From Actinomycetota bacterium (GTDB lineage Bacteria; Actinomycetota; Acidimicrobiia; Acidimicrobiales; Aldehydirespiratoraceae), in contig JBCBYI010000001.1 of NCBI GenBank assembly GCA_039815945.1, positions 1 through 48,457 on the forward strand: a stretch of 48,457 bases of DNA. The letters run 5' to 3'. Both the position numbers and the translations under genes were made by a program. Below are positions 1-48,457 of this stretch, piece by piece (positions within the stretch are counted from its first letter, which is position 1; the number at the start of each line of letters is the position of its first letter). The notes beneath the pieces were generated by a model. The model was not told where the DNA came from and ran no database searches. It worked only from the letters and a program-made list of their open reading frames with translations.

Positions 1-1142
1 CCGTCTTCGGGCTCACGACCGAAGTGCCCGTACGCGGCCGACTTGCGGTAGATCGGCCGGCGGAGGTCAAGGTCGCGCAGGATCGCGGCCGGGCGGAGGT
101 CGAACACCTCGTCGACGGCGGACTCGATGGCCGCCTTGTCGACCGTCTCGGTGCCAAAGGTCTCGACCAGCACCGACATCGGACGAGCCATCCCGATGGC
201 GTAGGCCACCTGGATCTCACAGCGGCTGGCCGCACCGGCGGCGACGAGGTTCTTCGCGACCCAGCGGGTCGCGTAGGCGGCCGAGCGGTCGACCTTCGAC
301 GGGTCCTTGCCGGAGAAAGCACCGCCGCCGTGGCGGGCCATGCCGCCGTAGGTGTCGACGATGATCTTGCGACCGGTGAGACCGGCGTCGCCGACCGGAC
401 CGCCGATCACGAACCGACCGGTCGGGTTCACGTAGACGTCGTAGTCGTCGTCGGCGAACTGCTCGGGGATCACCGGACGGATGACGTGCTCGATCAGGTC
501 GGGCCGGATCATCGTGTCGCGATCGATGCCGTCGTTGTGCTGCGTCGACACGAGCACGGTCTTGAGCTTGACCGGCGTGTTGCCCTCGTACTCGAAGGTG
601 ACCTGGGTCTTGGCGTCGGGCCGCAGGTACGGGATGGTGCCGGCCTTGCGGACCTCGGCGTGCTTCTCGGCCATGCGGTGGGCGAGATGGATCGGCAGCG
701 GCATGAGCACGTCGGTCTCGTCGCACGCGTAGCCGAACATCATGCCCTGGTCGCCGGCGCCCTGGAGGTCGAGATCGTCCTCGTCACCGGACTGACCGGA
801 CCGGACCTCTTCGGAGGCGGTGACGCCCTGGGAGATGTCGGGCGACTGCTCGTCGAGGGTGACCATCACGCCGCAGGTGTTGCCGTCGTAGCCGAAGGCC
901 TCGTTGTTGTAGCCGATCTCGTTGATCGTGCGACGAACGGTGCCGGGGATGTCGACATAGGCCTCGGTGGTGATCTCACCGGCGACGACCGCCAGGCCGG
1001 TGGTCACGAGTGTCTCGCACGCGACCCGGCTCATCGGGTCCTGCGCCAGCATCTCGTCGAGGATGGCGTCGGAGATCTGGTCGGCCATCTTGTCGGGATG
1101 GCCCTCCGAAACGCTCTCGGAGGTGAAGGTCCAACGGGTCAC
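1..1142 (-). CDS. metK: S-adenosylmethionine synthetase (C-terminus runs off the left window edge)
   Basis: Absent from the ORF track because its stop lies outside the window. My reverse-strand translation from GTG 1142 reads [32 protein letters not shown]...[19 protein letters not shown]...[12 protein letters not shown], the canonical MetK motifs. AGGAG lies 6 nt upstream of the GTG. The + ORF 24..1262 is its antisense shadow. Confidence 0.95.
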
Positions 1143-1155
1143 GGTTGCTCCTGGT

Positions 1156-2355
1156 TCATCGCTGGCCGAGTCGGCCCGCTGCGGTGTCTAGCACGCGCCG
1201 TGCGACATCGCGTTTCTCTGTCAGAGGGACATCGATCCGGGATCCGTCGGCGAGCAGGATGACCACCTCGTTGGTGGTGTGCTCGAAGCCGACACCCGGC
1301 TTGGACACGTCGTTGGCCACGATCGCGTCGAGGTTTTTGCGGGCCAGCTTGGCGGTCGCGTTGTCGATCAGGTCGTCGGTCTCGGCCGCGAACCCGATCA
1401 GGATCTGGCTGTCGAGCTTCGTCTCGCCGAGCCCGGCGAGGATGTCGACGGTGGGCACGAGTTCGACCGACGGTGCGCCGTCGGCCTTCTTGAGCTTGCC
1501 CTCGGCGGAGTCGGCGGGCCGGAAGTCGGCGACCGCTGCGGCCATCACGACGATGTCGGCGTCGGGCGCCTCGATGTCGCAGGCCGCAGCCATCTCCGCC
1601 GCGGTCTCGACCTCGACGACGCGCACACCGGCGGGCGCCCGATCGGGACGGGTGGTGACGAGTACGACGTCGGCGCCCCGCAGGGCCGCCTCGGCGGCGA
1701 CGGCATGTCCCTGCTTGCCCGAGGAACGGTTGCCGATGTAGCGCACGGCGTCGATCGGTTCGCGGGTGCCGCCGGCGGTCACGAGCACGGTACGGCCGGT
1801 GAGATCACCCTCGGTGAGCGCAGCCTCGACCGCGGCGACCACGGTGGCGGGTTCCGCGAGACGGCCATGACCCATGTCGCCACCGGCGAGCCGACCCGAC
1901 TCCGGCGGAACGATCAACACGCTGCGCTCCTCGAGCACGGCGAGGTTCTCCTGCACCGACGCCTGCTCCCACATCTCGGTGTGCATCGCCGGGCAGATCA
2001 TCACCGGCGCACGCGAGGCCAGGATGGTGGCCATCAACAGATCGGCCGAACGCCCGGTGCGCAGATCGCTGATCAGGCGGGCGGTCGCCGGGCACACGAG
2101 GATCAGATCGGCGGCCTGGCCCATCTTGGTGTGCGGGATCGGCGTCTCCGGGTCGTCCCACAACTCGGTGCGGACCGGTTCGGAGGCGAGCGCGGAGAAG
2201 GTGGTGGCGCCGACCATGCGCTGCGCGCCGTCGGTCAGAACCGGGCTGACGTGCGCGCCAGCGTCGACCAGGCGACGACACACCTCGACGGCCTTGTAGG
2301 CGGCGATGCCGCCGGTGACACCGAGAACGATGCGGCGGCCGGCGAGCGTGGTCAC
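1156..2355 (-). CDS. coaBC: bifunctional phosphopantothenoylcysteine decarboxylase / phosphopantothenate-cysteine ligase
   Basis: 399-aa ORF. N-terminal flavoprotein motifs ([19 protein letters not shown]) and C-terminal ligase motifs ([30 protein letters not shown]). GTG start with a GAGGGG Shine-Dalgarno. Confidence 0.93.
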
Positions 2356-2368
2356 CGTGCCCCTCGGA

Positions 2369-2695
2369 TCAGGCGGAGTCGTCGCCGAGTTCGGCGGCGG
2401 CAGCGGCTTCGGCGGCAGCGAGGGCGGCAGCCTCGGCTTCGGCCTCGGGATCGATCTCGATCGAGGTGATCTTGTCGGCCGAGATCTCTTCGAAGGCGAT
2501 CGACAGCGGCTTGGCGGCGGTCGAGGTGACCTGCGGCGGCACCGCGGAACCGACGCCCTGGCTCAGCTGGCCGACATAGTTCGTGATCTCGCGCGACCGC
2601 ATCGCCGAGAGCGAGACGAGACGGAACTTCGACCCGGTCTTCTCGAGGAGATCCTCGATCGAGGGGTTCATCATCGTGTCGTAGCCGTGCGCCAT
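2369..2695 (-). CDS. rpoZ: DNA-directed RNA polymerase subunit omega
   Basis: 108 aa. MMNPSIEDLLEKTGSKFRLVSLSAMRSREI matches the omega core. Conserved gmk-rpoZ-coaBC-metK order. GAGAAGG SD 7 nt upstream. Confidence 0.9.
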   Translation of the reverse strand: MAHGYDTMMNPSIEDLLEKTGSKFRLVSLSAMRSREITNYVGQLSQGVGSAVPPQVTSTAAKPLSIAFEEISADKITSIEIDPEAEAEAAALAAAEAAAAAELGDDSA

Positions 2696-2745
2696 GAATG
2701 TGCCTTCTCGTCGGGCCCGGATGGGCCGAATTCCGAAGGGTCAGG

Positions 2746-3315
2746 CTAGCAGCCGTGTGTCGCGGATCGGCGCTGCTCGATCAGGCCCTGGATCTCCTCA
2801 ACGGCCCGATCGAGTTCGTCGTTGATCACAACGACCATGTCGAGCTCGAGTGCCTTGGCCTTCTCCTCGGCGGCCTTGGCCAGTCGGGCCTGCACCTTTT
2901 CCTCGGGGTCGCCGCGGCCACGCAGGCGGGCCTCCTGGGCCTCGTCGGAGGGGGCGTCGACGAAGAGCAGCACGGCGTCGGGGTACCGGGCCCTGATCTG
3001 TTCGGCGCCGTACACGTCGATCTCGAACACGACATCGTGGCCGGGCGGCGGGTCCGGAACCGGGGTGCCCTGGTAGTAGTCGAGGAACTCGACCCACTCG
3101 AGGAAGCCGCCGTCGGCGACATGCGCGAGGAACCGCTCGGCATCGGTGAAGTGGTAGGCCTCCATCGCCTCACCGGGGCGCCGGTCTCGGGTGGTCCAGC
3201 TCCGCGAGAGCCACAGGCCCGGATCCTGGTCGAGCAGGTGGGCGACGATCGTGCCCTTGCCGACACCGCCCGGACCCGAGATGACCACGATCACCCGGTC
3301 GTCGAGCTCAGCCAT
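2746..3315 (-). CDS. gmk: guanylate kinase
   Basis: 189 aa. P-loop ISGPGGVGKGT and the SRSWTTRDRRPGE guanylate-kinase signature. Start overlaps the mihF stop by 8 nt. Confidence 0.93.
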   Translation of the reverse strand: MAELDDRVIVVISGPGGVGKGTIVAHLLDQDPGLWLSRSWTTRDRRPGEAMEAYHFTDAERFLAHVADGGFLEWVEFLDYYQGTPVPDPPPGHDVVFEIDVYGAEQIRARYPDAVLLFVDAPSDEAQEARLRGRGDPEEKVQARLAKAAEEKAKALELDMVVVINDELDRAVEEIQGLIEQRRSATHGC

Positions 3316-3649
3316 CGGCCGGATCGGCGTCCCCGTCGCCGAAGGCGGTCAACAGCGCCCGGCGCTGGTTGTCGCCCAGCCCCTGGATGCGGCGGCTCTC
3401 GGCGATGCCGATCGACTCCATCGTGCGTCGCGACTTCACCTTGCCGACGCCCGGCAACGACTCGAGGATCGTGAGGATCTTGGTCTTCGCCACCAGCTCG
3501 TCGGTCTCGGCTCGGGCGAACACGTCGGCGAACACGATCTGGCCGTCTTTCAACGCGGCCTTGAGTTCGGCGCGCACCCGCCGGGCTTCGGCGGCCTTGG
3601 CGAGCGCCGCCCGGCGGGCTTCGTCGGTGAGAGGTGGCGGGGTGGCCAT
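3308..3649 (-). CDS. mihF: actinobacterial integration host factor (mIHF/sIHF family nucleoid protein)
   Basis: 113 aa. LESLPGVGKVKSRRTMESIGIAESRRIQGLG resembles mIHF/sIHF. It sits between pyrF and gmk, as in Mycobacterium and Streptomyces. Confidence 0.85.
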   Translation of the reverse strand: MATPPPLTDEARRAALAKAAEARRVRAELKAALKDGQIVFADVFARAETDELVAKTKILTILESLPGVGKVKSRRTMESIGIAESRRIQGLGDNQRRALLTAFGDGDADPADG

Positions 3650-3673
3650 CCCGGGAGCGTACCGGGAGGCCCG

Positions 3674-4396
3674 TCAGCCCGCCGACGCCGCGGACGCGTG
3701 AACCGCCTGGGCGGCGGCGATCGGATCGTCGGCGCGGGTCACGGCGCGGCCGACCACGAGCAGGTCCGACCCGCCGGCCAGGGCATCGGCCGGCGACGCG
3801 GCCCGCGCCTGATCGTTGACGTTGTCGCCGGCGAGGCGGATGCCGGGCGTCACCCGGGTGAGGCGCGGCGCGTAGTGGTGCGCCTCCTCGAGATCGCCCA
3901 CCGCACACACGATGCCGGTGCAACCGGCCTCGGCCGCGAGCATGACCCGCTTCGGCATGATGTGCGGGGGCGCGTCGCCGTCGCTGGTCAACACCGTGAT
4001 CGCCAGCGACTGGGGCGTTTCGAGACCCGCGTTGCGCGCACCCTCTTCGAGCCCCTGCACGCCGGCGCGAAGCATGTCGACGCCGCCGTGGGCGTGCATC
4101 GTGAGGTACTGCACCCCGAAGGCGCCCAGGACCCGGGCGGCCTTGCCGACGGTCGTCGGGATGTCGTGCAGCTTGAGATCGAGGAAGATCTTGTAGCCGA
4201 GGTCGGAGATGGCGCCGATCGCCTCGGGGCCGGCCGCCGAGTAGAGTTCGAGGCCGATCTTGGCGACGCCGAAGTAGTCCTTGAACGTCCGACCGAGGCG
4301 GATGGCGGCCACGAGATCGTCGACGTCGAGCGCCAGCGCGAGCCGATCCTTGATCACCGGATCGATTTCGGTCGCCGACTCACCGGTTTCAGGCAT
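3674..4396 (-). CDS. pyrF: orotidine 5'-phosphate decarboxylase
   Basis: 240 aa. LALALDV, KIGLELY and DLKLHDIPTTV motifs. Position in the pyr operon. Confidence 0.9.
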   Translation of the reverse strand: MPETGESATEIDPVIKDRLALALDVDDLVAAIRLGRTFKDYFGVAKIGLELYSAAGPEAIGAISDLGYKIFLDLKLHDIPTTVGKAARVLGAFGVQYLTMHAHGGVDMLRAGVQGLEEGARNAGLETPQSLAITVLTSDGDAPPHIMPKRVMLAAEAGCTGIVCAVGDLEEAHHYAPRLTRVTPGIRLAGDNVNDQARAASPADALAGGSDLLVVGRAVTRADDPIAAAQAVHASAASAG

Positions 4397-5299
4397 GTGC
4401 TCCTCCGATCAACTCCGCCACGGAACCCACGCCGTTTTGGTCACACCACTGTTCGAACTCACCGAGGATCCGCCGTGGTGCACGCGGATCCGCGAACGTC
4501 GCCGTGCCGACTTCGACCGCCGACGCTCCGGCGAGCAGGAACTCTACGACATCGGCTCCGCTCGATGTTCCACCCACACCGATGATCGGCAGGTCGGGCA
4601 GGGCCTCGTGCACGTCGTACACCGCCCGGACGGCGACCGGATGCATCGCCGCTCCCGACAGGCCGCCCTTCTTGGCCCCGAGGACGGGTCGGCGGGAGTC
4701 GATGTCGATCACCATGCCGAGCAAGGTGTTGGTGAGCACGACCGCCTCGGCGCCGGCACCGTGGGCCGCCGCCGCGATCTCGGGCAGATCCGCGGCGTTG
4801 GGGCTGAGCTTGGCCCACATCGGCCGGCCGACGACCTTCGACGCGTCGATCACCTCGGCGGTCGCGGTGCGACTGTGGGCGAACATCGATCCGCGGTCCT
4901 CGAGATTCGGGCACGAGACGTTGACCTCGACCGCGACGACACCGTCGGGAGCGTCGGCCAGCGCGGCGGCAGCCCGGGCGTAGTCGTCGACGCTGCTTCC
5001 CCAGATCGATGCGACGACCGTTGCGCCGGTGGCGAGCAACTCGGGCAGGTCGTGTTCGAGCCAGTGGGGCACGCCCTTGCCCTGGAGCCCGACGCTGTTG
5101 ATCATCCCCGACGCGGTCGGGTGGACCCGAGGCGACGGGTTGCCCGCCCACTCCTCGGCCTTCATCGACTTCACCACCACGGCGCCGAGCGATGCCGGGT
5201 CGAGATAGTTCGCGAACTCCGCACCGTGACCGGCGGTGCCGGACGCGGTCATGACCGGCGCCCGGAGGGCCACCGACCCGACCGTCGTGCCGAGATCCA

Positions 5300-5300
<1 letters not shown>
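4389..5300 (-). CDS. pyrD: dihydroorotate dehydrogenase, class 1 type (catalytic subunit)
   Basis: 303 aa. MTASGTAGHG, EVNVSCPN (active-site Cys, class 1) and GGTSSGADVVEFLLAGASAV. No pyrK-like partner is adjacent. Confidence 0.9.
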
Positions 5301-8608
<3,308 letters not shown>

Positions 8609-8666
8609 CAGTTGTCCTCGCTCGGCGCGGCGGCCGAGACCGCCCTGGTGTTGGTTCGGGTCGGCA

Positions 8667-9761
8667 TCACGCTGCCGCTCCCTGGAAGCCGTCCATGAGT
8701 TCGGCAAACTCGGTGAAAAGGTAGGCCGAATCGTGCGGGCCGGGGCCCGCTTCGGGGTGGTACTGGACGCTGAAGGCCGGGTACTCGTTGTGGACCAGGC
8801 CCGAGAGGGTGCCGTCGTTGAGGCAGACGTGGCTCTCGGTCACGTTCGGCACCGAACCGGCCTCCACCGCGAAGTTGTGGTTCTGAGCGGTGATCTCCAC
8901 CTTGCCGGTGCGGGAGTCCTGCACCGGGACGTTGCCGCCGTGGTGGCCGAACTTCATCTTGTACGTGCGCCCGCCGAGGGCGAGCGACAGGACCTGATGG
9001 CCGAGGCAGATACCGAAGATCGGCACCTTGCCGAGCAGCTTGGGCAACTCGTCGACGATCGGGCCCGCTTCCTCGGGATCGCCGGGCCCGTTGGAAAGGA
9101 ACACCCCGTCGGGGTTCATCGCGAGGACTTCCTCGGCGGTGGTGTGGGCCGAAACGACGGTCACGGTGCCGATCTCGCCCAGGTGGCGCAGCATCGTGGC
9201 CTTCACACCGAAGTCGTAGGCGACGATCTTCCGTGGGCCGTTGCCGACCGTGTACGGCTCATCGGTGGTGACGAGGCTGACCAGGTCGATGCCGGCGGTG
9301 CCGGGCTCGGCCTGGGCGGCGGCGAGCAGGGTGGCGTGGTCGGCAGGACCGAAGGCCCCCGGCATGGCGCCGGTGTCGCGGATGTGGCGGGTGAGGCGGC
9401 GGGTGTCGATCCCGGCGATGCCGGCGAGACCCTGGCGGCGCAGGTAGTCGTCGAGGTGCTCCTCGCTGCGCCAGTTGCTCTGGCGGCGAGCGAGGTCGCG
9501 GATGATCACGCCACGACAGAACGGCTTGGCCGCTTCGTCGTCGGTGGCGTTGACCCCGTAGTTCCCGATGTGGGGATAGGTGAAGGTGATGATCTGTCCG
9601 GCGTAGCTGGGGTCGGTGATGACCTCCTGGTAGCCCGAGAGCACCGTGTTGAACACGACCTCACCAGTGGCGAACCCGTTCGGTTCGAGCTCGGCACCGA
9701 TGCCCTCCCCTTCGAAGGTCTCGCCGTCGGCGAGGACCAATTGGTACTCACGAATGCTCAT
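8667..9761 (-). CDS. carA: carbamoyl-phosphate synthase small (glutamine amidotransferase) subunit
   Basis: 364 aa. N-terminal CPSase small-chain domain and GATase region [10 protein letters not shown]...HH. Confidence 0.95.
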
Positions 9762-11056
9762 CGCGTTGCCTCTCCATCGGTTACCACGAGATCACCGTTC
9801 CAGATCGTGTGTCGTACTTTGCCGCGAACGGCCCGCCCCTCGAAGGGAGTATTCGTGCTGCGGCTCGCCATCGCTGCGCCGGTGATCGTCCACTCCTGGT
9901 CGAGGTCGATCAGGGCGAGGTTGGCGGGGCTACCGGTCTTGATGGGGCCGCCGTGGCGATCGTCGATTCCGGCGATGCGGGCCGGATTGATCGAGAGCAG
10001 CTCGACCAGCTTCGAAATGCCGGCACCGAGTTCGGTGTTGGCGATTGCGAAGGCGGTCTCGACCCCGAGCATGCCGGGAGGTGCGTCGAGGAACGGACGT
10101 TCCTTGTCCTGTCGCGTGTGCGGCGCGTGATCGGTGGCGATCGCATCGAGCGTGCCGTCGAGCAGACCCGCCTTGATCGCCTCCACGTCGTCGGCGGTTC
10201 GCAGGGGCGGGTTGACCTTGAACGCCGTGTCGAACGATGCAACCGCCGAGTGATCGAGGCAGAAGTGGTGGGGCGTCGCCTCGGCGGTGACCTTCAGGCC
10301 CTCAGCCTTCGCCGCACGGATCAGGTCGACGCCGCGGGCGGTGGTGACGTGCTGGAAGTGCACGCGACCCCCGGTGAGGCGGGCGAGGGCGATGTCTCGG
10401 GAGATCATCAGTTCTTCGGCCTCGGCCGGCTGGCCGGGCATGCCGAGCCGACTCGACCAGTCGCCCTCGTGCATCGCGCCGTCGGCCGACAGGGAATCGA
10501 CCTCGCAGTGCTGGGCGAGCACGATCTCGAAGCCGTCGGCGAGATGCGAGAGGCCCCGGGCGTACTCCAGCGCAGTGCGCATCACCCGGGCGTCCTGCAC
10601 CCCGTCGCCGTCGTCGGTGAACATGCGCACGCCCGATCGCACGAGTTCGGCCATGGGGCTGAGCGTCTCGCCCTCGCGTCCGACGGTGATCGCCGCCGAC
10701 GGCAGCACCTCACAGAGCGCGTCGAGGCTGAGATCATGGATCTGACGAACGACTGCGGCGCTGTCGATCGTCGGCGTCGTGTTTGGCATCACGACCACGG
10801 CCGTGAAGCCACCGAGGGCGGCGCCCCGAGAACCGGTCTGGATCGTCTCGGCCTCTTCGCCACCGGGCTCGCGGAAGTCGACCTGGATGTCGACGAAACC
10901 GGGCGTGACGACCAGGCCGTCGGCGTCGATGACCGTGTCGCCGTCGAGCTTCTCTCCGACCTCGGCGATCACGCCGTTCTGGATGACGAGGTCGGCTCGG
11001 CGGGTGCCCGAGCCGTCGACCAGGGTGCCGTTGGTGATCGCGATCGAGCTCATCAC
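9758..11056 (-). CDS. pyrC: dihydroorotase
   Basis: 432 aa. Amidohydrolase motifs PGFVDIQVDFREPG, HFQHVTTA and ATDHAPH. 4-nt overlaps with carA and pyrB. Confidence 0.92.
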   Translation of the reverse strand: MMSSIAITNGTLVDGSGTRRADLVIQNGVIAEVGEKLDGDTVIDADGLVVTPGFVDIQVDFREPGGEEAETIQTGSRGAALGGFTAVVVMPNTTPTIDSAAVVRQIHDLSLDALCEVLPSAAITVGREGETLSPMAELVRSGVRMFTDDGDGVQDARVMRTALEYARGLSHLADGFEIVLAQHCEVDSLSADGAMHEGDWSSRLGMPGQPAEAEELMISRDIALARLTGGRVHFQHVTTARGVDLIRAAKAEGLKVTAEATPHHFCLDHSAVASFDTAFKVNPPLRTADDVEAIKAGLLDGTLDAIATDHAPHTRQDKERPFLDAPPGMLGVETAFAIANTELGAGISKLVELLSINPARIAGIDDRHGGPIKTGSPANLALIDLDQEWTITGAAMASRSTNTPFEGRAVRGKVRHTIWNGDLVVTDGEATR

Positions 11057-12027
11057 GCCACCGCCAACCCGCCGCCGGCGACCGCGCCATCGACCGGTTC
11101 GAGCCCGGCTCCGAGCAGCAGGAACAACACCGCCATGCGCACCGAGACGCCGTTCGCGACCTGTTCGGTGATGACGGCGTTGGGGCGATCGGCGACCTCG
11201 CCAGCGATCTCCACGCCCCGGTTCATGGGCCCGGGATGCATGATCAGCGCATCGGCGCCGAGACGATCGGCTCGGGCACTGGTGAGGCCGTACTCGTGGT
11301 GGTACTCGCGAAGCGTCGGCACGACCGCCTGCTTCTGGCGCTCGAGCTGCATCCGGAGCAGATAGCAGATGTCGAGATCGTCGACGACCGCGTCGAGATC
11401 GTGAGTGACCTCCACCGGCCAGCCCTCGAGGCTCGGCGGGAACAAGGTCGGCGGACCAACGAGGGTCACCCGGGCGCCAAGGGTGGCGAAGCCGATCGCG
11501 TTGGAGCGGGCCACCCGGGAATGCTTGCTGTCGCCCACGATCGCGACGTGCTTGCCGTCGAGATCACCGAGATGGCGGGTCGCGGTGTAGAGATCCAGCA
11601 GGCCCTGGGTCGGGTGCTGGTGCCAGCCATCGCCGGCGTTGATCACCGCAGCGTCGGTCCACTGGGCCACCTGCCGGGGCGCGCCGGCCGCCCGATGCCG
11701 CACGACCACCCCGTCGATGCCCATCGCCGCGATCGTCTCGACCGTGTCGCGCAGCGACTCGCCCTTGTTGACCGACGAACTGCTGACGCTGAAATTCATC
11801 GTGTCGGCCGACAGCCGCTTGGCCGCCGTCTCGAAGCTGAGTCGCGTGCGGGTCGAGTCTTCGTAGAAGAGCCAAGCGATCGTCTTGCCGCGCAGGGCCG
11901 GGACCTTCGGGATGCTCCGCTCCCCCACCTCGGCGAACGACTCGGTGAGGTTCAGGATCTGCTCGATATCGGCGCGGTCGAGATCGGCCATCGACAGCAG
12001 GTGGCGGGCGCCGCTACGTCGCATCAC
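11053..12027 (-). CDS. pyrB: aspartate carbamoyltransferase catalytic subunit
   Basis: 324 aa. [18 protein letters not shown] and [11 protein letters not shown]. The GTG/ATG start overlaps the pyrR stop. Confidence 0.95.
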
Positions 12028-12623
12028 GCCTCCCCCTCCCCGTTCTTGGCGACCTCTCCGAGGTCCCCGTGCTTGGCGACCTCTCCGAGGTCCCCGTGAT
12101 TGGCGACCTCTCCGAGGTCCCCGTGCTTGGCGACCTCTCCGAGGTCGACGCCGTCGGCGTGCACGTCGACCATCTCGTCTCGCCGCGTCGGCAGGTTCTT
12201 GCCGACGTAGTCGGGCCGGATCGGCAGCTCGCGGTGCCCCCGATCGACCATCACCGCCAGCTGGATCGCGGTCGGGCGCCCGTAGGTGTGGATCGCGTCG
12301 AGCGCCGCCCGCACCGTGCGGCCGGTGAAGAGCACGTCGTCGACGAGCACGATCGTCTTGCCGGTCGGATCGCCCGGGATGTCGGTCGCGGCCTCGGGCA
12401 TCACCGGGCGCAGGCCGAAGTCGTCACGATGCATCGTGGCGTCGAGCGTGCCGGTCGGCACGTCGGATCCCTCGATGTCGGTCACGGCGACCGCGAGCGA
12501 ACGGGCCAGATCGACGCCGCCGGTCTGCATCCCGACGATCATCAGGTCGTCGGCGCCATGGTTGCGCTCGAGGATCTCATGGGCGATCCGACGAACCGCT
12601 CGGGCCACGTCGTCGGCCGACAT
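12024..12623 (-). CDS. pyrR: bifunctional pyr operon regulator / uracil phosphoribosyltransferase PyrR, with a repeat-encoded C-terminal extension
   Basis: The ORF is tracked to 12833. The conserved PyrR N-terminus ([21 protein letters not shown]) starts at ATG 12623. PRPP motif [12 protein letters not shown]. The C-terminus carries (DLGEVAKHG)x4. Confidence 0.9.
12039..12146 (-). repeat. four tandem copies of a 27-bp unit, in frame inside the 3' end of pyrR
   Basis: Units at 12039-12065, 12066-12092, 12093-12119 and 12120-12146 (cccgtNcttggcgacctctccgaggtc) differ at only 1-3 positions. They translate to [36 protein letters not shown]. Confidence 0.95.
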
Positions 12624-12641
12624 GACCTGCGTTCGTGCTCG

Positions 12642-12675
12642 AAAAATCCCGCTCGCAGGCTGCCCCGCAAGCAGG
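12642..12675 (-). terminator. intrinsic terminator-like hairpin plus U-tract 19 nt upstream of the pyrR ATG (putative pyr attenuator)
   Basis: mRNA CCUGCUUGC-GGGGCAGCCU-GCGAGCGGG forms a 9-bp stem (two G-U pairs), extendable into the loop, followed by AUUUUU. An A/T run like this is rare in this GC-rich DNA. Confidence 0.55.
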
Positions 12676-12712
12676 CGTTCACGCTCTGCCACTGATCTCT
12701 CTTTCGTCCGTT

Positions 12713-12730
12713 CGAGCCTCACGGGACCCG
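12713..12730 (-). promoter_or_regulatory. PyrR-binding-loop-like RNA hairpin in the pyrR leader
   Basis: mRNA CGGGUCCCGUGAGGCUCG folds as a stem with a bulged U and a CGUGA loop. The core GGUCCCGUGAGGCU matches 11 of 14 positions of the Bacillus PyrR consensus ARUCCAGAGAGGYU (recalled from memory). A TATGGT -10-like hexamer lies about 30 nt upstream. Confidence 0.5.
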
Positions 12731-12859
12731 TTTCACGGTCGAGACCGGACCATACACGCCTCGCGTCGACGCGCGGCGCGCGCCCGCTTGTGGATTTCGG
12801 CCGGGGACTGGCGACCCATCGGGTACATGGCACACACGGCGGCGCGACGGCACCGAGAT

Positions 12860-12887
12860 CCGCTGATCAGCGGCGCTTCGGCGCGCC
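12860..12887 (-). terminator. two adjacent GC-rich hairpins just after the GNAT gene stop (possible factor-independent terminator without a U-tail)
   Basis: Palindrome ccgctgatcagcgg (12860-12873) and ggcgc-ttcggc-gcgcc (12872-12887), directly downstream of the TGA at 12889-12891. Confidence 0.3.
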
Positions 12888-12888
12888 G

Positions 12889-13365
12889 TCAGCGATGCAC
12901 GTAGACGTGCGGCTGCGCGGTGTCACCTTCACGTAGCCGCGTGAATCCGGCTCGTTCGGCGACGCGGACCGAGGCGGGGTTGTCGACACCGATCTCGGCG
13001 AGCACGGCATGCACGCCGATGCTCGGCGCCAGATCGAGGACCATCTGCTCGACGCCGATGGCGGCGTAGCCGTGACCGCGGTGACCAGCACCGACCCACC
13101 AACCGATCAGCGCGGCGCCCCGGCGTTGATCGATGTCGGAAAGCCCGACCTCGCCGACACACTCGCCGGCGACATCGATCACCCGGTCGATCGCCAGGAG
13201 CCGTCGTTCGCGGACCTCGACGCCGGCGATCCAACGCTCGGCGGCGGCAAGGCTGCGGTCCTCGGGTGGGGCCGAGCCGGCGATGATGGCCGGGTCGTGC
13301 CAGGCGGCGACGAGCGCAGGGGCGTCGTCGCGACCCCACGCCCGCAGCGTCACACCGTCAGCCAC
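12889..13365 (-). CDS. GNAT family N-acetyltransferase (RimJ/RimL-like)
   Basis: 158 aa. LRAW..DDAPAL...W...P and the acetyl-CoA region WWVGAGHRGHGYA, then NPASVRVAERAGF. GTG start overlaps the nusB stop. Confidence 0.8.
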   Translation of the reverse strand: MADGVTLRAWGRDDAPALVAAWHDPAIIAGSAPPEDRSLAAAERWIAGVEVRERRLLAIDRVIDVAGECVGEVGLSDIDQRRGAALIGWWVGAGHRGHGYAAIGVEQMVLDLAPSIGVHAVLAEIGVDNPASVRVAERAGFTRLREGDTAQPHVYVHR

Positions 13366-13765
13366 GGACCTCGCCGGCGACGCTGTCGAGCACGCCGTTC
13401 AGGAACGGAGCCGATCGTTCGCCGCAGTAGAGCGACGCCAACTCGACCGCCTCGCTCAGCACCACCGCGGTCGGAATGTCAGGCCGAGCGCTGAGCTCCC
13501 ATGCGGCGATGCGGGCGAGGACCCGATCGACCATCGGCATGCGGTCGACCCGCCAGTTGGTGAGATGGCGCCCGATGAGCACATCGAGATCGTCTCGCTC
13601 GTCGTCGACGCCCATGGCGATCTCGACGGCATAGTCGGCCGGCGGCACCTCGCGGGCGTCGAGGGCCTCGTCGACGGGCGCGCTGGTGAGTTCGGCCTGG
13701 TACAGCAGCGCGAGCGCCTCTTCACGGGCCTCCCGGCGAGGGTTGAGCCCCGGGACGTCACTCAC
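13358..13765 (-). CDS. nusB: transcription antitermination factor NusB
   Basis: 135 aa. [31 protein letters not shown] and AVELASLY motifs. Conserved efp-nusB pair. Confidence 0.88.
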
Positions 13766-14325
13766 GCGCGGCTCAGGTACTCGCCGCTGCGGGTGTCGAT
13801 CTTGACCTTCTCGCCGTTGTCGATGAACAACGGAACCTGGATGACGAGGCCCGTCTCCAGAGTCGCCGGCTTGGTGCCGCCCGACGACCGGTCGCCCTGC
13901 AGACCGGGCTCGGTGAACTCGATCGTGAGCTCGACCGCGGCCGGGAGGTCGGTACCGACGATCTCGGTGCCGAACATCTCGAGCACGACCGACGAACCGT
14001 CGATGATGTAGTTACCGGCGTCGCCGAGCGCCTCGGGCGTGACGTTGATCTGGTCGTACGTCTCGGAATCCATGAAGACGTAGTCGTCGCCGTCGCGGTA
14101 CAGGAAGCTGAAGTCGCGCTTGTCGATCGTGGCCCGCTCGACCTTCTCGCCGGCGCGGAACGTGCGCTCTACCGTGCCACCCGCTCGGACGTTGCGGAGG
14201 TTGGTGCGGACGAACGCGTGGCCCTTGCCCGGCTTCACGTGCTGGAAGTCGACGACCTGGAAGAGCCCGTCGTCGAGCTCGAGCGTCATGCCGTTCTTCA
14301 GGTCGTTGGTGGTGATGGTGGGCAT
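13762..14325 (-). CDS. efp: translation elongation factor P
   Basis: 187 aa. [30 protein letters not shown] and the C-terminal OB domains. AGGAA SD. Confidence 0.95.
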
Positions 14326-14334
14326 GGCGGATTC

Positions 14335-15429
14335 CTAGAGGCTGAGCTTGGGCGACAGGGTGAGAGGGCGACAGCCCGAGTCGGTGACCACGACGAGATC
14401 CTCGACCCGTACGCCACCCACGCCGGGGAGGTACACGCCGGGCTCGACCGTGAGCACCTGACCGGCCTGGAGGATAGCGGCGTTGTCCTTGCGGATGGAC
14501 GGAAGCTCGTGGATGTCGAGACCGACGCCGTGACCGGTTCCGTGGCTGAACGCGTCGCCGAGGCCGGCGTCGGCGATGACCGATCGGCAGGCGGCGTCGA
14601 TCGCCTTCGCCTCACGTCCGGGGGCGACGGTTGCGACACCGACAGCCTGGGCCTCGGTGACGAGGGGCAGGATCTCGCGGGCGACGTCGGCGGCCGCGTC
14701 GGGGCCGCCGATGACGAACGAGCGGGTCATGTCGCTGCGATAGCCGTCGACGAGTGCGCCGACATCGATGATCAACAGATCTCCGGTCTCGAAGGCCCGG
14801 TCGCTCGGGCGGGCGTGCGGCAGCGCGGCGTTGGGGCCGGATGCGACGATCGTCTCGTAGGCCGGACCGGAGGCACCCGCCACCCGCATCGTGTCGTCGA
14901 GCGCGAGGCCGAGTGCCCGCTCGGTCGTGCCGGGAATCCGCAACGATTCGGTCTCGGCGAGGGCGTGGTCGGCGATCGCGGCGGCGGCCTGGATGCGGGC
15001 GAGTTCGGCGGGGTCCTTCACGCTGCGCAGCTCGCGGATGAGGCCGGAGACCGGCACGAGTTCGATCTCGGACAGGGTCGACGCCCAGCGGCGCTGTTGA
15101 TCCCAGCTGACCACGTCGCCTTCGAGTGCGACCCGCGCTGCGCCGCCGAGCGATCCTGCGGCTCCGGCGACGAGATCTTGGCCGATCACCACTGTGACTG
15201 CGGCGCCGGCGGCCTCGAGCTGCGCCGGGGCCTGCGTGGCGTAGCGACCGTCGGTGGCGAGGACCGCCGCCCCCGCGGTGACCGCCACCAACCCGTTCGA
15301 GCCGGTGAATCCGGTGAGCCAGCGCACGCTGGGCAGGTCGACGACGACGAAGCCGTCGAGATCGCGCTCGGCCATAGCCGACCGCAGCGTGTCGATCCGG
15401 CCGGCGACGGTCAGCGGTGGCAGGGTCAT
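14335..15429 (-). CDS. pepQ: Xaa-Pro aminopeptidase/dipeptidase, M24B family
   Basis: 364 aa. Metal-ligand motifs [28 protein letters not shown] and VEPGVY...GVRVED. Confidence 0.88.
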
Positions 15430-16430
15430 CGGACGGCGGCGAACGAGGCGGCCAGCACGTCGGGATCGATGCCGACGACCGTCTCCACCCCGTCGGGGCC
15501 GTCGAGCACGAAGGTCACGCCGTCGATCGCCTTCTTGTCGCGAGAGAACAGCGCCATCAGTTCGTCGTCGCCGAGGTGCTCGGGCACGGTGCTCTGCAGC
15601 TCGTAGGCGGCGAGCACCCGGTCGTGCTCGGCCAGGCGAGCGTCGTCGATGCGACCGAGACGATGGGCGACCTCGGCGGCGTACCGGATGCCGATGGCGA
15701 CGGCCTCGCCGTGCAGCAGGCCGTAGTCGCCGGCGGTCTCGATCGCGTGGGCGAGCGTGTGGCCGTAATTGAGGATCGCCCGTCGGCCGCCCTCGCGCTC
15801 ATCCGCGGTCACCACGTCGGCCTTGATCCGTACGCACGCGGCGACCCGCTCGTCGATCGGCAGCTTGTCGAGCTGACCGCCACCGAGGAAGTGATACTTG
15901 GCCAGCTCGCCCACACCACCCTGGTACTCGCGCCGGGGCAGCGTCTCCAGCGTCTCGGTGTCGCAGATGACAGCCGACGGCTGCCAGAACGCGCCGACGA
16001 GATTCTTGCCCTCCGGCAGGTTCACGCCGGTCTTGCCGCCGATAGCGGCGTCGATCTGGCCGAGCAGCGTCGTCGCAACGCTCACGAACCGGATGCCGCG
16101 GTGGTACACCGAGGCGGCGAACCCGCCGACGTCGGTGACGACACCGCCGCCCACCGCGACGATCGCGTCCTTGCGGGTGAAGCCGGCTCGGGCGAGCTGT
16201 CGGCAGACGTCCTCGATGACCGAGAGCGACTTGGCGGCCTCGCCGTCGGGCAGTTCGATGCGGATCGACTCGACGCCCGGGTCGACCGGCCAGGGAATGC
16301 CGGCCTGGGTGAGGACGGCGACGCGCTTGACGCCCGCGGGGATCACCGCGGCGAGTTCGGCGCGGGCGCCGTGGCCGACGAGGACGGGATAGCTGCGGTC
16401 GCCGAGGTCGACGGTGATCGTGATCGTCAC
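15426..16430 (-). CDS. aroB: 3-dehydroquinate synthase
   Basis: 334 aa. GGGVVTDVGGFAAS, NYGHTLAHAIE and HGEAVAIG motifs. GTG start. Confidence 0.9.
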   Translation of the reverse strand: MTITITVDLGDRSYPVLVGHGARAELAAVIPAGVKRVAVLTQAGIPWPVDPGVESIRIELPDGEAAKSLSVIEDVCRQLARAGFTRKDAIVAVGGGVVTDVGGFAASVYHRGIRFVSVATTLLGQIDAAIGGKTGVNLPEGKNLVGAFWQPSAVICDTETLETLPRREYQGGVGELAKYHFLGGGQLDKLPIDERVAACVRIKADVVTADEREGGRRAILNYGHTLAHAIETAGDYGLLHGEAVAIGIRYAAEVAHRLGRIDDARLAEHDRVLAAYELQSTVPEHLGDDELMALFSRDKKAIDGVTFVLDGPDGVETVVGIDPDVLAASFAAVR

Positions 16431-16437
16431 AGGGCCC

Positions 16438-16443
16438 AGGCTA
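16438..16443 (-). promoter_or_regulatory. -10 hexamer TAGCCT 7 nt upstream of the aroB GTG (leaderless-type promoter)
   Basis: Minus-strand GGCGCTCTAGCCT-GGGCCCT-GTG. The same 13-mer recurs upstream of tgt. Confidence 0.4.
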
Positions 16444-16450
16444 GAGCGCC

Positions 16451-17296
16451 TCAGCCCAGCACGGCGTCGGGATACAGCACCACGAACAACGCCCCTACGA
16501 TCAGGCCCGGACCGAGCGGAATCGCCTTGCGTCGCAGCGGCGTGGCTTCCTCACCGTCGTCGAGCGGATCAGGAAGGATGTCCGCGTCGACGAAGCGGCG
16601 CAGTCCGGTCACGATCAGCGAGAACGCCAGGTAGGCGAACATGCCGGTGAGCAGCGCCCAGAACGTGAGCCGGAACACCGTGCGGGTGTCGTCGTAGAAC
16701 GCACTCCCGATCCAGCCGGTGTGCAGCCCGAGCAGGAGCGCGAGCTTGACGTCGCCGAAGCCCATCGCCGCGGGCTTGATGAGGTGGAACACGAAAAGGA
16801 ACAGCGAGTAGCCGACCGCGGCGCCGAGCGCGCCGAGCAGGGCGTCGGGCCGCTCGAGTTCGAGGATCGACAGCACGGCCATGGCGATGAGCGACAGCCA
16901 GAACGCGGGGAAGACGAGCCGGTTCGGCAGCCGGTAGGCGTAAAGGTCGGTCGCCGACAGTGCGGCACCCGCCACGACCAGGATCAGGGGAACGGCGATC
17001 AGGAAATCGGTCTGGTCGTAGCGGAACGCGACCCACACGAACAGCACGGCGGTGGCGACCTCCACGATCGGATACCCGACCGTGATCGACGCACCACAGT
17101 GCCGGCATGAGCCACCGAGCCGGAGCCAGCTGAGCACCGGGATCGTGTCGACGATCGAGAGCGACGCACCGCACTGCGGGCACCGCGAGCCGAACCCGAG
17201 CGGGGTGTCGTCGAGGGTCCGGTCGGCGAGCATCGTGGCGAAGCCGCCGGCGAGCAGGCCGAACGGGATCGCGAGGATCACCAGGATCGTCTGCAT
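16451..17296 (-). CDS. prepilin (type IV leader) peptidase, A24 family
   Basis: 281 aa, polytopic. N-terminal CPQCG...CRHCG zinc-knuckle-like segment and GFGDVKLALLLG Asp motif. Confidence 0.85.
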   Translation of the reverse strand: MQTILVILAIPFGLLAGGFATMLADRTLDDTPLGFGSRCPQCGASLSIVDTIPVLSWLRLGGSCRHCGASITVGYPIVEVATAVLFVWVAFRYDQTDFLIAVPLILVVAGAALSATDLYAYRLPNRLVFPAFWLSLIAMAVLSILELERPDALLGALGAAVGYSLFLFVFHLIKPAAMGFGDVKLALLLGLHTGWIGSAFYDDTRTVFRLTFWALLTGMFAYLAFSLIVTGLRRFVDADILPDPLDDGEEATPLRRKAIPLGPGLIVGALFVVLYPDAVLG

Positions 17297-17340
17297 GGGA
17301 TGCCTCCTCGGCCGGACCCGTCAGGGACGGGCGAAACAGC

Positions 17341-18408
17341 TCAGGAGTCTACGGAACCGAGGAACTTGAGCAGGAGACCCCGGTTGACCGACCCGTCCTC
17401 GGCTTCGACGGCCGCCAGGGCGGCCTCGCGTTCGGCGTCGGTCGACGCCTTGGCGGCAGCGGCCACGGCCTTGGCGGCCTTAGGCGACAGGTTGGCGAGC
17501 TGGCGGGCCATCTCGGCGGGGTTGAGGTCATCGCCGTCGGCATCGGCCTCGGAGGCCTCCGCGAACAGGCCACCGGCGACGGGCGCCGGTTGCGCATGCC
17601 CGTTGGTCGACAGATCCTCCGAGGGCTCGAGCGCCGCGAGACTCGGCACCGTGCTCGGCGCGTCGTCGATGAAGGGCGCGGGCTCGGCGGGGACGATGTG
17701 GTCGACGAACTCGGTCTCCGGCTCGGGCTCGACGGTGTCGACCGCTTCGAGCTCGGACTCGAGTTCGGGTTCGGGTTCGGGTTCGGCGTCGATCTCGGGT
17801 TCCGCCGCCATCTCAGACGTGGGCACCTCGCGCTGGGGCTCGGGCTCGGCGAGGACAGGGGCATCGATCTTCTCGAGGAGCCCGAGTTCGATCATCTCCT
17901 TGACCAAGCGGCACGAGTCGACCTCGTTGAACTGGAGGGTCTCGGCGATCAGGCCGACCTGTACGCCGCTGCCGACGGCCGCGATGACCCGCCAGCGACT
18001 CGCGTCGACCATGACATCGGGGCCGTCGAGTTCGGGGCGCAGCGCGACCCAGACGTCGAGCGACGGCACGACCTCTTCGATCGAGCGCCACTCGATGAGC
18101 ATGTTCTCCGCACCGGCGAGGATCGGTTCCATCGGCGAGCCGTAGTCGGCGATCGGCGACGTGGCATCGGCCTCGAAGGTGAACGAGCCGACTTCGAATC
18201 GAAGCAGGCCGAACACGACGTCCTGGGCGGTGGGGTTGAGCGAGTTGATCGACGTCAGCTCCGACGCGACGATCTCGCCGTCGACGACCCAGACGCTGCC
18301 GGATCCGCGATTGCCCGACACCCGCAGCCGCCCCGTCTTCGCGGTGGACGCGAGGAGTCGGAGAACATCAGGAAGGGCAAAGGTGTCAAGCGTGCCCGAG
18401 AGCGCCAC
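17341..18408 (-). CDS. DUF4388-domain protein with an acidic Glu/Pro-rich linker
   Basis: Tracked ORF 17341..19086 overlaps aroE in its Arg-rich, noncoding-looking N-terminal part. GGAGG lies 5 nt upstream of GTG 18408, giving VALSGTLDTFALPDVLRLLASTAKTGRLRV (DUF4388-like). ATG 18441 is an alternative start. Confidence 0.7.
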   Translation of the reverse strand: MALSGTLDTFALPDVLRLLASTAKTGRLRVSGNRGSGSVWVVDGEIVASELTSINSLNPTAQDVVFGLLRFEVGSFTFEADATSPIADYGSPMEPILAGAENMLIEWRSIEEVVPSLDVWVALRPELDGPDVMVDASRWRVIAAVGSGVQVGLIAETLQFNEVDSCRLVKEMIELGLLEKIDAPVLAEPEPQREVPTSEMAAEPEIDAEPEPEPELESELEAVDTVEPEPETEFVDHIVPAEPAPFIDDAPSTVPSLAALEPSEDLSTNGHAQPAPVAGGLFAEASEADADGDDLNPAEMARQLANLSPKAAKAVAAAAKASTDAEREAALAAVEAEDGSVNRGLLLKFLGSVDS

Positions 18409-18503
18409 GGTGACCTCCGTCGTTGAGGAACACCTGACCATCGGCACGTTGCGACACCGAAGTGAGGACTCCGCTCGATCTTGTCCCGACGTTTCGGGGA
18501 GCC

Positions 18504-19328
18504 TCAGCCGATGACGTCGGCGACGCTCGCCCGCATGGCATCGATCGGCGCATCCTGGCCGACCCAGTGCTCGATCTGGATGGCCGCCTGATGCAGCAAC
18601 ATCCCGACGCCGTTGACCCCAGCGGCACCCACGGCCCGAGCCGCGTCGAGCCATGGCGTCGACAACGGCCGATAGATCAGATCGACGACCGTGTGGGCGT
18701 CGACGAAGAGATCCGCCGGCGACGGCAACGTCGCAGCGTCCATGCCGACCGACGTGGCGTTGACGACGATGTCGGCGTTGGCGATCGCGTCGACCGAGCC
18801 GACCCGGCCGACGGGGCTGGCGAGTTCGGCCGCGACCCGCGCCCGCGCCTCGGTGCGATTGACGACGACGATGTCGGCGGCCCCTGCCCGCCCGAGTGCT
18901 TCGATGACGGATCGGGCGGCACCCCCGGCGCCGAGCACCACGATGCGAGCGCCGGCCGGGTCCACACCGCTCTCGACCCGCAGACTCCGGACCAGGCCGT
19001 CGCCGTCGGTGTTGTGCGCGGTGACCACGCCGTCGTCGTTGACAAGGCAGTTGGCGGCCCCGAGCGCGTCGGCCTGCGGCGAGCACCGTTCGGCGGCGCG
19101 CAGCACGACGTCCTTGTGGGGCATCGTGACCGACAGGCCCCTGATGCCGAGGGTTCGCATCGCCTCGACGGCGGCCGCCGCATCACCATCGGCGACCGGG
19201 AATGCGAGCGATCGGGCGTCGACGCCGAGCGCGGCGAACGCAGCGTTGTGCAGCGTCGGTGAGAGCGAGTGCCGCACGGGATCGCCGATCACGCCGACCG
19301 TGACGGTGGCGCCGGTGATCGGGATCAT
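18504..19328 (-). CDS. aroE: shikimate dehydrogenase
   Basis: 274 aa. GVIGDPVRHSLSP, SVTMPHK, VLGAGGAARS and NRT motifs. Confidence 0.88.
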   Translation of the reverse strand: MIPITGATVTVGVIGDPVRHSLSPTLHNAAFAALGVDARSLAFPVADGDAAAAVEAMRTLGIRGLSVTMPHKDVVLRAAERCSPQADALGAANCLVNDDGVVTAHNTDGDGLVRSLRVESGVDPAGARIVVLGAGGAARSVIEALGRAGAADIVVVNRTEARARVAAELASPVGRVGSVDAIANADIVVNATSVGMDAATLPSPADLFVDAHTVVDLIYRPLSTPWLDAARAVGAAGVNGVGMLLHQAAIQIEHWVGQDAPIDAMRASVADVIG

Positions 19329-20839
19329 CCGCAGTAGCCGAGCTCGCGGCAGCGGACGACGGCCTGGTTGTGCTCCTCGAGCGTGACCGAGAACGCGTGC
19401 GCCCCGATGATGCCGTTCTCGTCGGTTCGGGCCCAGAAGATGTAGTCACCCTCGGCCGGGGCCAGCGCCGCTCGTAGGGCCGCCTCACCCGGCGCCGCGA
19501 TCGGCGTCGGTGGGATACCCGGAGTGGTGTAGGTGTTCCACGGAGACTCGGCGTCGAGATCGCTCTGGAACAACGGCTCGGTGAACGACTTGCCGGCCGC
19601 GTAGTAGACGGTGGCGTCGATCTGGAGCGGAATGCCCTGCGCGAGTCGGTTGTAGATCGCCCGCGCCATCAGCGGCCGATCGACGTCGACGCGAGCCTCA
19701 CGCTCGATCATCGACGCGATCACGATCACCTCGTAGTCGGACAGGCCGAGTTCGAGGATCGCCGAATCACGCCCGACCTCGCCGAGCAGGTTCTCGTACC
19801 GCTGGTCGAACGTGTCGGCCATGCGCTGCAGGAATCGGGCCTCGTCGGCGACGTCTTCCTCGGCGACGTCGTAGGTCGCAGGGAACAGCGTGCCCTCGAG
19901 TCGAAGATCGATCGGGACGGCCGGGTCCGCGTACTCGGAGACGAGGTTCGGGCTGCGCAGCGCGTCGAGCAGATCGGCCCGATCGAACTGGGAGTTCACC
20001 GCGAGCAGGCGCTCGACGAGTTCGGTGAGACGCAAGCCCTCGGGGATCGTGAAGTCGACGAAGATCTCCGGGACCGGGCCTTCGTCGAGGACGGCGACCG
20101 CCTCTTCGAAGGCGAGGTTCTGCTGGATCTCGTAGTCGCCGGCCTGGAAGGTGCGCTCGGCGTCGCAGCCGAGGAAGCCGGTGATCGACAGTTCGCCTTC
20201 GCATCGAAGCCAGTAGCGGAACACCGTGGCGTTGGAGATGACCCCCTCGTTCTCGAGCAGGGTGGCGACGTTGTTGGTCGACGCTCCCGACGGGATCGTC
20301 AGCTCGATCAGGTCACCCGGGTCGCCGTCGGGTTCGATCTGGGCATCGACCCAGTCGTAGATGCGCCCGCGAGCGGTGGTGACGAGCCAGATAGCCGCAA
20401 GCACGAACAGCGCGAGCCGCAGAAAGCCACCCCAGCTGGTGCGGTAGCGGACCCAGTTCTTGTCGTCGTAGTCGTAGCGGGGATCGACCATGGGCAGGGC
20501 CTGCGGGTCGTCCTCGAGGACGTACTCCACACCCTGCTCGTCGACACCGGCGACCAACACGGCGCCGGGCGGGGCCTGATGATCCGGCAGCGCCATCGGC
20601 ACGAACGGCTGCCCGGTCTGGTCGGTGAGTTGCTGGGGCGGGACCTCGGCCTTGGGCGGTGCCGCCGAGACCGGCCGGGCGACGCGGGTGACCGGACGGC
20701 GGGTGCGCGCCGGCGGATAGAGCGGCGCATCGCTGACGCTCGACGGTGGCGTGGGCGGTGGGGTCGGTTCGTTGTCGACCGCACCGGTGAGGAACGCCCC
20801 GAGCGACCGCTTCTTCTTGGAGGGTTGCTGATCGCTCAC
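19325..20839 (-). CDS. mltG: endolytic murein transglycosylase MltG (YceG-like) with a Pro-rich N-terminal extension
   Basis: YceG core (ASMIEREA, YNRLAQGIPLQIDATV, SPWNTYT..GIPPTPIAAPG). I place the start at GTG 20839, which overlaps the ruvX TGA (GTGA) and follows AGGAA. The tracked start 20896 would overlap ruvX by 61 nt. Confidence 0.87.
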   Translation of the reverse strand: MSDQQPSKKKRSLGAFLTGAVDNEPTPPPTPPSSVSDAPLYPPARTRRPVTRVARPVSAAPPKAEVPPQQLTDQTGQPFVPMALPDHQAPPGAVLVAGVDEQGVEYVLEDDPQALPMVDPRYDYDDKNWVRYRTSWGGFLRLALFVLAAIWLVTTARGRIYDWVDAQIEPDGDPGDLIELTIPSGASTNNVATLLENEGVISNATVFRYWLRCEGELSITGFLGCDAERTFQAGDYEIQQNLAFEEAVAVLDEGPVPEIFVDFTIPEGLRLTELVERLLAVNSQFDRADLLDALRSPNLVSEYADPAVPIDLRLEGTLFPATYDVAEEDVADEARFLQRMADTFDQRYENLLGEVGRDSAILELGLSDYEVIVIASMIEREARVDVDRPLMARAIYNRLAQGIPLQIDATVYYAAGKSFTEPLFQSDLDAESPWNTYTTPGIPPTPIAAPGEAALRAALAPAEGDYIFWARTDENGIIGAHAFSVTLEEHNQAVVRCRELGYCG

Positions 20840-21287
20840 TGGCCGTTCCTCGCGTCGGTACCCGGCCCGACCTGGGGCATGCCGGCGTCGAGCCACGACT
20901 GCAGCATCACCGACGCGGCGACCTTGTCGACGACCTGGCGGCGGTCCTGGGCGTTCATGTTCTGATCCATCAGGGCTCGCTCCGCGGAAACGGTCGTCAG
21001 CCGCTCATCGTAGAGAACGACGGGTACCCGGAGGGTGTCACCCAACGCCTTGGCTTCCGATGCGTACTTCTTGGCCATCGGACCGGCCGAACCGTCCATG
21101 TTGAACGGGAGCCCGACGACGACGATCTCGGCCTCCCACTCCTCGACGAGATCCGCGATCGCCCGGTGTTCGCGGGGTCGATCGCCCAGCCGAGGCAGCA
21201 CCTCGATCGGCATGGCGAGCGTGCCGGCACTGTCGCTCACCGCGACGCCGACGCGCTTTTGGCCCAGGTCGAGCCCGAGGGCCCGCA

Positions 21288-21288
<1 letters not shown>
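20836..21288 (-). CDS. ruvX: Holliday-junction-resolvase-like pre-16S rRNA nuclease RuvX/YqgF
   Basis: 150 aa. ALGLDLGQKRVGVAVSD and VVGLPFNMDGS motifs. Confidence 0.9.
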
Positions 21289-23876
<2,588 letters not shown>

Positions 23877-23919
23877 GAGGCGCTCAGCCTACCGGCGCGC
23901 CCGACCCGGAGAACCGGAT

Positions 23920-24261
23920 TCAGTCGCCGGCGCCGTGACGGGGCCGGAAGCTCTGCGTGGCCCGGCCCGGTCGGGCCATGCGACGAGCCGGCCCGGTGTG
24001 GAGGGCCTCGTCGCCGGCGAATTCGGCCAGCAGGTCGGCCTTCTCTGCCCGCATCGCCGTGAGCCCCTCGTTGGCAGCATCGCGGATGTCGACCATCGCC
24101 TCGCGGGCCTTGCCGGCGGCGCGTCGGCTTCGGTCGGCCACGTCGGCCCGGACCTGTTCGGGGGCGACGCGCTCCACCGTGCGTTTCACTCGCTTCTGCA
24201 CGTACAGACTCGTGCCGAGACCGACGGTGTACCCGGCGGCGGCCCAGAAGGTGCGCTTCAT
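23920..24261 (-). CDS. small conserved actinobacterial membrane protein (one N-terminal TM helix)
   Basis: 113 aa. MKRTFWAAAGYTVGLGTSLYV, then a charged helical region. 4-nt overlap with the upstream DUF948-like gene. High third-position GC. Confidence 0.6.
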   Translation of the reverse strand: MKRTFWAAAGYTVGLGTSLYVQKRVKRTVERVAPEQVRADVADRSRRAAGKAREAMVDIRDAANEGLTAMRAEKADLLAEFAGDEALHTGPARRMARPGRATQSFRPRHGAGD

Positions 24262-24677
24262 CGGAGTTCTCCTCGCGGCGTCGAACGGGTGGTACTGCGG
24301 ACGTCGATCGTGCCGCCCCGCCGGCGGGGGCGGGCGATGGCTCGGCCCGCCCGGCCAGCACCGGCCACGACCGACATCGCCCGGATCAGACCGGGGGCGA
24401 AGGCGCGATAGGCGAGCCGCGAGGCGACGTCGGCGGTGGCGGTGACCCGCTCGGCCCGATCGATCACGCCGTCGACGCGATCGAGTTCGTCGCTCGCCCG
24501 GTTGACCGTCGAGTGGAGGTCATCGACCATCGGCAGGGTGCTCGCCCGGAGTTCGTCGACGGTCTGGCGCAATTCCCGCAACGTGCGCACCAACGCCTGC
24601 ACGGCGAGCACCAGCACGACGACCACCGCGAGGCAGACGATCGTGACGATGACGGCGGCGAGATCGGTGGCGCTCAT
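24258..24677 (-). CDS. DUF948-like membrane protein (N-terminal TM helix plus coiled-coil)
   Basis: 139 aa. AAVIVTIVCLAVVVVLVLAV, then RTLRELRQTVDELRASTLPMVDDL. This architecture and its position upstream of alaS are typical of Actinobacteria. Confidence 0.68.
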   Translation of the reverse strand: MSATDLAAVIVTIVCLAVVVVLVLAVQALVRTLRELRQTVDELRASTLPMVDDLHSTVNRASDELDRVDGVIDRAERVTATADVASRLAYRAFAPGLIRAMSVVAGAGRAGRAIARPRRRGGTIDVRSTTRSTPRGELR

Positions 24678-24691
24678 CGCTGCTCAGTCAA

Positions 24692-26011
24692 TCACACGTC
24701 TCGCTTGATGCGGTCCGCGCGGTCAGGGTGGCCCGGCCACCACTGTCGCAGCCGACCCTCACGGCCGTGCACGGTCGGCTCGTAGAAGGCCCGACCGACC
24801 ATCTCGTCGGGCAGATACTGCTGATCGACGTGCCCCGAGGGGTCGTCGTGGGGGTAGCGGTAGCCGGCACCGTGACCGAGCGACTCGGCCCCCTTGTAGT
24901 GGGCGTCGCGGAGATGGGGCGGCACGTCGCCCGCTCCCGCCTCCCGGGCTGCGGCACGCGCGTCGAAGATCGCTCGCGTCACTCGATTCGACTTCGGCGA
25001 CGTGGCGAGGTGGATCGCCGCCTGGGCCAGGTTGAGCTGCGCCTCCGGCAACCCGACGAACTCGACGGCATGGGCCGCAGCCGTCGCCACCAACAGCGCC
25101 TGCGGATCGGCCATCCCGATGTCCTCCGAGGCGTGAATCACCATGCGTCGGGCGATGAACCGGGGGTCCTCCCCCGCCTCGAGCATGCGGGCCAGCCAGT
25201 AGACGGCGGCGTCGGCGTCGGAGCCGCGGATGCTCTTGATGAACGCGCTGATCACGTCGTAGTGACCGTCGCGGCCGTAGCGGACCGCCTTGGCGTCGAC
25301 CGCGCCCTCGGCGTCGCCGAGCGTGACGTGGATCGGCCGGCCTCGCGCGGCGGCCAACGCGACCGCCACCTCGGTGCTGGTCAGCGCATGCCGGCCGTCG
25401 CCGCCGGCTCGGGCGGCCAGGTGTTCGATCGCGTCGTCGTCGGCGCTCGCCCCCTCGACCTCGAGACCCCGCTGGATCAACTCGGCGATGTCGGTGTCGT
25501 CGAGGGCGTGCAGCCGAAACAGCGTCGAACGCGACATCAGCGGCGGGTTGACCTCGAAGTGGGGGTTCTCGGTGGTCGCACCGATCAAGACGATGAGGCC
25601 CTCCTCCACCGCCGGCAGCAGGGTGTCCTGCTGGGCCTTGTTGAAGCGGTGCACCTCGTCGAGGAAGAGGATCGTGCCCGTGCCCCGCTCCCCCAGCCGA
25701 TGACGAGCCGACGCGATCTCCTCGCGCACGTCCTTCACCGACGCCGTGACCGCCGAGAGTTCGACGAACACCTTCTCGGTGGTGGTCGCGATCAGTCGAG
25801 ACAGGCTGGTCTTGCCCGTGCCCGGCGGCCCCCAGAAGATCACCGACGACAGCCGGTCGCCTTCGATCAGGGCCCGCAGCGGCTTGCCGGGCGCAAGCAG
25901 GTGGCGCTGCCCAACGACATCATCGAGGTTGCGCGGCCGCAGCCGGGCCGCGAGCGGCGACCGTCCCGACAGCCGCTCCTCGGCGGCAGCGGCGAACAGG
26001 TCGTCGGCCAT
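24692..26011 (-). CDS. rarA: replication-associated recombination protein A (AAA+ ATPase RarA/MgsA)
   Basis: 439 aa. Walker A GPPGTGKTS, Walker B LFLDEVHRFNK and C-terminal MgsA motifs YWLARML..GEDPRFI and HLRDAHY. Confidence 0.93.
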   Translation of the reverse strand: MADDLFAAAAEERLSGRSPLAARLRPRNLDDVVGQRHLLAPGKPLRALIEGDRLSSVIFWGPPGTGKTSLSRLIATTTEKVFVELSAVTASVKDVREEIASARHRLGERGTGTILFLDEVHRFNKAQQDTLLPAVEEGLIVLIGATTENPHFEVNPPLMSRSTLFRLHALDDTDIAELIQRGLEVEGASADDDAIEHLAARAGGDGRHALTSTEVAVALAAARGRPIHVTLGDAEGAVDAKAVRYGRDGHYDVISAFIKSIRGSDADAAVYWLARMLEAGEDPRFIARRMVIHASEDIGMADPQALLVATAAAHAVEFVGLPEAQLNLAQAAIHLATSPKSNRVTRAIFDARAAAREAGAGDVPPHLRDAHYKGAESLGHGAGYRYPHDDPSGHVDQQYLPDEMVGRAFYEPTVHGREGRLRQWWPGHPDRADRIKRDV

Positions 26012-26071
26012 CGCCGGACCCTACCGCCGAGTTCCTCAGCCCGGCCGCAGACCTGCCGATGGGACACCGCT

Positions 26072-26785
26072 ATGCCTGGTCTCCTCGTCCTGCTGTTCTG
26101 GTTGTGGCTCGCCGTCTCGATCGGCATCTACGCCTTCCGCTTCTTCACCACGGGTTCGGTGCGCGGCGCCAAACCCGAGGAACCCGCCGCCGAGCCCGAC
26201 GACCCGTACGCGGCGTTCGAGGTCCAGCTCGCCGCCATGGCCACCTCCGACGAGTCGGTCATACCCACCACGACCGAGCCGGGCGACCTGGCCGCCGCCC
26301 CTGCGCCCGGCTTCGAAGCGTTCTCCCCGGCCGCAGGCGATCTCGGCGCGGCGCCACAAGCCGACCCGACGCCGATCGAGCAACCGGCGCCGATCATGGC
26401 CAACCCGAGCCCGATCGCCGCCATGGCCTCGCCCCCTCGAGTGGGCGACGCCGTGCGCGCGCTGACGCTCGCCGAAGCGCTCGAAGGCATCGAGATGCCG
26501 GCCGATCTCATCCCCCTCGGCACCGACCGCTTCGACCCGCGCCACATGCAGTTCTTCACCGACGCCTTCGCACCCGGCGAGGTCGGTGCCGCCCTCGCCG
26601 ACGAACTCGAACGCCTCGGGTTCGCGGTCACACCGATCGAGGACACCGCGATCCGGGTCGACCAGCCGCACGCGTCCGTGGAGGTCCGGATCCTTCCCGA
26701 CCGGGCCAGCATCGTCGGAGCGCTCGGCGAGCGCGGGCAGGCCCTCCCCGACGCGGCGGTCGTGGTCGACTTCCAGTTGGGCTGA
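26072..26785 (+). CDS. hypothetical membrane-anchored protein (N-terminal TM helix, Pro/Ala-rich linker, ~110-aa C-terminal domain)
   Basis: This is the 3' part of tracked ORF 24728..26785 (the rest is antisense to rarA). The first in-frame ATG at 26072 gives MPGLLVLLFWLWLAVSIGIYAFRFF. Strong third-position GC bias. I recognise no family. Confidence 0.55.
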   Translation: MPGLLVLLFWLWLAVSIGIYAFRFFTTGSVRGAKPEEPAAEPDDPYAAFEVQLAAMATSDESVIPTTTEPGDLAAAPAPGFEAFSPAAGDLGAAPQADPTPIEQPAPIMANPSPIAAMASPPRVGDAVRALTLAEALEGIEMPADLIPLGTDRFDPRHMQFFTDAFAPGEVGAALADELERLGFAVTPIEDTAIRVDQPHASVEVRILPDRASIVGALGERGQALPDAAVVVDFQLG

Positions 26786-26803
26786 GCGCGACCCGACCTG
26801 CGA

Positions 26804-28564
26804 TCAGGTCGCGGGCGGAAGCACCCGGATCCCGAGCTCCTCGAGATGCCCGTCGTCGATCGGCGACGGCGCGTTCGTGAGCGGATCGGCACCCGACTGG
26901 GTCTTCGGGAAGGCGATGACCTCACGGATGTTGGTCTCGCCGGCCAGCAGCGCGGTGAGGCGATCGAGGCCGAAGGCGAAGCCCCCGTGTGGCGGAGCGC
27001 CGTACTTGAACGCGTCGATGAAGAAGCCGAACTTCGCCTGACGCTCCTCCTCACCGATGCCGAGCAGCTCGAAGATGCGGTTCTGCACGTCGGAGCGGTT
27101 GATCCGGATCGAACCCGAACCCAGCTCCCAGCCGTTGAGCACGAGGTCATAGGCCTGCGAACGGACCTCGAGGAGCTCCTCGCCGGTGCCGTCGAGCAGA
27201 CCCCAGTCGTCTTCGTGCGGCATCGTGAACGGATGATGCGCCGGGACGGGCTTGCCGTTGTCGGCGATGGTCTCGAACAGCGGGAAGTCGACGATCCAGA
27301 GGAAGTTCAGGCCGCCCTCGTTGACCGGCGGCTTGCCGAGCTCGAGGCGCAGCAGGCCGAGGACGTGGCGCACGAGTCGACGCTCGTCGGCGACGAGGAA
27401 CACCATGTCGCCAGGCTCGGCCTCGAGGGCGGCGATGACCTGCGACGACTCGTCGGCCGACAGGAACTTCGCCACGCCGGCATCGAGCGCCGGACCCGAC
27501 TCACCGTCGATGACCTTCATCCAGGCGAGGCCCTTGGCGCCCCAGCGCTGGCAGGTCTCGACGAGGGCGTCGATCTGGTTGCGGCTGAGCGCCTCGACGC
27601 CGCCTTCCATCCGGATGCCCTTCACACAGGGCGCCTGAAAGACGCGGGCCTCGGTGCCCTCGAAGATCGGGGTGAGCTCGACGAGCTCCATGCCGAAGCG
27701 GGTGTCGGGCTTGTCGGAGCCGTAGCGCTCCTGTGCGTCGAGCCAGGTCATGCGCGGGAACTCGGTGGGACGCTCGCCGGTGACGGCCTCGGCCGCGTTG
27801 GCGACGGCGTGGCTGATCGTGGTGAAGACGTCTTCTTGATTGACGAAGCTCATCTCCGCGTCGAGCTGCATGAACTCGAACTGGCGGTCGGCACGCAGAT
27901 CCTCGTCGCGGAGACAGCGGGCGATCTGGTAGTAGCGGTCGACGCCACCCACCATGCACAGCTGCTTGAAGAGCTGCGGGCTCTGGGGCAGGGCGTAGAA
28001 CGAACCCGGCTCCTTGCGCGACGGCACGACGAAGTCGCGGGCGCCCTCGGGGGTGGAGGCGATCAGCATCGGGGTCTCGACCTCGACGAAGCCCTGTTCC
28101 TCCATGCCGCGACGCACGGCCGAGTTCACGGCGGCACGAGTGCGGAGGTTCTTCTGCATGCGCTGCTTGCGCAGGTCGACGTAGCGGTGGCGCAGGCGGA
28201 TGGTCTCGTCGACGTCGGTGCGCTCGTCGAGCGGGAAGGGCGGCGGCTCGGCCTCGGCCAGGATATCGATCTCGGTGACTTCGATCTCGACCTCACCGGT
28301 GGCGAGGTCGGGGTTCGCGGTGTCGTCGGGCCGCAGGCGGACCTCGCCGGTCATCTTGGCGACGTACTCGCTGCGGAGGTCGTGGCTCGAATTGACCACG
28401 CACTGCACGACGCCGGTGCGGTCGCGCAGATCGATGAAGGCAAGGTGCTCGCCGTGCTCGCGGCGGCGGTCGACCCAGCCGCACACGGAGACGGTCCGAC
28501 CGGCGTCGGCCGCCGTGAGCTGGCCGCACATGTCGGTGCGCATCGAGGTGGTGTGATCCTGCAT
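26804..28564 (-). CDS. aspS: aspartate--tRNA ligase
   Basis: Tracked to 28846, but the conserved OB-fold N-terminus (MQDHTTSMRTDMCGQL..VSVCGWVDRRREHGEHLAFIDLRDRTG) begins at ATG 28564. Class II motifs CLRDEDLRADRQFEFMQLD and GGFAFGLDRL. Confidence 0.95.
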   Translation of the reverse strand: MQDHTTSMRTDMCGQLTAADAGRTVSVCGWVDRRREHGEHLAFIDLRDRTGVVQCVVNSSHDLRSEYVAKMTGEVRLRPDDTANPDLATGEVEIEVTEIDILAEAEPPPFPLDERTDVDETIRLRHRYVDLRKQRMQKNLRTRAAVNSAVRRGMEEQGFVEVETPMLIASTPEGARDFVVPSRKEPGSFYALPQSPQLFKQLCMVGGVDRYYQIARCLRDEDLRADRQFEFMQLDAEMSFVNQEDVFTTISHAVANAAEAVTGERPTEFPRMTWLDAQERYGSDKPDTRFGMELVELTPIFEGTEARVFQAPCVKGIRMEGGVEALSRNQIDALVETCQRWGAKGLAWMKVIDGESGPALDAGVAKFLSADESSQVIAALEAEPGDMVFLVADERRLVRHVLGLLRLELGKPPVNEGGLNFLWIVDFPLFETIADNGKPVPAHHPFTMPHEDDWGLLDGTGEELLEVRSQAYDLVLNGWELGSGSIRINRSDVQNRIFELLGIGEEERQAKFGFFIDAFKYGAPPHGGFAFGLDRLTALLAGETNIREVIAFPKTQSGADPLTNAPSPIDDGHLEELGIRVLPPAT

Positions 28565-28614
28565 GTCCTGGTGATTCCTGGTTGCTGAGAGAAGGTTGCT
28601 GAGGTGAGAACGGG

Positions 28615-29880
28615 TTACGAGAGCAGGCCACTCACGTGGCCCACGAGATCGGTGAGGGCGACGCGCTGCTGGCCGGTGTCGCCGTGCATGTCGCGAAGGG
28701 TCACCTCGCCGTTGGCGACCTCGTCTTCGCCGATGATCGCGGCGAAGGGGGCGCCGGAGCGGTCGGCGACCTTCATCTGGGCCTTCATGGAGCGGCCGCC
28801 GTACGAACGGTCGGCGCCGATGCCGGCGGCTCGGAGGGTGTTGCACACGCCGAGGGCGTGGCTGCCGCCCGTGACGTCGACGACGAAGACCTTCACCGAC
28901 GGCTCGGGGGTCGGGAAGACACCTTCGGCGTCGCAGGCGAGGAGGATGCGGTCGACACCGAGCGCGAAGCCGATGCCGGGGGTGGCGGGACCACCGAGGT
29001 CCTCGACGAGGCCGTCGTAGCGGCCACCGCCACCGACGGCGTTCTGGGCGGTGGCGAGGGCGTCGGCGGCGAACTCGAACGTGGTGCGGGTGTAGTAGTC
29101 GAGCCCGCGCACGAGGCGAGGAGAGAGCTCGTACGCGATGCCGAGCTGGTCGAGACCGGCCCGCACCGTCTCGAAGTGCTCGCGGGTCTCGTCGGTGAGG
29201 AAGTCGACCATCAGCGGGGCGGCCGCGATGATCTCGGCGTCTTCCTCGCGCTTGGAGTCGAGCACGCGCAGCGGGTTGCGCTCGAGCGTGACCTGGCTCT
29301 GCGACGACAGCGATGCGGCGTTGTCGGTGAGGTAGCCCCGCAGGGCATCCATGTACGCCGGGCGACAGGTCGGGTCGCCGAGGCTGTTGAGCAGCAGCGT
29401 GACCTCACGCAGCCCGAGCGACTCGTAGAACCGCCAGCCGAGCGCGATGGCGTCGACGTCGGCCTGGGGGTCGTCGGTGCCGAGGGTCTCGATGCCGACC
29501 TGGGAGAACTGGCGGTATCGACCGGCCTGGGGTTGCTCGTAGCGGAACTGCGGACCCTCGTACCAGACCTTCCACGGCGGCGTGGGCCGGTGCTCGGCGA
29601 AGGCCCGACACACCGAGGCGGTGAGCTCGGGCCGCAGGGCGAGGTGCTGCGGCGGGTCGCCCTTGTCGAAGAAGTCGAACATCTCCTTGGTGACGACGTC
29701 GGTCGACTCACCGAGACGCTTGAAGACGCCGAGGTCCTCGAAGATCGGCGACATGACCTCGCCGAAGCCCGCGAGCTCGGCCTGGTGGGCGAACGCGTCG
29801 ATCAGCGCCCGGCGGCGGCCCGACTCGGGCGGCAGGATGTCTCGCGTGCCCTTGGGGGCTTTGAACGTCGGCTCGGCCAC
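28615..29880 (-). CDS. hisS: histidine--tRNA ligase
   Basis: 421 aa. PKGTRDILP, FRYEQPQAGRYRQF and GGGRYDGL motifs. GTG start. Confidence 0.95.
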   Translation of the reverse strand: MAEPTFKAPKGTRDILPPESGRRRALIDAFAHQAELAGFGEVMSPIFEDLGVFKRLGESTDVVTKEMFDFFDKGDPPQHLALRPELTASVCRAFAEHRPTPPWKVWYEGPQFRYEQPQAGRYRQFSQVGIETLGTDDPQADVDAIALGWRFYESLGLREVTLLLNSLGDPTCRPAYMDALRGYLTDNAASLSSQSQVTLERNPLRVLDSKREEDAEIIAAAPLMVDFLTDETREHFETVRAGLDQLGIAYELSPRLVRGLDYYTRTTFEFAADALATAQNAVGGGGRYDGLVEDLGGPATPGIGFALGVDRILLACDAEGVFPTPEPSVKVFVVDVTGGSHALGVCNTLRAAGIGADRSYGGRSMKAQMKVADRSGAPFAAIIGEDEVANGEVTLRDMHGDTGQQRVALTDLVGHVSGLLS

Positions 29881-29888
29881 GAACGGTC

Positions 29889-29894
29889 AGGCTA
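29889..29894 (-). promoter_or_regulatory. -10 hexamer TAGCCT 8 nt upstream of the hisS GTG (leaderless-type promoter)
   Basis: Minus-strand GGTAGCCT-GACCGTTC-GTG, with no Shine-Dalgarno in between. Confidence 0.4.
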
Positions 29895-29936
29895 CCGGCC
29901 GCCCCTCCCCTCCCAGCGGGTTATCGAACGCGGAAT

Positions 29937-29969
29937 GGAGACACTTCGTACCTGACACGAAGTGTCTCC
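29937..29969 (-). terminator. perfect 13-bp-arm hairpin 4 nt downstream of the relA stop (terminator-like, no U-tract)
   Basis: ggagacacttcgt-acctgac-acgaagtgtctcc. The arms are perfectly complementary and noticeably less GC-rich than their surroundings. Confidence 0.5.
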
Positions 29970-29973
29970 AACT

Positions 29974-32214
29974 TCACGCTCGCGCCGCACCCGGCATGAT
30001 GCGGTACGCGTCGTAGACCGACTCGATGCCGTAGATCGCCGACAGCACCGAATCCAGCTGGCTGACGTCGCCGAGCTCGAACTCGAACTGCATCTTGGCG
30101 ACCGCATCGTCGCCGGTCTCGGTGCTGACGCCGGTGACGTTGAGACCATGGTCGGCGAGCACCTTGGCGACGTCGACGAGCAGCGACGCCCGGTCGAGGG
30201 CTCGGATCTCGATCGTGGTCGGGAAGCGTCCGGCGTGCTCGGCGTCCCACTCGACGTCGATGAGCCGATCGGGCTGTCCCTCGGACAGCTCGGTGGCGTT
30301 GAGGCAGTCGCTGCGGTGCACCGACACCCCCCGGCCACGGGTGACGAAGCCGATGATCTCGTCGGGCGGCACCGGAGAACAGCAGCGCGAGAGCCGAATC
30401 ATGATGTCGTCGAGCCCCTCCACGTGGACCCCGGCCGACTGGTTGGTCCGGCGACGACCACCGGAGCGACGGTTGACCGTGGACGGCAACCGCTGGGTCT
30501 CGGAGACCGACTCGGTCTCCTCCTCGCCTCGCAGCTCCCGGCCGAGCCGTTCGGCGACGGTGTGGGCGGTGACGTGGCCCTCGCCGATGGCGGCGTACAA
30601 GGAGTCCTCGTCGGCGTAGTTCATCGCCTCGCGGACCGCCTCGAAGACCGGTTCTTTCAAGATGCGGCGAGCGGCCAGGCCCTCTCGACGCAGCGCCTGA
30701 ATGAGATCCTCGCGGCCCTCCTCGATCGCGTCCTCACGACGCTCCCGGGTGTACCACTGCTTGATCTTGTTGGCGGCCCGGCGGCTGGCGACGAACTTCA
30801 ACCAGTCGCGGCTGGGGCCGGCGCCCTCGACGTTGGACGTGAAGATCTCGACCGAGTCGCCCGATTCGAGCCGGGTGTCGAGCGGCACGAGGCGGCCGTT
30901 GACCTTCGAACCGACACAGCTGTGACCGACATCGGTGTGGATCGTGTAGGCGAAGTCGACCGGCGTGGCGCCGACCGGGAGCTCGATGACCTTGCCCTTC
31001 GGCGTGAAGACGAAGACCTCGTCCTGATCGAGATCGAACTTCAGGTTCGACATGAACTCCGACGGGTCGGAGGTCTCCTGTTGCCACTCGACGATGCGGT
31101 TCAGCCAGGCGAGATCACCGCCGGGCGAGTCTTCCTTGTAATCCCAGTGGGCGGCGACGCCGTGCTCGGCCCGGGCGTGCATCTCCTTGGTGCGAAGCTG
31201 CACCTCGAGCGACTTGCCCTGCGGCCCGACCACGGTCGTGTGCAACGACTGGTAGAGGTTGAACTTGGGCATCGCGATGTAGTCCTTGAACCGGCCCTGC
31301 ACCGGTCGCCAGGTCGCGTGGATCGAACCCAGGGCGCCGTAGCAGTCGCGGACCGAATCGCAGATCACCCGGATGGCGACGAGGTCGAAGATCTCGTCGA
31401 ACGGGCGCCCCTTCACGACCATCTTCTCGTAGATCGACCACAGGTGCTTCGGGCGACCCTCGACCTCGGCGCGGATGCCGAGCTCGGCGAGCCGGGCCTG
31501 CACGTCGCCGATGACCTGGGCGAGATAGAGGTCGCGCTCCGGCGCTCGCAGCTGCACCATCTGGTCGATCTCGGCGTAGCGACGGGTGTGGAGTGCGGCG
31601 AAGGCGAGATCCTCCAGCTGCATCTTCATCTCCTGCATGCCGAGCCGGTGCGCGAGCGGTGCGTAGACCTCGAGGGTCTCGCGGGCCGTGCGTTCTTGCT
31701 TGAACGACGGCATGCCGGCGATGGTCTGCAGGTTGTGGAGACGATCGGCGAGCTTGATGATCAGCACCCGGATGTCCTGGGCGATCGCCACGATCATCTT
31801 GCGCATCGTCGCGGCCTGCTGCTCCTCCTTGGAGTCGTAGTGGACCCGGTCGAGCTTGGTGACACCGTCGACGATGTGGGCCAGCTCGGCGTCGAACTCC
31901 TCTTCGAGCTCTTCGAGACTGATCGCGGTGTCCTCCACCGCATCGTGGAGCAGGGCGGCGGCGATCGAGACGTCGTCGAGCCCCTGGCGGGCGACGACGG
32001 TGGCCACTGCGACGGGGTGACGGATGTAGGGCTCCCCCGACTTGCGATTCTGGCCCCTGTGCGCCTCCTGCGCGACAGCGAAGGCCGCCTCGATGAGGGT
32101 CGTGTCGGCCTTGGGATGGTGCTTGTCGTACTCGGCCAGCAACGGCGCGACCTCGGCCGACGGCGGCCGGTTGGCCGCTCGACGCCAGGGCAGCACCCGC
32201 GTGACGGTCGCCAT
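29974..32214 (-). CDS. relA: bifunctional (p)ppGpp synthetase/hydrolase (RelA/SpoT homologue)
   Basis: Tracked to 32604, but that part overlaps apt. ATG 32214 overlaps the apt TGA (ATGA) and gives MATVTRVLPWRR. HD motif HRGQNRKSGEPYIRHP and synthetase motifs DLVAIRVI/YQSLHTTV. TGS and ACT regions are present. Confidence 0.95.
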   Translation of the reverse strand: MATVTRVLPWRRAANRPPSAEVAPLLAEYDKHHPKADTTLIEAAFAVAQEAHRGQNRKSGEPYIRHPVAVATVVARQGLDDVSIAAALLHDAVEDTAISLEELEEEFDAELAHIVDGVTKLDRVHYDSKEEQQAATMRKMIVAIAQDIRVLIIKLADRLHNLQTIAGMPSFKQERTARETLEVYAPLAHRLGMQEMKMQLEDLAFAALHTRRYAEIDQMVQLRAPERDLYLAQVIGDVQARLAELGIRAEVEGRPKHLWSIYEKMVVKGRPFDEIFDLVAIRVICDSVRDCYGALGSIHATWRPVQGRFKDYIAMPKFNLYQSLHTTVVGPQGKSLEVQLRTKEMHARAEHGVAAHWDYKEDSPGGDLAWLNRIVEWQQETSDPSEFMSNLKFDLDQDEVFVFTPKGKVIELPVGATPVDFAYTIHTDVGHSCVGSKVNGRLVPLDTRLESGDSVEIFTSNVEGAGPSRDWLKFVASRRAANKIKQWYTRERREDAIEEGREDLIQALRREGLAARRILKEPVFEAVREAMNYADEDSLYAAIGEGHVTAHTVAERLGRELRGEEETESVSETQRLPSTVNRRSGGRRRTNQSAGVHVEGLDDIMIRLSRCCSPVPPDEIIGFVTRGRGVSVHRSDCLNATELSEGQPDRLIDVEWDAEHAGRFPTTIEIRALDRASLLVDVAKVLADHGLNVTGVSTETGDDAVAKMQFEFELGDVSQLDSVLSAIYGIESVYDAYRIMPGAARA

Positions 32215-32750
32215 CAGCCGGCCACCTCGATGACGGCCTCGATGCGGGCGTCGTCGAGCCGGGACCGCCCGTCGAGAAAGCCGAGTTCGAGCAGGAACGA
32301 GAAGCCGGCGACGGTCGCGCCGAGCCGACCGAGGAGCACGGCCGCCGCTGCCGCGGTGCCGCCGGTGGCGAGCACGTCGTCGAGCACCAACACATGCTCG
32401 CCGGTGGTAACCGCATCGGCGTGGATCTCGATGGTGTCGGTGCCGTATTCGAGGCCGTACTCCTCGGCCATCGTGGCGCCCGGCAGCTTGCCCGCCTTGC
32501 GGATCGGGATGAACCCGACGCCGAGCGACTGCGCGACCGCCGCGCCGAGGATGAAGCCACGGGCCTCGATGCCGACGACCGCGTCGATGCCGGCATCGCG
32601 CCACGGATCGGCGAGCACCTCGATCGTCGAGGCCAGACCGTCGGCGTGGGCGAGTAAGGGCGTGATGTCCTTGAAGACGATCCCGGGCTCGGGGAAGTCG
32701 GGGATGTCGCGGATCAGATCGGTGAGTTCAGCCACGGAGAGGCGTCCCAT
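32214..32750 (-). CDS. apt: adenine phosphoribosyltransferase
   Basis: 178 aa. FKDITPLL and PRPP motif VLVLDDVLATGGT. Confidence 0.93.
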   Translation of the reverse strand: MGRLSVAELTDLIRDIPDFPEPGIVFKDITPLLAHADGLASTIEVLADPWRDAGIDAVVGIEARGFILGAAVAQSLGVGFIPIRKAGKLPGATMAEEYGLEYGTDTIEIHADAVTTGEHVLVLDDVLATGGTAAAAAVLLGRLGATVAGFSFLLELGFLDGRSRLDDARIEAVIEVAG

Positions 32751-32768
32751 GACCCGATCGTAGCGGGT

Positions 32769-33932
32769 TCAGGACTTCTTCTTTTTCCGGGGCTTCGGCG
32801 GCTGACCCGGCCGCGCCGACGCCTGGGTGCGCTTCGCGGCCGTGCCGCGCTGTGCGGCTTGACCTCGGGTGGCCCGCTGGCTGCTCGACGTGCTCGTGCC
32901 ACCGCTCGTCGGCTTCCGGGTGGTGCCGATCGGGATACCGGCGAGGGCGACGTCGTCGTCGGTCACCCGACGGGTGCCGGTCTCGCCTTCACGCGAGCGG
33001 ATCTTGTCGGCGACCGCCCGGTTCTCGGCCTCGCGCTCCTTCATGTAGGCGACCAAGGCGGCCGCCACGAAGATCGACGAGTAGGTACCCACGAGAATGC
33101 CGATCAGCAAGGCGATGGCGAACTCCTGCAGGGTCAGCGCCCCGAGGAAGACCGAACCGATGAGCAGCATCGACAGCACCGGGAGGACCGACGTGATCGA
33201 GGTGTTGATCGAGCGCATCAACACCTGGTTGAGCGACTGGTTCATCATCTCGCTGTAGGTGTAGCGACCGGTGACCGTGAGGCGTCCGCCGACGTCGCGG
33301 ACCTTGTCGTAGACGACGATCGTGTCGTACAGCGAGTAGCCCATGATCGTCAGGAAGGCGATCACGGTGGCCGGGGTGACCTCGAATTGGAAGATCGCGT
33401 AGACGCCGACCGAGATGATGATGTCGTGGGCGACCGCGATCAGCGCTCCGACCGCCATCTTCCACTCGAGCCGAACCGCGATGTAGCCGGCGACGATGAT
33501 GAAGAACCAGATCAGCGCGTTGCGCGCCTTGTCGGTGATCTGATCACCCCACGACGGGCCGACGGTGGTGACGCTCACGTCGGTCACGTCGACCGATGCG
33601 AGTTCGGCCAGCGCTGCGGTGACTTCGGCGACCTCGTCGGGGGTGTCGAGGTCGGCGCGGACTCGGATCGCGTCGGAGCCGAGGGTCTGGATCTTGCCGC
33701 CTTCGGCGCCGGTACCGCCCAGGGCGTCGCGGGTGTCGGCGACCGACACGTCCGGCGCGGTGACCTCCCAGCTCGTGCCGCCCTCGAACTCGATGCCGAG
33801 GTTGAGGCCCCGGACGACGAGGGCGCCGAGACTGATCAGCACCAGCACCGCGGAACCGACGAGCGCCTTGCGCCACATGGCCGGGAAGTCGAAGTGGTGC
33901 TCACCGCGGTAGAGCATGCGGATGGTCTTCAC
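32769..33932 (-). CDS. secF: protein translocase subunit SecF with a basic C-terminal tail
   Basis: Tracked to 34379. GTG 33932 overlaps the secD TGA (GTGA) and follows GGGAGG at 7 nt, giving VKTIRMLYRGEHHFDF. Motifs GIEFEGGTSWEV and DTIVVYDKVRD. Tail ends PGQPPKPRKKKKS. Confidence 0.9.
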   Translation of the reverse strand: MKTIRMLYRGEHHFDFPAMWRKALVGSAVLVLISLGALVVRGLNLGIEFEGGTSWEVTAPDVSVADTRDALGGTGAEGGKIQTLGSDAIRVRADLDTPDEVAEVTAALAELASVDVTDVSVTTVGPSWGDQITDKARNALIWFFIIVAGYIAVRLEWKMAVGALIAVAHDIIISVGVYAIFQFEVTPATVIAFLTIMGYSLYDTIVVYDKVRDVGGRLTVTGRYTYSEMMNQSLNQVLMRSINTSITSVLPVLSMLLIGSVFLGALTLQEFAIALLIGILVGTYSSIFVAAALVAYMKEREAENRAVADKIRSREGETGTRRVTDDDVALAGIPIGTTRKPTSGGTSTSSSQRATRGQAAQRGTAAKRTQASARPGQPPKPRKKKKS

Positions 33933-35455
33933 GAGGCACCTCCCGCCGCCGGTTCGGGCGTCGTGTCGATCCCCTTCGGGATGCCGTACGTGCCTGGCCG
34001 TCGGGCCAGGTCGATGTCGAGGTTGGCGAGGATGCGGATCGCCGGGCCCATGAAGAAGTAGGTGGCGACCAGATCGAGCACCGTGGCGAGACCGAGGAAG
34101 AGAGCGAAGCCGCGGACCTGACCGACGGTGAGCGTGTAGAGCACGACGGCGGCGATGAGGCTGGCGACGTCGGCCTTCACGATCGTCGAGTACGCGATCG
34201 GGAACGCCCGCTCGACCGCCGAGCGTACGGTTCGGCCGCCTCGCACGTCTTCCTTGAGATGCTCGAAGTAGACGACGTTGGAGTCGACCGACACACCGAT
34301 CGACACGATCAGGCCGGTGACGCCGGCGAGGGTGAGGGCGAGGCCCTGCGAGGCGCCGAGCCAGGCGATGATCGTCCACAGCAACGCGCCGGAGATGAGC
34401 AGGCTGAGGATCGCCACGACACCGAGGTACCGGTAGTAGGCGATCAGGTAGACCGAGACGAGGAGCAGGCCGATGAGACCGGCGATCAATCCGGCGTCGA
34501 GCGCGTCCTCGCCGAGGGTCGAGCTGACGATGCGGCTCTCCTGCGGGGTCAACTCGAGCGGGAGGGCGCCGAAGTTCAGCGCGAGGGCGAGATCCTTGGC
34601 CTCCTCCTCGGTGAAGTCGCCCGAGATGGTGATCTCATCGCGTTCGAAGAACGCGGCGTTGACGTTGGGGGCCGATTCGACGAAGCCGTCGATCTCGATC
34701 GCGACCCGGCCGGCCGGACACGACGCCTGGAAGGTGTTGCAGGCCCGGGCGACCGCGTTGAAGTCGTCGATGCCGGGCGAGCCCGACTTGAAGATCGGTG
34801 CGACCGACCAGCCCTGCTGCACGTTGAAGCGCGCCGACGCGCTCTCGAGCGCTTCGCCGGTGAGGCGCTGGCCCTCGACCTCGGGCTCGAGCACGAGCGG
34901 CACCGGGCCCATGCGGATGCGGCCCTGGAAGGTCGGGTCGGTGCGGTCCTGGAGCACCGACGGCTCGGAGGTGAGCGCATCGGGGGTGAGGGTCCAGAGG
35001 TCGACGATCGCCTGGGCCTCCGCGAGGGCCGCGCCCTCGAGCTCGCCGGCCTCGATCGCCGCCGTGGCGGCGTTGAACGCGGCCTCGTCGTCGAAGCCTG
35101 CCTGGCCGATGACCGGCCGGAACCGCAGCTCGGCGGTCTGGCCGACGAGGTCGATCGCGCGCTGCTGATCGTCGACGCCGGGGATCTGGACGAGGATCGT
35201 CTCGCCCTGGCGGGTCACCTCGGGCTCACGGACACCGAGACCGTCGACACGGTTGCGGATGATGTCGACCGCCTGATCGAGGGTCTCCTCGGTGATCTCT
35301 TGGCCGTCGGGCAGCGGCTCGGGTTCGAGCACGACCGATGCGCCACCCTGGAGGTCGAGACCGAGCAACGGCTCGTTGCCGGCCACGAACGTGTAGACGA
35401 GCCCCGCGATCGAGATCACGATGATCCCGACGACGTAGGAGACCTGACGGCGCAC
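33929..35455 (-). CDS. secD: protein translocase subunit SecD
   Basis: 508 aa. LGLDLQGGASVVLE, TGLIVSIGVSVDSNVVYFEHLKE. Confidence 0.92.
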   Translation of the reverse strand: MRRQVSYVVGIIVISIAGLVYTFVAGNEPLLGLDLQGGASVVLEPEPLPDGQEITEETLDQAVDIIRNRVDGLGVREPEVTRQGETILVQIPGVDDQQRAIDLVGQTAELRFRPVIGQAGFDDEAAFNAATAAIEAGELEGAALAEAQAIVDLWTLTPDALTSEPSVLQDRTDPTFQGRIRMGPVPLVLEPEVEGQRLTGEALESASARFNVQQGWSVAPIFKSGSPGIDDFNAVARACNTFQASCPAGRVAIEIDGFVESAPNVNAAFFERDEITISGDFTEEEAKDLALALNFGALPLELTPQESRIVSSTLGEDALDAGLIAGLIGLLLVSVYLIAYYRYLGVVAILSLLISGALLWTIIAWLGASQGLALTLAGVTGLIVSIGVSVDSNVVYFEHLKEDVRGGRTVRSAVERAFPIAYSTIVKADVASLIAAVVLYTLTVGQVRGFALFLGLATVLDLVATYFFMGPAIRILANLDIDLARRPGTYGIPKGIDTTPEPAAGGAS

Positions 35456-35460
35456 GTCGC

Positions 35461-35775
35461 TCAGGCGTCGTCGTCGGCGGCGGCGAGGTCGTCGGCGTCC
35501 TCACCGTCTTCGTCGTCTTCGTCGTCGTCGGTGATGATCTCGGCGACGGCGCCCTTGGAGATCTTCAGCTCGACCTCGGGGGCGACCTCGAGCCAGATCA
35601 CCTTGTCCTCGACCTCGGCGATGGCGCCGTGGATGCCGGAGCTGGTGACGACGACCATGCCGGCTTCGAGCGATCGGATGCGAGCCTGCTGCTCCTTCAT
35701 CTGGCGCTGCTGCGGCCGGATGAGGATGAAGTACATGACGCCGAGCAGGAGTGCGAGAAAGATCAGACTGCCCAT
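35461..35775 (-). CDS. yajC: preprotein translocase subunit YajC with an acidic C-terminal tail
   Basis: 104 aa. FLALLLGVMYFILIRPQQRQMKE and the GD/GG.hG...ev core. Tail DDDEDDEDGEDADDLAAADDDA. Confidence 0.88.
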   Translation of the reverse strand: MGSLIFLALLLGVMYFILIRPQQRQMKEQQARIRSLEAGMVVVTSSGIHGAIAEVEDKVIWLEVAPEVELKISKGAVAEIITDDDEDDEDGEDADDLAAADDDA

Positions 35776-35811
35776 GAGGTTCCTGACGCTGGTGGACGGA
35801 CTCCGAGGAGG

Positions 35812-36927
35812 CTATCGGGCGCCCCACACCTCGTGAACGCCGAGCCGGAAGTCCTCGAAGGTTCCCGAGCCGATGGCGTCGGCCATCCGATCCATGAACC
35901 GCAGCAGCCAGGCGACGTTGTGCAGCGTGACGATGCGGGCGGCGGTCGGTTCCTTTGTCATCAAGAGGTGACGCAGGTAGCCCTTCGACCAGCGAGCGGC
36001 GGGGCTGCCGGGCCAGTCGGGATCGAGCGGTTCGGTCGACGTGGCGAACTCGGCACGGGTCAGGTTGTACCGGCCTGCGTCGGTGAGAATCGTGCCGTGG
36101 CGGGCGAGGCGGGTCGGCAACACACAGTCGAACATGTCGACGCCACGGGCCACCGACTCGACGATGCCGATCGGGTCGCCGAGGCCCATGAAGTAGCGGG
36201 GCTGGTCGAGCGGCAACAGATCCATGCACGCGTCGAGGCCGTGCAGCATCTCGCTGCGGTCCTCCCCGACGCTCAGGCCGCCGACCGCATACCCGTCGAA
36301 GCCGATGTCGGTGATCTGGCGGGCCGACTGCTCGCGCAGAGCCTCGTCGGTGCCGCCCTGCACGATGCCGAACTGGCTCTGGCGGGTCGCCGCGTTGGGA
36401 TGGTCGAGGAAGGCGGCCCGGCCCCGCTCGGCCCACTGGCCGGTGCGCTCGACCGCGCTGCGCACGACGTCGAGTTCGGCGATCGACGACGGGCAGACGT
36501 CGAGCACCATCTGGATGTCGGCGCCGATCTTGGCCTGCACGTCGACCGCACCCTCAGGGGTGAGGAGATGGGTCGAGCCGTCGTAGGTCGACCTGAAGGT
36601 GGCGCCCTCGTCGGAGAGCTCGGGCCCGAGGGAGAAGATCTGGTAGCCGCCCGAGTCGGTGAGCACGTGACCGTCCCAGTCGGCCATGCCGTGGATACCG
36701 CCGAGCGCCTCGACGACGTCGGCGCCCGGCCGCATCATCAGGTGGTACGTGTTGGCGAGGATCACCTGGGCGCCCAGAGCCTCGACGTCGCTCGCGTCGA
36801 GGTGCACGATCGCGCCTCGGGTACCGACCGGCATGAATCGGGGCGTCGTGAATTCGCCCCGCGCCGTGGTGACCACACCGCAACGGGCCTGGCCGTCCCG
36901 GGCCGTCTCGGTGAAGCTCGCACGCAT
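35812..36927 (-). CDS. tgt: queuine tRNA-ribosyltransferase
   Basis: Motifs TPRFMPVGT, YAVGGLSVGE and DCVLPTR. The tracked ORF starts at GTG 36933. I prefer ATG 36927 (MRASFTETARDGQARCG) because a TAGCCT -10 hexamer lies exactly 7 nt upstream of it. Confidence 0.92.
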   Translation of the reverse strand: MRASFTETARDGQARCGVVTTARGEFTTPRFMPVGTRGAIVHLDASDVEALGAQVILANTYHLMMRPGADVVEALGGIHGMADWDGHVLTDSGGYQIFSLGPELSDEGATFRSTYDGSTHLLTPEGAVDVQAKIGADIQMVLDVCPSSIAELDVVRSAVERTGQWAERGRAAFLDHPNAATRQSQFGIVQGGTDEALREQSARQITDIGFDGYAVGGLSVGEDRSEMLHGLDACMDLLPLDQPRYFMGLGDPIGIVESVARGVDMFDCVLPTRLARHGTILTDAGRYNLTRAEFATSTEPLDPDWPGSPAARWSKGYLRHLLMTKEPTAARIVTLHNVAWLLRFMDRMADAIGSGTFEDFRLGVHEVWGAR

Positions 36928-36934
36928 CGACACG

Positions 36935-36940
36935 AGGCTA
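36935..36940 (-). promoter_or_regulatory. -10 hexamer TAGCCT 7 nt upstream of the tgt ATG (leaderless-type promoter)
   Basis: Minus-strand GGCGCTCTAGCCT-CGTGTCG-ATG. The 13-mer is identical to the one upstream of aroB. Confidence 0.4.
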
Positions 36941-36954
36941 GAGCGCCCCGGGAC

Positions 36955-36981
36955 GGGTCAGCGCCGAGACGGCGCTGACCC
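36955..36981. repeat. perfect 11-bp inverted repeat (5-nt spacer) in the tgt / SGNH-gene divergent region
   Basis: gggtcagcgcc-gagac-ggcgctgaccc. It ends 3 nt before the first possible start (GTG 36985) of the + strand gene. Confidence 0.85.
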
Positions 36982-36984
36982 GAG

Positions 36985-39414
36985 GTGAGATACTCGTCCT
37001 CCCGGGCGGGAATGGAAGACAAGCACATGGCGGACGACACGACGGCGACGGACTCGACGACACCTGACGTGCCCGATTGGCTCCTCGGGGCTGTCTGGAC
37101 GGGGTCACACCTCGCCGCGGTGATCTCGTCGTGGATTGCGCTCAACCAACCGGCATTCGTTCTGGGCATGTTCTTGATCCTGCTCGCCGCTGCGCTCGGC
37201 ATGATCGGCGTGTTCGCAGCGCTGCGGCTTGTCGCCCAGCGCGGCGTCGGGCGTCTCGACGGGCGTGCGCTGCGCCTCACCGCTGCCTACGGCGCCGCGA
37301 GCGCCCACGTCGCCGTCGGCGGGATCGGCCTCACCCTGGCTGGGTATGCCATCGAGAACCAACCGGTCACGGCGTTCGGGGCGCTCCTCGCCATTCATGG
37401 AACCGCATTCGCTCTGGACTTCATGAACCAACGCGTTGGTGAGGGTTCCGACCGCTACAAGACCGCATTCGTGGTCCTCAGCCTCGACGTGATCGTCGCT
37501 TCCTTGCTCGCACTGTCGTTCATGGAGGACTTCGGCGCGGGCGTGGCCACAGGTGTCCTCGGCTATCTGCTCGGACTCGTTCTGCTGAAGCTCAGCATCA
37601 TCCAGTTCGCTGAGGCCGGGCGTTGGCGCCGGCTGATGACATGGACTGGGACGATCGGGGTGCTTGCCCTCAGCGTCGTGGTCGGGTTCGTTGGTGGCCG
37701 CGTCGCACTCATCTGGGCCGCCGGTGGTGTTCTGACGAGCCTGTCGGTTCTCGGGCTCCTGCTCCACAACGCGGTGGCGCTTCCGGAATCGCTCACCGGG
37801 AAGCCAATCTTCGGTGCAATCGATCCGCACACCCAGGACGAGCAACGGCGGACCGAAGCGCTGCTGTCCCCCCGGCATGCGATCGCCGCCGGAGTCATCC
37901 TGGGCATGATCGGCCTCATGCTGACGAGCCGGCTCACCGAGTCGGCTGCGGCCCCCATCGGTGTTGCCGTCGTCATCATGTTGATCGGCCTCTTCTTCGT
38001 GCTGCCCGGCGAGCTCGTCTTCGCCACGGTGATGATCGGCCTTCTCGTGACGTGGGTGGCCCATGACACCGATGCGGCTGATCCGAACGAGTTCAACGAC
38101 GAGACCGCCCTCCTCGCCGTCGGTGGACAAGGAACAGCCCAGTCCGACTCGGCCGTTCCTCAGCCGGTCTCGTGGCTCGTTGCGCTCGGCGACTCCTACA
38201 TCTCCGGGGAAGGTGCCGATGACTTCTTCGCCGGCACGAACTCGCCGGGCTCCAATGACTGTCGGCGCGCACCGACGGCGTACCCGCAGCTGGTCGGCCG
38301 CGAGCTCGGCATGTCGGTCCTGTCATTTGCGTGTAGCGGTGCCGAGACGAAGCATCTGCTGAGCGAACCGCAGAAGTCGGACCCCACGGTCATCGGCTCT
38401 CGACCACAACTCGACGCCTTCGAGTCGTGGCTGACGTCCGAGCAACCCGATCTGGGGATCGTGTTGCTCAGCATCGGCGGCAACGACTCGGGCTTCAGCG
38501 ATGTCATCAACGCCTGCCTGACGCCGAGTGCGAACTGTGCGGACGCCGAGAGGCCCTTCGTCGAGCGACTCGGCGAGCTGGCGACCCCGTTGAACGCCGT
38601 GTACACCCGGCTACTCGACGTGCTGCACGAAGCGGACCTGCCGAACGGCATGCCCACGATCCTCGTCAGCCAGTATCCAGACCCGCTCGGCGACGAAGGC
38701 GTCGACTGCAACCTCACGCTGGGCGAGGACGAGGGCGACTTCATCCGACGGTTCCGAGCCGGGCTCAATCTGCAGGTCACCAGCGCGGTCAAGACCTTCA
38801 ACACCGAGCGCGGTACCGAACTCCTGCTCCCTCGCACGGGGGATGCAGCTGCAGGCCATGCAATCTGCAACGACGAACGTTTCATCAATTGGATTCAGCT
38901 GCTGCCGACCGATGGACCGATCTGGAATTCGATCAATCCCCTTCTGTGGAAGAACGGCTCGATGCATCCCAATGAGGGTGGCCACTGTGCGATGGCGTGG
39001 CTCGTCCTCGAGTCGATCGACCCGGGCTACACGCCGACCGGACTTCCCTGCAGCGAGCCGCAAGGTTCCTCGCCCGGCTTGACGACAGGTGGGAAGGAAC
39101 AGCGTCCGGGAATCTGTGATGGAGACGAGCCATTGCTCGGCAAGGCGTGCACGGACCGGTGGACGAGTGCAGCGCTCAGTGGTTCGGTGCAGGGAGTGCT
39201 CTGGGCCGGGTCCGTGCTCCTCGTCGCCGGGATGATGTTCGCGATCGCCCTGACGTCCTACTCGATCGGCGAAAAGGCGCTTCGCCGATCGAGCACCCTG
39301 CATGTTCTCTGGGTTGCAGCGTTCGGTTCCTGGATCGACTACGACAAGGTCGCCAACGGCTACCGATCGATGTCGAAGCGCGACCGATCGCTGTCCACCC
39401 GAGCCTCCTCCTAG
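36985..39414 (+). CDS. polytopic membrane protein fused to an SGNH/GDSL (Streptomyces-esterase-like) hydrolase domain and a C-terminal TM anchor
   Basis: 809-aa ORF. The start is uncertain (GTG 36985, ATG 37012 or ATG 37027). About 10 hydrophobic helices fill the first ~380 aa. SGNH blocks follow: VALGDSYISGEG, FACSGAETKHLL, LSIGGNDSGFSDVINAC and GSMHPNEGGH. A final TM helix (VLWAGSVLLVAGMMFAIALTSY) closes the protein. More A/T-ending codons than the neighbouring genes. Confidence 0.8.
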   Translation: MRYSSSRAGMEDKHMADDTTATDSTTPDVPDWLLGAVWTGSHLAAVISSWIALNQPAFVLGMFLILLAAALGMIGVFAALRLVAQRGVGRLDGRALRLTAAYGAASAHVAVGGIGLTLAGYAIENQPVTAFGALLAIHGTAFALDFMNQRVGEGSDRYKTAFVVLSLDVIVASLLALSFMEDFGAGVATGVLGYLLGLVLLKLSIIQFAEAGRWRRLMTWTGTIGVLALSVVVGFVGGRVALIWAAGGVLTSLSVLGLLLHNAVALPESLTGKPIFGAIDPHTQDEQRRTEALLSPRHAIAAGVILGMIGLMLTSRLTESAAAPIGVAVVIMLIGLFFVLPGELVFATVMIGLLVTWVAHDTDAADPNEFNDETALLAVGGQGTAQSDSAVPQPVSWLVALGDSYISGEGADDFFAGTNSPGSNDCRRAPTAYPQLVGRELGMSVLSFACSGAETKHLLSEPQKSDPTVIGSRPQLDAFESWLTSEQPDLGIVLLSIGGNDSGFSDVINACLTPSANCADAERPFVERLGELATPLNAVYTRLLDVLHEADLPNGMPTILVSQYPDPLGDEGVDCNLTLGEDEGDFIRRFRAGLNLQVTSAVKTFNTERGTELLLPRTGDAAAGHAICNDERFINWIQLLPTDGPIWNSINPLLWKNGSMHPNEGGHCAMAWLVLESIDPGYTPTGLPCSEPQGSSPGLTTGGKEQRPGICDGDEPLLGKACTDRWTSAALSGSVQGVLWAGSVLLVAGMMFAIALTSYSIGEKALRRSSTLHVLWVAAFGSWIDYDKVANGYRSMSKRDRSLSTRASS

Positions 39415-39905
39415 GTGACCTCGGCCCGCCGGTCGAGCAACACCCACACCATCGCCATCGCCACGCCGCCGCGAGCGGTCCACAGCAACGTGCGCACGAG
39501 GTTCGACGTCATCAACGTGTCGTGCTGCTCGGGGTCGAACCCGTCGAGGAGTTCGCCGTGGACGGGCGCCGCCCAGATCATGGTGACGACAAGGATGAGA
39601 CCCATGAGCGCGGCGCCCGCGATCGCCAGTGTGCGCATCGTGCGGTCCTTCGCGAGCACGACCAGCGCGACGATCGACAGGCCCTCGAGCCCCCAGGGGA
39701 CCACCAGCAACGCGCCGATCCGGTCGATGTGTCGGCTCTGATAGGCGGGGTACGCATCGGCGCCGACGTTCTCGAAGAGCGGGTAGTGCACGACCTGCAC
39801 CGTCCAGATCAGTCCGACCATCGCCATCGTCGCGGCGGCGTGCACGGCGACGGTCGCGGCGAGCGTCCGGTCGGTGGCGACTCGTTCGAGGGTGGGGGCG
39901 GCCAT
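39411..39905 (-). CDS. hypothetical integral membrane protein (DUF1772/anthrone-oxygenase-like, 4 TM)
   Basis: 164 aa. MAMVGLIWTVQVVHYPLF and further hydrophobic helices. TACGGT lies 8 nt upstream of the ATG. The family call is from memory only. Confidence 0.55.
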   Translation of the reverse strand: MAAPTLERVATDRTLAATVAVHAAATMAMVGLIWTVQVVHYPLFENVGADAYPAYQSRHIDRIGALLVVPWGLEGLSIVALVVLAKDRTMRTLAIAGAALMGLILVVTMIWAAPVHGELLDGFDPEQHDTLMTSNLVRTLLWTARGGVAMAMVWVLLDRRAEVT

Positions 39906-39966
39906 GGCGCTCGACCGTACGGGCCGGGCGACCCTTGTGCCGAGCCGTGCGGCTAGCTTGCCGAGC

Positions 39967-40668
39967 GTGCGCGATCGCTCGTCCGCCCAGCTCCACGTTC
40001 ACGAACGTCGAGTCACGTCGCAAAACGGCGAGGACGGCATCCTCGCCGCACTCGTCGAGGCCGTCGGTGCGACGAACCGGGTCGCCGTCGAGTTCGGCGC
40101 GGGCGTCGGACCGACCGAGTGCAACACGCTGCGCCTCGTCGACGAGGACGGCTGGTCCGCCGTGTGGCTCGACGGTGCCGATCAACCTGCGCACAGCCGG
40201 GTCCACCGGGCCTTCATCACCCCCGAGAACATCAACGACCTGTTCGCCGAGCACGGCGTGCCCGACCACCCCGACGTGCTGTCGGTCGACATCGATTCCA
40301 ACGACTACTGGGTGCTCGACGCGATCGACGACCGCTATGCGCCGCGGATCCTCGTCGTCGAGTACAACGCCTCGCTCGGTCCGACCGATCGGCTGACGAT
40401 CGCCTACGACCCGACCTTCGTGTGGCAGGTCAATGACTACTTCGGCGCGTCGCTCGCCGCGTTGGCGGCTGCGGCCGATCGCAAGGGCCTCGCCCTGGTC
40501 GGTTGCGATTCGCTCGGCATCAACGCCTTCTTCGTGGCTCGCTCGGCGCTGACGGGCTTCGCCGAGCTCACCCCCGAACGAGCCTTCGTCCCCTGCGGCT
40601 ACGGCATCGTGGAGGACGGGCGCCACGTGGGCTACCGCCGGGCCGAACGCACCTTCGAGCGGGTCTGA
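39967..40668 (+). CDS. hypothetical protein with an SQNGEDGI N-terminal motif (FkbM-like methyltransferase-related family)
   Basis: Tracked from 39874, which would overlap the divergent gene. GTG 39967 lies 7 nt downstream of a TAGCTT -10 hexamer. Motifs TSQNGEDGIL..VEFGAG, LSVDIDSNDYWVL, PRILVVEYNA, YFGASL and GINAFFV. Confidence 0.6.
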   Translation: MRDRSSAQLHVHERRVTSQNGEDGILAALVEAVGATNRVAVEFGAGVGPTECNTLRLVDEDGWSAVWLDGADQPAHSRVHRAFITPENINDLFAEHGVPDHPDVLSVDIDSNDYWVLDAIDDRYAPRILVVEYNASLGPTDRLTIAYDPTFVWQVNDYFGASLAALAAAADRKGLALVGCDSLGINAFFVARSALTGFAELTPERAFVPCGYGIVEDGRHVGYRRAERTFERV

Positions 40669-40682
40669 GCGAGGATCGAACC

Positions 40683-41417
40683 ATGGCGGTCAACCGGTTG
40701 ATGCAACGCATGTTGTCGTGGCGCTACCGCGGCGACATCCCCGCCGACTGGCGGCCGTACCTGGCCGAGCTCGACTTCGTCGGCACGCTCGATGACGACG
40801 AGACGCAGCGCCTCGTCCAGCTCGCCCGCATGTTCGAAGCGGTCGTGCGCTTCGACGGCCGCGAGGGCATCGATGTCGACGAACGCAAGATCCGCCTCAC
40901 CGCACTCCAGGCGTGCCGGCTGATCCTCGAACTCGGCTACGAGCCGTACCGGTACGTCCATCGGGTCACGTTCGTGCCGGGCACGTTTCACATGGAGACC
41001 CGGCAGGGCAAGGTCCGGGCGAACGGTGCCGCCGACTCCGGCGGCCATGTGGCGCTCTCGTGGACCGAGACGGTCGCCGGGATGTACGACGGCGACGGCC
41101 GCAACGTCGTGTACCACGAGTTCGCCCACGTCCTCGACGGCTACGACGGCTTCGTCGACGGGCGTCCGAGCGTTGACGAACCGGGCCGCTGGCGAAGAAT
41201 CGTCGGGTCGTCGTACGAGACCCATCGCCGCAGCCGCAAGAAGAAGGCGCTGATCGACGCCTACGGCAAGACCAGCGAGGTCGAGTTCTTCGCCGAGATC
41301 GTCGAGGTCTTCTTCGAACGCCCCGAAGAGCTCCACGAGGAGCAACCCGACCTGTACGACGTGCTCGCCGACTACTTCGACCAACGCCCGGGCTGGATCG
41401 ATGGAGCACCGACATGA
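40683..41417 (+). CDS. MtfA-like zinc metallopeptidase (M90 family)
   Basis: 244 aa from ATG 40683 (GAGGA 7 nt upstream). VVYHEFAHVLDG (HExxH) and the C-terminal EVEFFAEIVEVFFERPEEL..PDLYDVLADYF signature typical of MtfA/YeeI. Confidence 0.8.
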   Translation: MAVNRLMQRMLSWRYRGDIPADWRPYLAELDFVGTLDDDETQRLVQLARMFEAVVRFDGREGIDVDERKIRLTALQACRLILELGYEPYRYVHRVTFVPGTFHMETRQGKVRANGAADSGGHVALSWTETVAGMYDGDGRNVVYHEFAHVLDGYDGFVDGRPSVDEPGRWRRIVGSSYETHRRSRKKKALIDAYGKTSEVEFFAEIVEVFFERPEELHEEQPDLYDVLADYFDQRPGWIDGAPT

Positions 41418-42010
41418 GCGCCGTCGATCCCTGGGACGCCGCCGCCGACGGCTGGGACGACGATCCCGCCGCCCGGGCCTACGCCGGTGCCGCCTTCGAG
41501 TCGCTCGTGGCCGTGCTCGACGGCTTCGGCCGCTCGCTTCTCGGGCTCCGCGTCTGCGACTTCGGCTGCGGCACCGGCCTGCTCACCGAGCGTTTGGTCA
41601 CCGCCGGCGTCGCGTCGGTCGATGCGGTCGACACCTCCGACGCCATGCTCGCCGAGCTCCACGCGAAGGCCGACCGGCTCGGCTGGACGAACGTCCGCTC
41701 ATCGGCGGAGATCCCCACGTCACCCGGCCGCCACGATCTGGTCGTGTGCTCCTCAGTGCTGGCGTTCGTGCCCGATCACCCGGCCACGGTCGCCCGACTC
41801 GTCGAGCTCCTGGCCCCCGGCGGCGTGCTCATTCAGTGGGACTGGCAACTCGATCCCGACGAGGCCGAGCCGTACGGCCTCACCACTGAGGCGATCCAGA
41901 CCGCACTCCGCACCGCCGGCCTCCGCGATGTCGAGGTGGGCGTCGGCTTCGAGCTGCCCTTCGGGGACATGGTGATGCGCCCGCTGATGGGCGTCGGCCG
42001 GAAGGTCTGA
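41414..42010 (+). CDS. class I SAM-dependent methyltransferase
   Basis: 198 aa. Motif I VCDFGCGTGLLT, post-I VDAVDTSDAML and LLAPGGVL. ATGA overlap with the upstream gene. Confidence 0.8.
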   Translation: MSAVDPWDAAADGWDDDPAARAYAGAAFESLVAVLDGFGRSLLGLRVCDFGCGTGLLTERLVTAGVASVDAVDTSDAMLAELHAKADRLGWTNVRSSAEIPTSPGRHDLVVCSSVLAFVPDHPATVARLVELLAPGGVLIQWDWQLDPDEAEPYGLTTEAIQTALRTAGLRDVEVGVGFELPFGDMVMRPLMGVGRKV

Positions 42011-42013
42011 CGC

Positions 42014-43171
42014 TCAGTCGGTCGGCTGGTTGCGCCGCTCCACCATCCGGGTGAAGTGGTGGGCGAAGTCCATCGTGTCGTCGGGGTTCGCATCACCCCC
42101 GAACGGCCAGTCGGGTTTCGCCGTCGGCAACTCGAACGAGAACGACTGGCTCTGCGGGATCCGGCACGCGAGCGCGTCGCACGCCTGCCATCGCACTCGG
42201 CCGGTGATCGTGAGCGACTCGATCTTGGGCGACGACGTGTTGACGATCGGCAGCCGGAACTCGACCGTGCCGTCATGGACGGGGAACACCTCGTCGGTGC
42301 CGTCGAGGTGATGGTCGTGTGCGGCAGGGCCGACCATCGCCCGCAGGCCGATCTGGTCGGTGTCGTCGAACTCGATCGTGAACGGCACCATCCCCTCGGG
42401 GGCCGGATCGGCGTAGACGTGCTGGCCCTCGGGGATCGCCAGCCGCACCACGACGTCGTGTTTCACGATGGCGGCGATGTGGTCACCGTCGTAGCGGATC
42501 TCGGCGGTGACCTCGCCGTCGGCCGGGGCGGGAGCGCCCACCAGCTCGACAGTCTCACCCTGCGCTGCCCGGATCAGCTCGGCGGAGTTGGCCCGCACGC
42601 CGAGGTGCTCGTCGAAGAACTTGGCGATGATCACGCCCTCGGCGTCGAGCACGTACGTCCCCGGGAACGGGATGCCGGCGTAGGGGTGATCGTCGGGATC
42701 GACCAGCGTGTTGCGGATGCCCAGCGCGTCGATGATCTCGCTGTCGGGGTCACTCAAGAGCGGGAACGTGATGCCCTTGTCGGCGGCGAACGCCACGAGC
42801 GCGTCGGGCTCGTCGTACGACAGGGCGTAGAGCGCAACCCCGGCCGCCTCGAAGGCCTCAGCGTGCTGTTGCAGCTCGACCAGCTGCGTGCGACACGGCG
42901 GTCACCAGACCGCCGATCGATAGACGACGAACGCCGTCGGGCGACCAGCCCGGTCGGCCTCGATGTCGACCATGCGCCCGGTGTGGTCGGGCGCCACGAC
43001 TGGTGGCAACCGCTCCCCCACCTCGGGGCCGGTCGGGAACCAGCCGACCGGATTCGAACGGGCACTCGCGCCCGGCTTGAGCGGCCCGAGGTTGCCGAGG
43101 GCATCGCGCCACCAGCCGTTCTCGAGCTGCTCGCCTCGCGTGTCGACCTCGATGTGCGGCGTCTCGCTCAT
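42014..43171 (-). CDS. thioredoxin-fold (AhpC/TSA-redoxin, Prx-like) oxidoreductase fused to a DsbD-N-like domain; in-frame TGA (42902-42904) at the redox motif W-U-P-P-C, candidate selenocysteine (alternative: pseudogene)
   Basis: Tracked ORFs 42902..43171 and 42014..42796 are in one frame, and I read no other stop between them. The translation across the junction is ...RPTAFVVYRSAVW-TGA-PPCRTQLVELQQHAEAFEAAGVALYALSYDEPDALVAFAADKGITFPLLSDPD..., a single redoxin domain. The C-terminal part ends with RWQACDALACRIP, which is DsbD-alpha-like. Confidence 0.6.
42862..42897 (-). promoter_or_regulatory. SECIS-like RNA stem-loop immediately 3' of the in-frame UGA
   Basis: Numbering from the U of UGA as 1. 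Lower stem C8-U12 pairs with G39-G43. An internal loop follows. The upper 6-bp stem is G18CAGCU23 with A29GCUGC34. The apical loop is G24GUCG28. The apical part corresponds to 42871-42887 (gcagctcgaccagctgc on the + strand). Confidence 0.5.
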
Positions 43172-43177
43172 GCGGCG

Positions 43178-43183
43178 ACGGTA
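43178..43183 (-). promoter_or_regulatory. -10 hexamer TACCGT 6 nt upstream of the oxidoreductase ATG (leaderless-type promoter)
   Basis: Minus-strand GGTACCGT-CGCCGC-ATG, with no SD in the 21-nt gap to the upstream gene. Confidence 0.35.
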
Positions 43184-43192
43184 CCGGACCGG

Positions 43193-43501
43193 TCAGGCCG
43201 GGACGGAATCTCGTTCTCGCCGGCCGCCGTTGCGGGCGATGGCGACGAGCACGATCACGACCCGGACAACCGCCGCGACGATGAGCGTTCCCAGGAGCAG
43301 GCCCCACAGCTGCCGTTCGAAGCCCTCGACCGGGGTGTTGCACTGCGGCGGATCCGACGAGTCGACGTCGACGATCAGTGGACCCTCGCAGATCGGCTCG
43401 CCGTCGGTCGTCAAGAAGAGCGCCGCCGTCACCACGACGAAGACCACGAGCCAGACGACGAACAGCCGCAGCGCGTCACGGACGATCGGCCGAGTCCCCA
43501 T
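43193..43501 (-). CDS. small 2-TM membrane protein with two Cys in the connecting loop
   Basis: 102 aa. TM1 LRLFVVWLVVFVVVTAALFL, loop ...EPICEGPLIVDVDSSDPPQCNTP... and TM2 LWGLLLGTLIVAAVVRVVIVLVAIA. High third-position GC. I recognise no family. Confidence 0.5.
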   Translation of the reverse strand: MGTRPIVRDALRLFVVWLVVFVVVTAALFLTTDGEPICEGPLIVDVDSSDPPQCNTPVEGFERQLWGLLLGTLIVAAVVRVVIVLVAIARNGGRRERDSVPA

Positions 43502-43525
43502 CCGTGGAGCTTCGCACGTCCCGGG

Positions 43526-44158
43526 TCAGGCCTTCGGGCGCCGGGCGAGCACCACGCCTTTGTCGAGTGGACGGCCGCCGTCCGGGGCCGGCGCCGCGCC
43601 GTGCTGCACGCCGACGAACCCGGCGGCACTGAGGAGCTCGCCGATCGTGGCGGGATCGAACTCGTAGGCGGTGGCCACCTGATGATCGAACGGCGTGCCG
43701 TGCGCAGCCGGTTCCCGCGACGCGAAGAAGAACAGTACGACGGGAGCACCTGACGCGAGGACGCGTTCCCATTCTGCGAAGACGGCCGGCAGCGCATCGG
43801 GCGCCAGATGGATGATCGAGTAGCGGGCGAAGATCCCACTGAACGACGACGACGCCGCGTCGAGCGCGGTCAGGTCGTCGACGAAGAACGCCAGCTGCGG
43901 GAACGCCCGCTGGGCCTGCTCGATCATTCCGGGCGACGCATCGATGCCGAAGGCCGGGAGACCCGCCCGAACGAGCGCGTCGACGCCGTGCCCGGGTCCG
44001 CAACCGACGTCGACGACCGGCCCCATTACTGGCTCGACGAGATCCACGAACCGGGCCAGCCAGCCCTTGGCGTCGGCGTCGTTCTCGAGGTCGTCGAGGA
44101 ACAACGACGCGTACCGCTCTGCGACCACGTCGTACGCGGCGGCGACGTCGTCGGACAT
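43526..44158 (-). CDS. class I SAM-dependent methyltransferase
   Basis: 210 aa. Motif I VVDVGCGPGHG, post-I FGIDASPGMIEQA and VLASGAPVVL. Confidence 0.8.
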   Translation of the reverse strand: MSDDVAAAYDVVAERYASLFLDDLENDADAKGWLARFVDLVEPVMGPVVDVGCGPGHGVDALVRAGLPAFGIDASPGMIEQAQRAFPQLAFFVDDLTALDAASSSFSGIFARYSIIHLAPDALPAVFAEWERVLASGAPVVLFFFASREPAAHGTPFDHQVATAYEFDPATIGELLSAAGFVGVQHGAAPAPDGGRPLDKGVVLARRPKA

Positions 44159-44164
44159 GGACGC

Positions 44165-45169
44165 CTAGAGCCCCAGCAACATGGCGTCGCCGAAGCTGAG
44201 GACGCGGTACTTCTCGGCGATCGCCGTCTCGTAGAGCTCCCGCCAGCGGGGGCCGACGAAACCGTCGACCAGGCAGAGCAGCGTCGACTGCGGCAGGTGG
44301 AAGTTGGTGAGCAGCACGTCGACCGCCTTCCACTCGTAGGGGCGCCGGATGAAGAGATCGCTACGGCCCGACTGCTCGCCGGTGCCCTTCCACGACTCGA
44401 GCGCTCGCACGGCGGTGGTACCGATCGCGACGACCCGATCGGCGGCCTCGACGGCGGCGGCCGTCTCGTCGGGCACCCGATACCACTCGGTGTGCATCAC
44501 GTGATCGTCGAGCCGGTCGACCATCACCGGCCGGAACGTGTCGAGCCCGACGGCGAGCTCCACGGTCGCCATGCCGATGCCGTTCACCTCGAGCGCGTCG
44601 AGCACGGCGGGCGTGAAGTGCAGACCCGCGGTGGGCGCGGCGGCGGAGAGCGGACGATCGGCGAACACCGTCTGATAGCGGGACGGATCGTCGATCTGGT
44701 TCTCGATGTAGGGCGGCAGCGGCGGCAGGCCGACCTCGGCGAGCCGACTGTGCAGATCGCTGTCGCCCGGATCGAGACGCACGACCCGGCGACCGTCACC
44801 GAGATCCTCGCCCATCTCGACAGCGAGACCGTCGGCCGTCACGACATCGCCGAGCTTCAGCTTCTTGCTCGGCTTGGCGAGCGCCTCCCAGGAACCATCA
44901 TCGCGCTCCTCGAGCAGGAGGATCTCGGCGGCGCCACCGGTCGAGCGCCGCACGGGAATACGGGCGGGCAGGACCTTGGTGTCGTTGACGACGACGAGAT
45001 CGCCGGGCTGGAGCAGATCGGGCAAATCACGGACGTGCCGGTGCTCGACGTGATCACCTCGATCGACGAGCAAACGGGCCGCGTCACGCGGCTCGATCGG
45101 CTTCTGGGCGATGCGCTCCGGCGGCAGGTCGTAGTCGATGTCGGCGAGCGTCTCGGGGCGATCCGTCAC
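44165..45169 (-). CDS. queA: tRNA preQ1(34) S-adenosylmethionine ribosyltransferase-isomerase
   Basis: Tracked to 45709. The conserved N-terminus DIDYDLPPERIAQKPIEPRDAARLLV lies just after GTG 45169, which has a TACCCT -10 hexamer 7 nt upstream. Motifs VVNDTKVLPARI, AAPTAGLHFT and AIGTTAVRALES. Confidence 0.9.
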   Translation of the reverse strand: MTDRPETLADIDYDLPPERIAQKPIEPRDAARLLVDRGDHVEHRHVRDLPDLLQPGDLVVVNDTKVLPARIPVRRSTGGAAEILLLEERDDGSWEALAKPSKKLKLGDVVTADGLAVEMGEDLGDGRRVVRLDPGDSDLHSRLAEVGLPPLPPYIENQIDDPSRYQTVFADRPLSAAAPTAGLHFTPAVLDALEVNGIGMATVELAVGLDTFRPVMVDRLDDHVMHTEWYRVPDETAAAVEAADRVVAIGTTAVRALESWKGTGEQSGRSDLFIRRPYEWKAVDVLLTNFHLPQSTLLCLVDGFVGPRWRELYETAIAEKYRVLSFGDAMLLGL

Positions 45170-45222
45170 CTCGTCGAGGGTACGAGTCTTCGTTGGAACT
45201 CCGCCCGATTCGTCTTGTAGTA

Positions 45223-45236
45223 CGAACGTATGTTCG
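45223..45236. promoter_or_regulatory. LexA SOS box (Cheo-box type CGAAC-N4-GTTCG)
   Basis: cgaacgtatgttcg has perfect palindromic half-sites in the only clearly AT-rich patch of the window. It ends 2 nt before a TATGTT -10 hexamer (45239-45244) that lies 6 nt before ATG 45251 of the DUF222/HNH gene. Confidence 0.7.
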
Positions 45237-45250
45237 TGTATGTTCTGGAG

Positions 45251-46366
45251 ATGTTGACGGCGGTGCATGACGAACTCGACGGGATCGATCTCCGCGCCTG
45301 TTCGCGCCCGGAGCTGCGGCAGTTGCTCGCCGAGTACCACCGGGTCGAGACCCACGCCGCGCAGCGTCGGCTCGCCGTGATGGCGGCAATCGATGCGCTG
45401 GGCGACGACGGCATGCCGGCGGCTACCGAGGCTCGGGTCACCACCCACCGGTCGAGCCGGAGCAGCGACCGCGATGCCGAGACGGCCTCGGTGCTGGCGG
45501 CAGTGCCCGGTGCTGCGGATTCCCTGGCCGCCGGTGCGATCACCGTCGAGCACGCCGAGCGTCTCGGGGTGCTGGTACAGGAGACCTCGGCCGAACAGGT
45601 CGCCGAGCTGATCCCGCTCGCCGAGCAGACCCCGGCCGATCTCTTCCGCAAGAAGTCCAACCGCTGGCTGTCGAGTCGGCGTTCGTTGCAGGCCGTCGAG
45701 GAGCAGCACCGCCGTCAGCGAGCCGAACGCGAGCTGAGCGTGTGGTTCGAGGGTGGCGACGCCGAGAACGGTGCGCTGCTGATCAACGGCCGGATGGACA
45801 ACGCCACCGGGCGCCAGTTCCAGGCTGCGCTGCGAGCGCTGGTCGACCGCTTGTAGCGAGAGGACGGCGGCCGTGACGGCTCACCGAACGACGTACGCAC
45901 GCCCTCCCAGCGGCGGATCGACGCGCTCGCCCTGATGGCGACCACGGAGGTCGATGCTGACGCTCCCCTGCCGGTGCGCACGATGCTGCACCTGATCGCC
46001 ACCGTCGACGACGACTCGGTCGAGTTCCTCGACGGCCAGCCCGTGCCGCAGGCGTTCCTCGACTCGCTCGATCCTCGCACCGCCGATGTCGTCGGCCATG
46101 TGTTCTCCGGCGCCGGCAAGCCGCTCTGGACGGGCCGGCGGCACCGTCTCGCCACCGTGCATCAGTGGCCCGCCCTGATCGCCCGTGATCGTGCGTGTGT
46201 CGACTGCGGCGCCGACGTTGCGTTCACCGAAGCGCACCATCCGCACGAGTGGGGCCATCACGGCCTCAACGACATCGACAACCTCGAGTTGAAGTGCCAC
46301 ACCGATCATGCGTTGGCCCACCGAGGGTCCCGGGGCGAACGACGATCCAGACCTCGGGCCGCCTAG
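45251..46366 (+). pseudogene. DUF222 / HNH endonuclease (mycobacterial REP13E12-like family) interrupted by one in-frame TAG at 45854-45856
   Basis: Tracked ORFs 45230..45856 and 45935..46366 share a frame. Reading through gives ...ALRALVDRL-TAG-REDGGRDGSPNDVRTPSQRRIDALALMA..., then the HNH region CVDCGADVAFTEAHHPHEWGHHGLNDIDNLELKCHTDH. Confidence 0.7.
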
Positions 46367-46380
46367 GGCGGTGGCGGCGG

Positions 46381-47442
46381 CTACTCGCCGGAATCGAAGA
46401 GGCCGGGCTGCGGCTCGGGACCGGTCTGGGTGGCCGGTGGCGGCGCCATGCCCAGGTGTGCGTAGGCGGCGGGGGTGGCGACGCGGCCCCGAGGGGTGCG
46501 CATCAGCAGGCCCTGCTGGATGAGGTACGGCTCGTAGACGTCCTCGACCGTCTCGGTCGGTTCGCTCACCGAGATGGCGAGGGTCGACAGCCCGACCGGG
46601 CCGCCATCGAAGCGACGGCACACCGAATCGAGCACGGCACGGCTCGCTTTGTCGAGACCCAACTCGTCGACACCGAAGAACGACAGACCGTCCTTGGCGA
46701 CCTCGGCGGAGATGTGGCCGTCGCGTTCGACCTCGGCGTAGTCGCGCACCTGGCGCAGCAGCCGGTTGGCGATGCGGGGCGTGCCCCGGGAACGGCGGGC
46801 GATCTCGTAGGCGCCACCCTCGTCGATGTCGACGTCGAGGATGCCGGCGGCTCGCATGGCGATCAACTGGAGATCGTCGACCTCGTAGTAGTCGAGACGG
46901 GCGACGAGGCCGAAGCGGTCGCGCAGCGGGCCGGTGATGAGACCGGTGCGGGTGGTCGCGCCGACCAGCGTGAAGCGGGCGAGATCGAGCGGGATCGACC
47001 GGGCGGCCGGGCCCTTGCCGAGCACGACGTCGATCCGGAAATCCTCCATCGCCGGGTAGAGCACTTCCTCGACCGGGCGGGGCAGGCGGTGGATCTCATC
47101 GATGAACAGCACATCGCCGTCCTCGAGCTTGGAGAGAATCGACGCGAGGTCGCCGGCTCGCTCGAGTGCGGGGCCGGAGGTGACCTGCAGGTTGGTGCTC
47201 ATCTCCGCGGCGATGATGTTGGCGAGGGTGGTCTTGCCGAGACCGGGCGGACCCGCGAAGAGCAGATGATCGGCCGCTTCACGACGACGAGCCGCCGCAC
47301 CGAGCATCACGCCCAAATGGCCCTTCAGCTCAGACTGGCCGACGAACTCGTTGAGCGTCTTGGGACGCAGACCCGGCTCGTCGAGCAGCAGGCCGGCGTC
47401 CTCGGGCTGATCGTCGGGAGAGAGAAGCTCTTCGCGGGCCAT
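46381..47442 (-). CDS. ruvB: Holliday junction branch migration ATPase RuvB
   Basis: 353 aa. [12 protein letters not shown], Walker [20 protein letters not shown] and the C-terminal winged-helix motifs. Confidence 0.96.
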
Positions 47443-47479
47443 GCGCAGTTCCTAGCAGTCGGGTGCGACGGGGACGGGA

Positions 47480-48088
47480 TCAGACGCCCGAGGCGAGACG
47501 ACGGAGGGCATCCCTGAGCAGCTCACCGGTCTCGCCCTCGGCGGGCAGATCGACCAGCACAGCGTGGATCTCGTCGGCGGCGTAGCCCAAGCCTTCGAGC
47601 GCCGAGCGCACGTCGGCGCGGGCGCCACCCCCGACGGCGGCGGGCATGCCGTCCTCGGTCAGCACCACGATCTCGCCCTCGGGGAGATCGAGCTTCGACT
47701 TCAGCTCCATCACGAGACGAGCGGCGGTCTTCTTGCCGACGCCGGGAACCAGGCACAGCGCGGCGACATCGTCCTCGGCGACCGCCCGGCGCAGGGCATC
47801 GGGGCCGTGGACCGACAGGATCGCCAACCCGAGCGCCGGGCCAACACCGTGGGCCGAGATCAGCGACTCGAACACCCGACGCTCAGCGATGGTGGCAAAG
47901 CCGTAGAGGGTCTCGGAATCCTCCCGCACGGCGTGATGGGTGTGGACGAACACCTCGCCGTCGAGCTCGCCGATGGTGACCGACGTCGATGGGGTGACCT
48001 GCACGCGATAGCCGAGACCACCGACCTCGATCAGGAGTTCGCCGTCGGGCCCACGGTCGAGCAGACGGCCACGAAGAAATCCGATCAT
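47480..48088 (-). CDS. ruvA: Holliday junction DNA helicase subunit RuvA
   Basis: Tracked to 48169. The conserved MIGFLRGRLLD N-terminus begins at ATG 48088, which overlaps the ruvC TGA (ATGA). HhH motifs GVGPALGLAIL and VPGVGKKTAARL. Confidence 0.93.
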   Translation of the reverse strand: MIGFLRGRLLDRGPDGELLIEVGGLGYRVQVTPSTSVTIGELDGEVFVHTHHAVREDSETLYGFATIAERRVFESLISAHGVGPALGLAILSVHGPDALRRAVAEDDVAALCLVPGVGKKTAARLVMELKSKLDLPEGEIVVLTEDGMPAAVGGGARADVRSALEGLGYAADEIHAVLVDLPAEGETGELLRDALRRLASGV

Positions 48089-48457
48089 GGTTGACTCGCT
48101 TTCGTCGAGGCGGTCGAGGAGGCGACCGACGCGCGGGTGCGTCGGCCGGGGACCCGGGCGAGATGACACAACGCCACGGCGGTGGCATCGGCGGCATCGA
48201 CGGGCGACAGCTTCTTCGAGAGGCCGAGGAGGGTCTGCACCATCTCCCCGATCTCGTGCTTGCCGGCCGAGCCGTACCCGGCGACGGCTTGCTTGATCTC
48301 GTTGGGCGAGTACTCGGCGACGTCGCAGCCGGCCGCGACCGCCTCGGCCATCGCCAGCCCACTCGCCATGCCGACGCCCATTGCGGTCGACACGTTGTGC
48401 TGGAACAGCACCCGCTCGACCGCCACCACATCGGGCCGCAGATCGGCGATCAATGCC
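48085..48457 (-). CDS. ruvC: crossover junction endodeoxyribonuclease RuvC (N-terminus off the right window edge)
   Basis: The reading frame is open to the window end. VAVERVLFQHNVSTAMGVGMASG, EYSPNEIKQAVAGYGSAGK and DAADATAVALCH match the RuvC C-terminal half. Confidence 0.9.
   Translation of the reverse strand, partial: ALIADLRPDVVAVERVLFQHNVSTAMGVGMASGLAMAEAVAAGCDVAEYSPNEIKQAVAGYGSAGKHEIGEMVQTLLGLSKKLSPVDAADATAVALCHLARVPGRRTRASVASSTASTKASQP

Follow-up and report, generated by a model that had tools for sequence, protein, structure and literature searches.

Within the window, the 48,457-nt stretch of contig that we analysed, an 89-aa ORF (42902-43171) and a 260-aa ORF (42014-42796) lie on the minus strand in an identical reading frame. 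Translation of this strand from 43171 to 42014 gives 385 sense codons interrupted once, by the TGA at 42904-42902, and reads across it as ...YRSAVW*PPCRTQLVELQQ..., in agreement with an earlier sequence-only reading of this DNA, which held that the two ORFs share one frame and are split only by this TGA. The features of the locus, including the two CDSs that GenBank places here, are collected in Table 1; the start of the second GenBank CDS, MEO0491814.1, is the GTG at 42652-42650.

Table 1. Positions of the genes, domains, residues and predicted RNA element at the locus.
Feature	Positions	Strand	Remarks
Complete predicted selenoprotein CDS	42014..43171	-	385 aa plus stop; ATG 43171-43169; terminal TGA 42016-42014
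N-terminal extension, residues 1-48	43028..43171	-	Hydrophilic; without signal peptide
Thioredoxin-fold redoxin domain (Pfam AhpC-TSA/Redoxin), residues 51-182	42626..43021	-	Pfam E 1.9e-25
Predicted Sec codon UGA, residue U90 of the W-U-P-P-C motif	42902..42904	-	TGA in 80/80 related loci
Codon of C93, putative resolving Cys of U-x-x-C	42893..42895	-	Cys in 80/80 loci
Predicted bacterial SECIS hairpin	42871..42887	-	Stem 42887-42882 / 42876-42871; apical loop GGUCG 42881-42877
DsbD-alpha-like Ig-fold domain (Pfam DsbD_N), residues 237-346	42134..42463	-	PF11412, 30 bits vs cut-off 25
Putative second redox centre C331-D-A-L-A-C336 (W-Q-A-C-D-x-x-x-C)	42164..42181	-	Invariant Cys pair
C-terminal helix MDFAHHFTRMVERR	42032..42073	-	Conserved; family consensus HFQRMxxRR
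GenBank CDS MEO0491815.1	42902..43171	-	89 aa, 'hypothetical protein AAF081_00215'; 5' part, ends at the Sec codon (exact look-up)
GenBank CDS MEO0491814.1	42014..42652	-	212 aa, 'DsbD domain-containing protein'; truncated 3' call (exact look-up)

One reading frame across an internal TGA

GC3 in the selenoprotein frame is 0.87-0.92 both before and after the TGA, which bears out the earlier remark that coding bias is strong in both halves. The position of the ATG start is consistent with that in the orthologue L001 (89% identical), and codon differences from this orthologue fall at third positions on both sides, with synonymous and non-synonymous differences numbering 27 and 11 upstream and 88 and 30 downstream of the TGA, a pattern that argues for purifying selection in one frame on either side of it. 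We fetched 80 related loci from about four phyla for comparison (by database label 33 Actinomycetota, 32 Gammaproteobacteria, 11 Acidobacteriota and 4 others), and tblastn matches in these loci cover residues ~7-381, running across the TGA. A scan of the window for other in-frame stops with coding signal on both sides returned only ordinary gene junctions. Elsewhere in the window TGA acts as a normal stop; because it terminates neighbouring genes as well as the selenoprotein gene itself, we rejected reassignment of the whole genetic code.

At the aligned codon all 80 loci have TGA, in the context RSAVW-TGA-PPCR.QLV.L, and Cys occupies the U90 column in a few full-length relatives (P0009, P0022, P0065, P0243, P0252, P0276 and others); this is the outcome of the homologue comparison at the TGA column that the sequence-only reading had proposed. 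U90 falls on the first Cys of WCEPC in ResA, and C93 aligns with both the second Cys of ResA and the peroxidatic Cys of M. tuberculosis AhpE. The ResA alignment and the Cys-containing relatives agree with the placement of the TGA at the nucleophilic Cys position. Together with the TGA in all 80 loci, the conserved downstream hairpin and the DsbD-alpha-like C-terminal domain described below, they strongly support the reading that this TGA, placed where thioredoxin-fold proteins with a W-C-x-x-C site have their N-terminal Cys, encodes selenocysteine. Inactivation of a Cys-type redoxin gene by a change of TGC or TGT to TGA, in a pseudogene or through an assembly or sequencing error, is an account that draws on the single base separating these codons, on the source being a metagenome-assembled genome and on the two separate CDSs in GenBank, but it is opposed by the identical TGA in 80 of 80 independently assembled relatives, by the one-frame purifying selection on both halves and by the covariation of the downstream hairpin (see below), and we consider it effectively refuted, with practically no chance of being correct.

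Public protein sets hold this family largely in pieces. With the full-length protein as query, 116 of the best 120 matches prove to be ORFs whose start lies downstream of U90, mostly ~280 aa in length and beginning just past it; ~133 of the best 150 cluster representatives begin at or after the active site, and dozens of 82-109-aa 'hypothetical proteins' span only the region up to U90. The fragment pattern is the debris to be expected of gene callers. An Acidimicrobiales relative (GenBank MDW3218873/MDW3218874) is 72% identical. That gene callers yield exactly such products in many genomes, and that a GTG is available at 42796, would also suit a UGA acting as a true stop, with an 89-aa N-terminal polypeptide and a separately initiated C-terminal one (e.g. 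by termination-reinitiation) that perhaps assemble non-covalently. Such a break would, however, cut the thioredoxin fold within its first beta-alpha unit and sever the active-site motif; moreover, the 35 codons from the UGA to the first start codon are highly conserved as protein, downstream ORF starts vary among genomes, Cys-form relatives are single chains, and the geometry of the hairpin is that of a SECIS, with GU invariant in its loop, so that we give two polypeptides only a very small chance. What lies here is very probably one gene for a 385-residue selenoprotein, neither two genes nor a pseudogene.

The hairpin downstream of the UGA

The predicted SECIS element, GCAGCU-GGUCG-AGCUGC, is translated as (T)QLVEL(Q) and has a 6-bp stem, a 5-nt loop, a UGA-to-loop distance of 20 nt and a folding energy of -10.4 kcal/mol, with G in the first positions of the loop and an invariant GU. 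The published bSECIS constraints comprise a loop of 3-9 nt, a stem of 4-16 bp, G in the first two loop positions, spacing of 16-37 nt and an MFE <= -7.5 kcal/mol (PMC13188914), a consensus that goes back to Zhang and Gladyshev 2005 as summarised in that review, and the hairpin falls within all of them. As in the E. coli fdhF-type bSECIS, in the outline that the summary gives, the hairpin is located in the coding region directly 3' of the UGA and has a small loop with G followed by G/U; unlike that element, it has a short minimal helix (6 bp, sometimes 7), and neither a conserved bulged U nor an extended lower stem was seen in the hairpin alignment.

The folding energy of the 50-81 nt past the UGA is about that of shuffled sequence (z 0.28-0.36), and at 69% GC the folding of a single sequence is thus uninformative. 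Across the window, about 5.6% of the TGA triplets precede an equally good hairpin by chance, counted as a perfect stem of at least 6 bp with a loop of 3-9 nt, G in the first two loop positions and spacing of 16-37 nt, energy unscored. Since the hairpin energy in a single sequence is near chance, the significance of the hairpin rests on comparison across genomes. Here two stem pairs covary, pair 24-40 being GC in 50 and CG in 22 sequences, and pair 27-37 being GC in 65, AU in 4 and GU in 4; covariation at the observed level arose in 0 of 500 shuffles, and in slid controls the paired fraction fell from 88% to 5-44%. Synonymous choice is frozen within the stem: the Glu codon at +9 is GAG in 76 sequences and GAA in 0, compared with 52 and 28 at the control Glu +31, and the Leu +10 codon ends in G in 80/80, with other conserved Leu positions mixed. 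Two of three Cys-form genes have a degraded hairpin while retaining the QLV(E/D)LQ peptide. The SECIS-like hairpin that had been suggested to follow the TGA is therefore present and conserved with covariation, although by energy alone it resembles shuffled sequence. No Rfam family matched in the window at gathering thresholds; bacterial SECIS elements are poorly covered in Rfam.

We searched for the Sec machinery in the 48-kb contig and the fetched flanks. ARAGORN detected no tRNA-Sec (selC) in the window or in 60 loci, and no tRNA at all in the window; the 37 window ORFs judged likely genes include no Pfam match to SelA, SelB or SelD; and tblastn with E. coli SelA, SelB and SelD, run on the window together with 83 loci, produced nothing beyond a weak match to a GTPase domain, in one locus (L067). 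The ability of the organism to make Sec is assumed here. The same absence of selA/B/C/D from the window and fetched flanks would fit a UGA that is read through without Sec machinery, by near-cognate Cys or Trp or by hairpin-stimulated suppression, leaving an ordinary residue at position 90, and RNA structure downstream of a stop is in general able to promote read-through. Against such read-through, position 90 is that of the catalytic nucleophile and is Cys in non-UGA relatives, the hairpin agrees with the bSECIS model of the SelB type, surveys of marine metagenomes in which SelD also occurs count the family as Sec-using (PMC1088965, PMC2398784), and in a related order of Acidimicrobiia, Actinomarinales, all Actinomarina genomes carry the full machinery, selA/B/C/D (bioRxiv 10.64898/2026.04.03.716425); insertion of an ordinary residue accordingly has a small chance in our estimate. 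The earlier statement that selenoproteins are uncommon in Actinobacteria needs correction in view of this documented Sec use in Acidimicrobiia. Clustering of flanking ORFs across the 80 loci, which is noisy from spurious high-GC ORFs, yielded no partner gene conserved across lineages.

Protein architecture and relatives

With Cys placed at the stop, PF00578 (AhpC-TSA) matches at 89.6 bits against a cut-off of 26, and since this match is unbroken over residues 51-182 the domain crosses the TGA, as expected from the proposal that the ORFs together form one AhpC/TSA redoxin domain. A PDB sequence search with the redoxin domain matches AhpE and ResA, and the AlphaFold model of the Cys homologue P0022 finds ResA, BcpB and PrxQ folds with TM scores of 0.78-0.88 relative to the target (ResA 0.78-0.83). 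The N-terminal extension follows the pattern ..ETRG..GW.D.DGF.GP..PG.GPR.DP.G.FPTGP in read-through translations of the 80 loci. For the C-terminal part, an AlphaFold model of the 212 C-terminal residues of the window protein (pLDDT 86.5) was used in a fold search, whose eight best PDB matches comprise seven N-terminal domains of DsbD and one ScsB (E 1.6e-5 to 2.2e-4); the nDsbD matches include 6dnv, 6dps, 1vrs and 3pfu, from N. meningitidis and E. coli, and the ScsB match is 6c29. DsbD was reached by the fold search alone; searching the PDB with the C-terminal domain by sequence and by profile gave no DsbD match. Pfam DsbD_N and the fold search thus both agree with the DsbD-alpha-like C-terminal domain that had been proposed.

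Both Cys residues of the putative second redox centre, C331 and C336, are invariant across 116 aligned family members. In the C-terminal helix, predicted at residues 196-208 of the 212-aa model, H372 and F373 are nearly invariant and R379 is invariant. We found no hydrophobic N-terminal segment in the window protein or in relatives with a comparable start and no transmembrane domain in the 385-aa protein, which, having no signal peptide, is probably cytoplasmic. The wider family includes an exported branch with signal peptides. No NCBIfam model claims the protein, all matches being far below their cut-offs, among them ResA (36.5 vs 170 bits), DsbE (17 vs 123 bits) and the Prx models. Together the domain matches and models show a predicted product made up of a 48-aa N-terminal extension, a ResA/TlpA/CcmG-like domain, a DsbD-alpha-like Ig domain and a C-terminal helix.

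The family was among the ocean selenoproteins reported in 2005-2008, from the Sargasso Sea (PMC1088965) and GOS (PMC2398784), and is the 'Prx-like 1' or 'Prx-like thiol:disulfide oxidoreductase' family of Kryukov and Gladyshev 2004, as cited in PMC13188914. GOS Dataset S1 lists under '#Prx-like 1' reads such as ...FYRSAVWUPPCWTQLGEL..., which have the same architecture (PMC2398784). One of these, JCVI_READ_1947008, is 40% identical to the window protein over 252 aa (E 2e-57), in a match that runs from the N-terminal extension through the redoxin domain into the first part of the Ig-like domain. Like the window protein with its W-U-P-P-C, Prx-like 1 has a PF00578 domain in which UxxC replaces the TxxC of true peroxiredoxins; the family is marine with few Cys homologues (PMC1088965, PMC2398784) and is graded 'predicted with high confidence' in a review (PMC13188914). 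We found no experimental report of Se incorporation in any family member in the literature. Prx-like 1 is defined by the redoxin domain alone, and neither a DsbD-type domain in this family nor a Sec-redoxin/DsbD-alpha relay, as architecture or as mechanism, is described in the three papers searched (PMC13188914, PMC1088965 and PMC2398784). The family is heterogeneous and also includes short single-domain proteins, e.g. ...YRGHWUPYCRR... (PMC2398784); the window protein belongs to one two-domain sub-branch of it. The view that the fusion is not a described selenoprotein family does not stand, since '#Prx-like 1' of GOS Dataset S1 already holds it (PMC2398784), and the DsbD-alpha fusion is a minor addition to an already catalogued family.

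ResA, TlpA and CcmG (DsbE) resemble the window protein in their thioredoxin fold and W-C-x-x-C site, with ResA among the best fold matches, and are the natural cellular partners of DsbD-alpha or CcdA systems. They differ in that the window protein has Sec as the predicted nucleophile and a fused Ig-like domain, and in that they are extracytoplasmic, whereas the window protein lacks both signal peptide and membrane anchor. With DsbD alpha and the ScsB N-terminal domain, the C-terminal domain has in common an Ig-like fold and, putatively, the redox-active Cys pair, its own invariant pair lying near the domain end, but only 13-17% sequence identity, and its Cys spacing is C-x4-C as opposed to C-x5-C (Cys103/Cys109) in E. 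coli DsbD-alpha. Whole DsbD has a transmembrane beta and a thioredoxin-like gamma domain in alpha-beta-gamma order, while the window protein has a redoxin followed by an alpha-like domain and no beta; its alpha-like domain is thus C-terminal to the putative thioredoxin-fold partner in the fusion and apparently cytoplasmic. True peroxiredoxins (AhpE, PrxQ/BCP) and the Sec-peroxiredoxin (TxxU) have fold and Pfam family in common with the window protein. Comparison of H-P-L-A-F-T-G-I-C in AhpE with Y-R-S-A-V-W-U-P-P-C in the window protein shows that the Prx P-x3-T-x2-C motif is not present, Pro being replaced by Arg and Thr by Sec, so that Sec is at the Thr position here and at the peroxidatic position in TxxU Sec-Prx.

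Proposed decoding, chemistry and significance

From the established bacterial Sec pathway, decoding would proceed as follows. A ribosome at UGA-90 would meet the hairpin directly downstream, its apical loop 20 nt past the UGA; the hairpin would recruit SelB-GTP-Sec-tRNA(Sec), so that Sec would be inserted in place of termination, and the ribosome would then melt the hairpin as it reads T-Q-L-V-E-L-Q. As the terminator of the gene is also UGA, the hairpin context would be what distinguishes the two.

In the product, the U90 selenolate may attack a disulfide or other oxidised sulfur substrate, C93 would resolve the adduct to give an internal Se-S bond, and reducing equivalents could then pass between the redoxin domain and the Cys pair in the Ig domain fused to it. 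The inter-domain relay is suggested by the fusion of the redoxin and alpha-like domains. DsbD alpha exchanges electrons with thioredoxin-fold partners (DsbD-gamma, CcmG and DsbC), and the proposed relay would mirror this by analogy. To our knowledge the DsbD-alpha-type Ig domain is otherwise found only in the electron relays of DsbD and ScsB, which are periplasmic. It would be unusual for a DsbD-alpha-like domain to be cytoplasmic, and this counts against the picture proposed here. Tentatively, and with the odds somewhat against it, these proteins might form a distinct, almost always Sec-using and signal-peptide-less Prx-like branch, in which the Ig domain is a built-in second redox centre that makes a self-contained cytoplasmic selenol-thiol relay, and whose near-identical SECIS and active-site cassette spread horizontally among marine and sponge-associated Acidimicrobiia, Gammaproteobacteria and Acidobacteriota.

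The locus is very probably a genuine, misannotated selenoprotein gene, and it reveals neither a new recoding mechanism nor a new selenoprotein class. It is systematically mis-called, and hundreds of public relatives are likewise cut at the Sec codon, with the result that the catalytic half of the enzyme is lost from functional inference. With this gene a marine selenoprotein family gains a member from Acidimicrobiia. One branch of the family is a Sec-redoxin fused to a DsbD-alpha-like domain, and this fusion offers a testable hypothesis of function for a family that has been listed as 'predicted' for ~20 years.

One gene across an internal TGA

The gene at 42014-43171 on the minus strand runs from an ATG at 43171 to a TGA at 42016-42014, and its translation is interrupted only once, by the TGA at 42904-42902, where the sequence reads ...AFVVYRSAVW-TGA-PPCRTQLVELQQ.... 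The sequence-only reading held that an 89-aa and a 260-aa ORF share this frame, divided by that single TGA, and together form one redoxin domain. Translation, the mechanical ORF list of the window, in which both ORFs are present, and Pfam all agree with this: AhpC-TSA spans residues 51-182 unbroken across the TGA (E 1.9e-25, with Cys substituted at the stop). In GenBank the locus is entered as two proteins, MEO0491815.1 (89 aa, hypothetical) and MEO0491814.1 (212 aa, DsbD domain-containing), and an equal split is found in a related Acidimicrobiales genome (MDW3218874.1 and MDW3218873.1) as well as in many metagenome gene calls. We consider 42014-43171 very probably a genuine selenoprotein gene that has been mis-split in annotation.

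GC3 is 0.87-0.92 in the selenoprotein frame both upstream and downstream of the TGA. The closest genome relative, a Candidatus Microthrix MAG locus with 89% protein identity (L001), shares the start, the TGA and the frame. Codons differing between the two genes are 27 synonymous and 11 non-synonymous upstream of the TGA and 88 and 30 downstream, and differences at codon positions 1/2/3 number 8/4/33 upstream and 27/14/103 downstream. Judged by these codon comparisons, the gene is a single unit with selection acting both before and after the TGA. Spurious long ORFs lie antisense to real genes across the window on both strands, for example a 565-aa ORF at 42056-43753 (+) over the selenoprotein gene, as is usual in DNA of 69% GC; GC3 was needed to distinguish the coding frames here. 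Reassignment of the genetic code is excluded because TGA is the normal terminator of other genes in the window and of the selenoprotein gene itself.

A protein search returned 445 relatives. Among the best 120 of these, 116 were ORFs whose start lies past the active site, in most cases about 280 aa long and beginning a few residues after it (VELQQ..., MQLVELQ... or M..F.AAG...); only three were full-length, all with Cys (WCPAS, WCPLC, WCPIC), and the remaining match was a 617-aa tandem duplicate. Searching with the N-terminal half recovered dozens of 82-109-aa 'hypothetical proteins' ending at the U position, a set to which the window's own 89-aa piece belongs. In the fetched DNA of 80 species-representative genomes the aligned codon is TGA in 80/80, with the consensus RSAVW-TGA-PPCR[STAVG]QLV[EQ]L[QE]; according to their records the loci come from 33 Actinomycetota (the Acidimicrobiia Poriferisodalis, Ilumatobacter and Microthrix), 32 Gammaproteobacteria, 11 Acidobacteriota and 4 others. 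At E <= 1e-30, 263 clusters emerged when 1.84 billion cluster representatives were searched with a profile; about 133 of the best 150 begin at or past the active site, and in eight full-length cluster representatives that we inspected the active-site residue is Cys in seven and Ser in one (P0277). The homologue comparison thus bears out the candidate selenoprotein. The pattern across the homologues is more than a pseudogene, a base-call error or a pair of independent genes could account for.

Two relatives of 616-617 aa (P0117 and P0230) carry the whole redoxin and DsbD-alpha-like module duplicated in tandem; in P0117 copy 1 is truncated at the Sec site and the site of copy 2 is degenerate (SADW-D-FYS), without Cys or Sec. 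A distant branch (P0276, P0295, P0332, P0353, P0356 and P0277) carries signal peptides at the N-terminus together with a SADWCPYCK motif; Ser replaces Sec/Cys in P0277.

The hairpin downstream of the UGA

The hairpin starts 14 nt past the UGA and lies within all published limits for bacterial SECIS elements (loop 3-9 nt, stem 4-16 bp, UGA-loop distance 16-37 nt, energy limit -7.5 kcal/mol; PMC13188914), with a loop of 5 nt, a stem of 6 bp, a UGA-loop distance of 20 nt and -10.4 kcal/mol. The single-sequence signal is weak: compared with shuffled sequence the folding energy gives a z of about 0.3, and an equally good hairpin follows 5.6% of all TGA triplets of the GC-rich window. Across 73 distinct sequences the stem pairs at 88%, versus 5-44% after shifting the 3' arm by 1-3 columns. 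At the closing pair 50 sequences have G-C and 22 have C-G, a switch linking a synonymous Thr/Ser third position with a Gln/Glu first position; at the fourth pair 65 have G-C, 4 have A-U and 4 have G-U. The observed covariation was not reached in any of 500 shuffles. The SECIS-like hairpin proposed 3' of the TGA is upheld. The loop starts with G, as the published constraints also ask, and its GU is invariant across the alignment.

Synonymous sites within the stem are frozen in these alignments: Glu +9, in the stem, is GAG in 76/76, compared with 52 GAG and 28 GAA at Glu +31; the Leu +10 codon ends in G in every case, versus four to six codons at other conserved Leu positions; and four-fold sites flanking the stem have third-position entropies of 1.5-1.8 bits. 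In the three Cys-form genes, an anecdotal sample, the codon is TGC in all three, the hairpin is intact in one through a G-U pair and broken in two by a CTT Leu codon, one of these carrying a further change, and the QLV(E/D)LQ peptide is kept despite hairpin loss. Rfam has no family matching the hairpin.

In the alignments both the Sec-UGA and a covarying hairpin of SECIS type are conserved. By analogy with established bacterial Sec decoding, SelB with Sec-tRNA(Sec) would bind the hairpin and Sec would be inserted at UGA-90, and translation would stop at the terminal UGA, which is without the hairpin context.

A redoxin fused to a DsbD-alpha-like domain, and a possible relay

By sequence, the redoxin domain most resembles AhpE of M. 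tuberculosis and ResA of B. subtilis. In the WCEPC motif of ResA it is the first Cys that aligns with U90, the peroxidatic Cys of AhpE aligns with C93, and in the peroxiredoxin motif P-x3-T-x2-C the Pro is Arg and the Thr is Sec in the window's protein. The structure that AlphaFold predicts for the Cys homologue P0022 (pLDDT 86, pTM 0.86) matches ResA, BcpB and PrxQ structures. Because of the ResA alignment, the altered peroxiredoxin motif and the P0022 model matches, we read the domain as a probable ResA/TlpA/CcmG-like thiol-disulfide oxidoreductase with a Sec nucleophile and not as a peroxidase. The N-terminal extension has neither a signal peptide nor a Tat motif, and the absent signal peptide suggests a cytoplasmic location. 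Since the distant branch has signal peptides and the window's branch none, the family seems to include exported and non-exported forms.

The DsbD-alpha-like C-terminal domain proposed from the sequence was recovered by Pfam (DsbD_N, residues 237-346, 30 bits against a cut-off of 25) and by structure. An AlphaFold model of the last 212 residues contains an all-beta domain (pLDDT 86.5). DsbD N-terminal (alpha) domains of N. meningitidis and E. coli make up seven of the model's eight highest-ranking PDB matches, the eighth being a ScsB N-terminal domain (E 1.6e-5 to 2.2e-4; TM relative to target 0.59-0.68 for DsbD and 0.34 for ScsB). Among 116 aligned relatives neither C331 nor C336 (W-Q-A-C-D-x-x-x-C) varies, and a C-terminal helix is conserved (consensus HFQRMxxRR). 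An apparently cytoplasmic position is unusual for a domain of DsbD-alpha type; more distant relatives carry signal peptides.

These results show a protein of two domains that carries two conserved motifs of redox type, C331/C336 being a putative redox-active pair. In the DsbD system the alpha domain swaps electrons via mixed disulfides with the thioredoxin-fold partners DsbD-gamma, CcmG and DsbC. By analogy, the U90/C93 and C331/C336 centres could form an intramolecular relay, and the fusion would join a known type of interacting pair within one chain.

Gene neighbourhood and family

The window is a conserved housekeeping block in the order metK, coaBC, gmk, pyrF, carB, carA, pyrC, pyrB, pyrR, efp, pepP, aroB, prepilin peptidase, aroE, mltG, alaS, rarA, aspS, hisS, relA, secF, secD, yajC, tgt, then queA, ruvB, ruvC. 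Two SAM-methyltransferase genes flank the selenoprotein gene, and queA and ruvB are found farther upstream of it; its neighbours are uninformative as to function. A Methyltransf_11/25 gene (5168-5884) also lies about 1 kb downstream in the Cys-form locus L083, which could be coincidence; no flanking gene is conserved across lineages in the 80 loci, and the window holds no redox partner. A 102-aa ORF stops 21 nt before the start codon of the selenoprotein gene, and the two may be co-transcribed. In locus L081 the gene for P0009, a Cys form (WCPAS) in which the resolving Cys is absent, is directly downstream of a di-haem cytochrome c peroxidase/MauG gene on the same strand, and this adjacency gives a hint of a function related to peroxide or haem in the P0009 lineage.

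Features of the selenoprotein locus, its surroundings and locus L081
Feature	Position	Strand	Description
SECIS hairpin	stem 42887-42882 / 42876-42871, loop 42881-42877	-	GCAGCU-GGUCG-AGCUGC; folding and alignment
N-terminal extension	residues 1-48	-	hydrophilic, family-conserved ..ETRG..GW.D.DGF.GP..PG.GPR.DP.G.FPTGP
SAM-dependent methyltransferase paralogue	41414-42010	+	flanks selenoprotein gene
SAM-dependent methyltransferase paralogue	43526-44158	-	flanks selenoprotein gene
102-aa ORF	43196-43501	-	hydrophobic core, predicted small membrane protein, no Pfam match
Small ORF, borderline HNH endonuclease	45935-46363	+	21.8 bits vs cut-off 21.4; between queA and ruvB
L081, one gene of the MauG/P0009 pair	8643-9908
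L081, other gene of the MauG/P0009 pair	10001-11167

No tRNA genes and no selA, selB or selD were found within the window, which is the whole contig. All 84 complete genomes of Actinomarina (Acidimicrobiia) encode selA/B/C/D (bioRxiv 10.64898/2026.04.03.716425, a 2026 preprint), so Sec use in this class is plausible.

Prx-like selenoproteins with UxxC replacing TxxC have been catalogued for about 20 years (PMC1088965, PMC2398784), with 22 sequences in the Sargasso Sea study (PMC1088965), 225 selenoproteins as 'Prx-like 1' (pfam00578, UxxC) in the GOS ocean metagenome study (PMC2398784) and an entry 'Prx-like thiol:disulfide oxidoreductase, PF00578, UxxC', predicted with high confidence, in a 2026 review (PMC13188914). 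The '#Prx-like 1' reads of GOS Dataset S1 include SAVWUPPC, with SAVWU occurring 13 times (PMC2398784), and among these reads JCVI_READ_1947008 shares 40% identity with the window's protein across 252 aa, a stretch that takes in the N-terminal extension, redoxin domain and start of the Ig-like domain. The family was therefore already catalogued, and the sequence-only view that the fusion matches no described selenoprotein family does not stand. NCBIfam has no model claiming the window's protein, which fits pipelines still splitting the gene, and in the literature on the Prx-like UxxC family we found no experimental demonstration of selenium. A DsbD-type domain in this family is not mentioned in PMC1088965, PMC2398784 or PMC13188914. 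On its sequence, the predicted selenoprotein of the window belongs to the known family of Prx-like UxxC selenoproteins, to which it adds an Acidimicrobiia member, an explicit covarying SECIS and recognition of the fused DsbD-alpha-like domain.

Follow-up and report, generated by a model that had tools for sequence, protein, structure and literature searches.

A short conserved hairpin as the probable SECIS element of a peroxiredoxin-like U-x-x-C gene

Introduction

Does the in-frame UGA at 42902-42904 (minus strand) end a gene, or is it decoded as selenocysteine (Sec) under the direction of the hairpin that follows it? A preliminary description of the window (the whole stretch of DNA that was analysed, 48,457 nt) had proposed that a two-part hairpin at 42862-42897 on the minus strand is a bacterial SECIS through which Sec is inserted at this codon. 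That central proposal is supported by covariation, frozen synonymous sites, fit to the published consensus and loss of the hairpin in two of three Cys forms. On this comparative sequence evidence the 17-nt hairpin formed by nt +18 to +34 (42887-42871, minus strand) is, with a probability of about 0.9, the SECIS of a peroxiredoxin (Prx)-like U-x-x-C selenoprotein gene. Throughout, nt 1 is the U of the UGA (window position 42904, minus strand), and nt n lies at window position 42905-n.

The gene and its product

The gene occupies 42014-43171 on the minus strand and comprises 385 codons including the UGA, as judged from its translation, Pfam matches, GC3 and tblastn; it would encode a peroxiredoxin-like selenoprotein. 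An AhpC/TSA (Prx-like, thioredoxin-fold) domain covers residues 51-182 (Pfam PF00578, E=1.9e-25) and spans the TGA, which is residue 90 in the motif RSAVW-U-PPC, and a DsbD_N-like domain lies at residues 237-346 (PF11412, E=5.9e-7). Within the DsbD_N match is the Cys pair C331...C336 (WQACDALAC; codons at 42164-42181, minus strand), which occupies invariant columns of the homologue alignment and is likely to form a second redox centre of the selenoprotein.

Both stretches flanking the TGA are coding, with GC3 values of 0.88 and 0.92, and tblastn matches continue across it in 80 of 80 genome loci. The equivalent codon is TGA in all 80 of these loci and in 79 of 80 metagenome loci, the metagenome relatives numbering 327 in all. 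The 160 loci that share the TGA belong to Acidimicrobiia, Gammaproteobacteria, Acidobacteriota, Myxococcota and other groups, and closed chromosomes of Ca. Poriferisodalis (NZ_OZ242364.1 and NZ_OZ242342.1) carry the gene. In three homologues (P0009, P0022 and P0065) the codon aligns with Cys. Three other in-frame TGAs of the window also have coding signal on both sides; these look like ordinary gene ends at which the next gene lies in the same frame.

The hairpin as read in the window

All the bases and pairs attributed to the hairpin in the preliminary description are found in the sequence. The perfect 6-bp upper stem joins the 5' arm G18CAGCU23 (42882-42887, minus strand) to the 3' arm A29GCUGC34 (42871-42876, minus strand). 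It is capped by the loop G24-G25-U26-C27-G28 (42877-42881, minus strand), the presumed SelB contact site in view of its conservation and of the GGUC that it has in common with fdhF. Further out, C8GUGU12 (42893-42897, minus strand) and G39CACG43 (42862-42866, minus strand) form the 5' and 3' arms of a lower helix that includes one G-U pair. A spacer of 14 nt (nt 4-17; 42888-42901, minus strand) separates the UGA from the base of the upper stem and encodes P-P-C-R-T, with the resolving Cys codon UGU at 42893-42895. The free energy is -8.9 kcal/mol for the 17-nt hairpin alone and -15.4 kcal/mol for nt 4-46, and the region 3' of the hairpin has no U-run.

Considered from the single sequence alone, the hairpin is not distinctive. 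The folding check that had been suggested succeeded in so far as the upper hairpin is part of the 61-nt fold; its stability, however, is ordinary (z = +0.81 against shuffles, and z = -0.44 for the 45-nt fold). Moreover, nt 1-45 prefer a different structure (-16.4 vs -15.4 kcal/mol), the rival fold being slightly more stable once the UGA itself is included. Under simple bacterial SECIS rules, 141 of the 1063 TGA triplets in the window (~13%) are followed by a comparable hairpin. Given such z values, and a best fold that shifts with the boundaries chosen, single-sequence folding was discarded as evidence; at the 69% GC of the 48-kb window it is uninformative.

Conservation and covariation

It is the comparison with relatives that decides, at the level of sequence, in favour of the hairpin, and of its upper 17 nt only. 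The upper stem (nt 18-23/29-34) is retained at all 160 loci with the TGA, and pairing within it reaches 99.5% over 73 distinct genome sequences. Compensatory changes among TGA-containing homologues, which the preliminary description had named as something to look for, are found at two pairs: 18-34 is G-C in 50 sequences and C-G in 22, and 21-31 is G-C in 65, A-U in 4 and G-U in 4. A neighbour-joining tree made without the hairpin region requires 10 or more changes at pair 21-31, always between pairing states, and flanking conserved codons undergo 30-53 synonymous changes on the same tree. One double compensatory change consists of Q to E plus ACG to ACC, coupling a non-synonymous substitution to a synonymous one.

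The hairpin nucleotides also encode T-Q-L-V-E-L-Q of a helix, and RNA and protein thus constrain each other. That this coding sequence forms a helix, as had been claimed, agrees with the AlphaFold model of the Cys homologue P0022, in which Cys98 stands just before helix 99-110, PLCMTQLVELQQ. The further contention that amino-acid conservation alone would not demand a palindrome was upheld by codon choice. When synonymous codons were resampled from each gene's own usage, all six pairs were expected in 11% of cases, against 88% observed. The hairpin Glu codon is GAG by 153:0, as compared with 107:37 for conserved Glu elsewhere and 2233:1232 for all Glu elsewhere, and the hairpin Gln is encoded by CAG in 152 cases and CAA in 5, as compared with 114:43 for conserved Gln elsewhere in the same genes. 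The GAG/CAG preference persists even in genomes of 48-55% GC. The corresponding Fisher values (p = 5e-29 and 1e-16) are raw and inflated, because the homologues are related by descent, and the tree-based counts are the fairer measure. The hairpin Leu codons are likewise restricted, that of the 3' arm being limited to CUG, UUG or CUU, whereas the entropy of Leu codons elsewhere in the same genes is ~2 bits. Where the Leu codon is CUU or CUA, pair 19-33 is broken, and such variants adopt a shifted register that leaves a 2-nt bulge. An impression gained from the first 81 loci, that CUU is never used in Sec forms, was refuted by 17 sequences of the metagenome set that use it.

In the apical loop, G25 never varies (158/158). 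The U of the loop GU does: nt 26 has U in 105 sequences and G, which takes its place in about one-third of homologues, in 53. The loop Val codon is GUC in 73 of the 73 sequences in which the preceding Leu codon is CUG, whereas a neighbouring Val, taken as control, uses four codons. Loops of the homologues measure 3 or 5 nt and stems mostly 5-8 bp; in variants in which positions 24 and 28 are paired as C-G, the loop is reduced to 3 nt, giving C24-G25-[U/G]-N-G28. The spacer varies freely at third codon positions and is free of indels in the 160 Sec loci, and the distance from UGA to loop, 20 nt in the window, is 20 or 21 nt in all homologues.

The lower helix behaves differently, and is present in the window without being conserved. 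Only 44% of its cells are paired over the 73 sequences, and it adds stability no better than shuffled flanks do (z = +0.46 for the window; mean +0.15 over 142 sequences), which rules it out as part of the conserved element. As the lower helix and internal loop are confined to the window sequence and a few close relatives, the two-part architecture originally described is unsupported, and the lower helix probably lies outside the functional element.

Cys homologues

Only three Cys homologues are known among the matches, as compared with ~160 Sec loci. Absence of the hairpin from such forms had been proposed as a test of its role, and most of the few forms agree with it: the hairpin is lost in two (L082 and L083) and retained, with one G-U pair, in the third (L081). 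The Cys forms conserve the peptide TQLVELQ as well, so part of the conservation is at the protein level. Searches for further Cys forms returned none. When the three Cys proteins were used to scan metagenomes, 79 Sec loci came back and only the already-known Cys contig; an N-terminal query that included the Cys gave 55 protein matches, each an N-terminal fragment that stops at the Trp preceding Sec.

Comparison with known elements and selenoproteins

The bSECIS consensus (Zhang and Gladyshev 2005; summary in PMC13188914, Fig. 2A) joins a 4-16 bp stem to a loop of 3-9 nt, at a spacing of 16-37 nt and with an MFE <= -7.5 kcal/mol. At least one of the first two loop nucleotides is G, and G or U usually follows. 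Scored against the pattern in that summary, the window falls within every limit, with its 5-nt loop GGUCG, 6-bp stem, spacing of 20 nt and -8.9 kcal/mol. So do 137 of 142 unique Sec sequences, the other five missing -7.5 kcal/mol when only nt 14-40 are folded. The hairpin resembles the consensus in lying within coding sequence immediately 3' of the Sec-UGA and in its upper stem of 6-8 bp. The published pattern N1-G-[G|U]-N-N2, with pairing between N1 and N2, recurs in the C24-G25-[U/G]-N-G28 variants, and relative to the consensus as summarised there no essential difference is apparent. In Rfam (release 15), the window has zero matches at the gathering threshold. A permissive search of 42700-43050 (E up to 10) yielded nothing but mir-3569 (27 bits vs 50) and che1; these two hits lie upstream of the UGA and were taken as chance.

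The experimentally defined prototype is the E. coli fdhF SECIS, whose 17-nt stem-loop begins 11 nt downstream of the UGA and has a bulged U17 that contacts SelB (PMC8659212). Its GGUC loop had been given correctly in the preliminary description: the fdhF sequence, present in 5419 E. coli genomes, folds with the loop G22 G23 U24 C25. The two elements share a 17-nt upper stem-loop inside coding sequence, a loop with GGUC in which the GU dinucleotide is exposed, and a lower helix that is dispensable or poorly conserved. They differ in placement, the window stem starting 14 nt rather than 11 nt after the UGA and the GU falling at +25/+26, as previously stated, rather than 2 nt nearer the UGA at +23/+24. 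They differ also in detail: the 5' arm in the window has no bulged U, the 6-bp stem being perfect (some homologue variants do bulge, on the 3' arm), and the loop has five nucleotides (GGUCG) instead of four, with U replaced by G in a third of homologues.

The encoded protein also has a precedent. Prx-like UxxC thiol:disulfide oxidoreductases (PF00578), called "Prx-like 1" in the selenoproteomes of the GOS and the Sargasso Sea, are selenoproteins by prediction and lack biochemical characterisation (PMC2398784; PMC13188914 Table); WP_010940744.1 is their published exemplar. As in that class, PF00578 extends across the UGA, Sec would take the first position of U-P-P-C, and Cys stands at that position in P0009, P0022 and P0065; the AhpC/TSA fold, the UxxC with Sec first and the largely marine and uncultured distribution are common to both. 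The window subfamily, in contrast, has two additions: ~50 conserved residues extend its N-terminus, and a DsbD_N-like domain, which brings an invariant Cys pair of its own, follows at the C-terminal end. It also has very few Cys forms (3 vs 160 loci), whereas in the GOS survey Cys homologues of Prx-like 1 were far more numerous than Sec forms (PMC2398784).

Proposed mechanism

By the E. coli and Moorella paradigm, a ribosome positioned at the UGA would hold nt 1 to ~15 inside its mRNA channel, and the hairpin would be placed just outside the channel entrance. The apical loop, with its invariant G followed by U or G, could then be the docking site for the C-terminal winged-helix domain of SelB, itself loaded with GTP and Sec-tRNA(Sec). 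Tethered in this way, SelB would deliver Sec-tRNA(Sec) to the A site while release factor 2 competes for it. The Sec inserted would open the U-P-P-C redox motif, where helix alpha-1 of the thioredoxin fold begins. SelB binding, Sec incorporation and the presence of selA, selB, selC and selD in the genome are predicted by analogy with those systems; on the 48-kb contig none of selA, selB and selD was found, nor any tRNA, tRNA-Sec included. The mechanism is the textbook one, and understanding of Sec decoding is unchanged by it.

Alternative explanations

The hairpin might instead have arisen by accident, where a conserved peptide (QL...ELQ) is written in GC-rich preferred codons, and have no function at the RNA level. 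CAGCUG is, after all, self-complementary, TQLVELQ is conserved in Cys homologues as well, with L081 still forming the hairpin, and the fold is ordinary for its composition, 13% of window TGAs preceding something comparable. Codon usage nevertheless accounts poorly for what is seen: resampled codons give six of six pairs in 11% of cases rather than 88%, GAG (153:0) and CAG (152:5) dominate even at 48-55% GC, and the loop Val is GUC in 73 of 73 sequences while its neighbour uses four codons. Nor would a by-product be expected to yield double compensatory changes, among them that of Q to E with ACG to ACC. This explanation is already strongly disfavoured and is considered very unlikely. Slightly less likely still is that the hairpin drives read-through or pausing at the UGA without SelB, either by near-cognate insertion of Trp or Cys or through a pause that aids folding of the thioredoxin domain. 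Stop-codon read-through can be stimulated by stable downstream structures in other systems. Here, however, it is the loop sequence and not stability alone that is conserved (invariant G25, G or U at nt 26, GGUC as in fdhF), a signature of protein recognition that matches the SelB-dependent consensus. In addition, the UGA falls at the catalytic position of UxxC in PF00578, a recognised selenoprotein class (PMC2398784; PMC13188914).

Least probable of all, and very nearly negligible, is that the TGA is a genuine stop at which a product of ~90 aa and a DsbD-domain protein abut, the hairpin serving termination-reinitiation coupling, mRNA stability or attenuation. Gene callers do divide the locus in this manner: P0003, on the same contig, is a 212-aa "DsbD domain-containing protein", and dozens of N-terminal fragments (83-109 aa) and C-terminal fragments (~285 aa) exist among relatives. 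Yet a single AhpC/TSA domain spans the TGA, which aligns with the catalytic Cys of CxxC in full-length homologues, and 160 loci from different phyla preserve both frame and spacing. Predicted starts of the C-terminal "genes" vary from homologue to homologue, so that no start codon is conserved, and the U-run is missing after the hairpin.

Annotation and significance

If the UGA is read as Sec, the deposited 212-aa "DsbD domain-containing protein" and its hundreds of split relatives obscure an entire thioredoxin-fold domain together with a catalytic selenocysteine. The 142 distinct sequences at constant spacing provide a map of tolerated positions and a basis for a family-specific covariance model. 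The alignment could likewise be used to predict what a non-enterobacterial SelB recognises, namely an invariant G and after it either G or U, in an element that lacks the bulged U.

The family may, as a tentative suggestion that we hold to be possible and somewhat doubtful, constitute an undescribed subfamily. It would be a Prx-like UxxC and DsbD_N-like fusion with no obvious signal peptide, near-obligate in its use of Sec (~160 Sec : 3 Cys), spread across Acidimicrobiia, Gammaproteobacteria, Acidobacteriota and Myxococcota, and systematically split by annotation. Were this so, its SECIS would amount to a rare natural "mutational scan", in which two loops, the GGUCG pentaloop and the C-G-closed G[U/G]N triloop, are interconvertible.

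The UGA-containing gene and its family

Covariation, codon constraint and fit to the bacterial consensus together argue that the hairpin downstream of the UGA is a genuine and typical bacterial SECIS element in a predicted Prx-like selenoprotein gene, so that the SECIS reading reached in the preliminary description from one sequence is correct in substance. On the minus strand, 43171-42014 translates as a single frame of 385 codons, its sole interruption being the in-frame TGA at 42904-42902, around which the strand reads GCG GTC TGG TGA CCG CCG TGT CGC ACG CAG CTG GTC GAG CTG CAA CAG CAC GCT. Third-position GC is 0.88 and 0.92 on the two sides of the TGA, the level of real genes on this 69% GC contig. 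With Cys substituted at the TGA, Pfam places an AhpC/TSA domain (PF00578, residues 51-182, E=1.9e-25) across it and a DsbD_N domain at residues 237-346; PrxQ/BCP, ResA and 'SelL-related redox protein' are sub-threshold NCBIfam matches only. The DsbD_N-like domain has a second Cys pair, C331 and C336, invariant in the family alignment. Such domains are usually periplasmic. No obvious signal peptide was seen in the N-terminal ~50 residues (43022-43171, minus strand), which are hydrophilic and are called conserved among homologues because tblastn matches begin at residues 3-8.

In the AlphaFold model of P0022, a homologue with Cys at the TGA position (mean pLDDT 82, above 90 around Cys98 and the helix), Cys98 directly precedes helix 99-110, PLCMTQLVELQQ; among solved folds, BCP/PrxQ peroxiredoxins and ResA-type thiol-disulfide oxidoreductases come nearest. 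Going by this model and these folds, Sec would be the nucleophile in first place of a UxxC motif, at the N-terminal end of helix alpha-1, a placement that fits the modelled structure. The protein class is the long-known predicted 'Prx-like thiol:disulfide oxidoreductase' with PF00578 and UxxC (PMC13188914), called 'Prx-like 1' in the GOS selenoproteome (PMC2398784); the literature searched yielded no account of the DsbD_N fusion or the motif.

Scanning genomes at one per species gave 80 loci, spread over Acidimicrobiia (Microthrix, Ilumatobacter, Ca. Poriferisodalis), Pseudomonadales, Azotimanducaceae, Thermoanaerobaculia and other Acidobacteriota, Myxococcota and others. All 80 have TGA at the same codon, in the context RSAVW-TGA-PPCR. 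A metagenome scan seeded with Cys proteins yielded 79 further TGA loci and only the known Cys contig, and no TGA locus from either scan has an indel between the TGA and nt +60. Most relatives found by protein search are ~285-aa fragments beginning just past the motif, and only three full-length proteins carry Cys at the TGA position: P0009 (CPAS), P0022 (CPLC) and P0065 (CPIC). Searching proteins again with an N-terminal Cys query produced 55 matches, every one a fragment ending at the Trp before Sec. Over the whole family of 164 loci, Sec and Cys forms stand at ~160 versus 3 even with the Cys-seeded search, the reverse of the usual pattern in thioredoxin-fold selenoprotein families. In P0009 the resolving Cys is gone too. 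A 617-aa protein from a JGI metagenome (P0117) has the whole Prx-like and DsbD_N unit in tandem duplicate, its first copy beginning right after the presumed UGA (MQLVELQ...) and its second having an active site with neither Cys nor Sec (SADWDFYSKWQLLDLQ).

The hairpin in a single sequence

With nucleotides numbered from the U of the UGA (nt n being position 42905-n), the upper stem pairs G18-U23 (42887-42882) with A29-C34 (42876-42871) and is capped by G24-G25-U26-C27-G28 (42881-42877), and a lower helix pairs C8-U12 (42897-42893) with G39-G43 (42866-42862). All of these pairings, as listed in the preliminary description, are present on the minus strand of the window. The upper hairpin is likewise present in the proposed 61-nt fold, but the energy of that fold is ordinary for its composition (-20 kcal/mol, z = +0.81, equalled by 164 of 200 shuffles). 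When nt 1-45 are folded another structure wins, in which UGACC (nt 1-5, 42900-42904) pairs with the loop GGUCG (nt 24-28, 42877-42881) at -16.4 kcal/mol, as against -15.4 kcal/mol for the SECIS-type fold of nt 4-46, a slight advantage. The GUC of the E. coli fdhF loop similarly complements the GAC of UGAC. The UGACC:GGUCG pairing is probably incidental, because it is impossible in the C24 loop variants of the family. A simple implementation of published SECIS rules accepts the sequence after 141 of 1063 TGA triplets across the window, and Rfam gave no family match at the hairpin region. In light of the z-score, the rival fold, the frequency of acceptable TGAs and the Rfam result, the single-sequence observation is correct but not discriminating. 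Just upstream of the UGA, at 42937-42991 (minus strand), Rfam reports a sub-threshold match to mir-3569, a family of animal microRNAs. It scores 27 bits where the gathering score is 50 (E=0.002 in a 351-nt search) and is almost certainly a chance GC-rich hairpin within coding sequence.

Covariation and codon constraint

Among 73 distinct genome sequences, 99.5% of cells are paired in the upper stem versus 44% in the lower helix, and the RNAalifold output consists of the upper stem only. Compensatory changes, which the preliminary description proposed to seek among TGA homologues, were found at two pairs. Pair 18-34 is G-C in 50 sequences and C-G in 22, the C-G state coupling a synonymous ACG to ACC change to a Gln to Glu replacement; pair 21-31 is G-C in 65, A-U in four and G-U in four, with A-U in three protein subfamilies (L048; L055, L062 and L073; L107). 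Pair 22-30 shows one U-G. On a neighbour-joining tree built from protein with the hairpin region masked, so that counts allow for shared descent, pair 21-31 underwent at least 10 changes, all between pairing states, and pair 18-34 at least five; the flanking conserved codons (S, A, V, P, P, C) underwent 30-53 synonymous changes.

The lower helix, proposed as part of the element, did not hold up. When the upper stem is imposed on the fold, nt 4-17 and 35-50 on either side of it are no more stabilising than shuffled flanks (mean z +0.15 over 142 sequences, +0.46 in the window). Some lower pairing occurs in most sequences because they are GC-rich, and it is not a conserved feature.

Across 158 unique coding sequences (median pairwise identity ~42%), the codons chosen within the hairpin depart sharply from those used for identical amino acids at other sites. 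The hairpin Gln codon is CAG in 152 and CAA in five, versus 114:43 at conserved sites elsewhere in the same genes, and the Glu codon is GAG in 153 and GAA in none, versus 107:37. The 3' Leu codon is CUG in 128, CUU in 17, UUG in 12 and CUA in one, with a codon entropy of ~2 bits elsewhere. Fisher tests that set these counts against every Glu and Gln codon in the genes give p = 5e-29 and 1e-16, respectively, values inflated by relatedness. When each peptide is re-encoded by its own codon usage, all six pairs form in 11% of cases, versus 88% observed. The loop is also under constraint: its Val is GUC in 73 of 73 sequences in which the preceding Leu is CUG, and in the same 73 a control Val two codons before Sec is GUG in 47, GUC in 18, GUU in four and GUA in four. 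The codon bias and the re-encoding bear out the earlier argument that amino-acid conservation alone is insufficient, and show that protein-level constraint does not account for conservation of the hairpin.

Loop variants and Cys forms

The loop takes two forms, GGUCG on a 6-bp stem and, where Leu is CUC, a G-[U/G]-N triloop closed by an extra C24-G28 pair. G25 is invariant (158/158), and at position 26 there are 105 sequences with U (Val) and 53 with G (Gly). Wherever pair 19-33 is disrupted by CUU or CUA, the sequence is of the second form and refolds through C17-G37, G18-C36 and C19-G35 with a 2-nt bulge. Of 142 unique Sec sequences, 141 include the hairpin in their local minimum-energy fold of nt 14-40. 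A large marine subfamily within L084-L163 (for example the loci L100, L110 and L141), with the motif W-U-PPC-W-TQLGELRD, has the loop Val replaced by Gly (U26 to G26) in a GGN triloop closed by C-G; pair 19-33 is broken by a CUU Leu in 17 of its members, and the stem register shifts with a 2-nt bulge, U33 C34.

Absence of the hairpin from Cys homologues was borne out in two and contradicted in one, a contrast that, with three distinct Cys homologues found, is too small to carry weight. L083 (GAC CUU) carries two mismatches and is locally all but unstructured (-2.9 kcal/mol), and the local fold of L082 (CUU with a G24 loop) no longer contains the hairpin, but L081 retains it, one of its pairs being G-U and its loop changed to GGUGG. 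At n = 3 the pattern fits relaxation after loss of Sec.

Relation to known SECIS elements

The bacterial consensus comprises a stem of 4-16 bp topped by a 3-9 nt loop, at least one G among the first two loop nucleotides, mostly as N1-G-[G|U]-N-N2 where N1 pairs with N2, a UGA-to-loop distance of 16-37 nt and an MFE of -7.5 kcal/mol or below (PMC13188914). Pattern scoring, as earlier proposed, places the window hairpin within all four limits (5-nt loop GGUCG, 6-bp stem, 20 nt, -8.9 kcal/mol for the hairpin alone). The consensus is passed by 137 of 142 homologues, the remaining five falling short on energy only, and the C24-G25-[U/G]-N-G28 variants match its loop pattern exactly.

The E. coli fdhF loop given in the preliminary description is right: TGACACGGCCCATCGGTTGCAGGTCTGCACCAATCGGTCGGT is present in the fdhF gene in 5419 out of 5426 E. 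coli genomes and folds with the loop G22-G23-U24-C25. The E. coli SECIS is a 17-nt stem-loop (nt 15-31) at a distance of 11 nt from the UGA; U17 is bulged, G23 and U24 lie in the loop, and the lower region contributes only ~25% (PMC8659212). The window element shares the 17-nt size, the GGUC loop and the expendable lower region, but starts 14 nt from the UGA, has its GU 2 nt further downstream and is without a bulged U. It would thus work like the fdhF SECIS, and it fits the general bacterial model, but it falls outside the strict fdhF type.

Given the fit to consensus, the standard SECIS mechanism would apply. With the UGA in the A site, about the first 15 nt downstream would lie within the ribosome, such that the lower helix and the UGACC:GGUCG pairing would be melted, and the 17-nt hairpin would be located at the channel entrance, its loop bound by SelB with GTP and Sec-tRNA(Sec), which would deliver Sec. 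We infer SelB binding, Sec incorporation and the presence of sel genes; the 48-kb contig itself carries no sel genes or tRNA. The window hairpin adds one more case of an already known bacterial SECIS, and its value lies mainly in annotation, together with a well-sampled natural SECIS alignment.

Annotation and genomic context

In the deposited annotation the gene is reduced to 212 aa of its C-terminal part, entered as 'protein-disulfide reductase DsbD domain-containing protein' (P0003). Public gene calls break the family at the UGA (P0003, P0001, P0121-P0175), leaving many N-terminal fragments (83-109 aa, with Trp as last residue) and many C-terminal fragments of ~285 aa with inconsistent start sites; none of these entries is called a selenoprotein.

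The contig belongs to an Acidimicrobiia-type MAG, has Ca. Microthrix as its closest relative (89% identity) and is housekeeping in content, with genes including metK, coaBC, gmk, pyrF, carAB, pyrR, efp, aroB, aroE, mltG, alaS, rarA, aspS, hisS, relA, secD, yajC, tgt, queA and ruvB. Four minus-strand genes (queA, those for a methyltransferase and a small membrane protein, and the selenoprotein gene) follow one another head to tail in one reading frame, with nothing between them but TGA stops and 21-24 nt gaps. As a result, 43193-43195 and 43526-43528 (minus strand) are also picked up by a scan that looks for in-frame TGAs flanked on both sides by coding signal. These look like ordinary stops, since an ATG start follows shortly after each and no homology evidence for read-through was seen at either. 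A further TGA flagged by the scan, at 26806-26804, is the end of aspS.

Two genes for SAM-dependent methyltransferases, at 41414-42010 (plus strand) and 43526-44158 (minus strand), closely flank the selenoprotein gene, one per side, and both have the DVU_1556 family as their best NCBIfam match. The plus-strand gene also gives weak sub-threshold matches to arsenite-methyltransferase selenoprotein models, and a methyltransferase is likewise found downstream of the Cys homologue at L083.
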